Part shown: positions 1 through 64,000 of the stretch, in pieces
Layout: each line of letters begins with the position of its first letter
Numbering within the stretch: position 1 is the stretch's first letter
Assembly (NCBI GenBank): GCA_048013815.1
Contig: CM106585.1
Location: forward strand, 10,850,001-10,914,000
Direction: 5' to 3'
DNA: 64,000 bases
DNA from: Setoptus koraiensis
Taxonomy: Eukaryota; Animalia; Arthropoda
Made by a program: the position numbers and the translations under genes
Notes under the pieces: model-generated
Seen by the model: only the letters and a program-made list of their open reading frames with translations
Databases searched by the model: none
What the model was told of the DNA's origin: nothing

Positions 1-790
1 GCCGAGCGGCTGGCATGAGAAAGTGACAAGAAGAACAGGCACAAATCCATATATGATCCACATCCATGCGCTTGTGTTGTTGTTGTTTGCCTATGTTTAT
101 ACATGCGACAACGCCCACGCTCGGCCAATCGGCAAGCGCGAGCTCGCACCATCGATAATGAGGCTCGGCAACAATCGTTGTGTTTGTGTCACTAGGCCAG
201 TGGGTGATGGTTGGCCTTGTCCACTCACGGCATATGGCGCAACATGGGAAGGAGAGGTATCAAAGTCTCACGAATTGTGCACATATCCAAATGTTTTATT
301 GCACGGCTCGCTTGATGACAGTTGAAAGTTCACACACGGATTCTCTCACCGCGCACCGTATATTGTTGTGCCGTGTATAACAAGTGGCAAACAACAACAA
401 CAACAACAACATCAGCAGCATCAGTGTCGTCAGTGTGTGGCCCACTATTGAATCAACGGTGTTGATACAAGCGCTGCTATACTTACACATACCAACCAAT
501 ACAATTGTGCTACAATCAGTGATCTCGGCTGCACAATGCTCTCACCGGCCCGCCGTGAATATGTCCGACCGTGCACGGCTGGACATGCCCATTGGCAATT
601 AGCGCCAGCTACATTGTCGAATGCGAACCAGTTTCTCGTCGTCTATGGCGAGCCTATCATTTGGTGGCGAGCCCGTTGTGAGCCCGTCAGGCTGGCAAGC
701 CGGCCAGCCCGGCAAAGGTCGCCAACATCAAGCCAACATCAAGCCAACAAATTGCACAGCGACTCACAAAGCTGGCGAGCGGTCCCATTG

Positions 791-1025
791 GTCGGTCGAC
801 TGTCGGTGACAGTCGACCGACAACTGTGATTGGGGACAGCTCGCTCGCCGTGAGCGAAAGTGTCCATCATCATCATCACGATACTATTTTTAATTGCGCG
901 CCAATTATCCCGTTGCCCAACAGCCGCTCGCATATCTCATATATGAGATATGATTTGAGTCATATCTCCCCGTCAGAGAGTCTCTGTCAGACTGTGACTG
1001 TCACAGTCTGACAAGAATCTTGTCA
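791..1025. repeat. Cluster of perfect short palindromes/inverted repeats
   Basis: 791-821 GTCGGTCGACTGTC-ggt-GACAGTCGACCGAC (14-bp arms); 931-952 CATATCTCATA/TATGAGATATG (22-bp perfect palindrome); 985-1013 TGTCAGACTGTGAC-t-GTCACAGTCTGACA (14-bp arms); 1009-1025 TGACAAGA-a-TCTTGTCA. Confidence 0.9.
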
Positions 1026-4000
1026 CAAGATATCGTTTGCCTGCTACACACTGCAGAATGTCAGTCTGGCTGGTTCCGTTTTGGCCGACACTCTCGCGAG
1101 TCGCGACGCCCGCAAGTTGTGGGGCTCACAAAGCTTGTGAGTCAAAATGCGAGCGAAGCAAACAAACGAAAACAGGAACAATTGACAATTGGCGATATTG
1201 TTGTTATTATTGTGTTATTATGTAAACACACCAGTGTGTTTACATTTGGTGCTGTATGCGCACACAACAGTGGCTGTCACCGCTTCAGGATATCCACTTC
1301 AGGACAGCGGATCCAGGTGAGCGCTGAAAGCGTTGACTGCGACGACAGAACAAGCAGAAAAAAAAATATGATACCTTCTAACTGTTGTCGTTTGCAACCT
1401 GTTTGCATACTGGCCAAATGATGAGACTTGCCGAATACAACTGCGACGGCTGCGGCGCAACATAACGGAAGGAGGCAAAAAGAAACAATTCGCCCGTAAC
1501 ATGCCCGACATTGGACAGGTCTCGGCAAGGCTCGGCAAATCTCGGCAAGGCTTGTGTGTGTGTTTGCGAATTCCAACAGTGTGTGAATCTTCTCTGACGA
1601 CGTTATTCTGGTACCTTTATACCTGTATACCAAGTGTGTGTTATGTAACAAGTGTGCAAACGCAAGTGCTCGCTCGCTCAGTGCGCTCAATTACAATCGT
1701 AAAAAACCTATCTATCTGTATCTGTCAAATTCATAATATGCGATCAACAATTGTGTAATAGCACGCAAACAAAATATTGATGGAAACGCGAGCACTTTGA
1801 CGTCAAGCTGCTGCTGCCGCTGTCAAACTGCTACAAGCACACACACACACACATTACGCAATATCACCTTGCCATTTGCCATTGATCGCTGCTATGCCGT
1901 GGTTGTTATTAGTTATACCATCGTTGCTGTCTGACTGAAAATTAGTCTGACATCCGACATCAAGCTGGGCGAGTTCAATCATCGAGTCCATGCAATGGCA
2001 GGCACGATGCTGGCTGAGTTTGCAAAGAAAAAAAAAAGAAACGAAAATATATTATAATTGCCAATGCGCGTCCTAAATGCTTTTTATTCGAGCTTCCTCA
2101 TTATCGTTCGCTACACACTTACACTTTGAATTTGTGTGTGTGATTAAACCACTGTCGGCACTCACATTGCTGGCGACAGAGCACAAACTTACTTAGCGCG
2201 ATCAACTTTGCATCTGGTTAACTGCTTGACATGCCAGATTTTGCCATACTATCGCTGACAAGACAATCGAGCCAGCGAACAGTTATCATGTTCCGACCGG
2301 CAAACCTAGCCGGGTCCCTATCGCGCAACAGATAACAGCAACAAGCGAGTGATGGAAGCAAGTGGGTGATAGAAACACTTTTCGGCTCGCTTCTCGGTCA
2401 CGTGTAACAAACTGATTGTGGCCAGGTGAATTCTGGCAAATTCTGTTCATTTATTGGTTATTATTGTTGTTTATCAGACAACGATATAATAATAGATTGC
2501 AGCTGTCAATGGGCCAATCATCGTGGCGAACCCGCTGAAGCTTGCCATCTATCGCTGGCATTCATGCTTGGGGTGCGATGCCGATCATGTATGAATTGCG
2601 AGTCATGACTTTCATCTACAAACATATATCATCGCAAGAAACATGTTGTATTTTCTGTTTCGGTTATGCTGTCAGTCTAGATGAGATCTGTACGCCTCGC
2701 TGGAGTCGTAATGTCGGCTCAAAAATCGCAACAACGCGAACAAAAATAGCGAGTTTGTCAATAGTGTCGATGCAAATTAATTGGATCCTCGGATAATCCT
2801 AGTCGGATTGCAAACGTTGCCACCCCATTTGAAACAATTGAACTAATCGAATTAATTGGTGCCTTACTTTGGACGAACCATTGGAAAGACGTGCTCACAC
2901 ACATGGAGACAAACAGCAAGCGACCATAAAACGGTCTTCGTATCGTTATAGTAAAGCCAACAAGTTAGCTCTAGCATGAGTTGTAAATGGTGGCTCGTGC
3001 AAAGAGATTGTGCCCAAATGGTTAGTGAGTGAGTGAGCGAGCGAGCACACATGATAGAGCAAATAAACAATTACAAAGCAAGCATTACGTAATCAAATTG
3101 TATGTAAATTGGGGCGATGACGGAGATTTGTTTGGTCAAGTTCATTGGTCAGTTGCAATGTAACTGGTAGCTGACATAATCATATCAACATTGCAAGCTG
3201 GATCGATACCGTTAGCATTGTTATGGTGTGTTTGTGTCAGTCATCGCTCAGGTGTGTGCTGTTGAGCACACAACTTCATGTAGACAAGTTGCAACAACAA
3301 CATCAAACTTGACCTTTGATATTCATTTACTTTCCCCTTTGCTCTGATCTGATGATAATGTTGGCTAACTTAATTGATGGCCGACGCCAAATAGACCCGA
3401 TTGCGAGTTGCATTGGTCGGACATGGCAGAATACAACATGAATAGATTTAGTCTACCTGTGTGTCTAACTGTTTTTGTGTTGGTCATTAGTTAGTCGCAG
3501 TTGTTGCTGTTGTTGTTGTTGTTGTCCGATGACAAGTAGTAGGTGGAAGACAAACAAGAGATAGATGGATCAATGACCAGTGAATTCGCTAAGTCATGGT
3601 CGTCTCCATTATAAACGTTGTTGCCGTCTATGTTGGTTGTGTCTGCTGTCTCTCCGTCTTTTGTCTATTACATGATTCATTTGGACACGAACACAAACAA
3701 ATACAGACGCAGACTTAAACAAAACAACTCATAAAACAACACACAGTTATTCTATACCTGTCCCTATTATTATTAACATTTTATATTATACAACTACCAT
3801 TACAGCAACAACTACAACTTTCTCTGACACTAATAACTTCTTATATATTATAGTCGCTGACACTAACCTCAAGCCTGGCAAACTCCATATGTTAATACCA
3901 CTTGTTGTTGTTGTTGTTGTTGTTGTTGTGTTCTACTTGATACTGTTGCACTGTGCTGTCGATGATTTAGCAAACCAGCAGTCAAGTTCATTCATTAATG

Positions 4001-4404
4001 ATATTATTATTATTATTACATTATCTAAGCCTGTTGCTGTTGCCGTTGCCGTTGCTGTTGTTGTTGTTTTGTTCTTTCGCCTTCTTTGCCTGGGTTTGCT
4101 CTGGTCAGTTAACACTTTCGACTGCGAGCGAAGAAATTTAAAACAAAATCGTGAGTATAAAAGAGTAAAGATTTGCTTCGGTCATACTCATAAATGGGCT
4201 CTTGAGCCGCCAGTGAGTATCACAACTTTACTGCTGACGGGATTATCGCAGACAAAAACATCGCAAAACATTTCTACGACCGCAACAAACATCTCTTGTG
4301 TGATCGCCATCAAGTTTAAATTAAATATTAGCGATATTGATCTTAATTAGCAGTAACAGTTATACCATAGTTATACATGATCAGTTAGTTAATTACACAT
4401 CATA

Positions 4405-4953
4405 ATGTCACCAAAAATCAATCGTTTATTGGCCATTAGTGCTTGTTTGGCAACCATTTTATTAGCTAGTCAATCAATATCATCAGTATCATTATTTGTT
4501 CATGGTGTGTCAGTTAATTTCACTGATTGCGGTAACAAAAACATTAAAGAAGTACGCATAACTCCCTGTCCGGGCGATGGAACAGTTTGCAATATTAACT
4601 TAGGCACAAATGTAACAGTAGAGGCCGATTTTATAGCAAAACACGAAGCCAATAGTTTAACTGAGGTCATCAAGGGAGTTGTACGCGGCAGGGAATTGCC
4701 GTTTCCCGAACAACGAAAAGATCCATGCAAGAGCACAATATCTCCTGAGTGTCCAATTAAAATAGGCAAATTCTATCAATATAGGGCCTCATTTGAGATA
4801 AAACCCTACTATCCGGCCATACCGGTCAAAGTTAGATATGCCCTGGCTAATCCGGCGGGCGACATAGTGGCGTGCGTACAGATATCGGCTAAAATCATCG
4901 ACCCAAATCCGCTGCCGGCGCGATCAAGAACAAAACCAAAAAAGAAACCTTGA
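4405..4953 (+). CDS. NPC2: ML-domain lipid-binding protein (NPC2 / mite group 2 allergen-like), secreted, intronless, 182 aa
   Basis: Hydrophobic signal peptide; 6 Cys with ML-domain spacing (FTDCG...ITPC...C...LPFP...DPC...CPI...Y.Y...YP.IPVKVRY.L...CVQI); Inr-like TCAGTT at 4381. Confidence 0.88.
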   Translation: MSPKINRLLAISACLATILLASQSISSVSLFVHGVSVNFTDCGNKNIKEVRITPCPGDGTVCNINLGTNVTVEADFIAKHEANSLTEVIKGVVRGRELPFPEQRKDPCKSTISPECPIKIGKFYQYRASFEIKPYYPAIPVKVRYALANPAGDIVACVQISAKIIDPNPLPARSRTKPKKKP

Positions 4954-6974
4954 GCAGTCATAATCATATTATTATAATGTAATTGTTTGGACAACAGTAA
5001 CACTTAATTTATTGATAACAACAAGCACACGATTACAGAGAAGAAATTGATAATAATAATTTATAAAATAATGATAGATGATGATAGATTTACCTGTTAC
5101 CGGCTGCACGGAGCTGTTCGCGTCACCGCGCCACCATCACAAACAATTTATGTTGCGGTCGATAGCGACTGCACGTAATAATAGCTGGACCATGTTATAA
5201 TTGTTGCATAGTGTTGGCAATAGTAATAATTAATTAGTAGTCAGACGATGATGGTTGGTCTGTTATAAGTACAACCACTGCAGGAAAATCGCCGATCAAT
5301 TTATCAGATTGATTCCTACTCGCGAATGTACTTATATCAGACAATACCAAACATGTTTTATATTTAAGTTGACAAGTATTATTATTATTTATTGTTGTTG
5401 TGCATCTTGAGGAGTTTACTTTCAGATTACCGCTATCAATTATCAATTATCCGTTATCAGCAACAGCAATAGCTTATAGGCTGTAAATAAACTTTTCTCA
5501 TCCATTGCTATCTTATCTGTTATGCTTAATTGTTGTCACTACTGTTATTTGTCGATTGTTATCTGTTGTGTGTGTCAGCACTTCCTATAGGTTGTTGGTT
5601 TTGCACTTTGAGCTACTTGACTCGCTGACTAGACTTGTTGACTTTAATGTTGTCACTAGACAACAAACCACATAGGGACCTCTATTTATAGTCGCCACTA
5701 AAACTGGTTGAACAACACCAAAATGGTGCGCGATGCGCAATCTCACTGGCACCATGTCACCAGCAATCGTATTATGTAATGCGGAAAATTAAAATTATAT
5801 AATAATTATCGCCGATGCACACTCAATATTGACTGACATTATGTTGCTGTTAGTACAATCGTGTAAACGTTCTTCTAACTGTTGTGAGTCGTGTCGCACA
5901 AATTATTATGTAATGATGATGTTGCTAGATTTGGTGCTGTATTTGTCTGGCATGTTGCAGCCATTAATCACTATACTGTTACACGATTCACTAATGTGTC
6001 TTGGCCGCGTGCATCTTTGCACCCAATTGACAGCGTACAAAGTAAATTGTGGGAACCCAATTAAACGTCGCTCCATCACGATGAGACAAACAACGACTAA
6101 TTCACTTCATGAAACTCACTTCATAAAACTGTATCGGCAATAAAACAACACTGTCGAAAGAATGGCATAGAATAATTTTGTGGTTGCAATATGTCGATGT
6201 ATGTTGTGTGCGCTATGGACTAACAAACTGAACCGATGATGATGATGATGATGACGGCGACTACGAACACGACGCTTGGTGCCTGATGCTTTTGAACAAC
6301 ACGACAATTAATGATTGATGTTGACTCTATCATGTCGCGGTATGTCACGTTGCCATGATGCGACTATGTGCATTTGCATACACGTTGTACCATTGATGCA
6401 ACAATTGATCTCTAGTGAACAACATTGATCATGAGAAAACTATTCCGATACATCACAAGTTAACAATTGTAACGGGCACGTGAACACTACAACAACTGAC
6501 AATGCACTAATTTGACAGATAGAGAGATGGGCAACAACAAACACATGCACAATGACATACACTAATTTTGACTAATTGACTCTGTCACTCTGTAAATTGA
6601 CGTGTGCAACACGACTGCAATTTGCAACTCAACATGACGTCACTAGCACCGTCCGGTTGGGCGTGATGCTCATTTAATATTGATCTCTATTGAAGGCTAT
6701 CAGTTTGAAACCCCCAAATATCAGTTAGTCAAGTCCAACTGTCTACCATCACAGCCATAATTATAATCGAGCAAAATCGTGAGAACATTCCAAGTGCAGT
6801 AATCGTATGACAACAATAGATGATAATAACTAGATAACAAAAGCAAATTTGAGTATGTGCATAAGTGACTGTTGGTGTTATCGCGCTTCATTAATTGAAA
6901 CACCACCACTCACTATTGTTTGTTGAATATCATTGTTATTATTGTGAGATTCAACATTAAGACAACATATTATA

Positions 6975-9293
6975 TCACTTTCTGAAGCGCTTAAACAGAG
7001 GATGCCGGAAGTCATTATTAGACTTGGCTTTTGACCTATATTCAATGTATGTGTTATCATCGGCACCAGTCAGAGAGCTTATGTTACCACTTCGGCGACC
7101 TAAACCGCCCGAACCAACTCTAATATTGCCGCCAAAACCTGGCTCTTCTCCACCTCTTTCCTCTTCGGCGTCAGTATCATTGGCGGCCATTACTTGCTGC
7201 AACAGTTGATGTTGTTCCTCTTTCGTGCTATATAGTAACTCTTCTTTATCCATGTCGTCAAAACTAGTGACCACTTTGTAGCTGTAACCTTGATTGGCCA
7301 AAAATCTCTGTCTCTTGCGAGCGAAGTGCATCTCAACTGTATCTTGCGACACCAACGAGTAAAAATAGGCATTGTACTCCTCTGCCATGGCCCCCTTCTT
7401 TGGCCTCAATATTCTACCTAAACGTTGAGCCTCTTGACGTCGCGATCCACCATGACTAGAGATTTGTATCAATACGTTAGCCTCTGGTAAATCGAATGAG
7501 GTATCGGCCACCTTCGACACAAAGATCGTATTGACTTTAGGATTGTATTTAAAGTTTTGCAATATTTGCATACGCTCCGATTGAGATGTCGGACCATAGA
7601 TGAAGGGCCGTCCTAGTTTCAAGGCGTAATGCTTGAGAGCAAACACATTGTCGGCGAAAACAATTATTTTGTCGTTTCGTCTCTCATGGAATTTGATTAA
7701 ATATTGACAGAATCTAAACTTGGTGGGATTCATAACGTAGAACAACAGTCTCTTGCAGGCCCTAGTGGACAAGTACTCCCTGAAAAATTCTGCCTGCATT
7801 GGACACCATACTTCAGCGCACTGAACCTTGGCAATGTAACCAAAATTTTGCAACTCTAGCCAGTTCGCTTCGTACATTTTGGGTCCAATCAAGAAATTTA
7901 AGTCTGCAATCTTGTCATCCTCCCGAACGAGTGTGGCGGTCAGACCTAACTTACAATGTGATCTCACTTTAGTCAAAACTGTTCTGAATCGCTCAGCAGG
8001 TATTGTGTGTACTTCATCGAGAAGCATGAGACCCCATTCTTGGTCTTTGATCCAATTCATTACTTGCTGGGCCTCGTACGATCTCTTTGACGTGTGCGCT
8101 ATCATAGAGAAAGTAGTTATAAGAATACCACAGTTGACAGGTCTATCTTTGGCATCCGACGTAAATCTACATATAATACTGTCGTCGGCAGTTGACCACA
8201 TTTTGAATTGAGTTTTCCATTGTTCTACTGACACGCCACTATTACATAATACTATACATCTTTTTCTAACTGTGCAACAAGCAGTGACACCTACCAACGA
8301 TTTACCTGCACCACAAGGTAGCACAATAAGTCCTGATCTTGCACGACCATTACCAAACATTTTCCTCAGGCTTTTCTCTTGATAAGGACGCAAAATAGCT
8401 GATGGCTTGAGATCAATGTTGACGTTTGGATTGATAGTATCTTCTTTGAATGCATACTCGGCCAATAGCGGATAATCCAGTTCGATGCAACGCTTCTGCA
8501 AGGTCTCTATTTTCTCTTGTTCCACCTCAAATGAGACCACTTTAAGATCATCTAGATCGTCATTTTCACGCTCAAATCTCTGATAGTAGCTATAAATATC
8601 ATCGGGTACGGCCTCGTCCTCTAGAGGAGTTTCGTCAGTTGCAGTCTTCTTTGCTGCTTCATCGGCGTCAGTTGATTGACCAGCGGCTGGTGGTGGGGCC
8701 GGGTGATTGAATTGAATACCTTTTCTAGCGTCTTTATTAAGAATGCTCGTAAGTAGCTCATCGCTATCATTTTCTCCTTTAACTCTGCAGGCTCTAATTT
8801 CAGGGTCTCGCAGCAGGCGCTTGACAACATCAGCATGAGCCGATTCAACATAGTATTTGTTATGCTTCAATACCAATTTAACTTTGCCGTAACTTAATGT
8901 GCACAGTTTTATGAAGTCAACAATACCCTCCGGTAGTGTTGTTTTACCCAAGCGTCGCAAATATTCAATAATATCCTCTGTCTGGAGGCCCACTGAAACT
9001 GCCGCATACAAAGAATAGGCTGTCAATTTGTATTCATGTATATTTTCTGGTCTAGACACAGGCTCCGCAATTGTTATGAGAAAATCATGTGCGTGCTTGT
9101 AAACAGGCGAGAAAGTTTCTAGAAATATATGACCATCCGGGGCCACCCAAATAGGTCTGGCATCATGGTCACTTCTGAGTTTCATCTGGTCACGATAATC
9201 CTTTGCTCCATACTCATCCTCGGCGGCCGTGTCAATAACAACTCTGGTTGCGGCCTCAGGAGGCGGTGGCAACGATCTATCATCCACTTCCAT
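6975..9293 (-). CDS. ERCC3: TFIIH helicase subunit XPB (haywire), intronless, 772 aa
   Basis: Walker [13 protein letters not shown] box, TATLVREDD (RED motif), [22 protein letters not shown]-terminal HPLFKRFRK; all diagnostic of XPB. Confidence 0.98.
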
Positions 9294-9963
9294 TTTTATA
9301 ATATATAAATATATCGTATATATTTAATTCAGTAAGAAATGGATTGTCTTTCGGTCGACATTGTGATCAGATGTTTCGTATTTGACCAATATCAAATGTA
9401 TTATATTGGTGGTATTATCAAAGATGTTCGCCAGGTGGCGCCGACAACTCTGCGCCGATCCGCCGTGGACCGCACAGATGCGCACAGCACAGAAAGGAAT
9501 GGGGACTCGGATTAGCGAAGTTCTTGAAACACCAAATGGATAATCCATTATTATAGATTCTCTTTTCTCAATGAGGCCAATAGCAAGAATGCCTTCGTGA
9601 CACAAACTTAATAAAGTACATAGAAGGTATAGGCCAAATCAGTTTCGAATTGCATTACTCATGACGACTTGTCAGACACTTCACTGTCCGGGACTATCGA
9701 TGCAAGAGTAAATGCAGTAGTAAATTAGCGTTGTTTGATTATTTTAATTGAGTTTCTCTAATATAAACACATTATAAAGATAATAACTTATTACTAAAAT
9801 AATGATTAGTAATAATTACATTAATAGTTGATAGTTAATGTGTGCTGATAATGACAATGATAGACATGACTAAACTAACACCAATTAGACTGTTAGCTAT
9901 GATATTCAATCCTGTTTTTTTGTGTGTGCCTGTGATGTGCCTTTTGATCTATTGATCAATCAA

Positions 9964-10380
9964 TCAAGCCACATCTAATTGATCTTGATCGTCGTCCTCG
10001 TCTTCGTTGTCATCACCATCCGATTGGTTTCTGGTAGAACCATTCTTCTGACTAGATGGCAAAGACTTGTGATGTAAATTAATTGAGGAGCTTCCATTTG
10101 AGCAACGGCTACTAGTGCCATCATATTGGTCAATATTGTTGTTACTGTTACTGTTACTGTTGAGATTGTTATTCATTTGATCGTTGCGACTATTGTTTGA
10201 TGACAATTTTCGGCGCTTTGAATCGTGACGATCATTTTCGTCGTCATCATCGTAACTCTCACAATCTGACGGATCCAAGGTACTGTGATTATATAGGCCT
10301 CCCGCCACCAATAAACCCCTCAGCGGAGTTGGTTGATTGCTTTGCTTTTTCGTCTTGGCACGCTTATTCTGGAACCAAAT
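9964..10380 (-). CDS. en: engrailed-family homeobox gene, exon 4 (IWFQNKRAK, EH5 motif, acidic/Asn-rich tail, stop)
   Basis: Acceptor tatag|ATTTGGTTCCAG at 10380; reads IWFQNKRAKTKK...LLVAGGLYNHST (EH5-like); in frame with ORF 9964..10311. Confidence 0.93.
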   Translation of the reverse strand: MWFQNKRAKTKKQSNQPTPLRGLLVAGGLYNHSTLDPSDCESYDDDDENDRHDSKRRKLSSNNSRNDQMNNNLNSNSNSNNNIDQYDGTSSRCSNGSSSINLHHKSLPSSQKNGSTRNQSDGDDNEDEDDDQDQLDVA

Positions 10381-10524
10381 CTATATTTTATAATTGGTAT
10401 AATTGGTATAATTGGTGAATTACAACAAAAATGGTATTAGTATGACAAGTTGTTAATACTAGGCGATCTGCACAATGAACGAAGGCATCATGATTAACTT
10501 TAATACCGTTACTGCAGCACTTAC

Positions 10525-10591
10525 CTTGATTTGGCTCTCATTCAATTTCAGTCTGTCAGCTAGCTCTTTGCGACGCTTCTCATCTAGATAA
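10525..10591 (-). CDS. en: engrailed-family gene, exon 3 (homeodomain helix 2-turn)
   Basis: aaacag|T TAT CTA GAT...ATC AAG|gtaagt; encodes (S)YLDEKRRKELADRLKLNESQIK; phases match both neighbouring exons. Confidence 0.93.
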
Positions 10592-10719
10592 CTGTTTGAA
10601 AATGGCAATAATAGAAAAGTAGATAAGTTAATTACATGAGATTAATTATAGTTGATTGTTGATTATAGACACTGTTAAATGGGTGTTTGTTAGATGAGAG
10701 TGGAGATGGCGCTACTTAC

Positions 10720-10849
10720 CTATTATCATTGAATTCTTGTTTTAGTTTGGCCAATTGTTCGCTTGTAAATGCAGTTCGTGGCCTCTTCTCGTCTATTTTG
10801 TTATCTTTCACTATCTTATCTTTTGATTTAACTCGTCTAGATCGTGGAC
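10720..10849 (-). CDS. en: engrailed-family gene, exon 2 (EH3 + homeodomain helix 1)
   Basis: gaacag|GT CCA CGA TCT AGA...AAT AG|gtaagt; encodes PRSRRVKSKDKIVKDNKIDEKRPRTAFTSEQLAKLKQEFNDN. Confidence 0.94.
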
Positions 10850-11777
10850 CTGTTCAGTTGTTACGATATGAATATAAATATATATATATATAATGGAATG
10901 GTTAGTTATTTTGTTTAATGGCAGAGTGGACATGGATATGGCCGAAGGTTTGCGAATGAGAAAGATATAAAGCAGAGATATAGACCAAAAGGTGGCGCTT
11001 CGAACGTCTAAATATGTCAGAGAGGATGATTGATTTTGAGACACATGATTATTCATCTAGAATTCAGCATAGCAAGTTATAATAACTTTGTTGCTTCGAG
11101 TTTCGAGTCTGATCTGATAGTATCTGACACACACTAGTGAGTGGTGAGTCTCGTGACGAGCGATAGAGGAAGAGAGAGAGAGATTGTTTCAATGTTGCAA
11201 ACAATCAATGTACACAACTGTACCGACTAGTGGTGCTATATGCAGCCTGATGACCTTGTGATGAAGCCATCCACTAACGATAACTCTCTAGCTCACTTTA
11301 TTTGCTAGAATTGGGCCCACGATACTAACTAATCTCATTATAAACATATCACTTGGGATGTGAGGCTAGTGAGCGTATCACTGTCACGCATTTGACTGAC
11401 TATGATTGAATCAACTCACTAGCTAACAGTCACTAGTTTTTGATGCCGACGACCATCAACAAGTGATCACCACAAAACGACAACAGTCTCACATAATATC
11501 TGCAGCAGACGACAATGATGATGACGTTGATTGATGCGCATCATTTGAATATTTGTTGTTCAACTTGGTCTCGTCTTAAATCATCATCGCAACGAGTATG
11601 AAAAGTCTTAATATTATTAGATGGATGGCATCTAATAATGGTATCTATTTGTTAAGCATGATTGAGTGGTAATCAAGTGTGTGTCGCGGATAATAAGCCA
11701 AACAAACAGATATCATTGCTGTTGATGCTGGTGCTGCCAACACTCTCATTAGATGCCAACATTCCAGCTAGGGGTCG

Positions 11778-11817
11778 CTAATGAGCTAATGAGCCAATGA
11801 GCTAATGAGCTAATGAG
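11778..11817. repeat. 8-bp tandem repeat (CTAATGAG x4 + CCAATGAG) forming a homeodomain-site cluster
   Basis: Read directly; TAATGA matches the Q50/Antp-class homeodomain core. Confidence 0.7.
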
Positions 11818-12287
11818 CGACCCACCGAGCTGATAGGCTAATAAGCCGAGATGAGATGCGATAAGATAAGATGCGTATGTAATACATATGTTTATAGAAT
11901 AAAATGGCAGAGCATCCCAAAACGATGAGAGTCGTTGAACTCTAATTATCTAGATTGTCGCCGCTGATTAGGGCCGATTACTATGTATTGGCGTTTACTG
12001 CCGTTTACTGGCGCACATTGCCAAGCAGCCAATCGGAGCCGATTGTGACGATAATGTGTCACCCTCAAAACAAATCAATCTTTGAGTGGCACAAATATGC
12101 GATCAGCGACTCGCGAGCGACTTTTGTTCATCAACATTTTTCATCGTCGACTGTGAAAAAGTAACTTTTCATTGTCAGAGATTGCCAAAACGATCGACGT
12201 TATCGTTTTGGCGATGAACGAGCGCTGAAGGAGCAAGAAAATCGTTTTAGGTTAGAGTTTTATATTCACCGTGTCTTTGATGCTTAC

Positions 12288-12296
12288 GTCTGCTAC
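12288..12296 (-). CDS. en: Candidate 9-nt microexon of engrailed (GTAGCAGAC), inserting Ser-Arg-Arg between EH2 and EH3
   Basis: Minus strand aattcag|GTAGCAGAC|gtaagca: AG acceptor, strong donor, frame-preserving, phase 1/1; same junction as the insect invected RS microexon. Confidence 0.5.
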
Positions 12297-15200
12297 CTGA
12301 ATTTGGTTGAATGGTTGTTGTCGATGGTTTGAAATTGATTGATTGGTTTAATTTGAAATTTAATTGTTTGTTGTTGTTGTTTGTCAATCAATGTCAATCA
12401 AGCGATCGATAGATCAAGCACACAGACACACATACAAGAGAAATTGTAAATTATGTTCCAAAAAATCATTCATTCAACGAAGGGGATGAAAAGAAAAACA
12501 AAATTAATTAAGATTATGTCTAGTTGCTTGGATGGGATCTGCACACGACAAGATGTGTGTGTGTGTGTTATTGTTTTATTTGTGTTTGTGCGTTGTTAAT
12601 GAGTTTCTAATTAGCCAAGCGAACAAGCGACGGCGATGGTGTTAAAATTAGAACACACATCTCGGCTATTTATGTACTCGGTTATGCTTGTGCTTGTTGG
12701 CTTGCAAATGTCATAGAATGCCTGTCGGTTGGTTGGTGCTGTTGTGGTTGCATTGATGCAAATCTTTTCATCTTCAACAGCGAATTCAACCATTCATTCG
12801 ACTGATCGCTCGGCCGTTCGCTCGGCTGTTCGTTCGGCCGTTCATCCGACTGCTCATTCGACTGCTCATTCGACTGCTCATTTGACTATTCGTTCGAGTT
12901 CGCGAAAAAGCAACACAACAAACAGCAATAATTACGTGTGTGTATGGCTAAAAAATGATAATGAGTGAGCAATAAAGAAGCCCACGCGTTTGCGTTAATT
13001 GGACGATAAATTAGAGTAAAATGTTCATTTAGTTACATGCGCACAGTAGCTGGCCAAACAAGTTACAAATGAGCGATTAGGGTGGCTGCCAGACGGCGAC
13101 CACAAGTAAACACGAAAATACCCCCTCGACGATGTTTATCGCAGGGTCTGTTTGCATTGCACTTGTGTTGCTTGCAAACAAGTACAACCCACACAATAAT
13201 CACCACTCACATTTAATCATAAATGTAACACCACGCACAGGTGAGTGGCGATTAGCGAGCTTGTCAAAATGGCTCGCAAGTTGGTGGTTGAGTGAGACTT
13301 TGAGACGCGAGCTGCGGGCAAGCGATTAGAGCAAACAATGGCAACAAACAAACAAACCATGCTTTTCATGCTGATGGCTCGCTGGCCGAATGTGACGCGA
13401 TCCTCTGATTAATCAATCAAATATAATATTGCCACTCATGAACTAAATCCATACAAATTAAGTGTTTACGCAGCCATTACTGGCCGGCGTGCGAGCCAAC
13501 AGCGCACCGGTGGGCCAATTAATCAATGTGCCCAACAAACATCAACACCTATTATTGCACCTTGCAGTGGTTTGCCGGCCGGCCACTGGTCGCTATTAGC
13601 CATTTAAGCACCAGCGATTGGCCATTGGCCGGTGGCTGGTGGTGTGTCATTGCGTAACATGAAATGTTTGCGTTGAGTTGGCGTTTAAATACAAGCGACG
13701 CGAACATCATTTATAGGTTTACATTAGCGAGATTTAGCGTTTGTCGAGTTAGTTTTGTCGAGCTGCTGCAGTGGCAATTGGACAAGTGTGTAAAGCGTGA
13801 GCGCAGTTACGTAACACAAGTGACAGCGTTGTAACCAACTGAGTGTTTGTAATTGATGACGACACGTACGTGTGTGTTGTGCCAAATACTGTGCGACTAC
13901 GTGCCAGCCAGTTACAAACGTTGCCAGTTACAGTTAACGCCGATGGGGGGCTTACACACAAAACTAACTTACTCGAGAGCGGCTTAAATGGCGGCCAAGT
14001 TGAGCCATTTAATCTGTTCTGTCTGGCAAGTTGTTGAGAGGACAGGGGGCCTCTATTAAACCATTAGTGTGACGTGTGTTTATCTCTGGCACTGTTCGCG
14101 TCTGGTTGTCGGTGTTAGTTTAAGTGGTTTCAGCGCTTGTCTGCTGGCTTGAGATGGATGCCAGCGATAATAAAATCATTAGGATTGATACACACGTTCG
14201 CTCTGTGCTGCTCGCCCGCTGTATTATCGCCCGCTGTATTATCGCTCTCCCAAGGCAGATAATCTATTACGAGTGGTCGTTGGATGCAGCCGACTTTTGC
14301 TCTTGTTACGCAACTCTCATCGCGACTCTCATCGCGACTCCCATCGCGACTCCCATCGCAGCTCCCGTCGCAACCCTCGTCGCACACACACACACAGAGC
14401 AAATAACTCGGCGCTACACATTACATAATAAACAGCACAGTTGATATTATACAACATATAGTACATATTACATAATATGATATAATTGATAGGCGCTGTT
14501 GTTGTCGGCGAGCGGGCCAGCGAACGGCCAAGACACAACAAGACAATCTGTTGTGTGTGAGGTCAAGTCATAAACCTACGTAAGCCGTAACAATAAACAG
14601 TTACTCTGCCCCCAACAAATTGCCAGATAATAGATTGTTTGGGCACACTGCATTGTATTGGCTGTATCGTGTTACTCTGGCAAGCGGCCGATGTAGCCTG
14701 AAAAAAGTATTAATAGTATTGGAATCAATAAATAAAGATTACTGTGTATAAATATTCAGCCAGTGCACTTAATTTGCTGTTGCCCATTCGGTGAGACGCC
14801 GGCCGAACGCCGCCGAACGCCGCCGAACGCCGCCGAATTTGTGCCGTGAGATTCTCGCTGACACCGCCATTGACAGCGCTTGTAATGCGGCGCCATGTGA
14901 GCATTATAATGGCTGGGCTCCCGCTCATAGAGTCAAGTCTGGCAAAAAGTGTCTATTTAATCTAATGAAGATTAGCTTTTGCGCTCGCTGGCATAACTGA
15001 CAAGATTGCTGCGCAGTCCGACAGTCCGGCACTGGCTGCGACTCGCCGGGCCGGGCCGGCCCGACCGCCGCAGCGCTAATTTGAATGGCGCACACACAAT
15101 CCCGACGAATCGCAACCAATTGGCCGGCCTATCAATCATTCTGAGACTGAGTCAGGCGCTGCGTTATGCCCACGACCAGATATAATGATCGCTCGCTCGC

Positions 15201-16244
15201 TTGCCCGGCGAACACTTTTCACAATGGCGCCGGCACTGATGGCGCGAATGGATCGGCCGGCGTCGGCCGGCATCGCATACCGTGGGATACCATGGCATGC
15301 TACGGGACGCTCGGCGCTCGCAGCCGGTTCGCGGCCACTTGCGATGCCGACCGTCCGACCGTCCGCATCGAGCGCGGCGTGTGCGGACGGTCAACCGGTC
15401 AGCTACCGGCCGCTAGCTCGCCGCCCGTGAGACCACCTGTGCGAACATGGGAACAAAAGGTGCCGAGGCGGCCACTTAGACGGCGCACTGCTCGCTCGCT
15501 TTGCAATCAATTGACATCGATTAGGGCGCATTCGACACGGTCGTTCGCTCGTCTCGTTCGGCGACCGGGCAACCGGCCGGTCGGCCGTTCTCGCTCGGCC
15601 GGCCGGCCGGCCTGAGAAACCGCGTCCGCCGAAACAGATCGTCGTTGTGGCCAATAAATATAATCGTCAGCTTGGCCGGCTGCTGTCGCAGGCCGCCAGC
15701 GGCTCGCAAACTGCGCGACTGGCAATGGCCAATTCAAATGGCCCACACACTGACCGGGCGCTGCGATTTCGAGGCAAGAGTTGCCCGCTCGCCAGCCCGA
15801 GTTTTCGGTCGGCCCGAGTTTTCAGCCGGCCCGAGTTTTCAGCCGGCAGCGGGCCGACGACTGTCGACGACCCGCAACGACGAAAGCGGCAACAGCGACA
15901 GCGACAACGGCGACGGCGGCGGTAACGGCGATGATGTAATCAGTGCGAGGTGAAATGATGCGAAAAGTCAAATGGCGCGCGAGGACCAAACGGGCAACAA
16001 GCAAACAAACACTGTGTCGCAATACGCCAGGCGCATCATTTTTTGCCCAGTTCAATATCTTATTTTGCCAGCTCGTACGAGACAAGCCGCTGGCAAAGTT
16101 GCTGGCAATGGCTGGCGATTTCGGGCGATTGCGGGCGATTTCGGGCGATTGCGGGCAAAAAATAAACAACTATCAGCGCCGCTTGTCAAACTATTTTAAT
16201 TTATTTATATTCCGGCGACCACGGCACGGAATATAAATAAATTT

Positions 16245-16263
16245 GCGCGCGCGCGCGCGCGCG
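16245..16263. repeat. (GC)9 alternating tract, potential Z-DNA
   Basis: gcgcgcgcgcgcgcgcgcg read directly. Confidence 0.8.
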
Positions 16264-16279
16264 TTTGCCTCTGCAAAGT

Positions 16280-16706
16280 TTGCGCAATTGTAAAGCACAG
16301 CGCAACCATTCATCATATCTGACATATTGCGCCAGCATTGTGTGTGTGTGTGTGGCGTTGCACAGTGAACAAACAAATTACACGGCAAAGTCACACAATG
16401 TAATAACGCGCACAGGGCACAGAGCGGCACAGGGGTCCCCCAGAATCGCCGTTATGTTCCGGTGGGGCGTCGCATGTGATGTCATCATTGGTTGCGTTGG
16501 GCCGGTGGCGGCACTGTTGCGTGTGTAATATTGCGCAATAACGTGTATGTTGTCGGGTATACTGACAGTGGGTATATTGTGAGTATATTGAGTATATTGC
16601 GTAATATTGTGCCGCCATTGTGTCACAACAGGGATCAATGGTGTCACTAAACGGATTGCGCAATAATCGTGCAAGATTGCGCCACAATCGTGCAAGATTG
16701 CGCAAT
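16280..16706. promoter_or_regulatory. Homotypic cluster of C/EBP-type palindromes (ATTGCGCAAT), candidate intronic enhancer
   Basis: ATTGCGCAAT at 16530, 16655 and 16697, plus TTGCGCAAT at 16281. Confidence 0.4.
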
Positions 16707-18318
16707 AATCGCACTAAATATTGAGCAATATCACGCGTGCAACAACCGACGACAACAACCGACGACAACAACAACGGTGACAAATGGCCGCACAGAGCCG
16801 GCCAAGGTGACGAGATGCGCGAATGGCGAAATCAGTGATGTAATCTCGGCGTCTTATAGACCGGTTGTATGTCGTTTTGTGTAGGCTTGCATCGGACGGT
16901 TGTATATCATACGGGCATATAGGCCATGATTTAGTTGGACGACTCACGGTTGTTGGCTCAATGAGAGCGTTATGGCGACCATGATGACAATAATAATAAG
17001 CGATATATTTAAGTCAGTCTATTAGACACTAACGGTGACTGGAATGCGTCACTTGACAAGCACAACAACAACAGCGACAGCGACAACGACGACAACGACG
17101 ACGACGACGCCGTTGGACATGACAGAGAATAAATAGATCGTATGACACCATCAGATAGCGACTATCTGGAGCATCTCACTTGTTTGTGTGGCTGCAAACG
17201 CTGCCAGCGCCAACACAAACACCGAGCCAGCTGATAGTCGCCTGATTCATTCAGTCTATATAAGAGCATGGGTGACATTTAGATCGCTCATCAAGACATT
17301 GATCTAAATGTCGATGACGACTTGTAATCTAACATTCCTTTTATCCGCAGCAGCTGCGTCTCGATGCCGATACCATCTCACAATCGTCGCCGAGTCGCCC
17401 GTCAACGACATGCCAAATATCCGCCACTCACTGATATTTGCCCCGATAACTTGTCGTCGTGTTTGCCGTTGTTGTTGTTGCCGTCGTTGCCGTTGTTGTT
17501 GTTGCCGTCGTTGCCGTTGTTGTTGTTGCTGTCGTTGCCGTTGGTGCTGTTGTTGCTGTCGTTGCTGTTGTTGCTGTCGTTGTTGCTGTGCACAAGTGTC
17601 AAGTGCCACTAACTACACCGACTGACCAATACTGTTGCTCGCTTTTTAAGTGATTTAAGCGATCATTATTCTTTCTTTTCGCTGGCCAGCAATCTCTGCA
17701 CAAAGCTCACTGAATCAGATTGCCAAGGGGAGCCTCTCTTAGGGACTCTTAGCACACACACACACACATTCCACAGTATCCCGAGAGTGTGAGATTCCGC
17801 CAACATGCCATGCCGGCGCTATCATAATTGTCCATCTTGTTCCAGCCATTAATATACGCCACTGGCCACTGGCCACTCGCTGCCACGCTCAATGCGACTC
17901 ACTAACGCGACTGACACGACTTGCGATAGATGGCGGCGATAGAAGTGATTTTAATTGAAAATTCAACAGCGACAACAACAACGACAGCGACAACAACAAC
18001 GACAACAACGGCAGCATTATTTGACATTGTTGACGCGTCTTTGACTCGCTTTGCTGCATCACTCACTACACACACCAGTGACCACCAACCAAGATTGTTG
18101 CTGGCCGCTTGTGTGTCGCCTTTGCGGTTGATGTTGTTGTTGCTGTTGTTGCAAATAAGACAACAACAGGCAAACAAATACTTTGCATATCTTTGAATGC
18201 TGTCGCCACTAGATTAACATTGCAATGGCATTGTCAGTGCTGGCCACAAAAGCACTCGACAAAAGAATAACAACTTGTCTCGCTCGTCTGTGCCGTCCGA
18301 CAACAATTGTTGTTACAC

Positions 18319-18350
<32 letters not shown>

Positions 18351-18440
18351 GTTGTTGCTGCTGCTGCTGTTGTCGTCGTCTCGTCGCAAATGTGCGCCAC
18401 AAATGACGCAACCGATTGGCCCATTCTAATTGGTCCGTCT

Positions 18441-18590
18441 CTCTAGTATCTGGCTCTAGTATCGAGTGTCCAGTGCTTAATATCTAGCATCCATTATCTA
18501 GTGGCTAGTATCTAGTGTCCAGTATCTAGTGTCCAGTTTCTAGTGTCCAGTATCCAGTGTCCAGTATCTAGTATCCATTATCTAGTGGAC
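18441..18590. repeat. Degenerate 14-bp minisatellite (TATCTAGTGTCCAG)
   Basis: Repeated units visible directly. Confidence 0.8.
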
Positions 18591-19422
18591 AGTAGACCGG
18601 CCGGCAATGGTGCCAGCGCGGTAGCTCTGGTGGCCGGCGCGCACACTACCTGCGCCATAGCCACAATGAGCCACACTGAACCACAATGAGCCACAATGAA
18701 CCACAATGAACGATTGAATGATTGACAATGATTGACAATAATTGTCTGAAAAGCTCTAGCGCGCTCTTTGGCCACCAGACGGTGCACCGGCACGGCAACT
18801 GTCCTTCCCACGCATCATTGAAAGTTTCAATTTGAAACACCATGATTGCCATTATACTGCACTCATCTCGCATACAAACCACATATACCCAGATATGCGG
18901 ACATGGCCACAGCCAGACAATAAAGCGAGCCCCGAGGCGCCCCCTATGACTCACTCAACGCTGGCACAGGTACACCATTGTTGGTATTGATGGATGGCCG
19001 AAATATTTAGGGCCGACCAGTTATCGCTGGCCGGTATCGGTTGTTGTCGGTGAGGTTGTTGTCGGTGTGGTTGCTGTTGTTGGCGGTGGTTGCTGTTGTC
19101 GGTGGTGGTTGGTGGTGGCGACGCTAATTGCAATTATGGCCGCGTGCAATTGGCGCTAATTGTGGCGCTGGCCTGTGTGTGGCCGGAGTCATTTGATTTG
19201 AGTCGGCCAGACGCATTCATCGGTGGACGCATCCACGGGTGCACACATTCATGGGTAGATTGCGGTATTTATAGGTGACCATAATCAATCACATGGCTGT
19301 TTGTGTTGCAGTGAACTGACCAGTGCGCTGTGCAAATTACTCTTCGTGTCACCATAATGAATCATTAGCATTTTTACCTGAGTTTGCGTCGGAGGCATTA
19401 GTGCACTATTAGCGAAACACAC

Positions 19423-19508
19423 TGGCGCTGTCAGTGTTGGCGCTGTCACTGTTGGCGCTGTCAGTGTTGGCGCTGTCACTGTTGGCGCTGTCACTGTTGG
19501 CGCTGTGT
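19423..19508. repeat. 15-bp tandem repeat TGGCGCTGTCA(C/G)TGT x5.5
   Basis: Units start at 19423, 19438, 19453, 19468, 19483 and 19498. Confidence 0.9.
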
Positions 19509-20499
19509 CAACTCCAATTCATTAGAGTGCAATGGGCACCACACCGCACACAACAACAGCAACAACAACAACAGCCACAACAACAACAAGAGCCACAACA
19601 ACGGCAGCAGCCGCAACAAGCGCGGACAAATCGACACTTGGGCGCTTGTGTGGTCCGCTTGCTCCTCCCACGCACCGCGACGCTGCATCGCTGCATCGCT
19701 ATATCGCTGGCACACACAATGGTGGCGCTGCGAGCACAAGTTGTGATACAAAGTGTGTTTGCTCGGACAGTGTCCATTGTTGACCGGCGGCCATAATGTG
19801 TGCGTGTCATTGTTGTCGTGGGAAGGCCCGAAAGCAATCAATGAAATGTCAGCCAGCCAGCCAGCCAAACAAACGGACTGTGCTGAACGGGCACACAAGA
19901 CAAATCATGGCAGCTCGTCATCATTTGCTGCTCACCCAAAATCAATTATTGTGAGCCTAATCGACAGGTAGCTCTAGGCACAAACTGGCCGCAAACTGGC
20001 CAGCAAATTTATTGGCTGTTGTGTTTATTGGCGTGACTGTTGCGACTAATTTTGCTGGCGCTGCCCCTGCTACCGTTTGACTGTCAGTTGTTGGTCGACA
20101 CAGCAGCGACCAAGGGAGATAATTTTCAACTCGCAAGTCGTCGAATGCGCGAACCTTCCAAGCGGGCAACATTGTGCGACTTGACCGAGCAATATTGTTG
20201 CTGTTAACCAGTCAGTGAGAAAAATGTCGTCGGGTTGCCACCTATGGAGCCGCACAATTAGTTTGGCCGGTGGCGCTAGTAGTAGTAAAATTGTCATTTG
20301 TCATGGCCGTGATCATTGATGTATTATCATTGATCGGGCGCTTGTTAGTTGGCTCTCGACTGGCTGCCCATATCACGGGCACGGCCTGTAATACGGGTCA
20401 ACATGATTAATTGATTACGGCGCCGATGCTCGCCGTGCCCAAGTGAGCGCAACACAAATTTAATTAGAATAATCGCCATACTTGTCCATGGCGACCGTG

Positions 20500-20700
20500 T
20501 ATATCCACTGTGTATATCCCGGGTATATCCACTGTGTATATCCCGGGTATATCCACTGTGTATATCCCGGGAATATCCACGGCCGTGTGTGTATATCCAT
20601 ATCGGCGCGAATATCGGCGCGAATATCGGCGCGAATATCGGCGCGGATATCGGCGCGGATATCGGCGCGGATATCGGCCCGAATATCCGCGCCGATATCC
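20500..20700. repeat. Compound minisatellite: 24-bp TATATCCACTGTGTATATCCCGGG x3.4 followed by 12-bp ATATCGGCGCG(A/G) x8
   Basis: Units at 20500/20524/20548, then every 12 bp from 20599. Confidence 0.9.
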
Positions 20701-21039
20701 CGGCGCAAACATACAGGCCAGGCGAAATGCACGCCAGCGAGCGGCCGGGATTATGCCGGCGACACGATGCGAGCATCATTAATAATCATTATTGTTGTAT
20801 TATGACTTTGCTCTGTTTGTCGGTTGGCCAGTTTATCTCAAGGTGCACAACGCAAACAAATATTATCCTGCAGCGGGCACAATGCTGCCCGCAGTAATGA
20901 TACTCGGCTTCGGGCCGCCATCGGCGAGAGCGGCCCGAAGCCGTACGGACAGCGGGCCGCGGATAAAGAGCCGCGGATAAATAGACAAACAAATGGTGCG
21001 TTAATAACGCAACGACGCTAGGTGTTGAGGCGCGTGTCG

Positions 21040-21081
<42 letters not shown>

Positions 21082-24077
21082 CTGTCCGACTTGTTGTTGT
21101 CAAAACAGATAAACACAACTACTTATGTAATAGCAATAAACATCTATCAACTGGCGGCAGCTGCTCGCAACTCAGCGCCGCCGCCACTGAGTGCCACCGA
21201 GTGCCAGTTTCGGGGGCCCCGCGCTGAGCGCGTGTGGGGTCAAGATTGTTTATTTATCTCACTGGGTTCTCACACACACTGAGAGATCTCGATAATATAA
21301 TAACCATTTAGAGAGATAATAGAGAGTGTGCGAGCGACACAGCGAGATTTAACCGTTAACCCGAGTCAAGCCGAACCGTGCGGCATGTGCCCCATGGTTG
21401 CGTAATGATGCCCGCCGGCCGAGTTCGGGCCGGCCAAGTTCAAATTTGCCGCTTGCCCTGTTCTGGTGGCGGGCCCCCGATTCTTGTGGCCCCCGATCTA
21501 ATAATATCGGCACACACAAACACGTATAATCTGTGCCAATATCAATAGAATTACCCCAATGGATTGGTGTTAAAAGATCATAAATCAGGAGCGTCGTTAA
21601 TTTAATCGTACGCGCGCGCGCGATGGGGCCCCAAATTGTGCACAGAGATTGGCGCATTTGAGCGCATCATTTAATTTGTGTGCGCGCCTTTATTTATTCA
21701 TCATGGCCGTGGGGCCAAGTTGAATTGTCAACACAATCCAACTATTATTCACTGTTATAAATATTACCTTATATTGCCATATGAAGCCATTGTCTGTAAT
21801 GAGGAACAGACTGTGAATAACAAACAATTTGTTGGGGCCATATCGCACATGAAGGCAGCGATGAGATAGACAAATAATGATAATGATGATGCCATCAGCG
21901 CGCAACGGGGCGCACAATCGCGACAACTGTGCCAGTGTGTGTGTGTGGGGCACAGTGAATAATTGAAACGTAGAAATGTCACTCTACCGCTGTGACATTC
22001 ACAGAGTACACAGCGCACAACAACTGGCACAGAATTGGCACTAGAGTCTCTAGTGTAGAGAGTCACGAATGCCATGCCAGAGGATGGCACAGGATGGCTG
22101 CCCGCTGCGCAATTGGGGCCCCACTGGATGATGTAACAACTGTCGAGATTGTGTGTCAGGTATGAGTTTGCTGTTAAATTATGAATACAGTTTGGTATTA
22201 TTGTCGCGGGCCACACACAACGCGACGGCGACAAATGGTGCGCAAGCGGATAGTTTGCGACAGCAGCAGCAGTGAATATACAGTGATAAGTGAATGGGAG
22301 TGAGCAGATAGTCGGCGTAAATAGTTTGAAAAATGGTGTGTCCGACAAGATTCTTTGCGAACATTCTTAGAATAGATGACAAATTCTCGCTGCTCACTCA
22401 TTCGAGCAGCTCAGCCGGCCATTGCACAGCGCTTGTGTTGGGCAATGGATCGGCGGCCGCTCGACAGGTAACTACTACTGACCGGCCGCACTCAGTCACT
22501 AAACGGCTACGGCCAATTGATTTGTTCAATCAATGTTGCTGGCCGGTTGGCCGCCTGTTTGTCAGCCGGCCAACCGGCCAGCACTGACCCGACTGAGTGA
22601 GCAGCCGGCTAATTTGCATACTTGGCATTCTCTGGCAATCTCATTCACCTGTCGCGCTGGCTTTGACGGGGCAGCGCACACTTCAATTTGATAGCCAGCA
22701 CTTTGATACTGTCAATGATTGTGATGGCTTGCCGATTGCCGCTTGTCGCTGTTGGCAAGTGAACAAAGTTGGCTCACTCACATTATCTCAACAAATTGCA
22801 TGCATAATGTGTGATAGTCAGTTATAACAGAGCAGCGACACTTAATGATCGCTCGACATCACTCGACAGTCTTGACGACGACGACACACTGTCGATATGT
22901 CATCGCTCGTCGCTGATTGATATCAACGACACACTCATGTTGTCGTTTGCGACAAGCTCGCATGGCGAACAAAAGATGGATATTGGTTACGACCATGAAA
23001 GGTATGTCTTTTGATCGACCATTATCATTCGACAGCAGCGGCAACGGCAACAACATCAACAACAACGACAGCAACGGCAACAACAACAACGACAGCAACA
23101 ACAACGACAGCAACGGCAACAACGTTTCAATATAGGCACAAATTTTAACAGCGCTGGCAAGCTCGCCGGCGCTGTAACAGCTTGCCAGCGCTCGCCCGCC
23201 GCCTATCTATAAATGATTGATGAGCTCACATCGCGATATAGACATTGGCGCTGCCTGAAATAGTATTGAGTGTGTTGATTGGCCCCATTTAGCGCAAATT
23301 TTGTGTGTATTAGGCTGGTGCATTAGGGCTGGATATAAATGGATGGATGGATAGGCCAGCCATTGGCAGCCGGGCGATTGTAGACGGCGATGTGTGTGTG
23401 TAAACTGTAATTGCTTGGCACTGATTGAGTGACAGTTTCAATTTGCATTTTCGACAGTTTCATTTGTTGTTCGCTCACTCACTCACTGGTCTGAGTATTC
23501 TGACACACACACACTCACACACTAGCGGTGGTAATAGTAAAAAACTAGGCTACAATACGTTACGTGAATACTGTTTGTGTGTGTGTGTGTGTGTTCGAAT
23601 AATATAATTTATATAATGTTACATCAGACGTCGATGCTACAAACTGACTAGGCTGATATAAATAATAAATAATAATTTTGTTTTGCATAACAACGAGTGA
23701 TGAGTGATCAAGAGAGAGAGAGAGAGAGAGCGAGAGCCAGCAACAACGCCAACAACAGCACCACCAACAACAACAACAGCAACAACAACAGCAACGGCAG
23801 CACCAACTGCACCGACGACCGACAACAACCGACAACAACTAACGCTCAACGAAAACAGCCGATCAATCTTTCTCTGTCTCGACGAACTCTCTTTCTTTCG
23901 CTGTGTGATACTCGCTTTGTAGTAGAGAGAATACAAATATTATGCCAAGTGAAACAACATTGGCCAATGAGACATGCAAATGAGCACCCATCACTAGCGT
24001 TGCGAGCAGGCGAAATAACATTGAGTAATAACATCGAGAGTTAATCGGCCAACAGTCTCTATCTCTACTTGAGATCT

Positions 24078-24113
<36 letters not shown>

Positions 24114-24157
24114 ATTTTTCAGCCGTCCGTCCATTGCTAGCCAGAACCCAATCAAGT

Positions 24158-24217
24158 GCATGAGATAAGCCACCAGCAAAGTCTGGCCAAATAACATGCT
24201 GGTGGCTTATCTCATGC
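24158..24217. ncRNA. Perfect 60-nt hairpin (21-bp stem, 18-nt loop), pre-miRNA-like, intronic
   Basis: GCATGAGATAAGCCACCAGCA (24158-24178) is the exact reverse complement of TGCTGGTGGCTTATCTCATGC (24197-24217). The hairpin itself is certain; the confidence score refers to function as an RNA gene. Confidence 0.35.
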
Positions 24218-27200
24218 TGGCCAGATCAGCGCACTCTGACAGGTACCTTTTATTCGCATATACACATCAATATGCGATATATATATAAACATATGTGAAA
24301 GGTATATGTAGGTGATTAACTCGAGAATAATGCATGATAACAGTCGCTGATCCTCTCTGGCCGATCGGCCAAGACCGAGCAGTCAGTTGATTCATCACGA
24401 ACGGCGCTGAATAATCGCAGTCGTTGTTGTTGTTGTTGTTGTTGCTGTTCAATCATGAGCAATGATCAATTTAAATCAAATTAAATTAAATTGAGTCAAA
24501 TCATATCAGATGTTGGCTCGTCACCATTTAGTGCCATGGCGAGCGACCCATGGCCAGGCACATCTGCACTATCTGCGTTAGTAATGCAGTCTGTTTATAG
24601 TTGGAATTACAGTTGAAATTGCAGTGGAAATCGCAGTTGAAATTAAAACTTAAATCTTTCAACCTTGTTGATCACACAAATAAATACACAATCTCTTTAC
24701 AATTGCTCACAACTGCCCAAACAAATATCTCGCTCTCGCCAAATCGCTCTCTCGTCTCAATCTCGCCCGATTAGCCTCAAAGGGTCAGCTAATTGATGAT
24801 GATCATGCAATCACTTAATTACCTAATTGACTAATTGAATGGCTGCACTGTTAGTTAGCAACACTCGCTGGCGTTAACCCTATCCAATGGTAATGGCGTA
24901 ATTGTGCATGTGTAATCATCGATCAGTAGTCGTCCAAGCTAATGAGCATGCATAATCAATCAGCTGGAGCAACCAGGTAAATAATATACTTATATACACT
25001 GTATATAATATATTATGATATTATATACATATTATATATAATAATATGATTCACTGTTAGTTCACATCGAGGCCACACATTGTGAATACTGCTCTCATGT
25101 TATGCCCGGGCATGAATAGTTTGCGTGTGGATCGGATACGACACTCGCATCCGATTTACAATTTTTGTTAGTGCAAAACAGTGTACAACAATATTGACCA
25201 CTGTATTCACCAAGAGCAACTCCAGTGGGTGAATATCCGCAAACTGTGTTCACTGATGAATAGTTTGCAAGTGAATACAGTGATAAAACGTGCCAGGGGC
25301 TAGTTGGCTCACTCGGCAATATAGGTAATTCAAATCAACAGATTTGTTTTTGTTGTTTGCTCTAATTTGTCTCCTAATTTGTGTGAGCTAACACTGGACG
25401 AGTTAACATTATGTATATCTATCGTATTATATGTATATTGTATTTATAGTGCACACCAGATTGAACCAGATATAGGCTGGCTTGTGAGCTGGCAACAATC
25501 GGTTGCTATATATCACTGATAAATTGCCAGGCCAACAACAATGAGTGTTGGTGGCACAATTATTGTTATCATTATGACATGTCCATTAAGCAGCATTGCG
25601 TAACATGTAAATTAGTTGGCGCTTGTTATTATTATTATTAGTTGTTATTTGAGTTCAACTGGGTGTGCTCGCATGCGGCCCCATTTATGTACGTGTATAT
25701 TGTATGGGGCGCATAACCTGCGGAGCCTCATACCTGAGCCTTACACGTGTATACACGTGAGCAGTGAGTGTGGGCCCAGCATTGTGACATGTTCGCATCG
25801 ATGTTGCGATGCGTTAGTGGGCCAGAATTAAACTATTTATAGACGCAATCATTCACATTATATTCTATTTAGATTAATGCGCGCCAGTTGCTGTCAGAGA
25901 GAGAGAGAGAGCACAGTGGAGCAAATTACAGGTCAGCGGTGCACGTAGTACGTGCAGCGGCCCGCTGGCAGCTCAACTTGGGTGGTGGCACCCAAGTCTC
26001 GCTCGGCAACCAGCACACACAATGCCACACACGATCAACTGCACAGGTAACGACTGTACAGGTATACAGGTAGTGGGGGCAGGCAATGGAGGCTAGTGGA
26101 AGCAAACAACATTAACTGTCCAATTGGTGAGGAGCACGCCCATAACACGATAATAGATGTGTGTGTGTGTGTGTGTCGTATAAATATAACGTAAAACACA
26201 TAACAACAGCCCATCACATAACAACATCAGCTGTGCGTGTTATAGGCCCACAAATAATAACAATAATCTCTCATATATGCAAATAACATCTTTGTCCGCT
26301 TTGTTGTGTCTAACTCAGCGTGCCGCGAGCGTGCAAAGAGACGGACAGATTCCATTTATACACAATTTGCGCACAATACAGACACAACAACAACGACAAC
26401 AGCAACAACGACAACAACAGCAACAACAACAACGGCAACAACATTCTCGCCGCTCTCTATATGCTCGCGTTCGTGCTCGCAGACAGCGTACAAACAAGGT
26501 GTAGTGAGTTGCCACACAACCGACAACTGGACACGACAATTACAATAACATAACCATCAAACAACAACAACAACAAACAGATGTTGCACGTCAGACATGA
26601 GAGGCCCCGCGCCGGCCAGAGACGAGAGTGAGGCCCGGCAATCAATGTGTAAATTGTCGGCTCAACTCAATAATCGCTGCTCATTGCTATTCATTGCCCG
26701 CGTACCTCTCTGTGCCGCTGCTTAATGCTCGTGCCCGGGGTATGCCCCACACCTTTTATTGTGGTCGAGCCACTATTCGAGTTATTATGACGATCGTCAT
26801 TATGACCATTGACAGCACCACCTACCATAATACCCTCTATATTACCCGCTGTATTACCCACTGCCGGTCGGACGGGACGCATTTCCGCAAAGTGACGAAC
26901 CGGCCCGGCTCCGTCACTTTGCGGCGTCATAGCCGGTAATGGCCATCAGCTGATTGGCTATAACAGAGATTGCGTAGATGCGTCGAATGACGCCAAAGAT
27001 GAAATGGCCAAACGTGGCCTATAATGGGCTGCTGTTGTTGTTGTTGTTGTTGTTGTGGTTGCCCGTTGCACATGATTCAAGCAGTATAACAATACGGCAC
27101 ATGTGCGTGCCGGCGCGAGGCGTGCCACCCAAAGGCGTGCCAGTGAGAGGCGTGCACAGAGCGTGCTGCAATAATAGGATATAAACGCTCGCAATCAATT

Positions 27201-29355
27201 CAATTAATCTATACCGCGTCAGCAGTGAATATTCATCGGTTATGAATACCATTGATTGAATGCTGGCACAGTGGCGCACCGTGTAGTGTTGTGCACAGCG
27301 ATCAGGCGGCACAGAAATCGATTTGACCGGTCGGCGGACATGTCGGACATGTTAGGCGGACGCGTGCGATAAGACGTTTGTTGTTTATATTATTATGTAA
27401 TTACGCCATTGTTATACGCTTGCGCGATGTTATCATGACAATCACTCTTTTTTTTTCTCTGCGCGCGCTGTCAACGCGCGACTGTGCGATATTTATAGGA
27501 CGGTTGTCACTGGCAACTGGACGCCCACGCCATGCTCGTCACACGGCCCGACGGCAACTCGCCAACCGGCCGGGCCACTGTCAATCATCGTTGAATGCGT
27601 GTGTGTGTGTGTGTGAAACTCGTGGCATTTGCATTTGCACCGGATGTCGGCAGCGCGCACAATCAGCTGATCACCTTGCTCGTGTATATCAGCTCATTTA
27701 TGTATATCATTTATGCGCTGAATGATTGAGGCCCGATCCCATTCGACACCGAGCGAACAATTGAATTGAATTGAATTGAATTCGACCATTCGAAATGACG
27801 ACAACGATCGCTGTTCGCACGCCTGTGCAAGCGCGCCAATGGCCGAATTACGTAATCTTGGTCGTCGGTTGCGCCGACGTGTGTATCACGTGCTGACAGT
27901 TTTATTTGTGTGTGTGTGCGCTCTAATTTTCATCACCAACCTGTCAGCTGTCACCCGCTATCAGCTGACGTGTGACATTAGTGTCGCCGTTGTGTAGCCA
28001 ACAGGCTGACAGCCAGCCAAACAAGCTCACCTCATCAGCTGGCCTATATGTCGTATTATACATGTCGCATTATATATATCGTGCCGTAAATGCACTTATC
28101 TGTCCAAATTAGACACTAGTTAGTTGTCTATTTGGTCTATCTCACAAGTTAGTGTGTCTATCGTGTCGACACAAATGCCGGAGTGGCAGCCACTTTCACT
28201 TGTCCGATTTGCGACAAGTATTCACAAACGACACCATTCAGGCACTCGTATCATACAAGTACGAGTGTACGAGTCGTCAAGTATAGCGACAAGTATTCAT
28301 AATTCACGCGAGAATATTGTTGCAAGTTGCGAGTTGCAGCAACTTTGTTTGTCGCTGTCTGGGCAAATCTGGGCAAATTCAATTTCATTCAACTGTTGTC
28401 ACAATGATGGCTGAATGCAGTTTGAACAGGTTGTTGTGTCACTCGCAGCCGTAGCCATTTTGACGACAACACAATTAATGTGTGTGTCGAAATAAAGCCT
28501 CGCCGAGCTACAAATAGATTATATTGTCAGTGTTACAAATGCTATTGTATTTGCAGTGAAGTCACAACAAAATTAATTGTTGTTGTCTCACCCGATCCAA
28601 TCTCGCACAATTGTCAGTTGGCAGTCTATATATACGCACAACAGCTACGAGCTGGCATCACAACACAAACGCAACAAACTGACTCGGTTTATATCGGCGC
28701 CTATTGCGCAATCAACAATGGCCACCAACGAAATAATAATAAAAAAGGCGCCCAATTCGGCACCCAAAAAAGTGTGAACGGCGCAGATGAGCTGGCGAGT
28801 TAATGATGAAAATTGTAATCAAAATACGCTTGAATTAACACGTTTTTTCCGCTCTTTGGCCTCAAACGGCCTGCCGAGCGGCCAACTTTTGCACTAATTC
28901 TTTTCGGCTTCTTCTTGTCAATTGTGGCCTCTTTTTATCCCGTTTCGGCTGCCGTTTCGATCGGCGCCATTTCGCTGCACTGAGTGTGTGTGTTGTGCCA
29001 AGTGTGGCGTGCTAGTTGTTGCCACAACAGATATAGTGCATGTTAGATCAAACGAAAAGTGTGTAATGAAAAAAGAAAACACTTGGAATCTTTTTTCCCC
29101 CTACTTCTGCCAACCGATGCCAGCTAATGATTGTTGTTTATCTCGGTCTCGTCACTCTCAATCCAAATCACAAAATAAAACTAAAACTAAAACAATTATC
29201 GCTCTTTTTGCAGCCCGTTCTCACTAATTTGCTGCTGCTCACTGATTTTCCAATCTCAATCGCTCAACTTAATGGTTGCGTTGTAATTGTTAATCTGTCT
29301 GTTGTAATATATAAATACAAACGCAAACAGCGAAAACATCATATAGTGCACTCAC

Positions 29356-31390
29356 CTGATGATGGCCTGTCCGAGTAACGGGTACAGAATACCCAAGCCG
29401 GCAAGCCCCCTGGCGGCGGCAGGGGCTCTCCCTTGCTGTTGGTGGTGATGGATTTTTTGTCCGTTGTTGCCGACTGTCCGCCGTTTGTCACCGACTGGCT
29501 GCAATCGCTATCCAAATTGTTGTTATTCTCAGAATCATTAGCAACCTGAGCGGCATGCATTGTGTCTTTGTTTGTGAGCGCCGGCGACGCATTTGTGCTC
29601 ATGGTGGGGGTGCTGGTGGTCTCATTAAATAGTGTACATGATGACTTAGTTTGATTTTGGTTGTTGTCCGAAGAAAAAGAACGTTTGTTGCTGTTGTTGT
29701 TGTTGTTCGTCTTGCTTGCGTGCGAACCGGCACCGCTGCTGGACAGCTTGAGATCAGCTGATGTTGTTGTTGTTGTGTTGTCGTTTCCGTTTATCATTCC
29801 AATCAACGACGACAATGGACTGCTGCCGCTAAACGGTGATTGTTTGGCGGCTGACGCAACGCTGCCGCTGCCACTGTTGGCCACTTGAGATAATGATTGA
29901 TTAACAAATGTCGATATAGACGACAAAGGTGACATCGGCCTGTTATGATTGCTTAGTTGTTGACCATTTTGCGTCACCTGTTTGAGTTGTTTGGGTTGCT
30001 TTGGTTGTTGGTGGTGGTGGTTGTTGCTGTTGTTGTGGTTGCTGTTGTTGTGGTTGTGGTGATGCGTCGAAGATGATGAAGATGGTGACGAAGAGGAGCA
30101 AGAGGACGACGAAGACGACGACGATGAGCTAGACAACGAATTAGAGGAGGCCAACGATGAGGTTGAGGCCGCCGGACTTCCGCTAGGCTGACGATTGATC
30201 GCTGTTGTGCCATGGTTGTTGCTGCCGTTGTTGCTGTTGTATTGGTGGTGGTGGTTGTGGTGACGTTGATTAGACGTTTGAATAGTTGCTGAGTTGTTGA
30301 GATGATATTTTCCATTGGCATTGACACTGCTGTTGCTGGCAGTTAAAGCAGTAGGTTGTTGTTGTTGTTGATTAAGCAATTGATGCGAGCTAATAATAGG
30401 CGCTGACGCAATCTGATTCAATGTGCTCAATTGACTCAATTGGCTTAGATGGTTCAATTGATGATTCAAATGGTGCTGATGAACGCCTGCAGCGCCGTTA
30501 GCGGCGGCACCCAATATGCCGGACTGTTGTTGTTGTTGTTGTTTGTTGTTGTTGTTGTTGTTGTGGTTGGCGTTGTTGAGCGATCTAAGCATTGGGGATG
30601 CCAACAGTTGTTGGTGATACTGATTGAGATGCTGTTGTTCATCTTTGGAAATATGTCGCTGGTTGGCGGTGGTGAGATGTGGTTGTCGTCCGTTCACTGC
30701 TAATTGAGCTTGGTGTTGCTGATGTAGCAACTGCATCTGTAGGTGCAATTGTTGCTGGTATGCGGCGGTGGATATAGGTTGCTGCTGCTGTTGCTGATGT
30801 AACTGGTGCAGTTGTAATAATTGTTGCTGGTGGTGCTGCTGATGTTGTTGTTGTTGCTGTTGTTGTTGTATATAATGAGCCATGAGTAGTGCCAACGGGT
30901 TAGCCGGGCCGGGCATAAAGTTTGGGGCAGCACTGAGGGCAGCAGCTGCAGCGGCGGCCGCCGCCGCTGCGGCAGCCGTAACAGTGACACTGGCCTGAGA
31001 ATGGGGCGACTCCAGGCCGGGCATACCAGGCGCGCCGGCCCCAAACAAATTGGGAAGCTGCGTCATAGTCGGGCCGGTTGGCGTAGAGTGGCCACTTCCG
31101 CTTGTGGATAGATGGTCATATTTGGTGCTGATGTTGTTGTTGTTGCTGTGGAGTTGCTGTTGCTGCTGCTCTTGAGTTTTTAGTATGGCATCTATTGAGA
31201 ATGCCGACATGCGTTGATTTTGCATCTTGATTTGCTTTTGTTTGTGCTGTTGTTGTTGTTGTTGTCTCGACGATGCGGTGAATAAATAATTGTTGTTGTT
31301 GCTGTTGTTGTTCAATGGTGGCGATATTAGCTTGCTTAGATCGGCTGTTGTTGACGACAAATGATGATGCTTGTTGATGCTATTGATCAT
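29356..31390 (-). CDS. en: engrailed-family gene, exon 1 (eh1 and EH2 motifs; polyQ/A/S/N/H tracts). Spliced protein about 882 aa
   Basis: FSIDAIL (eh1 Groucho-binding motif), 13-Ala tract, LPAWVFCTRYSDRPSSG (EH2), then donor G|GTGAGT. The start could also be Met57 (MQNQRMSAFSIDAIL). Confidence 0.92.
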
Positions 31391-31549
31391 TGTCTGTTGT
31401 GTGCGCTGTTGCTGCCACTGCCACTGCTAGATTGAACGGATGTTGCGAAACAACTTGTTGTTGTTGTTGTCGTTGTTGCCGGTCGCTTGTTGTGACCAGT
31501 TCTGAACAAACAATTCGGCGTCGTTGCGATTCGATTTGATGATTTTATC

Positions 31550-31966
31550 AACTGACTGAGTGAGTGTTAACGTGCGGCTGAAAACGAAACTGTGACCCCC
31601 ATCGAATCGCTTCGCGTTCTCCAGGTGAGTTCGGTGAGTTGTCCAGGTGAGTTGGGCGAGTTGTTCAGGTGAGCGAGCAAACAAACGAACAAACAGACAG
31701 ACGGTTCGGGGAATTATCGTCAAATGAAGACATTCATGGGCTAACTAGCATGCTATCATTAATGATCATGTTGACATATAAGAGTATTCATATTCTAGTC
31801 TGCAACTCAGTCTTATCGCACACACATCCGAGGATAATTCTTTTTTTACGCCGCTGTGCGCATGCGCCCGGGCGAGTTCCAATCGGACAAATTCGAATTG
31901 GCATGGTTCGAAGCGAACTTCGAAGCAACTCGACCTACAGTAATGAGCGGTGAAGCGCGCATGCGT
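31550..31966 (-). promoter_or_regulatory. Putative engrailed core promoter region
   Basis: Overlapping Inr-like TCAGTC/TCAGTT on the minus strand (31550-31559) about 160 nt upstream of the ATG; NRF1/Ewg-type TGCGCATGCGC (31857-31867) and GCGCATGCGT (31957-31966). Confidence 0.4.
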
Positions 31967-31993
31967 GCCCTCTCTCGTCACCATCGCACGGCT

Positions 31994-31999
31994 ACACGC

Positions 32000-32054
<55 letters not shown>

Positions 32055-32074
32055 GACACACACACACACACACT

Positions 32075-32124
<50 letters not shown>

Positions 32125-32150
32125 GACACACACACTCACACGGACACACA
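31994..32150. repeat. Long interrupted (CA)n microsatellite
   Basis: Read directly. Confidence 0.95.
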
Positions 32151-33687
32151 GGGCTAATTAGAGCAGGCATCCTGGAATGGCGCCATCTGGCGGTTGCAGG
32201 CCCATTATAGTGGCAGGCGCCTATAAACGTGCACAGCCGTGGCACAGCGAGCGCGGCCAAGTGCTGCGCGCAGCACAAATCCCGCTCTCGCACCCATCAT
32301 GCGAGCTAATGATTATGTGACACGACCGCCGGCCGATACGCTTCAATTTGGCACTGCGGCAATTGCACATTGTCGGAATTGCACATTGTCGGAGTTGCAC
32401 ATTGTCGGAGTTGCACATTGTCGTAATTGTATCATGCGAGCCTGCGGTGGTTGCCGTACGTGGCTCGCATCGACCCAGCGAAACGTCGACGCGCGAAGAG
32501 ACGAGAGCGAGAGAGAGAGAGAGCGATACATATGTGGAACCATGGATAGAGAGAGAGCGAATTTAGACATAATAGACGAGAGACAATTGGCCATTGGATA
32601 GCGCGAGAATCTCACGGTGTGTGCGATTTGGCAATGATTAGTTTGTGTGCAATTGCCAGCGATTGTGTTGTTGTTGTCGTTGTTGTTGCCGTGGCTGTTG
32701 TTGCCGCGGTTGTTGTGGCTGTCGGCCGTGGCGCGCCGAGCAACTTTCACGAGAACAAAAATGGAAGTGGCAGCTGCCAATTGTGTGACAGCACCCATTT
32801 GGGTGGCCATTCACTGTTGGCGGCGGCGGCGGCGGCAGCGCCGAAAATAGTTCAATTGGTCAGTCAGCACCCAAGTGTGTCTTTGTGCGCCCGTGTGCCT
32901 GTGCCGGGCGCACAGTTGTTGGAATGCTGCGCGACGGCGATTGGATTGTTTGCAACTTGCAGCTTGCAACGCGACTCGCCCAATCGAGTGCCCGCAGCGA
33001 GCTATTCCGTTGGACGCGACCAAATATACACATCATGCCTATATGTCGACTGCAGCGCCGCCATTCGAGGGACGATCGGTCGTGTTGGGATTGGGTGCAA
33101 TGGTCGGCTGTTTGGGGCTCTCGAGTGGAAAGTTTCGAGCCGAGTTCCGTGCAGCCGCACGGCTCGAAACTTTCGGTCCCGCGGCGAAAAGAGCTGTGCC
33201 GAAAAGAGCTGTGCTGCGAAGAGCTGTGCTGAGAGGAATTGTGCCGAGAGGAATTGTGCGCCAACTGTTCGCGCGCGACTGGCTCGGCGGCCGCGAATGG
33301 CCGCGAATAGCCGCAAATGCTGAGCCCCCAACGCTGGCTGCGTGCATGTGCGTGTATCGCTGGCTGCGTGCGTGTGCGTGTATCGCTGGCTGCGTGCGTG
33401 TGCGCGTTGCACTGGCCGTGTGCGTGTATGGAACAGCGAGCGTTCGGAGAAGTTGCAAGTTGAAGTTCGAAGCGGCGCTTGCGAGTGGCGGAACAATGGA
33501 CGAAAACGTCGGCCGAACAATGGAATATCTCACTCACAAGCCTCACTCAGCGACTCGCCAGCAACAGATGAGCAGCGTGCGCATTATAGGCGCATCGGGC
33601 AGGGGCTCTGGCGCGCACCATGGCACCGATGCCGATCATGGGCCGCGCTGCGCCGAAGCATGTCGTTTGTGCGAGCATGTGCCATCT

Positions 33688-33807
33688 CAGGTGAGCTCGG
33701 GTGACTCGGGTGGCTCAGGTAGGCGACTCAGGTAGTGAGCTCAGGTAGAGAGCTCAGGTAGAGAGCTCAGGTAGAGAGCTCAGGTGAGCTCAGGTGAGCT
33801 CAGGTAG
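33688..33807. repeat. GAGCTCAGGT(A/G) tandem array containing 6x CAGGTAG and 3x CAGGTG
   Basis: CAGGTAG at 33716, 33729, 33742, 33755, 33768 and 33801; CAGGTG at 33688, 33781 and 33791. Confidence 0.9.
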
Positions 33808-34028
33808 AGAGAGAGGCGTCTATGATTAATTCATGCTGCTGCTGTTAATCATTCATCTGCTGCTGCCATTTAAAGTTGGCCGCTGTCAGAGCGCCCAAGC
33901 ATCGCCATGCGAGTTCTAATTTGACCGCCGGACAGTTGTAGCCGGTCGGCGTTGCGGCTCCGAGTTTCGGCGCTCGCTCGAAGCCGCCCGAAGCCGCTCG
34001 AAGCCAGCGAAGCCGAAGAAGCGAGAAA

Positions 34029-34091
34029 GCGAGAGAAGCGAGAGAAGCGAGAGAAGCGAGAGAAGCGAGAGAAGCGAGAGAAGCGAGAGAA
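34029..34091. repeat. 9-bp tandem repeat GCGAGAGAA x7; related units recur at about 41290-41390
   Basis: Read directly. Confidence 0.9.
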
Positions 34092-34975
34092 GTCAGAGAA
34101 GCGCAAGCCGGTGGAAGCCAGAGCCGGAGAAGCCGCGGAGAAGCATGAGAATGCAAATTGAGCCACACACACACAATAGACAATATAATCACTTTTTTCA
34201 TGGCTGCCAGTGGCGAGCACGCCGGCCCACAGCCGCGCACCCACAGCATGTTGCGGCCGTGCCGTCGTGTGCGTTCTCGTCCGATGTTTGTGTCTGTTTT
34301 ATATCTGTTTTATATCTGTTTTAGCAGCTTGCACTGGCCAGAAATGGCCGACAGGCTCGCATTATGATGGCGCATCATACATCTATATCTCGGGATAGTT
34401 CGGGATATCTCATAGTATCGCTGCGTATCGCTGCGTATGGTCGCACATCTCCGCACATCTCCGCACATCTCCGAACATCTCCGAACATGTCCGAACGCGA
34501 TGCAGGCAGCAACAAACGGCCAACAGAGCCAAGGTTAGCGCCGGCCACGGTGCCAACGTAATAACTATATCACAACGCCAAAGTTACAAACATGCTGCTG
34601 CAATGTAATTCATCTGATAACTTTTGCCCGAGCGTCAACAAGTGAAAAAGCTGCTCCGGTTGCCTCGTCGGCTTCGCTGGCTCGGGCTTCGCTGGCTTCT
34701 CTGGCTTCGTTGGCTCTGGCTTCGTTGGCCGCTGTGGCACCGACTAGCCACTGGCCAGAGCTGCCAATTGCATCATCATTAGCCGCCGGTTTGGGTGGGC
34801 GCAAACAAAGCGACGCACACTCATGCAAACAATGGCCAATTCAACAGGTAAGCGCCCACCACGGCAGCTCACATTCTGTATTGGGGATGCAAACAAACAG
34901 CGCAAAGTTGTCACAATAGCGACCGTCGCAATTTGTCACACACTGCAATTATCAGCACTAATGATAATTGAATTT

Positions 34976-35088
34976 CGGCCATTCGTTGCCATTCAGCGAC
35001 GGCTGTCGCCATTCAACAACAACGCTCGCCATTGAGGCCCAAAGGCGAGCGTTGTCTCAATTGATGCCATGGCACTGTTGACACAATC
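34976..35088 (+). repeat. Direct repeat, left copy, flanking the captured LDLR fragments
   Basis: Core ATTGAGGCCC..GGCGAGCGTTGTCTCAATTGATGCCAT.GCACTGTTGA.ACAATC is shared with 35763-35847. Confidence 0.85.
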
Positions 35089-35104
35089 GCATACTGTTGA
35101 TGTG

Positions 35105-35764
35105 CCGGTGTTTATGATACCCAGGGCATGGATTATGATGGCAACATGGGCCTTGTCTCTGGTCGGAGCACGCGAATTGCCGGATAATGTCAATGAAATC
35201 ACATTACTAGACTGCAACAGCTCTTTACAACTGTCTCTGGGCCCCTATACATTGCATGGCACTCGTTAAAATACAATGGCAATTTCTCATTGCAGGATTG
35301 AAATGTCAATTATCTATGAATATCAATCTTACCAAGTAACAGTAGCAATTTCATTGGGCCCTCATTGTTTACCAGAGGATTACAGCCATTTGTTATCAAG
35401 CAGAAAGAAATCTTGTCGCATGGGATATTTTCCCTGCTCCCAAGTAGAGTGTGTACAGTTTAAATTTGTTTGTGACGGTCAGCACCATTGCTCTGATGGT
35501 TCGGACGAAGGCCGGAGGTGCCACTCGTCGTGTGCTACCAGCATTGGTCCGCATCCGACTTGTGGCCATAGAGAAAGTGGCCGTTCAGCCAGTTTCACTG
35601 TATTTTAGCTGTATTGTTCCGACGGATATGTGCAATCGCATTTCCGGTAACTGCTCAACGATAGTACAAGATCCAGTCAACTTAACTAGCTTGGCGCTGG
35701 CGCCTTATTTATTATTTATTATTATGGCCATCGTGGGCACTAACGGCAGAACCGAGAGAGCACG
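35105..35764 (+). pseudogene. Scrambled, frameshifted fragments of the LDLR-family gene at 53097-55340
   Basis: 35105-35259 matches 54310-54467; 35357-35543 matches 53805-53991; 35599-35764 matches 54487-54655. By-eye identity is about 88-96%, with indels. Confidence 0.92.
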
Positions 35765-35847
35765 GCCATTTGTTGCCATTCAACGACAATTGAGGCCCCA
35801 ATGGCGAGCGTTGTCTCAATTGATGCCATTGCACTGTTGATACAATC
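35763..35847 (+). repeat. Direct repeat, right copy, flanking the captured LDLR fragments
   Basis: Matches 34976-35088. Confidence 0.85.
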
Positions 35848-37933
35848 AAATTGTCAGCATCGCTAGTTTCGAGCCGTTTAACCGTGCCGGGCCAACTAAC
35901 GCCAGTTGGCCAGTTAACTCTGGACGGCGGTGCCCTGCCGGGCAGAGCGCTAATCCGCGCTTGTGTCGTTTAACCGGTTTAACCGGGCCGCCAATTGCGA
36001 TCACCGTCCGCCGAGGGACAAAATTTCAAAATTTGGCCACCGACCAACAAGTCGAAATGGCATCGCAAAATCGTCTTGTCCATTATGGCCAACGCACTGT
36101 GGCCAATGGCAGCCATATAATGGATACGGGGCGATCATTATCATTGTTGCAGCCAATACACACACACACACGGATAATCCCCGAGCTAATGATAGCGATC
36201 GCACAAATGAGTTGTTGATTTGCAGTGAATCCAATCATTTGATTGTTATCGGTACTATCGTGTATAATGGTTGTAGTGGCAGGGCGATCCAATGGGATCC
36301 CATTATAACTAAATGTCTATATGGAGTGGCATTGTTCATTTTTTGCTCTTTGCCGGTCGTTGTTGCCCGCTCACCGTAGGCAAACAAACCCGCTGATGAT
36401 TAACTGATAAGCGAGCCATTTGTTATCTGGTTATCTGGTAATTGAAATTGTTGCTCGCCCAATTGGCCGCTCGGCCGCTTGGCCGCTTGGCAAATTCCCG
36501 GATATGCTGCCTCTGTTCGCGCCACAGTCCAGTGTGTGTGTGTGTGCAATATCAATTATGATTATCATAATCTCGGCAGCGTTGCCAAAACACAAGCTGA
36601 CACTGTGTTTTTTGGCTGCTTTTTGGCTATTTTTCGGCTATTTTTTAGCGATTCTCTGGCTGTTTTTCGGCTACTGCCAAAACAACGGCCAGTGGGCCGC
36701 CAAAAGCACGAGATAAACACCAACAAATGACAATAAACACAACAATAGACAGCGGCTAATCGGACGTTGTCGCCATTTGTCAATCGGATCACATTTAATC
36801 TCATTATAGGTGCGCTATGGCCAGCATAAGTTAGTGTGCCGTCGGCCCCCATTAGTTGGCTGCGGCGGGCTCGCCGTCAAAGGAACACAAACCAAATCAA
36901 ATAAATAAGTAGCGGAGGGGAGAAATTTGCATACGATAGGAATGTCGCCAGCATATAGTGTGTGTGTTCAACATAAAGCAACAGATAAAGTAATATATAA
37001 AGTGTGTCGCCAACGAGGCAGCGCTGCGAGAGGCAGAGGATTTCGGGACGAGATTAGCTTCTTTTTATAGACACATAAAGAGAGATTGTTTTGGCTGTCG
37101 CTGTTGTCGTTGTTGCTGTTGTCGTTGTTGCTGTTGTCGTTGTTGCTGTTGCTGTTGTCGTTGTTGCTGTTGTCGTTGTTGGCTGGCAGCGGGCAAAAAC
37201 AGGCGCACAACATTTGTTGTTTGTGGTCATTACCAGCAATGATTGGCAACTAATAAAATAATCATTACTTATCTTGTACCTACAACAACAATTTGCGTGT
37301 CCGTTAATTCCCGGCCGGCAACAGCGACAGCACGACGGCAACAGCACCAGCACCAGCGACAACAACAACGACAACAATTGACAACAACAATGGCACCAAT
37401 GATAATAACAACAATCAGCCGTTTATGACTAACTAATTTGAGTACAACAGCGACAACAATTTGACAATTGGTGTCCCTCATTGGCCGTTATTATTATTTC
37501 TTGTTGTTATCGGTGTGTGTGTGTGTGTGTGTGTGTGTGTGGCCCTGGGTCCATTGTTGCTCACCGGCCGGCTCACCGGCCGCCAGGTAAATAGTGAACG
37601 GTGAACAGTGAATAGCGATGCATACCGAACTCATAGAGAACGCCAACAAATGGTATTTGGTGTCAGTATTTTAAAGCTGAAATTGGCCCTTCGCTGTTGG
37701 CCGTTCGCCATTTACCATTGGGTGCCCAATGTAAAGCAATGCAAGCAGTTAGTAAATGGCCCATGTCAAAAGTCAATGTTTATGTTTATTGTTGTTGTTG
37801 ATGGCCTTTATTTGTGATGAAAGAGATATTGTTGTGGTTGCTGTTGTGAGTCACAACTTGCGAGGACGTGAATAGGCACTAATGACCAGTATGGATAGTG
37901 GCATGATATATTGGACACACACAAGTTATTATT

Positions 37934-37973
<40 letters not shown>

Positions 37974-39600
37974 GGTGAGTCGGCGATCAGCGATGCGCTT
38001 TTTTGCCCCAGTCGGTGCAAAACGGCCAAACAAGAGATAAAAACAAACTGCCAGCAACACAATTATTTCGTATTCGTCGGGCTGCTCGGATGCTGCCGCT
38101 GCTGTTTAAACAAGCTGTTTATACATTTAAAGTTTGACCAATAGGGCCAAGAAAATACAACAGGCTGCTCGAGAGCGCCGAGATGCATACCGGTCGTGGG
38201 CACACGCTGCTGGCCAGCAGCGCACCACAACCACGGATGGCCGAGAATGTTTGCAAAAATCAAATTTTAGCCGTCAATTCCGCCGTCATGATGGGCGTTC
38301 AGCGAGCGGCCAGAGCGGCCAGAGCGGCCTGAGTGATGGCCCGACGGCCACAATGGACCACCTGTAATGCCCACCCAAACGGGCGCTTGCGCGCCTGTCC
38401 GAATGGAAATAGATTAATATCTATTATTGGCCATCGAAAGAGACAAATCATTATACCTGTTGGTGGTCTATTCAACGGCGACTCGCCGTTCGCATGTATC
38501 ATCATATCTAGAGAGGCACCCTCGAGTTGCCTCTCAACTCTGGCCACGCTGAGAATGGGTCTGTCGAATATTGCGAATATTGGTCACTCGTAACAGGTTG
38601 TTTGGGTCAAGATGAGCTCGTCAAGATGAGCGGAGATTAATCGCGGCGGCGGCGGCGGCATCGTATCAATGGCACGGTCACGGCGACTAGACCGGCCATT
38701 TGTGTGCAACGGCCAGTCTAGCATGTGTACAAATGTACACATTTATACGGTATGTATAGCAGCGACAACAGCTCTCTCTCTCTGCCTGCGCCATCTCACC
38801 TGAGCCGGCTCACCTGTGCTGGCTCACCTGTGCTGGCTCAGCTGGTAATGAGGCGAGCGAGAGAAGTTGCTGGCTGAATTTGCGCGCTGCCTCGTTTGAT
38901 TCGAACCGACAAATGGCGCATAGGATGCGAAAGCATACAGATGAGATGCGCCAGAGATAATAATTATGTTACATGATCACGGCGACGTCATTGGCAGCGG
39001 ACAGAATGAGCCGAGCTTTGCAAACATCATCATCATTTTCATGCTGTCTCTCGCTGTATGTGTATACAATGTGTATGCCGTGTGCTGGCGAGAGGCTGGC
39101 GAAGAAATAATTAATACGATGATTACTCTTGGGTGGCGCTGATTGGCCCCGCCGACAACAGCTGACACGGCCGACACAACCGACGCAGCCCACGGTCACT
39201 AGTGTCCAATTTGAACTTGTCGGCCGCCGCTCGCTCGCTTGCCGCATCAATTAAGCCGGCATGTGTCAAGTATCACATGCGAGCCATTGTTGGCTCGGTG
39301 GCGCCGGCGAGCCGTTGCGCTGTTGCGTAACCATCAACGTGATTGCTACCTGTGTGTCGCTCTGCGATCAGCTGATGCGAGCCGGCCCGACCAGCGAGAG
39401 ATAATAAAAATAAAATCAGCAGAATAATAAAAGCCAACGTCTCAATGTTATTATGACTGCCATTAGCTGCGAGGCAGCCTATAATTAGCAGGCGCAAACT
39501 CGGCTCGCATAAATATATACGTATATATATAAAAACGGCCGGAGTGCGAGCCCAAGCCGAGGCAAGTTATTTCCTGTTGTCATTCGACACTTGCCGGGCC

Positions 39601-39680
39601 GATGCGCGTCGACGGGCTGATGCGCGTCGCCGGGCTGATCCGCGTCGCCGGGCTGATGCGCGTCGCCGGGCTGATGCGCG
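39601..39680. repeat. 18-bp GC-rich tandem repeat GATGCGCGTCGCCGGGCT x4.5
   Basis: Units start at 39601, 39619, 39637, 39655 and 39673. Confidence 0.9.
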
Positions 39681-42659
39681 CTGACGGGCGCCCCCTCTGG
39701 CGGCGCGTGAAAATGCCCATTGTCGGGCACAGTTGGCCGCGACACTCACCGTCGCGGACAGTGCAGTTGGCCGCGGTTACCCGGCGCTGTGTGGCCTGGC
39801 CACCACTGTGGTAGCACCACACCAGGTGATTGCCAGGTAGGCGATTGGGCCGCTTCGGCGGTGGTGCCGCCGCCGAAGCGGCCACCCAAGCAGCGCCGGT
39901 GAGATTGCGGCGTGCAGCACCCACACGCACACGTTTGGGTGCCGTGGCCCGTGCGTTGCAATTGTTTTGTTCCCATGGCGCGCCGAACGCCTCAGAGGCG
40001 GCCCATTCGCGAGAGAATTCGAACGGCGAACTGAGCATTCGAACGGCGAACTGAGCATTGGAACGGAGAACGCGAGCGCAGCCTCAGAACAGCGAACTCG
40101 GCCAGAGAGAACGCCAACGACCAACTCGGTCGGAGAGAACGCGAACAGAGAACGCGAACTCGGAATAATTCCGCAGCGAGTTCGAACAGGCAGCGCGCTG
40201 ATGATTGGACAATGATGATATATAGTCCACAACACACACACACACACACACACACAAAGGTAATTGCTTTTCGCATTCCCCCGCCACGCCCCCTATTTAC
40301 CTGGTTCTTTGGTTTGTGTGAGTTGTGTGAGGAGCTGGCACTGAAACAGGGTATAAGTGGAGGCAGCGAATGGCAGTTAAGAATGGCAGCAGCGTTGGGT
40401 GCTGTGGAGCGTGATCCAAGGGCGCTTATTTATAAATTATAATCATTGTTGTTGTAATCATCTATCAAAGGTCGGCTGGCGTGCTGCTGTCGGACGGGCC
40501 GCTGCTGCATGCGGCCCGCTGATTGGCCGCATGCAGCGGACGGGCGCTCCGTGGTTCGGGCCGTGCCAACACAACAACAGGTTACAGGTGAGCATAAAAT
40601 AGATGTTATGTCCATTGTGTGTGTCGTGTTGCAGCAGCGCGTATAGGATGAAGATCTAAATCATCGGTTGCAGTAATGATAATATTATTGTTGCTGTTGT
40701 TGGTCGGATTGGCGCGCATTGGAATTGGTGTGGCTCAATTAGGTGCACGATAATATTTGTTGTTTCTCTTATTATCTCAATAGGCATCTCGTCTTGCACA
40801 CTCTTAGAATCACCTGACGGTTGTTGGCCGGCGCTGGGTGCACCTTTGCATATAGGCGCTCATTACCGGCCGAATGCCGCCGCTGGCACGACCACACATG
40901 CACATCATGTCGTACTTATCCACATCTTATATCCACATCTTATATCCACATCTTATATCCACATCGCATGCAAGCGAGCAAGTGGGCAAGCGAGCGAGTG
41001 GGCAAGTGAGAGCCCTCGACGATGACCACTCGAACGGCGCACTCGAGCCGGCCGACGAAGCGACGAAGCCGTGCGAGCCCCGCCACTCGCGACTCGCGAG
41101 AGAAGCCGTGCGAGCAGATGATGCGAGACAAGATGATTAAGTTGGCTGCTGGATGGTGATGACGAGTCAACGATGATGACGGCATGATCATCCCGTGAGA
41201 TGATCATATTGCATGCTCACATTATTATTGCCGCTTCTTTTATAGGCACGCCGGTGGTGGCCGCCATGATAGCGCCATCGGACGGCGCGCCGATCGACGA
41301 GAGCAGCGGAACGCGAGAGAAGCCGGCGAGAGAAGCAAGCGAGAGAAGCAAGCGAGAGAAGCAAGCGAGAGAAGCCGGCGAGAGAAGCAGAAGCGAGCGG
41401 CGGATGGGCGACTTTCCTTGGCGAGTCGCGACGGCCAATTGGCAACTCTCGGCCACTCTCAAATTGAGAGTCGCACAGGCAAACAATTACGACGTGGCAC
41501 CCAAGTCACGGATTCCTGATTGAGCTCACCTGTTGCCTGTTGTGTGCCTGTTGTAGCTTGTAGTTGGCGCTGCTGCCGTGCGTGTCCAGCGCGCAAATGG
41601 CCGGAGAGTGGCCATTTGTGTGGCCGGCGCAACGAGCCCAGCGGCCACTGCGGCCACTGCGGCCACTGTGGCAGCCATATCAACTGCGGCAACTATATCA
41701 ACTGCGGCAACAGGTGAATTGAGCCGACCGCTAAACAAGCCGTAGTAATGTAATGATGAGCTATGTCATGATTGAGACGCTCGTCGTTTCGAGTGCGTCC
41801 CTCGAAGCGTCGCTCGCAGAGCTCGTGTGCAGTTGAGGCATTGCTCGCGCGCGCTGCACGACAGTGTACGCACTGGCCCAATATAGGACAGCAACAACAA
41901 ATTATTCATACAGGCGTTTGCATATGAATAATGCGAACAACACGATGCCGCAACAAATAACTGAATAATGCATAACATGCCCATCTAAAGCAGGTTGTGC
42001 TGGCCGGCGGAGCATGTTGCGCAACGAGAGCGCCCGACAACAGGATCATCATTATAATGAACATCTCATGGCTCTCGGCTCAATAAATGACCACACACAA
42101 ACAATCGCGCGCTGCCGCACGCAAACAAGCCCCGCGCTTGGGTGCCGGCCCATTGTTATGCCACTCTCTCACCTGTGCACTCGTTCACCTGTGCGCCTGA
42201 GCGCTTGTTCACCTGAGCGCTTGTTCACCTGAGCAGCTGAGCACCCAAGCGCCCTCGCAGCGGCGCACTGTCCGGTTGCACAATCCGCCGCCACGACGGC
42301 CTGCAGCTGACAGCCTGAGAGTGTATGATTCATGCAACAGGTGAGCAGCGGCGAGTGATGATATTATTCTCCGCTGCTCCCCTATTGCTGCGCTGCTGTG
42401 TCTCGTCCGTCGTGGACGGCGCACCGACGCCCACAGTGCCCGCCCCCCCCCCCCCTGCAACACGGCGCATAATGGCCAGCAACGAGTGCATTATGTAATC
42501 TATTGTTGCTGTTGGCCGCTTAATGTTATCATCATAACAACGATATTAATATATTCATATCGTCATCGTCGCACTGGCCGGCTGGCCAGCGCCAGCAAAT
42601 TAGTCGCAGGGCGTGAATAATCAATTAGAAACCGAGCCGAGTCAAGTTTCTGGCGTTGC

Positions 42660-42840
<181 letters not shown>

Positions 42841-45800
42841 CAACAAAACGGCGACCGAGCGAAGCCACATTCGGCTCATTTTATTGCACTTTATTTTGCG
42901 CTCACAACTCGTTTCCTCCTGTTCGCTGTTGTTGGCTAACTCACTTAACAGCAACTTATATCTCTGTTAACTAATTAATTGATGACGCTCAACTCACTGC
43001 CTGCTCCATGATGCAACACACACAGCGGTTAGTGTTGGCCGCTGCAGTATTAGCCAGATGATGACGTAATCCAGCCGGCCGGCCGGCCGGCTAGACAGTT
43101 TGTTGGCGCAGTTTGTGGCCAGGTTTTGTTGCAAGGCCCACTATTACAAGCTCATGTAACAGTGCTGCAAGGCCAATGGGCTCGGCTGGCTTGCTCCACA
43201 GTGGTCCTATTGCTTGCCATTGCTAACTTGCTATTACTGGCATGCTATTACCAACTTGCTATTACTAACTCGCTATTGCTGCCGACTTGCTATCGCTCAC
43301 TTGCTATTACCAGCTCGGCCACTAACTAAGTTGCCTGGCTAATCCGAAGTGGTGATGGCAACTTATCAGATGGTCGTTACGTATTATTAGTATTATCCAA
43401 TAATTACCGTGTCCCAGCGACAAGCCGCCAGCCACCATCCAACAACAACAAGCCAGCCTAATTTGAATATCTCGTCTGGCAGACCATTTAGAGTGGCCAC
43501 TCGGCATGGTCAGCATGCTAGATGGCACCAAACTCTGACTTGTTAGCTGGAGTTTTACACACAGTCAGCCGATACAAACAGTCAGCTGATACAGACAGTG
43601 AGCCGATACACAGTCAGCTGATGCAGAGTTGGTCCCAGTGAGCAAGTTGGCAGCATATCACCGGGTGCTGACCATTCGAGTTACTCATCAAGTGTCAACC
43701 TGTTTTTATCGCACTTATTGCCGACAATCGTCATGCTGCAAAGAACACTCATCATCTCTCTATCTAACGAGCTATGTAAGCTATCTGGCCAAACTAGACT
43801 CTCTATGGCAGGCTTACATTGTTGTTCGGCCCAGCCAGCCAGCCAGCCAGCCAGGCAACTGGACATTAGCAGCATGTTGCATAATATGCACAGCATAGCC
43901 AATTATCCTATATTGTGTGCGCTGTGCTGTGGAAGCTGACCGCTTGGCGTTGTTGTTGCCAGTTGCAGCAAACAACAACAACAGGTATCAGCGGTATCAA
44001 GTATTAAGTTACTCTAGACAGCAGCAGCAACAACAACAACGACAACAACAAAGCTACAGACATCACAATGCCAGTGTATATAAACAACCGCCATTATAGC
44101 ATTGCGTCGAGCATCTGTGTGTGTGTGTGTGTTGTGTTTGCATATTCACACAAGCGCACTAATTTGCATATAGTGGCAGTCATATTATTTCATACATATT
44201 ATGTATTATATACTTATTATCTGCCGGCCGTGCACTTATTGCTGGCCAGTCAGCTCGGGCAACCATTTCAAAACGGCTCAACAATAACATCTCATGACCT
44301 GTTGCTAACGAGCCCGCTAAAGTGTGATCTACAGCGCCCCGGCAGCGACAATAGAGTTTTGGCAGTTGCGTGGCGCACAACATTGTAACACAACAGCTCT
44401 GAAAATATCCTTCTCTTTTGCGGGCTCTCCGACTCTCTGCGCTAGCTGCAAACTAATTATAACATGATAATTATCCATCTAGTTCCAAATATAAACCCTT
44501 GAATGTGTGTGCTTGCGAGTGCATGACCGCAAACATATCAACGCTCTCCATACCTAATGGCTGTTTTCTTCCTCTGCATTGTTGTTGCTGTTGTTGTTGG
44601 TGCTGTCGTTGGTGCTGTTGCTGTTGTTGCGTAAGCTAATTAGACAAATATGTGTATATAGAGCCGTATTTGCAAGCCATTTGCAAATCAATAGCAAACA
44701 GACTCACTCATGCAATGCCTAAAAGAACAAAACAGAAGCCATTGTGCATGCGAGCCCACGTTGAAACTCAACAACTTTTTGCTCTTGACGCCATCTCTCT
44801 TGGCAGCCATAACTATGCAGTCGGGTCCAAGCGATATTGTTGTAATTAATCATTATATACATTATGGCCAATAATAACGCAACAACAAAAAACAAGTTGT
44901 TCCGATGATGGGTGCCAGTTCAAAGTGGCCAATCATCACATGAGTTGCCTCAAAATCAGATTATTGTTATTATCGTGATCCTATAGATGCTGTCGCTGCT
45001 GCTAGCTGCTCATTTGCATAATAAGAAGCACGCATAATACCTGATAAATGATTTCATACGATAGGAGATGCAAATTTGTTGTTAGTGAGCCACTTGTTGT
45101 TCACACACTCACGAGATCAATGAAATCAATGAACAAACCAACAAAACTAATTGGATCGGCCATCACCTCCGATATCTTCTCGTCACTTTGTATATATATG
45201 AGTTTGGTTTCATACAAATGGCTTAGCCTATTAAATTGACTCCGCCATTATAATCTGAATAAGTGAACATAGATGATAACAAACAAAAGAATTCCTCGCA
45301 AGCTTAAGGAAGAGGCTAACAAAATTATCCTTTCAAAAGTTGATCGGCCAATTCAATTATGCTCTCTCTCTCTCTCTTGCTCTCATCATGTTGCTCTTTA
45401 TTCTCATCACAGCTCTTTTCTATGTCTATTTGTCTATAATTGTGTGTGGTTGTGTTTTGATAGACAGATGGATTATAAAAGCGCTCTCCATCTCTTTTTA
45501 TCCTCTCCTTTGTGTATGTATTTTGGCTAAAAATAGTTTTATTCAGTTTAGTCCAAACAATTATCAACACTCTATACCAATCGGATAATAATAATGGAAG
45601 CTAGATTAAGTAGCTGCGAAAATGAGATAATAATAGCAATAAATAATAAATAGTTGAGTTGAGTTGATAATAAGTAGTAGTTAGACCTGATTAGCCTATT
45701 TAGCTAAGGGTGCAGTCATATAGATAAAGAACAACAAAAACACATAAATAAATAGACCTCTAATGAAGTTGATAACCTTTCGCAAACCATCTCTCCTTGC

Positions 45801-45932
45801 AAGCCCTACATTAGCTATACATGTCCCTGCTACGTAATCTGTCTAGTCAGGCTGTCTCTCTCTCTCTCTCTCTTCTTTTTCTTTGGTTCTCCGAACAAAA
45901 ACATACCTGTACACTCATCATGTCAAGTAAAG

Positions 45933-46584
45933 CACTTTACTACACGACTACCACTACTTCTACCGTACCACCAACCAACTAATAAAGGTCGCCATCTCCT
46001 GTCATTCCAGGTAATTATTGAGTTTTTTATTTTATTCTTTCCAACACACTAATAGTGGCAATGTAATCAGCCGGCTTCTTTCATCATGTCACGCCCAAAA
46101 CTGGGACATCAATATGATTTATTGTATAATGCTTGTGATGAGGCCATTTATTTGGATCTTATAATATGAGCAGGTGAATAACATTTTCACTATTGTATCT
46201 ATAGAATTTTTAGATACGAATTTACCGTAGCGACAACTGTTGGACTCGTATTAAACCAGTAGTGCTTGTTAACAAGAACCTATCACTGGTAATTGAGACC
46301 AAACATTGAATTTGGTATTAAAGATTTTTTTTTCTTTTCAAATATTGCTCTTGTAGATGCCACTGAGAGATCTTTATCGCGTCAAACATAAAAAGATGAA
46401 GAGCGACGGCAAGATCAAGGGAAATTTAATTTCTGTATTAATTGATGCTTGTCGAAGTTATCATCAATCTCGCATTTCAATCAACCTCGATCGTGGTGGT
46501 CTCGATAACGGTCCAACTATGCCATTTATTTCAACTATTCCAGGGATAAAGCATACAACTCATCACGATAGTAATGAAGAGTGA
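45933..46584 (+). pseudogene. Possible spliced gene or pseudogene of unknown product (putative exons 45933-46010, 46056-46173, 46214-46288, 46357-46584; one in-frame TAA at 46162)
   Basis: GT-AG junctions join in frame into a chain ending in the 75-aa ORF ...HHDSNEE*. No family recognised, and two of the introns are only 40-45 nt. Confidence 0.25.
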
Positions 46585-47200
46585 TTCATCAGTGTCACTG
46601 TCCGCTCGTTTATTGAGTTGATGTCATTGTAGCAATACTACAAAATTAAAACAATAATAAATAATAATAACTAACAAGATCCCTCCAATGATATTGTCAA
46701 CCCAAATGACTTGTTTCGGTTGTTAGTGGAATTGTTTTGTGTAACTAATTAAATTTTGAATTTTAAGAAAGTTCGACTAACTTTTTTTCGAACATTTTTC
46801 TTTGAATTTGGCGCGGATTGTGAGCGAGAAAATGCGCACAAGGCGTGTTTGGCACGGAAGCAGCATGAAACCAATGCGGTGTGTTGTTGGTTCATTGAGT
46901 TCGAAAAAATTTCACAAAGAGTGCATCTGTACAGCCAAATCGTGATTGGTCAAAAAAGCTTTTATCCGCCCTTACATTTAATAACATTGTTGTCAGCTCG
47001 TTTATAATTGAAATAATACTGAATTGACCCAACTTTATCACTTTCTGTCGCTTGGCTTCACCTAAATATCAATTATGACACAACCACAAACCCAAAGAGC
47101 CGCCCAATCAGGGGCTGACCGTAACTTCAAGGATAAAGACAAGCCAAATCAAATTAGACAAAGTAACATGAGCGCTGCCAAGGCGGTTGCCGATGCCGTT
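46560..47200 (+). repeat. Segmental duplication, copy 1: upstream ORF end + CCT4 promoter/5'UTR + first ~42 codons
   Basis: Collinear similarity to 48712-49354 throughout (e.g. TTTATTGAGTTGATGTCATTGTAGCAATACTACA, GAATGCGCACAAGGCGT-type block, ATATCAATTATGACACAA). Confidence 0.93.
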
Positions 47201-48694
47201 AGAACTAGCCTGGGACCCCGTGGTATGGACAAGATGATTCAAGCGGCAAACGGTGATGTCACTATCACAAACGATGGTGCCACCATTCTTAAACAAATCG
47301 AGGTATTACATCCAGCCGCCAAGATGTTGGTAGAGGTTAGCCAGGCTCAAGATGTTGACGCCGGCGATGGCACAACCAGTGTGGTTGTTTTAGCCGGTTC
47401 TCTATTGGATGGCGCTCAGAAACTTCTTCAAAAAGGCATACATCCAACTATCATTAGTGATGCATTTCAAGAGGCGGCAAAAGCCTGCCATGAATCATTG
47501 GTGAACAAATTAGCCATAGAGGTCGATCTGAAAGATTTAGATTCACTGCAAAGAGTTGCTTCGACCTCTCTAAACAGTAAGGTAGTCTCGCAGCATTCTT
47601 CCCTCTTGGCACCCATTGCAGTGCAAGCTGTTTTAAAAATCAGACAAACGTTCGCTGGTAAAGATAATGTCGACTTGAGGAATATCAGAGTCATCAAAAA
47701 ACTCGGAGGCACTTTAGACGATACTCAACTCATAGATGGACTAGTATTAGATTCTAAATTCTGCAGCGACTTTGGCTCAAAACGTGTCGAAAAAGCCAAA
47801 ATAGGTCTCATTCAATTCTGTATATCACCACCGAAGACAGACATGGATAATCAAGTCGTCATCACAGATTATACCCAAATGGATCGTGTGCTTCGCGAAG
47901 AAAGGAATTATATACTCAACATAGTCAAGCAGATCAAGAAGGCCGGTTGCAACGTACTTTTGGTCCAAAAATCCATACTTAGAGACGCTTTAACCGACTT
48001 GGCTCTACATTTTCTCGGTAAAACCAAAATAGCTGTCGTCAAAGATGTCGAACGTGAAGATGTAGAATTTATATGCAAAACTCTCGGCTGCAGACCAATA
48101 GCTAGCCTAGATCACTTTACACCAGAGCACTTGGTATCGGCAGATCTTGTTGAGGAGGTAACAACGGCCAAATATATCAAGATAACAGGAATTCAACCAA
48201 ATCCTGTTAACATTGCCAATAAAACGGTCAATATACTTATCAGAGGCTCCAACAAGTTGGTCATGGAGGAGGCGGAGCGTTCGCTGCATGATGCCTTGTG
48301 CGTTGTCCGTTGCTTGGTCAAATCGCCTTATCTCATACCAGGTGGTGGTGCGCCCGAAATCCACTTGTCGCATCACCTAAGTAAACTGAGTCAATCGATG
48401 ATAGGTTTACAAGCGGTTTGTTTCCGCGCCTTTGCCGAGGCTTTAGAAATCATACCCTACACACTGGCCGAGAACGCCGGTCTCAATCCGATTGGAACTA
48501 TCACTGAATTGAGGCAAAAGCATGCAAATGGCGAGAAAAATTTCGGCATTAATATTAGAAAAGGAACCGTCACCGATATGCTAGGCGAGAATGTCTTGCA
48601 TCCCTTATTGGTAGCGACATCAGCAGTCACACTGGCAGCTGAGACAGCACGATCTATTCTCAAAATCGATGATCTAATAAACTCAGTGCGTTGA
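47075..48694 (+). CDS. CCT4: T-complex protein 1 subunit delta, intronless, 539 aa
   Basis: [69 protein letters not shown]-like, ARSILKIDD; CCT-delta-specific motifs. Confidence 0.97.
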
Positions 48695-48711
48695 GTAATG
48701 AGGTATATAAT

Positions 48712-49354
48712 TCATCAAGATAGTGATGAGGAGTGAGTCATCAGTGTCACTGTTTAACCTTTATCTGCTTGTTTATTGAGTTGATGTCATTGTAGCAATA
48801 CTACATAATTCAAACAATAATAAATAATAACTAACAAGATCCTCTCGAAGATATCGTCAACCTTCATGATGGTGTTTGTGTTAGCGGCATCTTTTTGTGA
48901 AGTCAGTTAAATTGGAAATCAAATTATTTGTTTATGAGTAAGTTCGTCGAACTCATTTTCGAACATTTCTCTTTGAATTTTGCGCGGATTATGAGCGAGA
49001 GAATGCGCACAAGGCGTATTTCGCGCGGAAGTTGCATGAAACCAATTTTTTTGTTTGTTGTTGGTTCATTGGATTCGAAAAATGTTATACAACGAGCGAA
49101 TCAGAACAGCCAAATCGTGATCGGTCGCATAGCCTTTATCAGTTTAGACATTTAATATGATTGTTGCCAACCCATTTTGAACTGAATCAACTAAACCACA
49201 TCACTTTCTTTCTCTCAGCCTCACTTAGATATCAATTATGACACAAGCACAAACCCAAGGAGCTACCCAATCAGGTGACCGTAACTTGGATGATAAGAGC
49301 GAGCCAAATCAACAAAGTAACACGAGCGCTACCAAGAATGTGGCCGACACCTTT
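48712..49354 (+). repeat. Segmental duplication, copy 2: supplies the CCT4 3' flank, the AsnRS promoter and the AsnRS N-terminus
   Basis: Matches 46560-47200; begins 18 nt after the CCT4 stop. Confidence 0.93.
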
Positions 49355-50404
49355 GCAACAATTAAATTAAGAGACGCTGCAAATTATCGTAATCAACGTG
49401 TTCTAGTTCAAGGCTGGGCGCATCGTATCAGACGTCAAGGAAAGAAATTGATGTTCATCATATTACGTGATGGTACCGGCTTCTTACAATGTGTATTATC
49501 GAAAGGCCTATGTGAAACTCACGACAGCCAGGTTTTGCAAACAGAGGCCACAGTCAAAATATATGGAACACTTAAAGCTCTTCCCGAAGGGAAACAAGCT
49601 CCGGGAGGTCATGAGCTGCAGGCGGACGATTGGAAGTTAATCGGGAATGCACCAGCTGGAGGCATCGAAAACGCTCTGAATGAAGAATCTGCTGTTGACG
49701 TGCAACTCGACCAAAGACATCTGATGCTTAGAGGAGAGAACCTTAGTCGTATCATGCTTTTCAGATCTATCTTGACTAAGCATTTGAGACTCCATTATTT
49801 CGACAGGGGCTTTGTTGAGATCACTCCACCGACATTGGTTACCGGTCAAGTGGAAGGAGGCTCTACATTATTTAAACTTAACTTCTTCGGCGAGGAGGCC
49901 TATCTCACTCAGTCATCTCAACTGTATCTCGAGTCAGCGCTACCAGCACTTGGCGACGTCTTTTGCATAGCTCAATCCTATAGAGCTGAACAATCAAGAA
50001 CACGAAGACATCTAGCTGAATACACTCACGTAGAAGCTGAGAGACCATTTATCTCATTCGATGAGTTACTCGACACCATAGAAGATCTGATTTGCGATCT
50101 AATAGATAGAGTTATGAATGATCCAGTCGCCTCCAAAATTGTCAAGGAATTGAATCCTGACTTCGTCGTACCTAAAAAGCCATTCAAAAGGATGCATTAT
50201 GCTCAGGCAATCGAATACTTGAAAGAAAATGATATCACCAAAGAAAATGGAGAATTCTATCAATTCGGTGAAGATATACCTGAGATGCCCGAAAGGAAGA
50301 TGACCGATAAAATTAATGAACCTATTATGCTAACAAGATTTCCAGCTGGCATAAAGGCTTTCTACATGTCCAAGTGTAGCGACGACGAAAGAGTCACTGA
50401 ATCG
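49238..50404 (+). CDS. NARS1: Cytoplasmic asparaginyl-tRNA synthetase, exon 1 (CCT4-derived N-terminus, OB fold, catalytic core)
   Basis: QGWAHRIRRQGKKLMFIILRDGTGFLQC, EGGSTLFKLNFFGEEAYLTQSSQLYLE, YRAEQSRTRRHLAEYTHVEAE; donor TCG|gtaagt. Confidence 0.96.
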
Positions 50405-50502
50405 GTAAGTTATATCGCAAAATACATTAATATTCGATAAAACATGACTTTGTGCCCCAATGTGAAGCTATAATTATTATTACCAATTATTTATTTCAAC
50501 AG

Positions 50503-50766
50503 GTTGATGTCCTTCTGCCGGGTGTAGGTGAGATCGTGGGTGGATCTATGAGAATCTGGGACCACGATCAACTTGTCAATGCTTATAAACGTGAAAATAT
50601 CGATCCAAAGCCTTACTACTGGTACACAGATCAAAGAATGTATGGTACCTGCCCTCACGGTGGTTACGGTCTTGGATTGGAGAGGTTCATAACATACATT
50701 CTCAACAGACATCATATCAGGGATAGTGTAATATATCCACGATATGTTGGCAGATGTAAACCTTAG
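50503..50766 (+). CDS. NARS1: Asparaginyl-tRNA synthetase, exon 2 (motif 3); total 476 aa
   Basis: caacag|GTTGAT; [17 protein letters not shown]...[12 protein letters not shown]...[10 protein letters not shown]; 98-nt phase-0 intron. Confidence 0.96.
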
Positions 50767-50937
50767 TTTACTAGCTAAATAATATCGGTATAGTGACACA
50801 AAAAGTTGATATACACATACTCCTCCTTGTGATTGATTACGGGCACTGTTCTATTTAATATTTTAGTTTGTTCACTTATCGAATAATTTTTCATTCGTAG
50901 TGATAGTAGTAAACATGTATTTTATTTTTACATTGAT

Positions 50938-52278
50938 TTATGTGCAGTCTGGTATCACTGGCCCTTCGTCTTCTATAATTTTATTGAACGTAGGATTATC
51001 CTCGTCGTGTTTTTCTACTAGCAACTGTAGATTTAATCGATCTTTATTGGTAGCATAAAAAGCTCTGACACTATCCGCATTTTTGGTACGCACCACCTCT
51101 GATATTGCATCAAAGTCAGTACCATAGCGCCTGATACCTTGGATGATGAGCTCAGACTCTTCAGGGGCCCAAATTCTGTTATGCTTGATTGGGGGCAATA
51201 TTTCATTCAGATTCAATGACTGACTTAATTCTTCTATCTGGCGCGCGATTGGTTGTATCTTATCCTTGATTTGTGAAACAACTTGTTTATCTGTTTGGAT
51301 TTTAGACTTTAGATTCTGTATTTTGGAATCTATTTCTTTGAGAATAATGTCGCAAGTCTGCGGACCTCCATCTACAATTCTTTGGATATCTTGGCGAGTA
51401 AAGAGCAAATTTTTCTGCATATAAAAGCAATCTCCAGTTTCTAGCTTTTCTGTCTTGGTGATTCCAGAGCGTTTGACATCTTCATAACATGCAACACAAT
51501 AATCTTTGTCTCCTGATAAGGTTATAATTGGGGCTAATATTGTACACTCATTTTTATACATGACTCTCAATTGTTTCTTGCATAAACAACATACTCCATC
51601 ATATTCCTCGTTGGAGGCGCTGCTATCAGGACTAGCCTCTCCAGCGTTGGCGTTGGATCGTTCTTTATCTCCGTTGGACTTATTTTCATCGTTGTTTTCC
51701 TCTTCTTCCTCGTCGGAAGGCACCTCACTACCTGGCTGCTTCCTCAGAGCAAAACGTCTTGTTTGTCTTTCCATGAGACTAGCTCTTGTGCGAGTTTTCT
51801 TCCAAGAATAATAATATTTGATTAGGTTGGCCATAGATTTGTCAGGTAGCATCTGTTTTATCTTCGAAAATTGTTTTTCATGGAATTGATATGCTTGTTC
51901 GAAGAGAACTTTATCTTCAACAGACCACTCATCTGGATATGGTACGAAATTCGGGAGGTCGGCATAGGCTCTATTTAGATCAAACTTATGCCAGCTCAGC
52001 ATGCCTAGGGCCTGTTCCATGTTGTAAGAGTATTTCTCTTTGGCTTTGGCTATGTATTCCTCAAGTATATGCTCAGGTATACTATTTTGGGGCGACCAAA
52101 CCTTAACGGCTTTCTCTTCCTCATATCGCTGTGGCGCCGGCGAAAAAGCTATGAATTGGGGTATGGGCGCTTGGTAATTTCGTCCTATTCTCATTCCATG
52201 ATCGTCCTTAAAGTCATCACCCGCGGTTGTCTGGCTGATGGCACGATGATTTACTAGGTGCTGATGACTGCCTGGCAT
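50938..52278 (-). CDS. RCOR: REST corepressor (CoREST/RCOR family), intronless, 446 aa
   Basis: ELM2 (MRIGRNYQAPIP...), SANT1 (EWSVEDKVLFEQAYQFH...YYYSWKKTR), coiled-coil linker, SANT2 (WAPEESELIIQGIRRYGTDF). Confidence 0.93.
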   Translation of the reverse strand: MPGSHQHLVNHRAISQTTAGDDFKDDHGMRIGRNYQAPIPQFIAFSPAPQRYEEEKAVKVWSPQNSIPEHILEEYIAKAKEKYSYNMEQALGMLSWHKFDLNRAYADLPNFVPYPDEWSVEDKVLFEQAYQFHEKQFSKIKQMLPDKSMANLIKYYYSWKKTRTRASLMERQTRRFALRKQPGSEVPSDEEEEENNDENKSNGDKERSNANAGEASPDSSASNEEYDGVCCLCKKQLRVMYKNECTILAPIITLSGDKDYCVACYEDVKRSGITKTEKLETGDCFYMQKNLLFTRQDIQRIVDGGPQTCDIILKEIDSKIQNLKSKIQTDKQVVSQIKDKIQPIARQIEELSQSLNLNEILPPIKHNRIWAPEESELIIQGIRRYGTDFDAISEVVRTKNADSVRAFYATNKDRLNLQLLVEKHDEDNPTFNKIIEDEGPVIPDCT

Positions 52279-52763
52279 GATGAAATAAAGTTGCAGGATT
52301 TTTCGTCCAGTGTGTTGATCAGGTTAAGTAACGATAGATTTGGTGATGGAATAATCTGCCTTAAAGGTAAGGTTGGTTCAAAAAGAAGGTGTCATTGAAT
52401 CTATCGGAATCGATGCTTATAGGCGCGTGTTTTTTTTTTGGGTTTCTTTTGCCTTTGTTTGAACCAACATGAGCGCGAGTTTTGAATGTACATCTCTTGA
52501 ATTTTTTAATAAGAATCGGTGTTACAGTAGACTGTCCTGGCAGAGCTGCCGGGAACACCGCTACCCGCAGGCACGCGTTTTCTCCCGTGTTCTCCCATTA
52601 TTGCCATTTCGGCATTGGGTCGGGCACAGAGCAGTACAATAGGCTCATTGCCCGCACTCTAGCAATAGTGGAAATCTGCCAATGTTTTTGTGTAACGCCA
52701 CTGATTGCACTACCCTCCTCACCATGTTCTCCCATTTTCTCCCATGTTCGCCCATCCACTCCT

Positions 52764-52873
52764 CTATTGCCCCTGTTGCCTCCATTGCGGCGATTGCCTC
52801 AATTGCGGCGATTGCCTCAATTGCGGCGATTGCCTCTATTGCGCTGATTGCCTCTATTGCCCTGATTGCCCCT
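52764..52873. repeat. 18-bp tandem repeat ATTGCGGCGATTGCCTC(A/T) in the divergent RCOR/LDLR promoter interval
   Basis: Units start at 52784, 52802, 52820, 52838 and 52856. Confidence 0.88.
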
Positions 52874-53096
52874 AATGCTCGCATGTAAAACCATGTAAAA
52901 AGTTTGAGAAGTCTTGGTAAATCTTCAAGTGCTCATTAGATTTCACGCAGCATGCCATTCATTGGCAGATTTCCACCCAGTCAGCAATATTGGCGCGGGT
53001 GAGTGAGTACATCTTCATTGTACATAAATTGTACAATAAATTGTATATAAAGTGCGTCTACCTACCTAGTCGCATAGTAATCGTCAACAAGTAATC

Positions 53097-55340
53097 ATGA
53101 CAGTAACATCAAAAACAATGTCCAAGTTATTATTATCAGTTTTTTTATTAATACAGTTGTCGTCGGTATTCGCCATCAACGAAGATTGTCCCCTTAATCA
53201 GTTTTCATGCCAAGACGGAACCTGCGTACCTCAACTATGGGTTTGTGACAGACAGCAGGACTGTGATAACGGATTTGACGAACAATCGTGTAATTCTCAC
53301 AATTGTAGCGTCGGCCACCAATTCTGTAATGATAAACACACGTGCATACCCGAGAGTTGGTTCTGCGATGGACATAAGGACTGCCCCGGCAATGAGGACG
53401 AGCTCAATTGTCACGAGAACATTTGTAAGGAAACTGAGTTTCGTTGTGACGGCAGAGTTTGTATCGATTTGCGACTCCGTTGTGACGGAATTAGACATTG
53501 CCACGACGGACAGGACGAAAAAAACTGTACTATCGCTGCCGAATCGAAAATGGCCAGGAAGTGCACAACGGACATGATAAAGTGCCCCTCGGATCAACAT
53601 TGCATCTACAACAGGGAGGTTTGCGACAATCACATCGATTGCGAAGATGGATCGGATGAGGCCAACTGCGGACACAAAAAATGCGAGACCTACGAGTTTG
53701 CGTGCCAAAATTCCAGCTCAAATTCGAAGAATGCCAAAAAATGTATTCCTCTAACGTGGCAATGTGACAACGAGAACGACTGTGGCGACTGGAGTGACGA
53801 ATTAGGCCTTCATTGTTTACCAGAGGATTACAGCCATTTCTTATCAAGCAGAAAGAAATCTTGTCGCATGGGATATTTTCCCTGCTCCCAAGGGGAGTGT
53901 ATACAGTTTAAATTTGTTTGTGACGGTCAGCACCATTGTTCTGATGGTTCGGACGAAGGCCGGAGGTGCGACTCGTCGTGTGCTACAAGCAACGGTGGTT
54001 GTGCTCAAATCTGCCGATCTACACCCTACGGACCATCCTGCGATTGTCGTGAAGGATATATGCTCAATGATGACGGAAAGACCTGTGACGATATCGACGA
54101 ATGTACCCAGTTCGGATTGTGCAGTCATTTTTGTTTCAACACCCGTGGTAGTTATAAATGCAAATGTGCCGAGGGATATGAAATATCACCGACAAACAAA
54201 CACCACTGCAAAGCAGTCAAGAGGTCAGAGGCGGCCATCTATTTCATGCTTCCCGACAAAATAATCTCTTCAGGTATTGTCAAATACGAGGAGCAACTTC
54301 TCATCAGCCCCGGTGTTTATGATATCAAAGGGATGGATTATGATCGCAACATGGGCCTTGTCTTCTGGTCGGAGCACGCGAATCGCCGGATAATGTCAAT
54401 GAAGTTAAAAGATGGTAGACTGGAACAGCTCTTTACAACTGTCTCTGGGCCCTTATACATTGCATGGGATTGGGTGAGAAAGAACATGTATTTCAGCGAT
54501 TCCGACGGATACGTGCATGTGTGCAATCGCATTTCCGGTAACTGCTCAATGATAGTACAAGACCCAGTCAACTTAACTAGCTTGGCGCTGGCGCCTAAGC
54601 ACGGTTTTATTTTCTTGGCCATCGTGGGCACTAATGGCAGGATCGAGAGAGCACGACTCGATGGTAGCGATAGGAGTATAATAGTAGCCGCAAAAATTCA
54701 CTGGCCGCGGCAAATCGTCGTCGATCAAATAATGCGGCGCATCTATTGGACCGATAGCCAGCTGGAGGAAATTTGCAGCTGCGATTATGACGGAAACCAG
54801 CGAATCAGTCTGATCTCTTTTGGACTGCCAAGACCGGTCGGTTTGGCACTGTTTGAGGACTCCCTCTTCGCGTCTAGTCTAGAAAGCAATATGTCTGAAA
54901 CTATTGATAAATTCAGTGGAACCGATAGAAAGCCCTTCAACATCCCCTTTAAATCAGAGGTAATCCGGGTCGTGCACCGATCGTTACAACCAGCTGGGCT
55001 GGAAAATTGCACCACTTCTTGCGAGCATCTTTGCATCGCTATGATGGGTCAAGACAGCTGTCTTTGCCCACCGGGAATGATGCTTGCGGATGATCTACGA
55101 AGTTGCCGTGCAGCCGATCCCATTCCGGATGATAAAACCTGGATTTGGCTCATTATCATTCTTTTGTTTATAACTGTCATCGGACTGCTCACGTTGCTGA
55201 TAATCGTCATGATGTATAAACAAGGGACATTGCCCAAGCCCCACTTTAACGGCATTGATATAAGTTCTATATCAGTAACCTTCACACCTGGCTTCAGCAA
55301 CCACGGAAAAGACGACGAAGAAATATTGATAAACGGCTAA
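53097..55340 (+). CDS. LDL-receptor family type I membrane protein (lipophorin/vitellogenin receptor-like), intronless, 747 aa
   Basis: Signal peptide, 6 LDLa repeats (C..DC.DGSDE), EGF-A/EGF-B (DIDEC), YWTD propeller (IYWTD), EGF-C, TM helix, tail of about 40 aa. Confidence 0.93.
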   Translation: MTVTSKTMSKLLLSVFLLIQLSSVFAINEDCPLNQFSCQDGTCVPQLWVCDRQQDCDNGFDEQSCNSHNCSVGHQFCNDKHTCIPESWFCDGHKDCPGNEDELNCHENICKETEFRCDGRVCIDLRLRCDGIRHCHDGQDEKNCTIAAESKMARKCTTDMIKCPSDQHCIYNREVCDNHIDCEDGSDEANCGHKKCETYEFACQNSSSNSKNAKKCIPLTWQCDNENDCGDWSDELGLHCLPEDYSHFLSSRKKSCRMGYFPCSQGECIQFKFVCDGQHHCSDGSDEGRRCDSSCATSNGGCAQICRSTPYGPSCDCREGYMLNDDGKTCDDIDECTQFGLCSHFCFNTRGSYKCKCAEGYEISPTNKHHCKAVKRSEAAIYFMLPDKIISSGIVKYEEQLLISPGVYDIKGMDYDRNMGLVFWSEHANRRIMSMKLKDGRLEQLFTTVSGPLYIAWDWVRKNMYFSDSDGYVHVCNRISGNCSMIVQDPVNLTSLALAPKHGFIFLAIVGTNGRIERARLDGSDRSIIVAAKIHWPRQIVVDQIMRRIYWTDSQLEEICSCDYDGNQRISLISFGLPRPVGLALFEDSLFASSLESNMSETIDKFSGTDRKPFNIPFKSEVIRVVHRSLQPAGLENCTTSCEHLCIAMMGQDSCLCPPGMMLADDLRSCRAADPIPDDKTWIWLIIILLFITVIGLLTLLIIVMMYKQGTLPKPHFNGIDISSISVTFTPGFSNHGKDDEEILING

Positions 55341-55809
55341 TTACAAAGAATATAAACAACAAATGCAATAATAAATTAAATATTAAGATGCTGTGCATAA
55401 GTAACCGCGCTTGCGCGCTCCTCTCAACTCCTAAGGGGAAAAATGTATTGTCTGTACAGTTTCGACATTTTATCTGAAGAGGGGAAAGCAGAAGCGCAGT
55501 GAGCAGATTCGCCGCACAGTTTTTGTATCTAACATCTTTTCTCCAGCTGAGAAGTCTCCTATTTTCAATTTCACTATTATTATCCATTTTCCGTCTGATT
55601 CACCAGGAGCTAGGATGCTACTTCTCATCATTGATCATTTTTTTCCCAAATAATTGCCTTCATTAAATCGAACCATTAGCTAACCAAGGCATTGACTATC
55701 TTTGTACACACATTCGTATCTGGACCATATTTAGAGTCAGAGATATATCTAGAACATAAAATCATAATCCATTTGCTTAATACAGTTGATAATATTCTCT
55801 CCTCTAGGT

Positions 55810-56269
55810 ATGTCCTTGCCTGCTAGGCACCGAGGCCACACACGTGACCGACTAGAGTTCAGCAACGGTAGAGAACATAATAATTCTCCAAATAGCTACC
55901 ATTATACTCAAGACAGAACGGGGAGCCGTTCTCACAACTCCAGGACCAGCTATAGAAGTAGAGATAGATCTAGGAGTCCTCGTTATAATGCTGATCACGA
56001 CAGAGACGAGCGAAGATCTGATCGGCGTGAAAATTACCCAGAATACAGGGGCCACAGCACCTCGTCCAAATATTCTAGCCACAATGATCAGCGTAGAGAC
56101 TCGGGTAGAGACAGATATCGCGATCGTGACCATGAGAGATCTCACAACAGGAATAAGATTAGCGAAGATCGTGATTTCAGGACATCGTTCCGACACGATG
56201 ATACAAAATCATCATCAACAGAAGCCAATCACGAAACCATTGATGAGATCAGCCCAACCCCAACAAACT
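55810..56269 (+). CDS. RBM5: RBM5/RBM10-like splicing factor, exon 1 (RS/RD-rich)
   Basis: RS/RD dipeptide region; donor AACT|gtaatt (phase 1) joins in frame to exon 2. Confidence 0.75.
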
Positions 56270-56552
56270 GTAATTCAAAGACACAATCATTTCTCTCTAT
56301 ATTCTATGAGATGCTAAGTACAGAATGTGTAGAATATGATATTCTTACTCCAACTTATATACCGATAGCCTATCTTATGACCATTTAGTCTTTCAACATC
56401 ACAAGTGAAACATAATGCTGATAATCAATAATTTTTATCTTGATGATCCCCTGAACGCGATTATGATGTCTATTATGTCATATCTAAATTCTACTCACAA
56501 TCTATCAATGGAATACAATCGATTTTTATAATGTTCATAACCTGTAACATAG

Positions 56553-58156
56553 GTTTGCTGTTACGCAAGCTAGCCCTCAACACTACTGAGGAGAGGATAC
56601 TGGAGAGACTCGGTAATATATCTTCCGTCGAGTTGAAGAATATAAGAGTGTTGCGAAACAAAGATGGCGAATCACGCGGCATTTGCCTAGTCGAACTTCG
56701 TTCGATTATGGAGGCTCATCAACTATACAACAGATTGACATCAATCCGACCTCCTTTTGAGATCGATAGAAATGTGATTATATCTAGTTTTGGGAGAAAA
56801 TATCCATTGTTAAAAGCGCAAGTGTCGGCATCTAGCGCAGCCACTGCAGCTCTTGAAGCTGCCCAATGGACAAATCGCTCTAGTAGCGCTCTCGAGACGG
56901 AATCACGTCTGCCCGAAGATACACCACAACGATATAACGATCCTAACCCTTTAGTAGTGTCAAAACAGGCTACTATATCTAGCCTTGGTACAATCAATAT
57001 AGATGGTTTAGTTTACAAAAAATGGCCACTTCCTGATATAACAACCTATGTTTTGGAAGAAAAATCTGGATTTTTGTACGACCATCTAACAGGATACTAT
57101 TATGACTCCAACTCTCGATACTACTACGATTCAGCAAACACTCGATACTTATATTACGACCCCGAGCACCAGGCATATCTACCCGCTGAATATTTGCTAA
57201 AGAAAAATGAATTTAAATCTGAGAAAACTGCAACACCTTCACAACCTAGTACTCAATCGAAACAGGAAAAAGTTAAAACTACATCTAAGGTAGCCAAAGA
57301 TTTGGAGAAGTGGGCTAAAACTCTCAATCAAAAAAGAGATGCATTGAAGAACCCAGAGTCATCAAATAATGTCAGTGGGGTTAAAGATACTTCGAGTAAA
57401 CAATCGTCAGAGCTCGATTTTAAGACAACACCAAAGGCGAACAACCAGAGGACATCAATTGGAAAAAATCATCGATCACTGTCACCCAAAGACTCACAGT
57501 TAAGCAAGAGGCCAGAGTTATCGCCCAAGGAAGATTCTAAAGCAACTTCGATTGATCTGAAAGCTTTGTTAAAAGAGGAGGAGGAAAAGCTTCTAGATTA
57601 TGATAAACTGACATGTTTGTTGTGTAAGAGAGTCCTAAATACCAAGGAACTGCTTATTAAGCATAGAGAGATGTCTCAGATGCATGCTTCAAATCTAGAA
57701 AAACTCAAAACGGATATGTTTACGAATGAACTCATCGAAGAATGTGAAAGACGTGATCGTGAAAGGGCTTATAGAGACAGAGCCCTTGAGAGGCGTCTCA
57801 GACATGGACTACCAGATGAAATTGTTGATATGCTTCCAGAGAGCAAGTATCTAAGAACGGAATCAGACAGAGGAACGAGAATGCAGCCAGAACCAATTCA
57901 GTCCTCTAGTGCCGAAACCCCCTTGAGTCTCGATAGCAAAGGAGCTAGCCTTCTGTCGAAAATGGGCTGGAAGGAAGGAAGTGGAATCGGTAGAAGTAAT
58001 CAAGGTATGACAGATATTTTGAAGGTTGAAGCTAGGGTCGGGAAGGCTGGTTTGGGAGTCAAAACGTATAAACACGATCCAGGAACTTCTTACAAGGAGG
58101 CGGTAAAGCAAGTCATGTATCAACGATATCGAGAACTGGCAGATGACGATAATTGA
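56553..58156 (+). CDS. RBM5: RBM5/RBM10-like splicing factor, exon 2 (RRM2-type RRM, OCRE, C2H2 finger, G-patch)
   Basis: catag|GTTTGCTG; AATAALEAAQW, OCRE aromatic repeats (GFLYDHLTGYYYDSNSRYYYD), CLLCKR...H...H, G-patch (GASLLSKMGWKEGSGIG). Confidence 0.92.
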
Positions 58157-58464
58157 TTGTCATTGATGTTAAGAGATTTAGTTAAATAAATAATAATTCT
58201 TTTGGAAATCCGTCATACCGCTCTACAAGATATGTCGTGTTTTCAGTCTGCCTCCAGATGAGCTCCACACCTTTGTTGTTGCTTTCGCGTGCGCATCGCT
58301 CCCTCTCTATTCCAATCATGAACACATGGCTCTAACACGTTTTTGCCATCTTTATTTACGGTGTTCAAAACTATTCTCATCACAACTATTATTATTATTG
58401 ATATCCTGATACTTCATTTTCATTTCTAGGAGAATATTTGAGTTGACTTGGTAACACCGACACA

Positions 58465-58707
58465 ATGGCTCAACAACAGATGTCGGAGAGCGATGGAGTT
58501 CAGCAATTCAAGGAATTTATTAAGAATTACAATAGGCTATCAGAGCTTTGCTTCGACTCTTGCATCTGGTCATTTTCAAACCGAGACATTACTTCTAAAG
58601 AGTCAGCATGCATAAATAATTGTTTTGAAAAATTTCTCAAAGTCAATCAGAGAGTATCCCAAAGATTCCAGGAACATCAGATAATGGCTAGTGAGAAGAA
58701 CAAATGA
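58465..58707 (+). CDS. TIMM9: Mitochondrial import inner membrane translocase subunit Tim9
   Basis: QFKEF..NYNRLSELCFDSC...CINNCFEKFLKVNQRVSQRFQE; twin CX3C. Confidence 0.93.
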   Translation: MAQQQMSESDGVQQFKEFIKNYNRLSELCFDSCIWSFSNRDITSKESACINNCFEKFLKVNQRVSQRFQEHQIMASEKNK

Positions 58708-58768
58708 TTAGACTATTATAAACATCGTAGATGAAAATAAAAAATTATTAGTATCAGTATTCTTTATT

Positions 58769-59506
58769 TCACAAAAATCCTTGACCGCTTGTAGTGCCAG
58801 ATTTTATATTAGTACGCAACTGGGGGGCCTTTACACCCGGCCCTCTTTGTTGGCCTGGTTGATTGGATGGGGACGGCATTACTTTATCAATGTGAGAATT
58901 TGGATTTGATTGCAGAACTCCCTTGATACCTTTACCATGGCTTATGGCTGCCACTAATTCATTTGTTTCACTTTGAATATATGTAGGCTTATTAACATTT
59001 CTCAGAGCATCAGAGTCATTATCAGGCCTTTGAGCCGTCTTTACATGATTAATTACATTGTTGATCATCTTCTCCATAGAGCTTATTTGTTTGATGGCTG
59101 CGTCGTGGCTGATATTATTTGCCTTGGTCACCAACAATTTTTCTGCCTCCTCTACATCTGTATCTGGCTTAGTTCTTAGATAATCAGGCACCATTTCATG
59201 ATTGACAGCGACCACTCTGCCCTCGGTCAGCTTGGCCAGTTCCTCATCTCGGTCCGGTGATAAAAGTAGAGGTAGCACAATACGATTGTGTAGAGGTTGA
59301 TTTTGCTTTGCATCTCGTGCTGTACGCAGTAGAGTGTTTATTTGGCCAGAAAGAACCGAGAAAGTACCCAAAACTGTAGGCCAATCCAGGGTCTCGTATT
59401 CGGTCTCTAACATAACTATAAATCTCGAGAGTGACGTTTTTACATGTTGGGTGTATCCGATGAGCCGATCTACAGTGATCTCGAACTGTTTCTCCTCTTT
59501 GTCCAT
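58769..59506 (-). CDS. MED8: Mediator subunit 8, intronless, 245 aa
   Basis: MDKEEKQ...LDWPTVLGTFSVLSGQ...PLLLSPDRDEELAKLTEGRV...HEMVPDYLRTKPD; true ATG at 59506 (the track uses an upstream TTG). Confidence 0.94.
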   Translation of the reverse strand: MDKEEKQFEITVDRLIGYTQHVKTSLSRFIVMLETEYETLDWPTVLGTFSVLSGQINTLLRTARDAKQNQPLHNRIVLPLLLSPDRDEELAKLTEGRVVAVNHEMVPDYLRTKPDTDVEEAEKLLVTKANNISHDAAIKQISSMEKMINNVINHVKTAQRPDNDSDALRNVNKPTYIQSETNELVAAISHGKGIKGVLQSNPNSHIDKVMPSPSNQPGQQRGPGVKAPQLRTNIKSGTTSGQGFL

Positions 59507-59809
59507 CAATTTTATCTCTGTAGCTCTATAGGTGGGATCTTAATGAAGAAATTAATGAATAAATTTATTTATTCACTTACAGTTTTGTTTGTTATGGCAC
59601 ATTAATTGGGTTCAGTGCTTCGTTGACCGCGAGGCGGCAGCAACGTAAAATACCACAGTGTGAACATGTGTTGTACAAAAACATGTGTTACAAGATCATT
59701 TTTAGAGGTTTGAGCTGACTGTGCAATCTCACCTTGAGTTCCAAGATTGAAATGTTTTATTCTTAGTTATGAGTAGTGCGATAAAAATTTGCGAGTGACT
59801 TGATTACCG

Positions 59810-59962
59810 ATGTCTATCGACAGAAATACAGATATCACCAGTGAAGATACACATGGAACTTGTTATGAGGACATCGACGAAGAAGAATGCGATGAAATTG
59901 TAATCGAATTTGAGGGAAATTTCGACATAACAAGTGTAGACAACAAGAACTTTAAATTCCTC
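59810..59962 (+). CDS. GTF3C6: TFIIIC subunit 6-like, exon 1
   Basis: Acidic run then EIVIEFEG...FKFL; donor CTC|gtaagt, phase 0. Confidence 0.78.
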
Positions 59963-60050
59963 GTAAGTTTTCTTTTTACGTAACTTCACAGATCTTATAA
60001 CTTTTGAATCTCGCTTACATATTTGTGTTTGATTGTGATCATCCTCTCAG

Positions 60051-60260
60051 GGCTTGGATACAGATGAACCAATATTACAGATAGGCCAAACATTCTACAA
60101 GGCTAATTTTCACAATACTATTGGAACAAGCCTAATTTTCGAATGTGACAAAGAGCAGAGACTCAAATACCTCACCAAGTCTGATAAGAAAATTATAATG
60201 AAAAGAGTGTTCCTGAAGCCCAAGGAAGATCGACAGTCTAAACAGGAAGAATCTCACTAG
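60051..60260 (+). CDS. GTF3C6: TFIIIC subunit 6-like, exon 2
   Basis: ctcag|GGCTTG; GLDTDEPILQIG...NTIGTSLIFE...KYLTKSDKKIIMKR matches the TFIIIC_sub6 pattern (GIDTERPILQVD...DTLGTCVIFE). Confidence 0.82.
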   Translation, partial: GLDTDEPILQIGQTFYKANFHNTIGTSLIFECDKEQRLKYLTKSDKKIIMKRVFLKPKEDRQSKQEESH

Positions 60261-60271
60261 ATTTGTTTATT

Positions 60272-60445
60272 ATGACTGCAACCAAACTTCGTCAGAGGTA
60301 TCCTCCTGCCTTTAAACGGTGTATGCCGGAGGCCATCGAGTACGGTCGCTGCGTTTCGGCTGCCTTAGATCTGAAACATAAAGTCTGCGATAAGGAGTTT
60401 ATAGCGCTCAAAAAATGTTTTCTCAAAGCAGTAGGATCCAAGTAA
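60272..60445 (+). CDS. NDUFAF8: Complex I assembly factor NDUFAF8-like, twin CX9C, 57 aa
   Basis: YPPAFKRCMPEAIEYGRCV...CDKEFIALKKCF, similar to human FPERLAACGAEAAAYGRCV...CAREFEALRSCF; AATAAA at 60455. Confidence 0.85.
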   Translation: MTATKLRQRYPPAFKRCMPEAIEYGRCVSAALDLKHKVCDKEFIALKKCFLKAVGSK

Positions 60446-60488
60446 TTGAAATGTAATAAAAGAATACGTAGAGATGTTGCCGCAATAA

Positions 60489-60528
60489 CTTTGCCTCGCA
60501 CCATTCGTTTTCACGCTTAACATCCGCC
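60489..60528 (-). pseudogene. Remnant copy of the SKP1 C-terminus ([13 protein letters not shown])
   Basis: Matches 60809-60848 ([13 protein letters not shown]). Confidence 0.85.
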
Positions 60529-60530
60529 AT

Positions 60531-60800
60531 AGAGACTCAAAGGCCTGACCAAGTCAGATCAGAAAATTATAATAAAACCAAAGAAAAATCGACAAAGTAA
60601 ACGGAAACAGGAACAATCTCACTAGATTTGTTTATTATGACTTCGACCAAACTTAAACAGAGGTATCCTCCTACCTTTAAACGGTGTTTGCGAGAAGCCA
60701 TTGAGTCGGTGCGTTTCGGCTGCCATAGATCTGAAACTTAGTCTTCGACAAAGAGTTTATAGCGCTCAAGAAATGTTTTCTCAAGGCAGTGGGATATTGT
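60531..60800 (+). pseudogene. Duplicated GTF3C6 3' remnant plus frameshifted NDUFAF8 pseudogene (ATG at 60637)
   Basis: Collinear with 60157-60440; 5-nt deletion after GAG (about 60705) causes a frameshift and early TAG. Confidence 0.9.
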
Positions 60801-60805
60801 TTCAA

Positions 60806-61297
60806 CTACTTTTCCTCACACCATTCGTTTTCTCGTTTTACATCCGCCTCCTCTTCAGGAGTGAAGTCATTCTGGATGTTGAATGTCCTTCTGATTTCTT
60901 CGGGATACTTTCCCTTTATCTGGTTGGCAACTGTTTTACATGCCGAATCTAGTAAACCCTCTATTCCTAAGTAGTTTGCTGCTAATAACAGTTCAAAGAG
61001 AGTTCCTTGATCCACTTTGAGAAAATCGACGTCCCAGGCGCTTATATCATCTGTGCGCTTTTCTCTGGCCTCGTCATCGTCCCGATTTGTGGCGTCGTCT
61101 TTGTGGTAAGTGGCCCACTGTATCACTCGCTTCAAAATGGCGCCGGTAACGTTCTGGAGAGGTATGGGATCGTCCTCATCGCTTTGAACATCAATTTGGT
61201 CCATCATAGTTTTTATCGTTGTCGAGGCCGCAATAATGTCTCTCTCGACATCAAATACCTCACCATCTGCACTTTGTAATTTTATTGTGAGACCCAT
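60806..61297 (-). CDS. SKP1: S-phase kinase-associated protein 1, intronless, 163 aa
   Basis: [63 protein letters not shown]...ENEWCEEK. Confidence 0.97.
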
Positions 61298-61477
61298 TTT
61301 CTTGAGAATTCAGTTGCTTGGTGGGATCTTTTTAATTTAAATGTGTGACAATACTGATAATATATTATTGGCAATTTTATTTACTGTTTGCGTATATTTA
61401 TTTATTTCGTTGATATCGAGAAAGAAATGATTGACTGTGATACATCCTCCTTAGAAAATATTTCTACGGGAAGATGA

Positions 61478-61666
61478 AAATGCCAACCGTCTCTGCGCAG
61501 AACTGAGCGGCAAATTTGATTCACAGTCCTTTGATTCAAAGGCTTTGATATTTCAAGTAATTCTCTTGAAAGAGGTTGGCTCTTCAAAATCAAGCCAGAA
61601 GACGAGAAAGAGCTGGATAAACTCATGAATGAAACACAATATGGTACCTATTCAGATCAAGATGAA
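61478..61666 (+). pseudogene. Probable decayed glycine cleavage H-protein (GCSH/GcvH)-like fragment
   Basis: SNSLERGWLFKIKPEDEKELDKLMNETQYGTY resembles the GCSH C-terminus (NKSCYEDGWLIKM...SELDELMSEEAYEKY). LCAELSGK lies upstream in another frame at the expected spacing; the lipoyl-Lys motif is not seen. Confidence 0.45.
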
Positions 61667-62373
61667 TTACAATTGACTATAGTCTTTATGAACACTCCAG
61701 TGTACCCAGAACAAGAAAACGCTAGTCTCATGCTCAACTTCGGCCAAAAAAATTCTAAATTTTTCTTGGGATTTTCTGAAATTAGACCCACTATTTGGAT
61801 CCACAATAGTCCCTCAAGCATCTACGGATGATGCTTGGGGTGGAAAATAAATTTCAGTAAATATCAGGACTAATAATGAAAATTTTGGTTGATTGGTTGG
61901 TTGGTTGGTAATTCCTAGCGTAATTAATACAGCGAGCGTATTCGTAAAGTAGTAAATGGGCGTATTTCAACAAATTTGTGGATTTTTCGGTATCAAATAA
62001 TTGTCAAAATTTACACTTTATTTCAACTCAAATCACCTAATACTATATTCTCGCGACGAATAGAAGCAAAACAATAGAGTTCTGGAAAATATTACGATTA
62101 TTCCAAAAACTAGACTTCAGTTGAGGTTTTTATATATCTTTTCTTGCTCAGCTTGATCAGGAGAGAAGATTTCGGCTATAGTCAGTTGGAATCTTTTGTA
62201 CCTGGAAAGGAGGTTTACCTTGTCAGTTTTACAACAACAAAAACAGCTGTACAAGTGCGTGTGCCCACAATAAAAATAGCACGCAACAACAAGAAAATTC
62301 TTTATTTATTGTACTGGTTGGTTGTAACGTTATCACATCCAGAGCGAGGAATAAACCTCTCAGCTGCCGCAAC

Positions 62374-62760
62374 TCAGCGCGCACTTGCATGATTGTTCTT
62401 ATCCGCACTGACGACAAGGATATTGAACTTCAAGGCGTATTTATTACCCAGAGCTCATGGGGCCTCATCAATTACTTCGTCGGTCATAAGAACCAAAATC
62501 TTGTTAGAATTCACAGGCAATTAATATTTTTCTATCGAAGATTTGACAGTGTTGACGATACTGTCAGTCGCTTTGGTGTCATAGATACATCTCGAAATAC
62601 CCTTCGTTTCCACCACAACAAATCGCGTCGACGTCGTACGATTTTTTTCATCAAACAAATAGCCCGGTATAGATTAAACATCTGGCTCAGTCTCGTGGAA
62701 TTTTCATGGGGGAAAATTCATTCTAGCTAATTTCGTTGGAAACATAATTGGCGAAAGTTA
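62374..62760 (-). pseudogene. Tandem pseudogene paralogue of the adjacent PP2C-like gene
   Basis: One frame reads MFPTKLARMNFPP*KFHETEPDV*SIPGYLFDEKNRTTSTRFVVVETKGISR, aligning to FFPPCELTR...KYHDSEPEIRIAPRYFFDETDAMMSTQFVVLETASLAR; four internal in-frame stops. Confidence 0.85.
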
Positions 62761-62919
62761 ATCCTGATCAAGTTTTTGTCATTTTTCTTGTGAAGTCTAG
62801 CTCTCGTTTAGTCATCGTCGATATCTCATCGACCTAGATGGACAATATGATTGTTTGCATTTAGTATCGGAAAGCCTATTTCGAGAGGTGTTCGGAATTT
62901 ATGCTCGCATTGGCGCAAT

Positions 62920-63357
62920 TCAATGAACACCTCCATAGTCGTCTTTCTCTAGTCCGATGACAAGCACATGATCACTACCGATAAGCGAACTCGGACGTGG
63001 CTTCGCCTTGGCTTTATCCAATATTTTGTCGACCATGGCGGCGTACATGGTTTTTTCTTGGAACAGATCTTCTTGGTAATACTTGACATTATCCGCAATG
63101 ATATCAGTCACTTCGGAGTCTTCGAGGCTTCTCGCAAGGCTAGCTGTCTCCAATACAACAAATTGTGTCGACATCATGGCGTCTGTTTCGTCGAAGAAAT
63201 ATCTAGGAGCGATTCTAATCTCTGGTTCAGAGTCGTGATATTTGCCGTCCCGATAATGATCCGAAGCAAATGACCTCGTTAGCTCGCACGGTGGAAAAAA
63301 CAAAGAAGATGGACACAAATGGAGATTTTTCTCGGAATGAAGGAGTACCTCTTGTTC
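62920..63357 (-). CDS. Divergent PP2C/PPM-family protein, last exon
   Basis: attcag|GAACAAGAG gives DHTIDN-EQE; LTRSF, EPEI, FVVLET, SDHVLVI correspond to the PPM C-terminal motifs. Confidence 0.8.
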   Translation of the reverse strand, partial: EQEVLLHSEKNLHLCPSSLFFPPCELTRSFASDHYRDGKYHDSEPEIRIAPRYFFDETDAMMSTQFVVLETASLARSLEDSEVTDIIADNVKYYQEDLFQEKTMYAAMVDKILDKAKAKPRPSSLIGSDHVLVIGLEKDDYGGVH

Positions 63358-63468
63358 CTGAATAGTGAACGATAGAGAGTTGAGCAAATAAGACAATCAG
63401 TCAATCAGAAGGCGGTAAATAAATTAGCAACGTGATTCGTGGGTCCGGAGGAACACCATTCGTCTTAC

Positions 63469-63834
63469 ATTATCTATGGTGTGGTCGCTGGTCAATCTAT
63501 TGGTATTGAGATCTTCATCGTAAGTTAAAACACGAACGTCGCCCAGCCAGGCAACGATCAAGTTATATTTTGTCACAATTAAAACCGATGCTGCCGTGCA
63601 GCTTTGGTTTTTTTCTGGGTCCTCTCGCGTCCATTGATCCACACGAGTAAATGCATCTTTTATAATTTTGGCTATTTCATTCCGGAGCCCTTCAGCCTGA
63701 TCAGCAACGGATGATAGAACATCGTCATTCTCTTGGAACGTGATCATCGGATTAGTCACCATATCTAGCAGTGGCAACAGATCCTTGACGGCATTGGCCA
63801 CCTCAATCAAAAGCATGCCTTTTACTCTAACAAC
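63469..63834 (-). CDS. Divergent PP2C/PPM-family protein, middle exon
   Basis: gttag|GTTGTT...GATAAT|gtaaga; contains AF.RVD, SCTA, LIVAWLGDVR and LTSDHT PPM motifs. Confidence 0.85.
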
Positions 63835-63926
63835 CTAACAATTATAACGTAATCAATAAAAATGAGATGTGTGTATCAGTGTAGGAGAAAATAATCACTG
63901 ATTGCAAGCCAAATTTTACTACATAC

Positions 63927-64000
63927 ATGACCGTCGTAAAGTGCGAAAAATGCATTTCCGTTTCTATCCTCCATCGCGTCGAATTCATCAGTTAAATTAT
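63927..64000 (-). CDS. Divergent PP2C/PPM-family protein, upstream exon (5' partial, runs off the window)
   Basis: Reads ...DEFDAMEDRNGNAFFALYDGH|gtatgt (PPM motifs 1 and 2). Confidence 0.85.

What the first reader, a model, noticed from the sequence alone, without database searches (positions are those of the whole stretch)
48712..50766. Chimeric gene: asparaginyl-tRNA synthetase carries a duplicated CCT4 promoter and CCT4-derived N-terminus in place of its own extension
Seen: about 640 bp (46560-47200) spanning the CCT4 upstream region, 5'UTR and first 42 codons is repeated at 48712-49354 and runs in frame into the AsnRS OB fold. CCT4 [42 protein letters not shown] aligns with AsnRS MTQAQTQGATQSG-DRNLDDKSEPNQ--QSNTSATKNVADTF (27 of 42 columns identical). 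Both indels in the coding part are multiples of 3. Known: this segment is conserved CCT4 sequence, so CCT4 is the donor; metazoan cytoplasmic AsnRS normally has an N-terminal extension of about 110 aa, which is absent here (476 aa total). Inference: an essential enzyme was re-promotered and re-headed by a local duplication, tying its expression to the chaperonin gene. The captured helix might also affect folding or assembly.
Basis: partly seen in the sequence, partly recalled or inferred. Interest (0 to 1): 0.85.

Follow-up and report, generated by a model that had tools for sequence, protein, structure and literature searches.

The report
AsnRS gene with borrowed CCT4 front
In a tiny plant-feeding (eriophyoid) mite, the essential asparagine-loading enzyme gene starts with a transcribed copy of the upstream region, mRNA leader and first ~40 codons of its neighbour, the chaperonin gene CCT4. 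The usual long animal N-terminal domain was probably already gone before this capture.

Summary
Window 46546-47205 (CCT4 upstream region, 5'UTR, first ~43 codons) recurs at 48698-49359 at about 80% identity (blastn E 6e-132). The second copy starts 4 nt after the CCT4 stop and runs in frame into the AsnRS OB fold.

It is not an assembly artefact. Contigs from two other DNA runs span both junctions, and an independent contig from a sister species (L001) has the same layout. Four more distant eriophyoids keep CCT4 next to AsnRS but have no repeat.

Contigs from two RNA-derived runs skip the AsnRS intron. They start at 49087/49104, and 49104 is the exact homologue of the CCT4 mRNA start at 46929. 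They run unbroken through the ATG at 49238 into the enzyme, with no upstream exon.

CCT4 is the donor, and the promoter, 5'UTR and start codon were replaced. However, all sampled eriophyoid AsnRS already lack the PF20917 N-terminal domain, so the capture displaced at most a short head. The captured peptide is predicted disordered and evolves near-neutrally.

The copies group by species, which implies gene conversion or repeated capture. This scan has unchecked notes of similar 5'-module captures elsewhere in this genome.

The parts
46546..47205 (+). Donor copy: CCT4 upstream region, 5'UTR and first ~43 codons
   Evidence: blastn 46546-47205 vs 48698-49359, E 6e-132.
46608..46642 (+). 35-nt stretch identical in both copies (the other is at about 48771-48805). 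It contains the palindrome TTGTAG-N5-CTACAA and sits in the best-conserved block of the repeat (94%).
   Evidence: block D4; a 35-nt contig fits two places at double depth; the motif occurs only in the two copies.
46929..47074 (+). CCT4 5'UTR. The RNA-derived contigs of both runs begin at 46929.
   Evidence: records 12 and 17.
47075..48694 (+). CCT4 (TCP-1 delta) coding sequence, single exon, 539 aa
   Evidence: (PF00118, E 1e-162). dN/dS 0.01 against the sister species.
48695..48828 (+). CCT4 3'UTR. It lies inside the left end of copy 2 and includes an AATAAA near 48819.
   Evidence: CCT4 RNA contigs end at 48750 (X9) and 48828 (X7). Sequence.
48698..49359 (+). Recipient copy: duplicated CCT4 5' module, now the AsnRS upstream region, 5'UTR and head
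49087..49237 (+). AsnRS 5'UTR. RNA-derived contigs start at 49087 (X9) and 49104 (X7). 49104 = 46929 + 2175, the exact homologue of the CCT4 mRNA start.
   Evidence: records 14 and 18. Gapless block D6.
49157..49180 (+). 7-codon upstream ORF in the AsnRS 5'UTR. The start codon is absent at the homologous position in the CCT4 copy and in both copies of the sister species.
   Evidence: Read from the sequence and the alignments.
49238..49360 (+). CCT4-derived head of AsnRS (41 codons), immediately before the IKLRD start of the OB fold
   Evidence: pLDDT about 27.
49238..50404 (+). AsnRS exon 1 (389 codons): head, OB fold (PF01336) and most of the class II core (PF00152)
50405..50502 (+). AsnRS intron (98 nt, GT..AG)
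   Evidence: the joint skipping 98 nt is seen in X9 and X7 and not in the DNA runs X2 and X3.
50503..50766 (+). AsnRS exon 2 (87 codons plus stop): end of the class II core with motif 3
   Evidence: PF00152 positions 224-306.

Best explanation
This is a real, expressed chimeric gene in an eriophyoid mite.

Ancestral state. CCT4 lay directly upstream of cytoplasmic AsnRS on the same strand, 335-420 bp apart. The AsnRS already lacked the eukaryotic N-terminal domain and began with a short head.

The event. In the lineage leading to this species and its sister species, a ~660-bp copy of the CCT4 5' module (upstream region, transcription start, 146-nt 5'UTR, start codon, about 40 codons) came to occupy the whole space between the CCT4 stop and the first residues of the AsnRS OB fold. 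It was fused in frame. It replaced the AsnRS promoter, 5'UTR, start codon and short head.

How it works now.
- The left ~130 nt of the copy serve as the CCT4 3'UTR.
- The middle drives AsnRS transcription from the homologous start site.
- The captured peptide is carried as a disordered, nearly neutrally evolving tail whose reading frame is kept because it supplies the start codon.

Later history. The two copies have since been homogenised within each species, by gene conversion or renewed copying.

Shown and inferred.
- Shown: the repeat, its polarity, its presence in two species and absence in four, and the mRNA structure.
- Inferred: the molecular route (duplication plus deletion, or template switching), a single origin, and co-regulation with CCT4.
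For: - Repeat and frame.
- Donor polarity: the CCT4 head is conserved in six eriophyoid CCT4 genes, and outgroup AsnRS heads are unrelated.
- Synteny: CCT4 followed by AsnRS in W, L001, L002, L005, L006 (Fragariocoptes setiger) and L007. The repeat is found only in W and L001.
- Transcripts: in X9 and X7 the intron is skipped. AsnRS contigs start at 49087/49104 and run through ATG 49238 into the OB fold. CCT4 contigs run 46929-48750/48828. No contig covers 48829-49086, and no other joint is seen.
- Assembly: DNA contigs from two other samples span both junctions, and so does an independent sister-species contig.
- Enzyme under constraint: dN/dS 0.04 for the AsnRS body. All columns invariant across 20 AsnRS are kept.
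- Head unconstrained: dN 0.205 and dS 0.314 against a CCT4 head that is itself frozen (omega 0.03). pLDDT is about 27 for residues 1-36.
- Prior loss of PF20917.
- Homogenisation: 34 informative sites group the copies by species, against 5 (by gene) and 4 (third grouping). Several indels are shared by the two copies within a species. Paralogue dS in W (0.31) is below the W-to-sister dS (0.57-0.73).
Against: - The 5' ends come from assembled contigs of short-read RNA runs, not from 5'RACE or CAGE, so the start site is approximate (49087 against 49104).
- No protein-level evidence shows that the head is translated or retained.
- I could not scan the whole genome for a second, canonical NARS1.
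- The observed gene order (CCT4, then chimera, with no intact parental AsnRS) cannot arise from one simple tandem duplication, so the mechanism needs two steps or a complex event.
- No site pattern or shared indel supports orthology of the two species' AsnRS heads above noise (5 against 4 sites). The sister species' repeat is recognisable only from about 190 nt after its CCT4 stop. A single origin is therefore argued mainly from the shared fusion point.
Confidence: 0.8

Rival explanations
1. Two independent captures. This species and its sister each separately replaced the AsnRS 5' end with a copy of their own CCT4 5' module after they split. There was no single ancestral capture followed by gene conversion.
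For: The copies group by species (34:5:4 informative sites, and indels shared within species). Distance-based branch lengths that I worked out by hand from the identities place both AsnRS copies on their own species' CCT4 lineage after the split. The coding indels differ between the two AsnRS heads. The left boundary differs by about 85-190 nt. The scan's unchecked notes suggest such captures recur in this genome.
Against: Both fusions join CCT4 codons ~38-43 in frame to the same point, directly before IKLRD of the OB fold. Neither species keeps any remnant of an older head or promoter. Once one copy exists, gene conversion between 660-bp direct repeats 2.1 kb apart is an ordinary process and explains the same pattern.
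Confidence: 0.2
2. One reading: the duplication displaced the canonical ~110-aa eukaryotic AsnRS extension in one step.
For: The W + sister clade is one of three unresolved basal eriophyoid branches. The tree alone therefore does not force the loss to predate the capture.
Against: All other sampled eriophyoid AsnRS also lack PF20917: Fragariocoptes plus 16 further tree rows, and about 40 database hits. They have only 335-420 bp between CCT4 and the AsnRS start. No N-extension coding sequence was found in any locus. This version needs three independent losses instead of one.
Confidence: 0.07
3. The head is transcribed but is not part of the working enzyme. Translation might start elsewhere, or the tail might be removed, so only the promoter and 5'UTR swap matters.
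For: The head evolves near-neutrally and is predicted disordered. A short uORF lies in the 5'UTR.
Against: There is no in-frame ATG between 49238 and codon 72, which lies inside the OB fold. All indels in the head are multiples of three in both species, whereas the non-coding part of the repeat has indels of arbitrary length. The start context is identical to that of CCT4.
Confidence: 0.1
4. Assembly artefact: a collapsed or misjoined repeat.
For: Short-read contigs break at the shared 35-mer.
Against: Contigs from two other DNA samples cross both the left boundary (46613-48800) and the head/OB junction (48776-51000). Two RNA-derived runs cross the junction as well. A different species' contig has the same structure, with its copies diverged to 68%. 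The two copies in the window differ by 20%.
Confidence: 0.01

Closest known systems
Chimeric genes created by local or tandem duplication (exon shuffling), as surveyed in Drosophila yakuba (PMC5460883, PMC4069613)
   Same: A duplicated 5' segment of one gene (promoter, UTR, first codons) is fused in frame to the body of a neighbouring gene and transcribed as one mRNA.
   Different: In those cases a single tandem duplication leaves both parental genes intact beside an extra chimera. Here the chimera is the only copy of an essential gene at this conserved locus, and the recipient's own 5' end is gone. The gene order requires a duplication plus deletion, or a complex template-switch event. The structure is fixed and shared by two species.
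Canonical metazoan cytoplasmic AsnRS (NARS1) with the appended N-terminal domain (UNE-N, human aa 1-77; PMC7424529; Pfam PF20917)
   Same: The OB-fold anticodon-binding domain and the class II catalytic core are present, at 62-78% identity to other animals' NARS1 over the aligned residues. All family-invariant columns are kept.
   Different: The appended N-terminal domain is absent, as in all sampled eriophyoids. It is replaced by a 41-residue disordered tail derived from CCT4.
Concerted evolution of nearby direct repeats by ectopic gene conversion
   Same: The paralogous copies are more alike within a species than orthologous copies are between species, including shared indels.
   Different: The repeats here are the 5' regulatory-plus-coding modules of two unrelated essential genes, not members of a gene family.
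Other 5'-module captures noted by this scan in the same genome (mt IleRS from MRPL14, RNF113A from ABCF1, three chimeras in one window)
   Same: The same kind of event: a neighbour's promoter and N-terminus is duplicated onto another gene.
   Different: These are unchecked AI notes on other loci. I did not test them.

Membership tests
Cytoplasmic asparaginyl-tRNA synthetase (class IIb, NARS1 orthologue) | OB-fold anticodon-binding domain (PF01336) | tested here: met
   residues 55-135, E 4e-15.
Cytoplasmic asparaginyl-tRNA synthetase (class IIb, NARS1 orthologue) | Class II (D, K, N) catalytic core (PF00152) with conserved motifs | tested here: met
   exon 1 covers profile positions 3-220 and exon 2 covers 224-306; all invariant columns are kept; best named hits are cytoplasmic AsnRS of mites and insects.
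Cytoplasmic asparaginyl-tRNA synthetase (class IIb, NARS1 orthologue) | Eukaryote-type appended N-terminal domain (PF20917 / UNE-N) | tested here: not met
   There is no PF20917 hit. tblastn with three mite N-extensions found nothing in the window or in six related loci. The domain is absent in all eriophyoid hits. It is an appended domain, not part of the catalytic definition.
Chimeric gene formed by one tandem duplication spanning parts of two neighbouring genes | The 5' part (promoter and first codons) is homologous to one parent and the 3' part to another, in frame | tested here: met
Chimeric gene formed by one tandem duplication spanning parts of two neighbouring genes | Transcribed as a single mRNA from the captured promoter | tested here: met
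   RNA-derived contigs run from 49087/49104 through the head into the enzyme. Their start is homologous to the CCT4 mRNA start.
Chimeric gene formed by one tandem duplication spanning parts of two neighbouring genes | Both parental genes remain intact, flanking the chimera, in the order 3'-donor parent, chimera, 5'-donor parent | tested here: not met
   The order is CCT4 (5' donor), then the chimera. No intact parental AsnRS is present in the window. The ancestral order CCT4 then AsnRS is the reverse of what a one-step model needs.
Concerted evolution by gene conversion | Paralogues group within species rather than by orthology | tested here: met
   34 against 5 against 4 informative sites; indels shared by both copies within a species; paralogue dS 0.31 is below the species dS of 0.57-0.73.
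Concerted evolution by gene conversion | Discrete conversion tracts, or polymorphism shared between copies | not testable with these tools
   This needs population data or more species of this clade. Only one relative (P0001/L001) was found.
TCP-1/CCT chaperonin domain in the AsnRS head | A foldable Cpn60_TCP1 domain (PF00118) | tested here: not met
   PF00118 starts at CCT4 residue 38, so at most about 6 residues of it were captured. The head has no Pfam hit and is predicted disordered.

The most novel reading that the evidence does not exclude
Capture of a neighbour's 5' module may be a recurrent way in which this extremely streamlined mite genome replaces promoters and start codons of essential genes, for instance after deletions erode short intergenic regions. 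If so, the resulting direct repeats are then kept alike by gene conversion, which would couple otherwise unrelated housekeeping genes (here a chaperonin subunit and a tRNA synthetase) to one regulatory sequence over evolutionary time.
Probability: 0.3. Interest if true: 0.7.

Novelty: new variant of a known kind. Interest (0 to 1): 0.55.

Why it matters
This is a clean natural case, supported at transcript level, in which the only copy at a conserved locus of an essential housekeeping gene had its promoter, 5'UTR, start codon and N-terminus replaced by a copy of its neighbour's. The result has been kept in two species.

It shows that a core translation enzyme tolerates both loss of its eukaryote-specific appended domain, across a whole mite superfamily, and an arbitrary disordered N-terminal tail.

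If the other captures noted in this genome hold up, it points to a general route of promoter turnover in highly compacted animal genomes. It also offers a natural experiment on promoter sharing and concerted evolution of regulatory DNA.

Tried and rejected
- I looked for a decayed CCT4 copy upstream of copy 1, which would indicate a former tandem CCT4 array. tblastn and blastn found nothing.
- I looked for exons encoding a PF20917-type extension in the window and six related loci. There were no hits.
- I tested whether the sister species' 190 nt after its CCT4 stop is a decayed left end of the repeat. Local alignment scores were no better than shuffles and blastn was blank.
- I tried to align CCT4 promoters across deeper eriophyoid lineages, and against ancestral AsnRS intergenic regions, to find shared motifs. 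They are not alignable beyond the W/sister pair.
- I searched the window for further copies of the palindromic motif in the best-conserved block. It occurs only in the two repeat copies.
- The bacterial-type promoter and terminator scan is irrelevant here and at chance level.
- A one-step tandem-duplication model was rejected because the gene order is wrong.
- The structure model is truncated (exon 1 only) and rests on a shallow alignment (pTM 0.52). I use it only for the disorder of the head.

Full report
**The observation**

Window 46546-47205 and 48698-49359 form a direct repeat. Ten gapless blocks of 71-94% identity share an offset of 2152-2175 nt. The MAFFT pairwise alignment gives 80% identity. 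Gapped blastn gives E 6.4e-132.

Copy 1 is the region upstream of CCT4 plus its first ~43 codons. CCT4 occupies 47075-48694, is a single exon of 539 aa, and hits PF00118 at E 1e-162. Copy 2 begins 4 nt after the CCT4 stop and runs in frame into an AsnRS.

The AsnRS gene model is exon 1 49238-50404, a 98-nt GT..AG intron, and exon 2 50503-50766, giving 476 aa. The domains are PF01336 and PF00152. The two heads share 27 of the first 42 alignment columns, and the coding indels are 3 and 6 nt. tblastn within the window gives E 2.8e-8.

**Is it real DNA?**

Laid on 46300-51000, Logan contigs of two DNA runs from other samples (X2, X3) cover 46613-48800 and 48776-51000. Between them they cross the CCT4-stop/copy-2 boundary and the head/OB-fold junction. 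They break only at the 35 nt that the copies share exactly (46608-46642), which has about double depth. An independent 10.2-kb contig from a related species (L001; its AsnRS body is 96% identical) has the same architecture, with its own copies diverged to 68%. Misassembly is excluded for practical purposes.

**Is it expressed as one gene?**

Runs X9 and X7 behave as RNA. Their contigs skip 50404-50502 at GT..AG, which the DNA runs do not. They also leave 46300-46928 and 48829-49086 uncovered.

- CCT4 contigs start at 46929 in both runs and end at 48750 or 48828. The CCT4 3'UTR is therefore the left end of copy 2.
- AsnRS contigs start at 49087 (X9) and 49104 (X7) and run without a break through ATG 49238 into the OB fold.
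- No other joint or loose end was reported.

49104 equals 46929 + 2175, the offset of the gapless block around it. The AsnRS mRNA thus starts at the nucleotide homologous to the CCT4 mRNA start. This is direct support for the 'new promoter' claim, within the limits of contig ends.

There is no in-frame ATG between 49238 and codon 72, which lies inside the OB fold, so the captured ATG must be the start. A 7-codon uORF (49157-49180) is specific to this copy.

**Who gave to whom, and when?**

All six eriophyoid loci examined have CCT4 directly upstream of AsnRS on the same strand: the window, L001, L002-4, L005, L006 (Fragariocoptes setiger) and L007. The CCT4 head motif is conserved in every CCT4. 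The AsnRS heads of the four outgroups are unrelated to it (for example MSGD...QVQQL..., or only MTS), and those loci have no repeat and 335-418 bp between the genes. So CCT4 is the donor, and the event happened in the lineage of the window species plus L001.

**The 'lost extension'**

All ~40 eriophyoid AsnRS hits lack PF20917. Halotydeus, Oppia, Tetranychus, Panonychus and other animals have it. In an IQ-TREE tree the eriophyoids are monophyletic (100/100), with three unresolved branches: Fragariocoptes, the window + P0001 pair, and 16 other rows. No N-extension is encoded in any locus. One loss in the eriophyoid ancestor is the parsimonious reading. The CCT4 head therefore replaced a short head, not the ~110-aa extension. 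Human NARS1 domain limits are taken from PMC7424529.

**What the head does**

| Comparison | Result |
|---|---|
| AsnRS body, window vs sister | dN/dS 0.04 |
| CCT4 body, window vs sister | dN/dS 0.01 |
| CCT4 head, window vs sister | dN/dS 0.03 |
| AsnRS head vs own CCT4 head, window | dN 0.205, dS 0.314 |
| AsnRS head vs own CCT4 head, sister | dN 0.31, dS 0.72 |

Because the CCT4 head is frozen, nearly all replacements fall on the AsnRS branch. That gives an omega near 1 there. This is my inference from 41 codons and is imprecise.

AlphaFold on exon 1 with a 20-sequence alignment gives pLDDT of about 27 for residues 1-36 and a confident OB fold from about residue 40. The head is best read as a tolerated disordered tail, kept in frame only because it carries the start codon. 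The functional change is in the promoter and 5'UTR.

**Concerted evolution**

In a four-way alignment of both copies from both species, 34 informative sites group the copies by species, against 5 by gene and 4 for the third grouping. Several indels are shared by the two copies of one species. Paralogue dS in the window species (0.31) is below the between-species dS (0.57-0.73).

Either the copies were homogenised after speciation (gene conversion or re-copying), or each species made its own capture. I favour a single origin plus conversion, at roughly 0.6-0.7, for two reasons. Both fusions join CCT4 codons ~38-43 to the same point before IKLRD. Neither species retains any older head. This remains unproven, because the sister species' left boundary differs and no pattern supports orthology of the heads above noise.

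**Mechanism of origin (inferred)**

A single tandem duplication cannot give the order CCT4, then chimera, without an intact parental AsnRS. Two routes fit the data:
- Tandem duplication of the unit 46546-48697, followed by an in-frame deletion of about 1.9 kb that removed the second CCT4 body, the old intergenic region and the old AsnRS head.
- A one-step replication template-switch event.

No CCT4 remnant survives elsewhere in the window.

**Context**

Published eriophyoid genome papers describe extreme streamlining. Text searches of PMC7738191 and PMC11879100 found no mention of synthetases and no description of a real chimeric gene. Chimeric genes from tandem duplications are well known in Drosophila (PMC5460883). 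This case differs in that it replaces the sole copy at the conserved locus of an essential gene.

This scan has unchecked notes of similar 5'-module captures elsewhere in the same genome: mitochondrial IleRS from MRPL14, RNF113A from ABCF1, and three chimeras in one window. It also has notes of other reduced aaRS. I did not test these.

**Verdict**

This is a new variant of a known kind. Interest is moderate to good (0.55) and would rise if the recurrence across the genome is verified.

Noticed in passing
Proteins P0001-P0040; loci L001, L002, L005, L006, L007: All sampled eriophyoid cytoplasmic AsnRS lack the eukaryotic N-terminal domain PF20917 that other mites and animals keep. This looks like a superfamily-wide loss of an appended aaRS domain.
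   Followed up: partly
window 46601-46667 and 48764-48830: This is the best-conserved block of the repeat (94%, with 35 nt identical). It holds the palindrome TTGTAG-N5-CTACAA and an AATAAA. It is also kept in both copies of the sister species. In copy 2 it coincides with the CCT4 mRNA 3' end. Its role in copy 1, about 300 nt upstream of the CCT4 start site, is unknown.
   Followed up: partly
window 49157-49180: A 7-codon upstream ORF lies in the AsnRS 5'UTR. Its start codon is absent from the homologous CCT4 5'UTR and from both copies in the sister species.
   Followed up: no
window 47563: All four runs laid (two DNA, two RNA-derived) read A where the window has G, at a third codon position in CCT4. 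This is a rare allele or a small assembly error.
   Followed up: no
window 46543-46584 and 48695-48736: The ORF 46357-46584 ends ...DSNEE-stop. Its last ~14 codons are duplicated in frame directly after the CCT4 stop (...DSDEE-stop). There is no Pfam hit and no RNA coverage at 46300-46928, so it is probably not coding.
   Followed up: partly
window 35105-35705 vs 54310-54596; 60240-60437 vs 60605-60795: Two further small non-simple local duplications (86-96% identity) lie in the same 64-kb window. Together with the CCT4/AsnRS repeat that makes three in 64 kb.
   Followed up: no
window 50938-52278 (- strand); L001, L002, L005, L007: An ELM2/SANT (CoREST-like) gene and SKP1 stay near CCT4-AsnRS across eriophyoids, but their order and orientation vary. 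This indicates small local rearrangements around a conserved CCT4-AsnRS pair.
   Followed up: no
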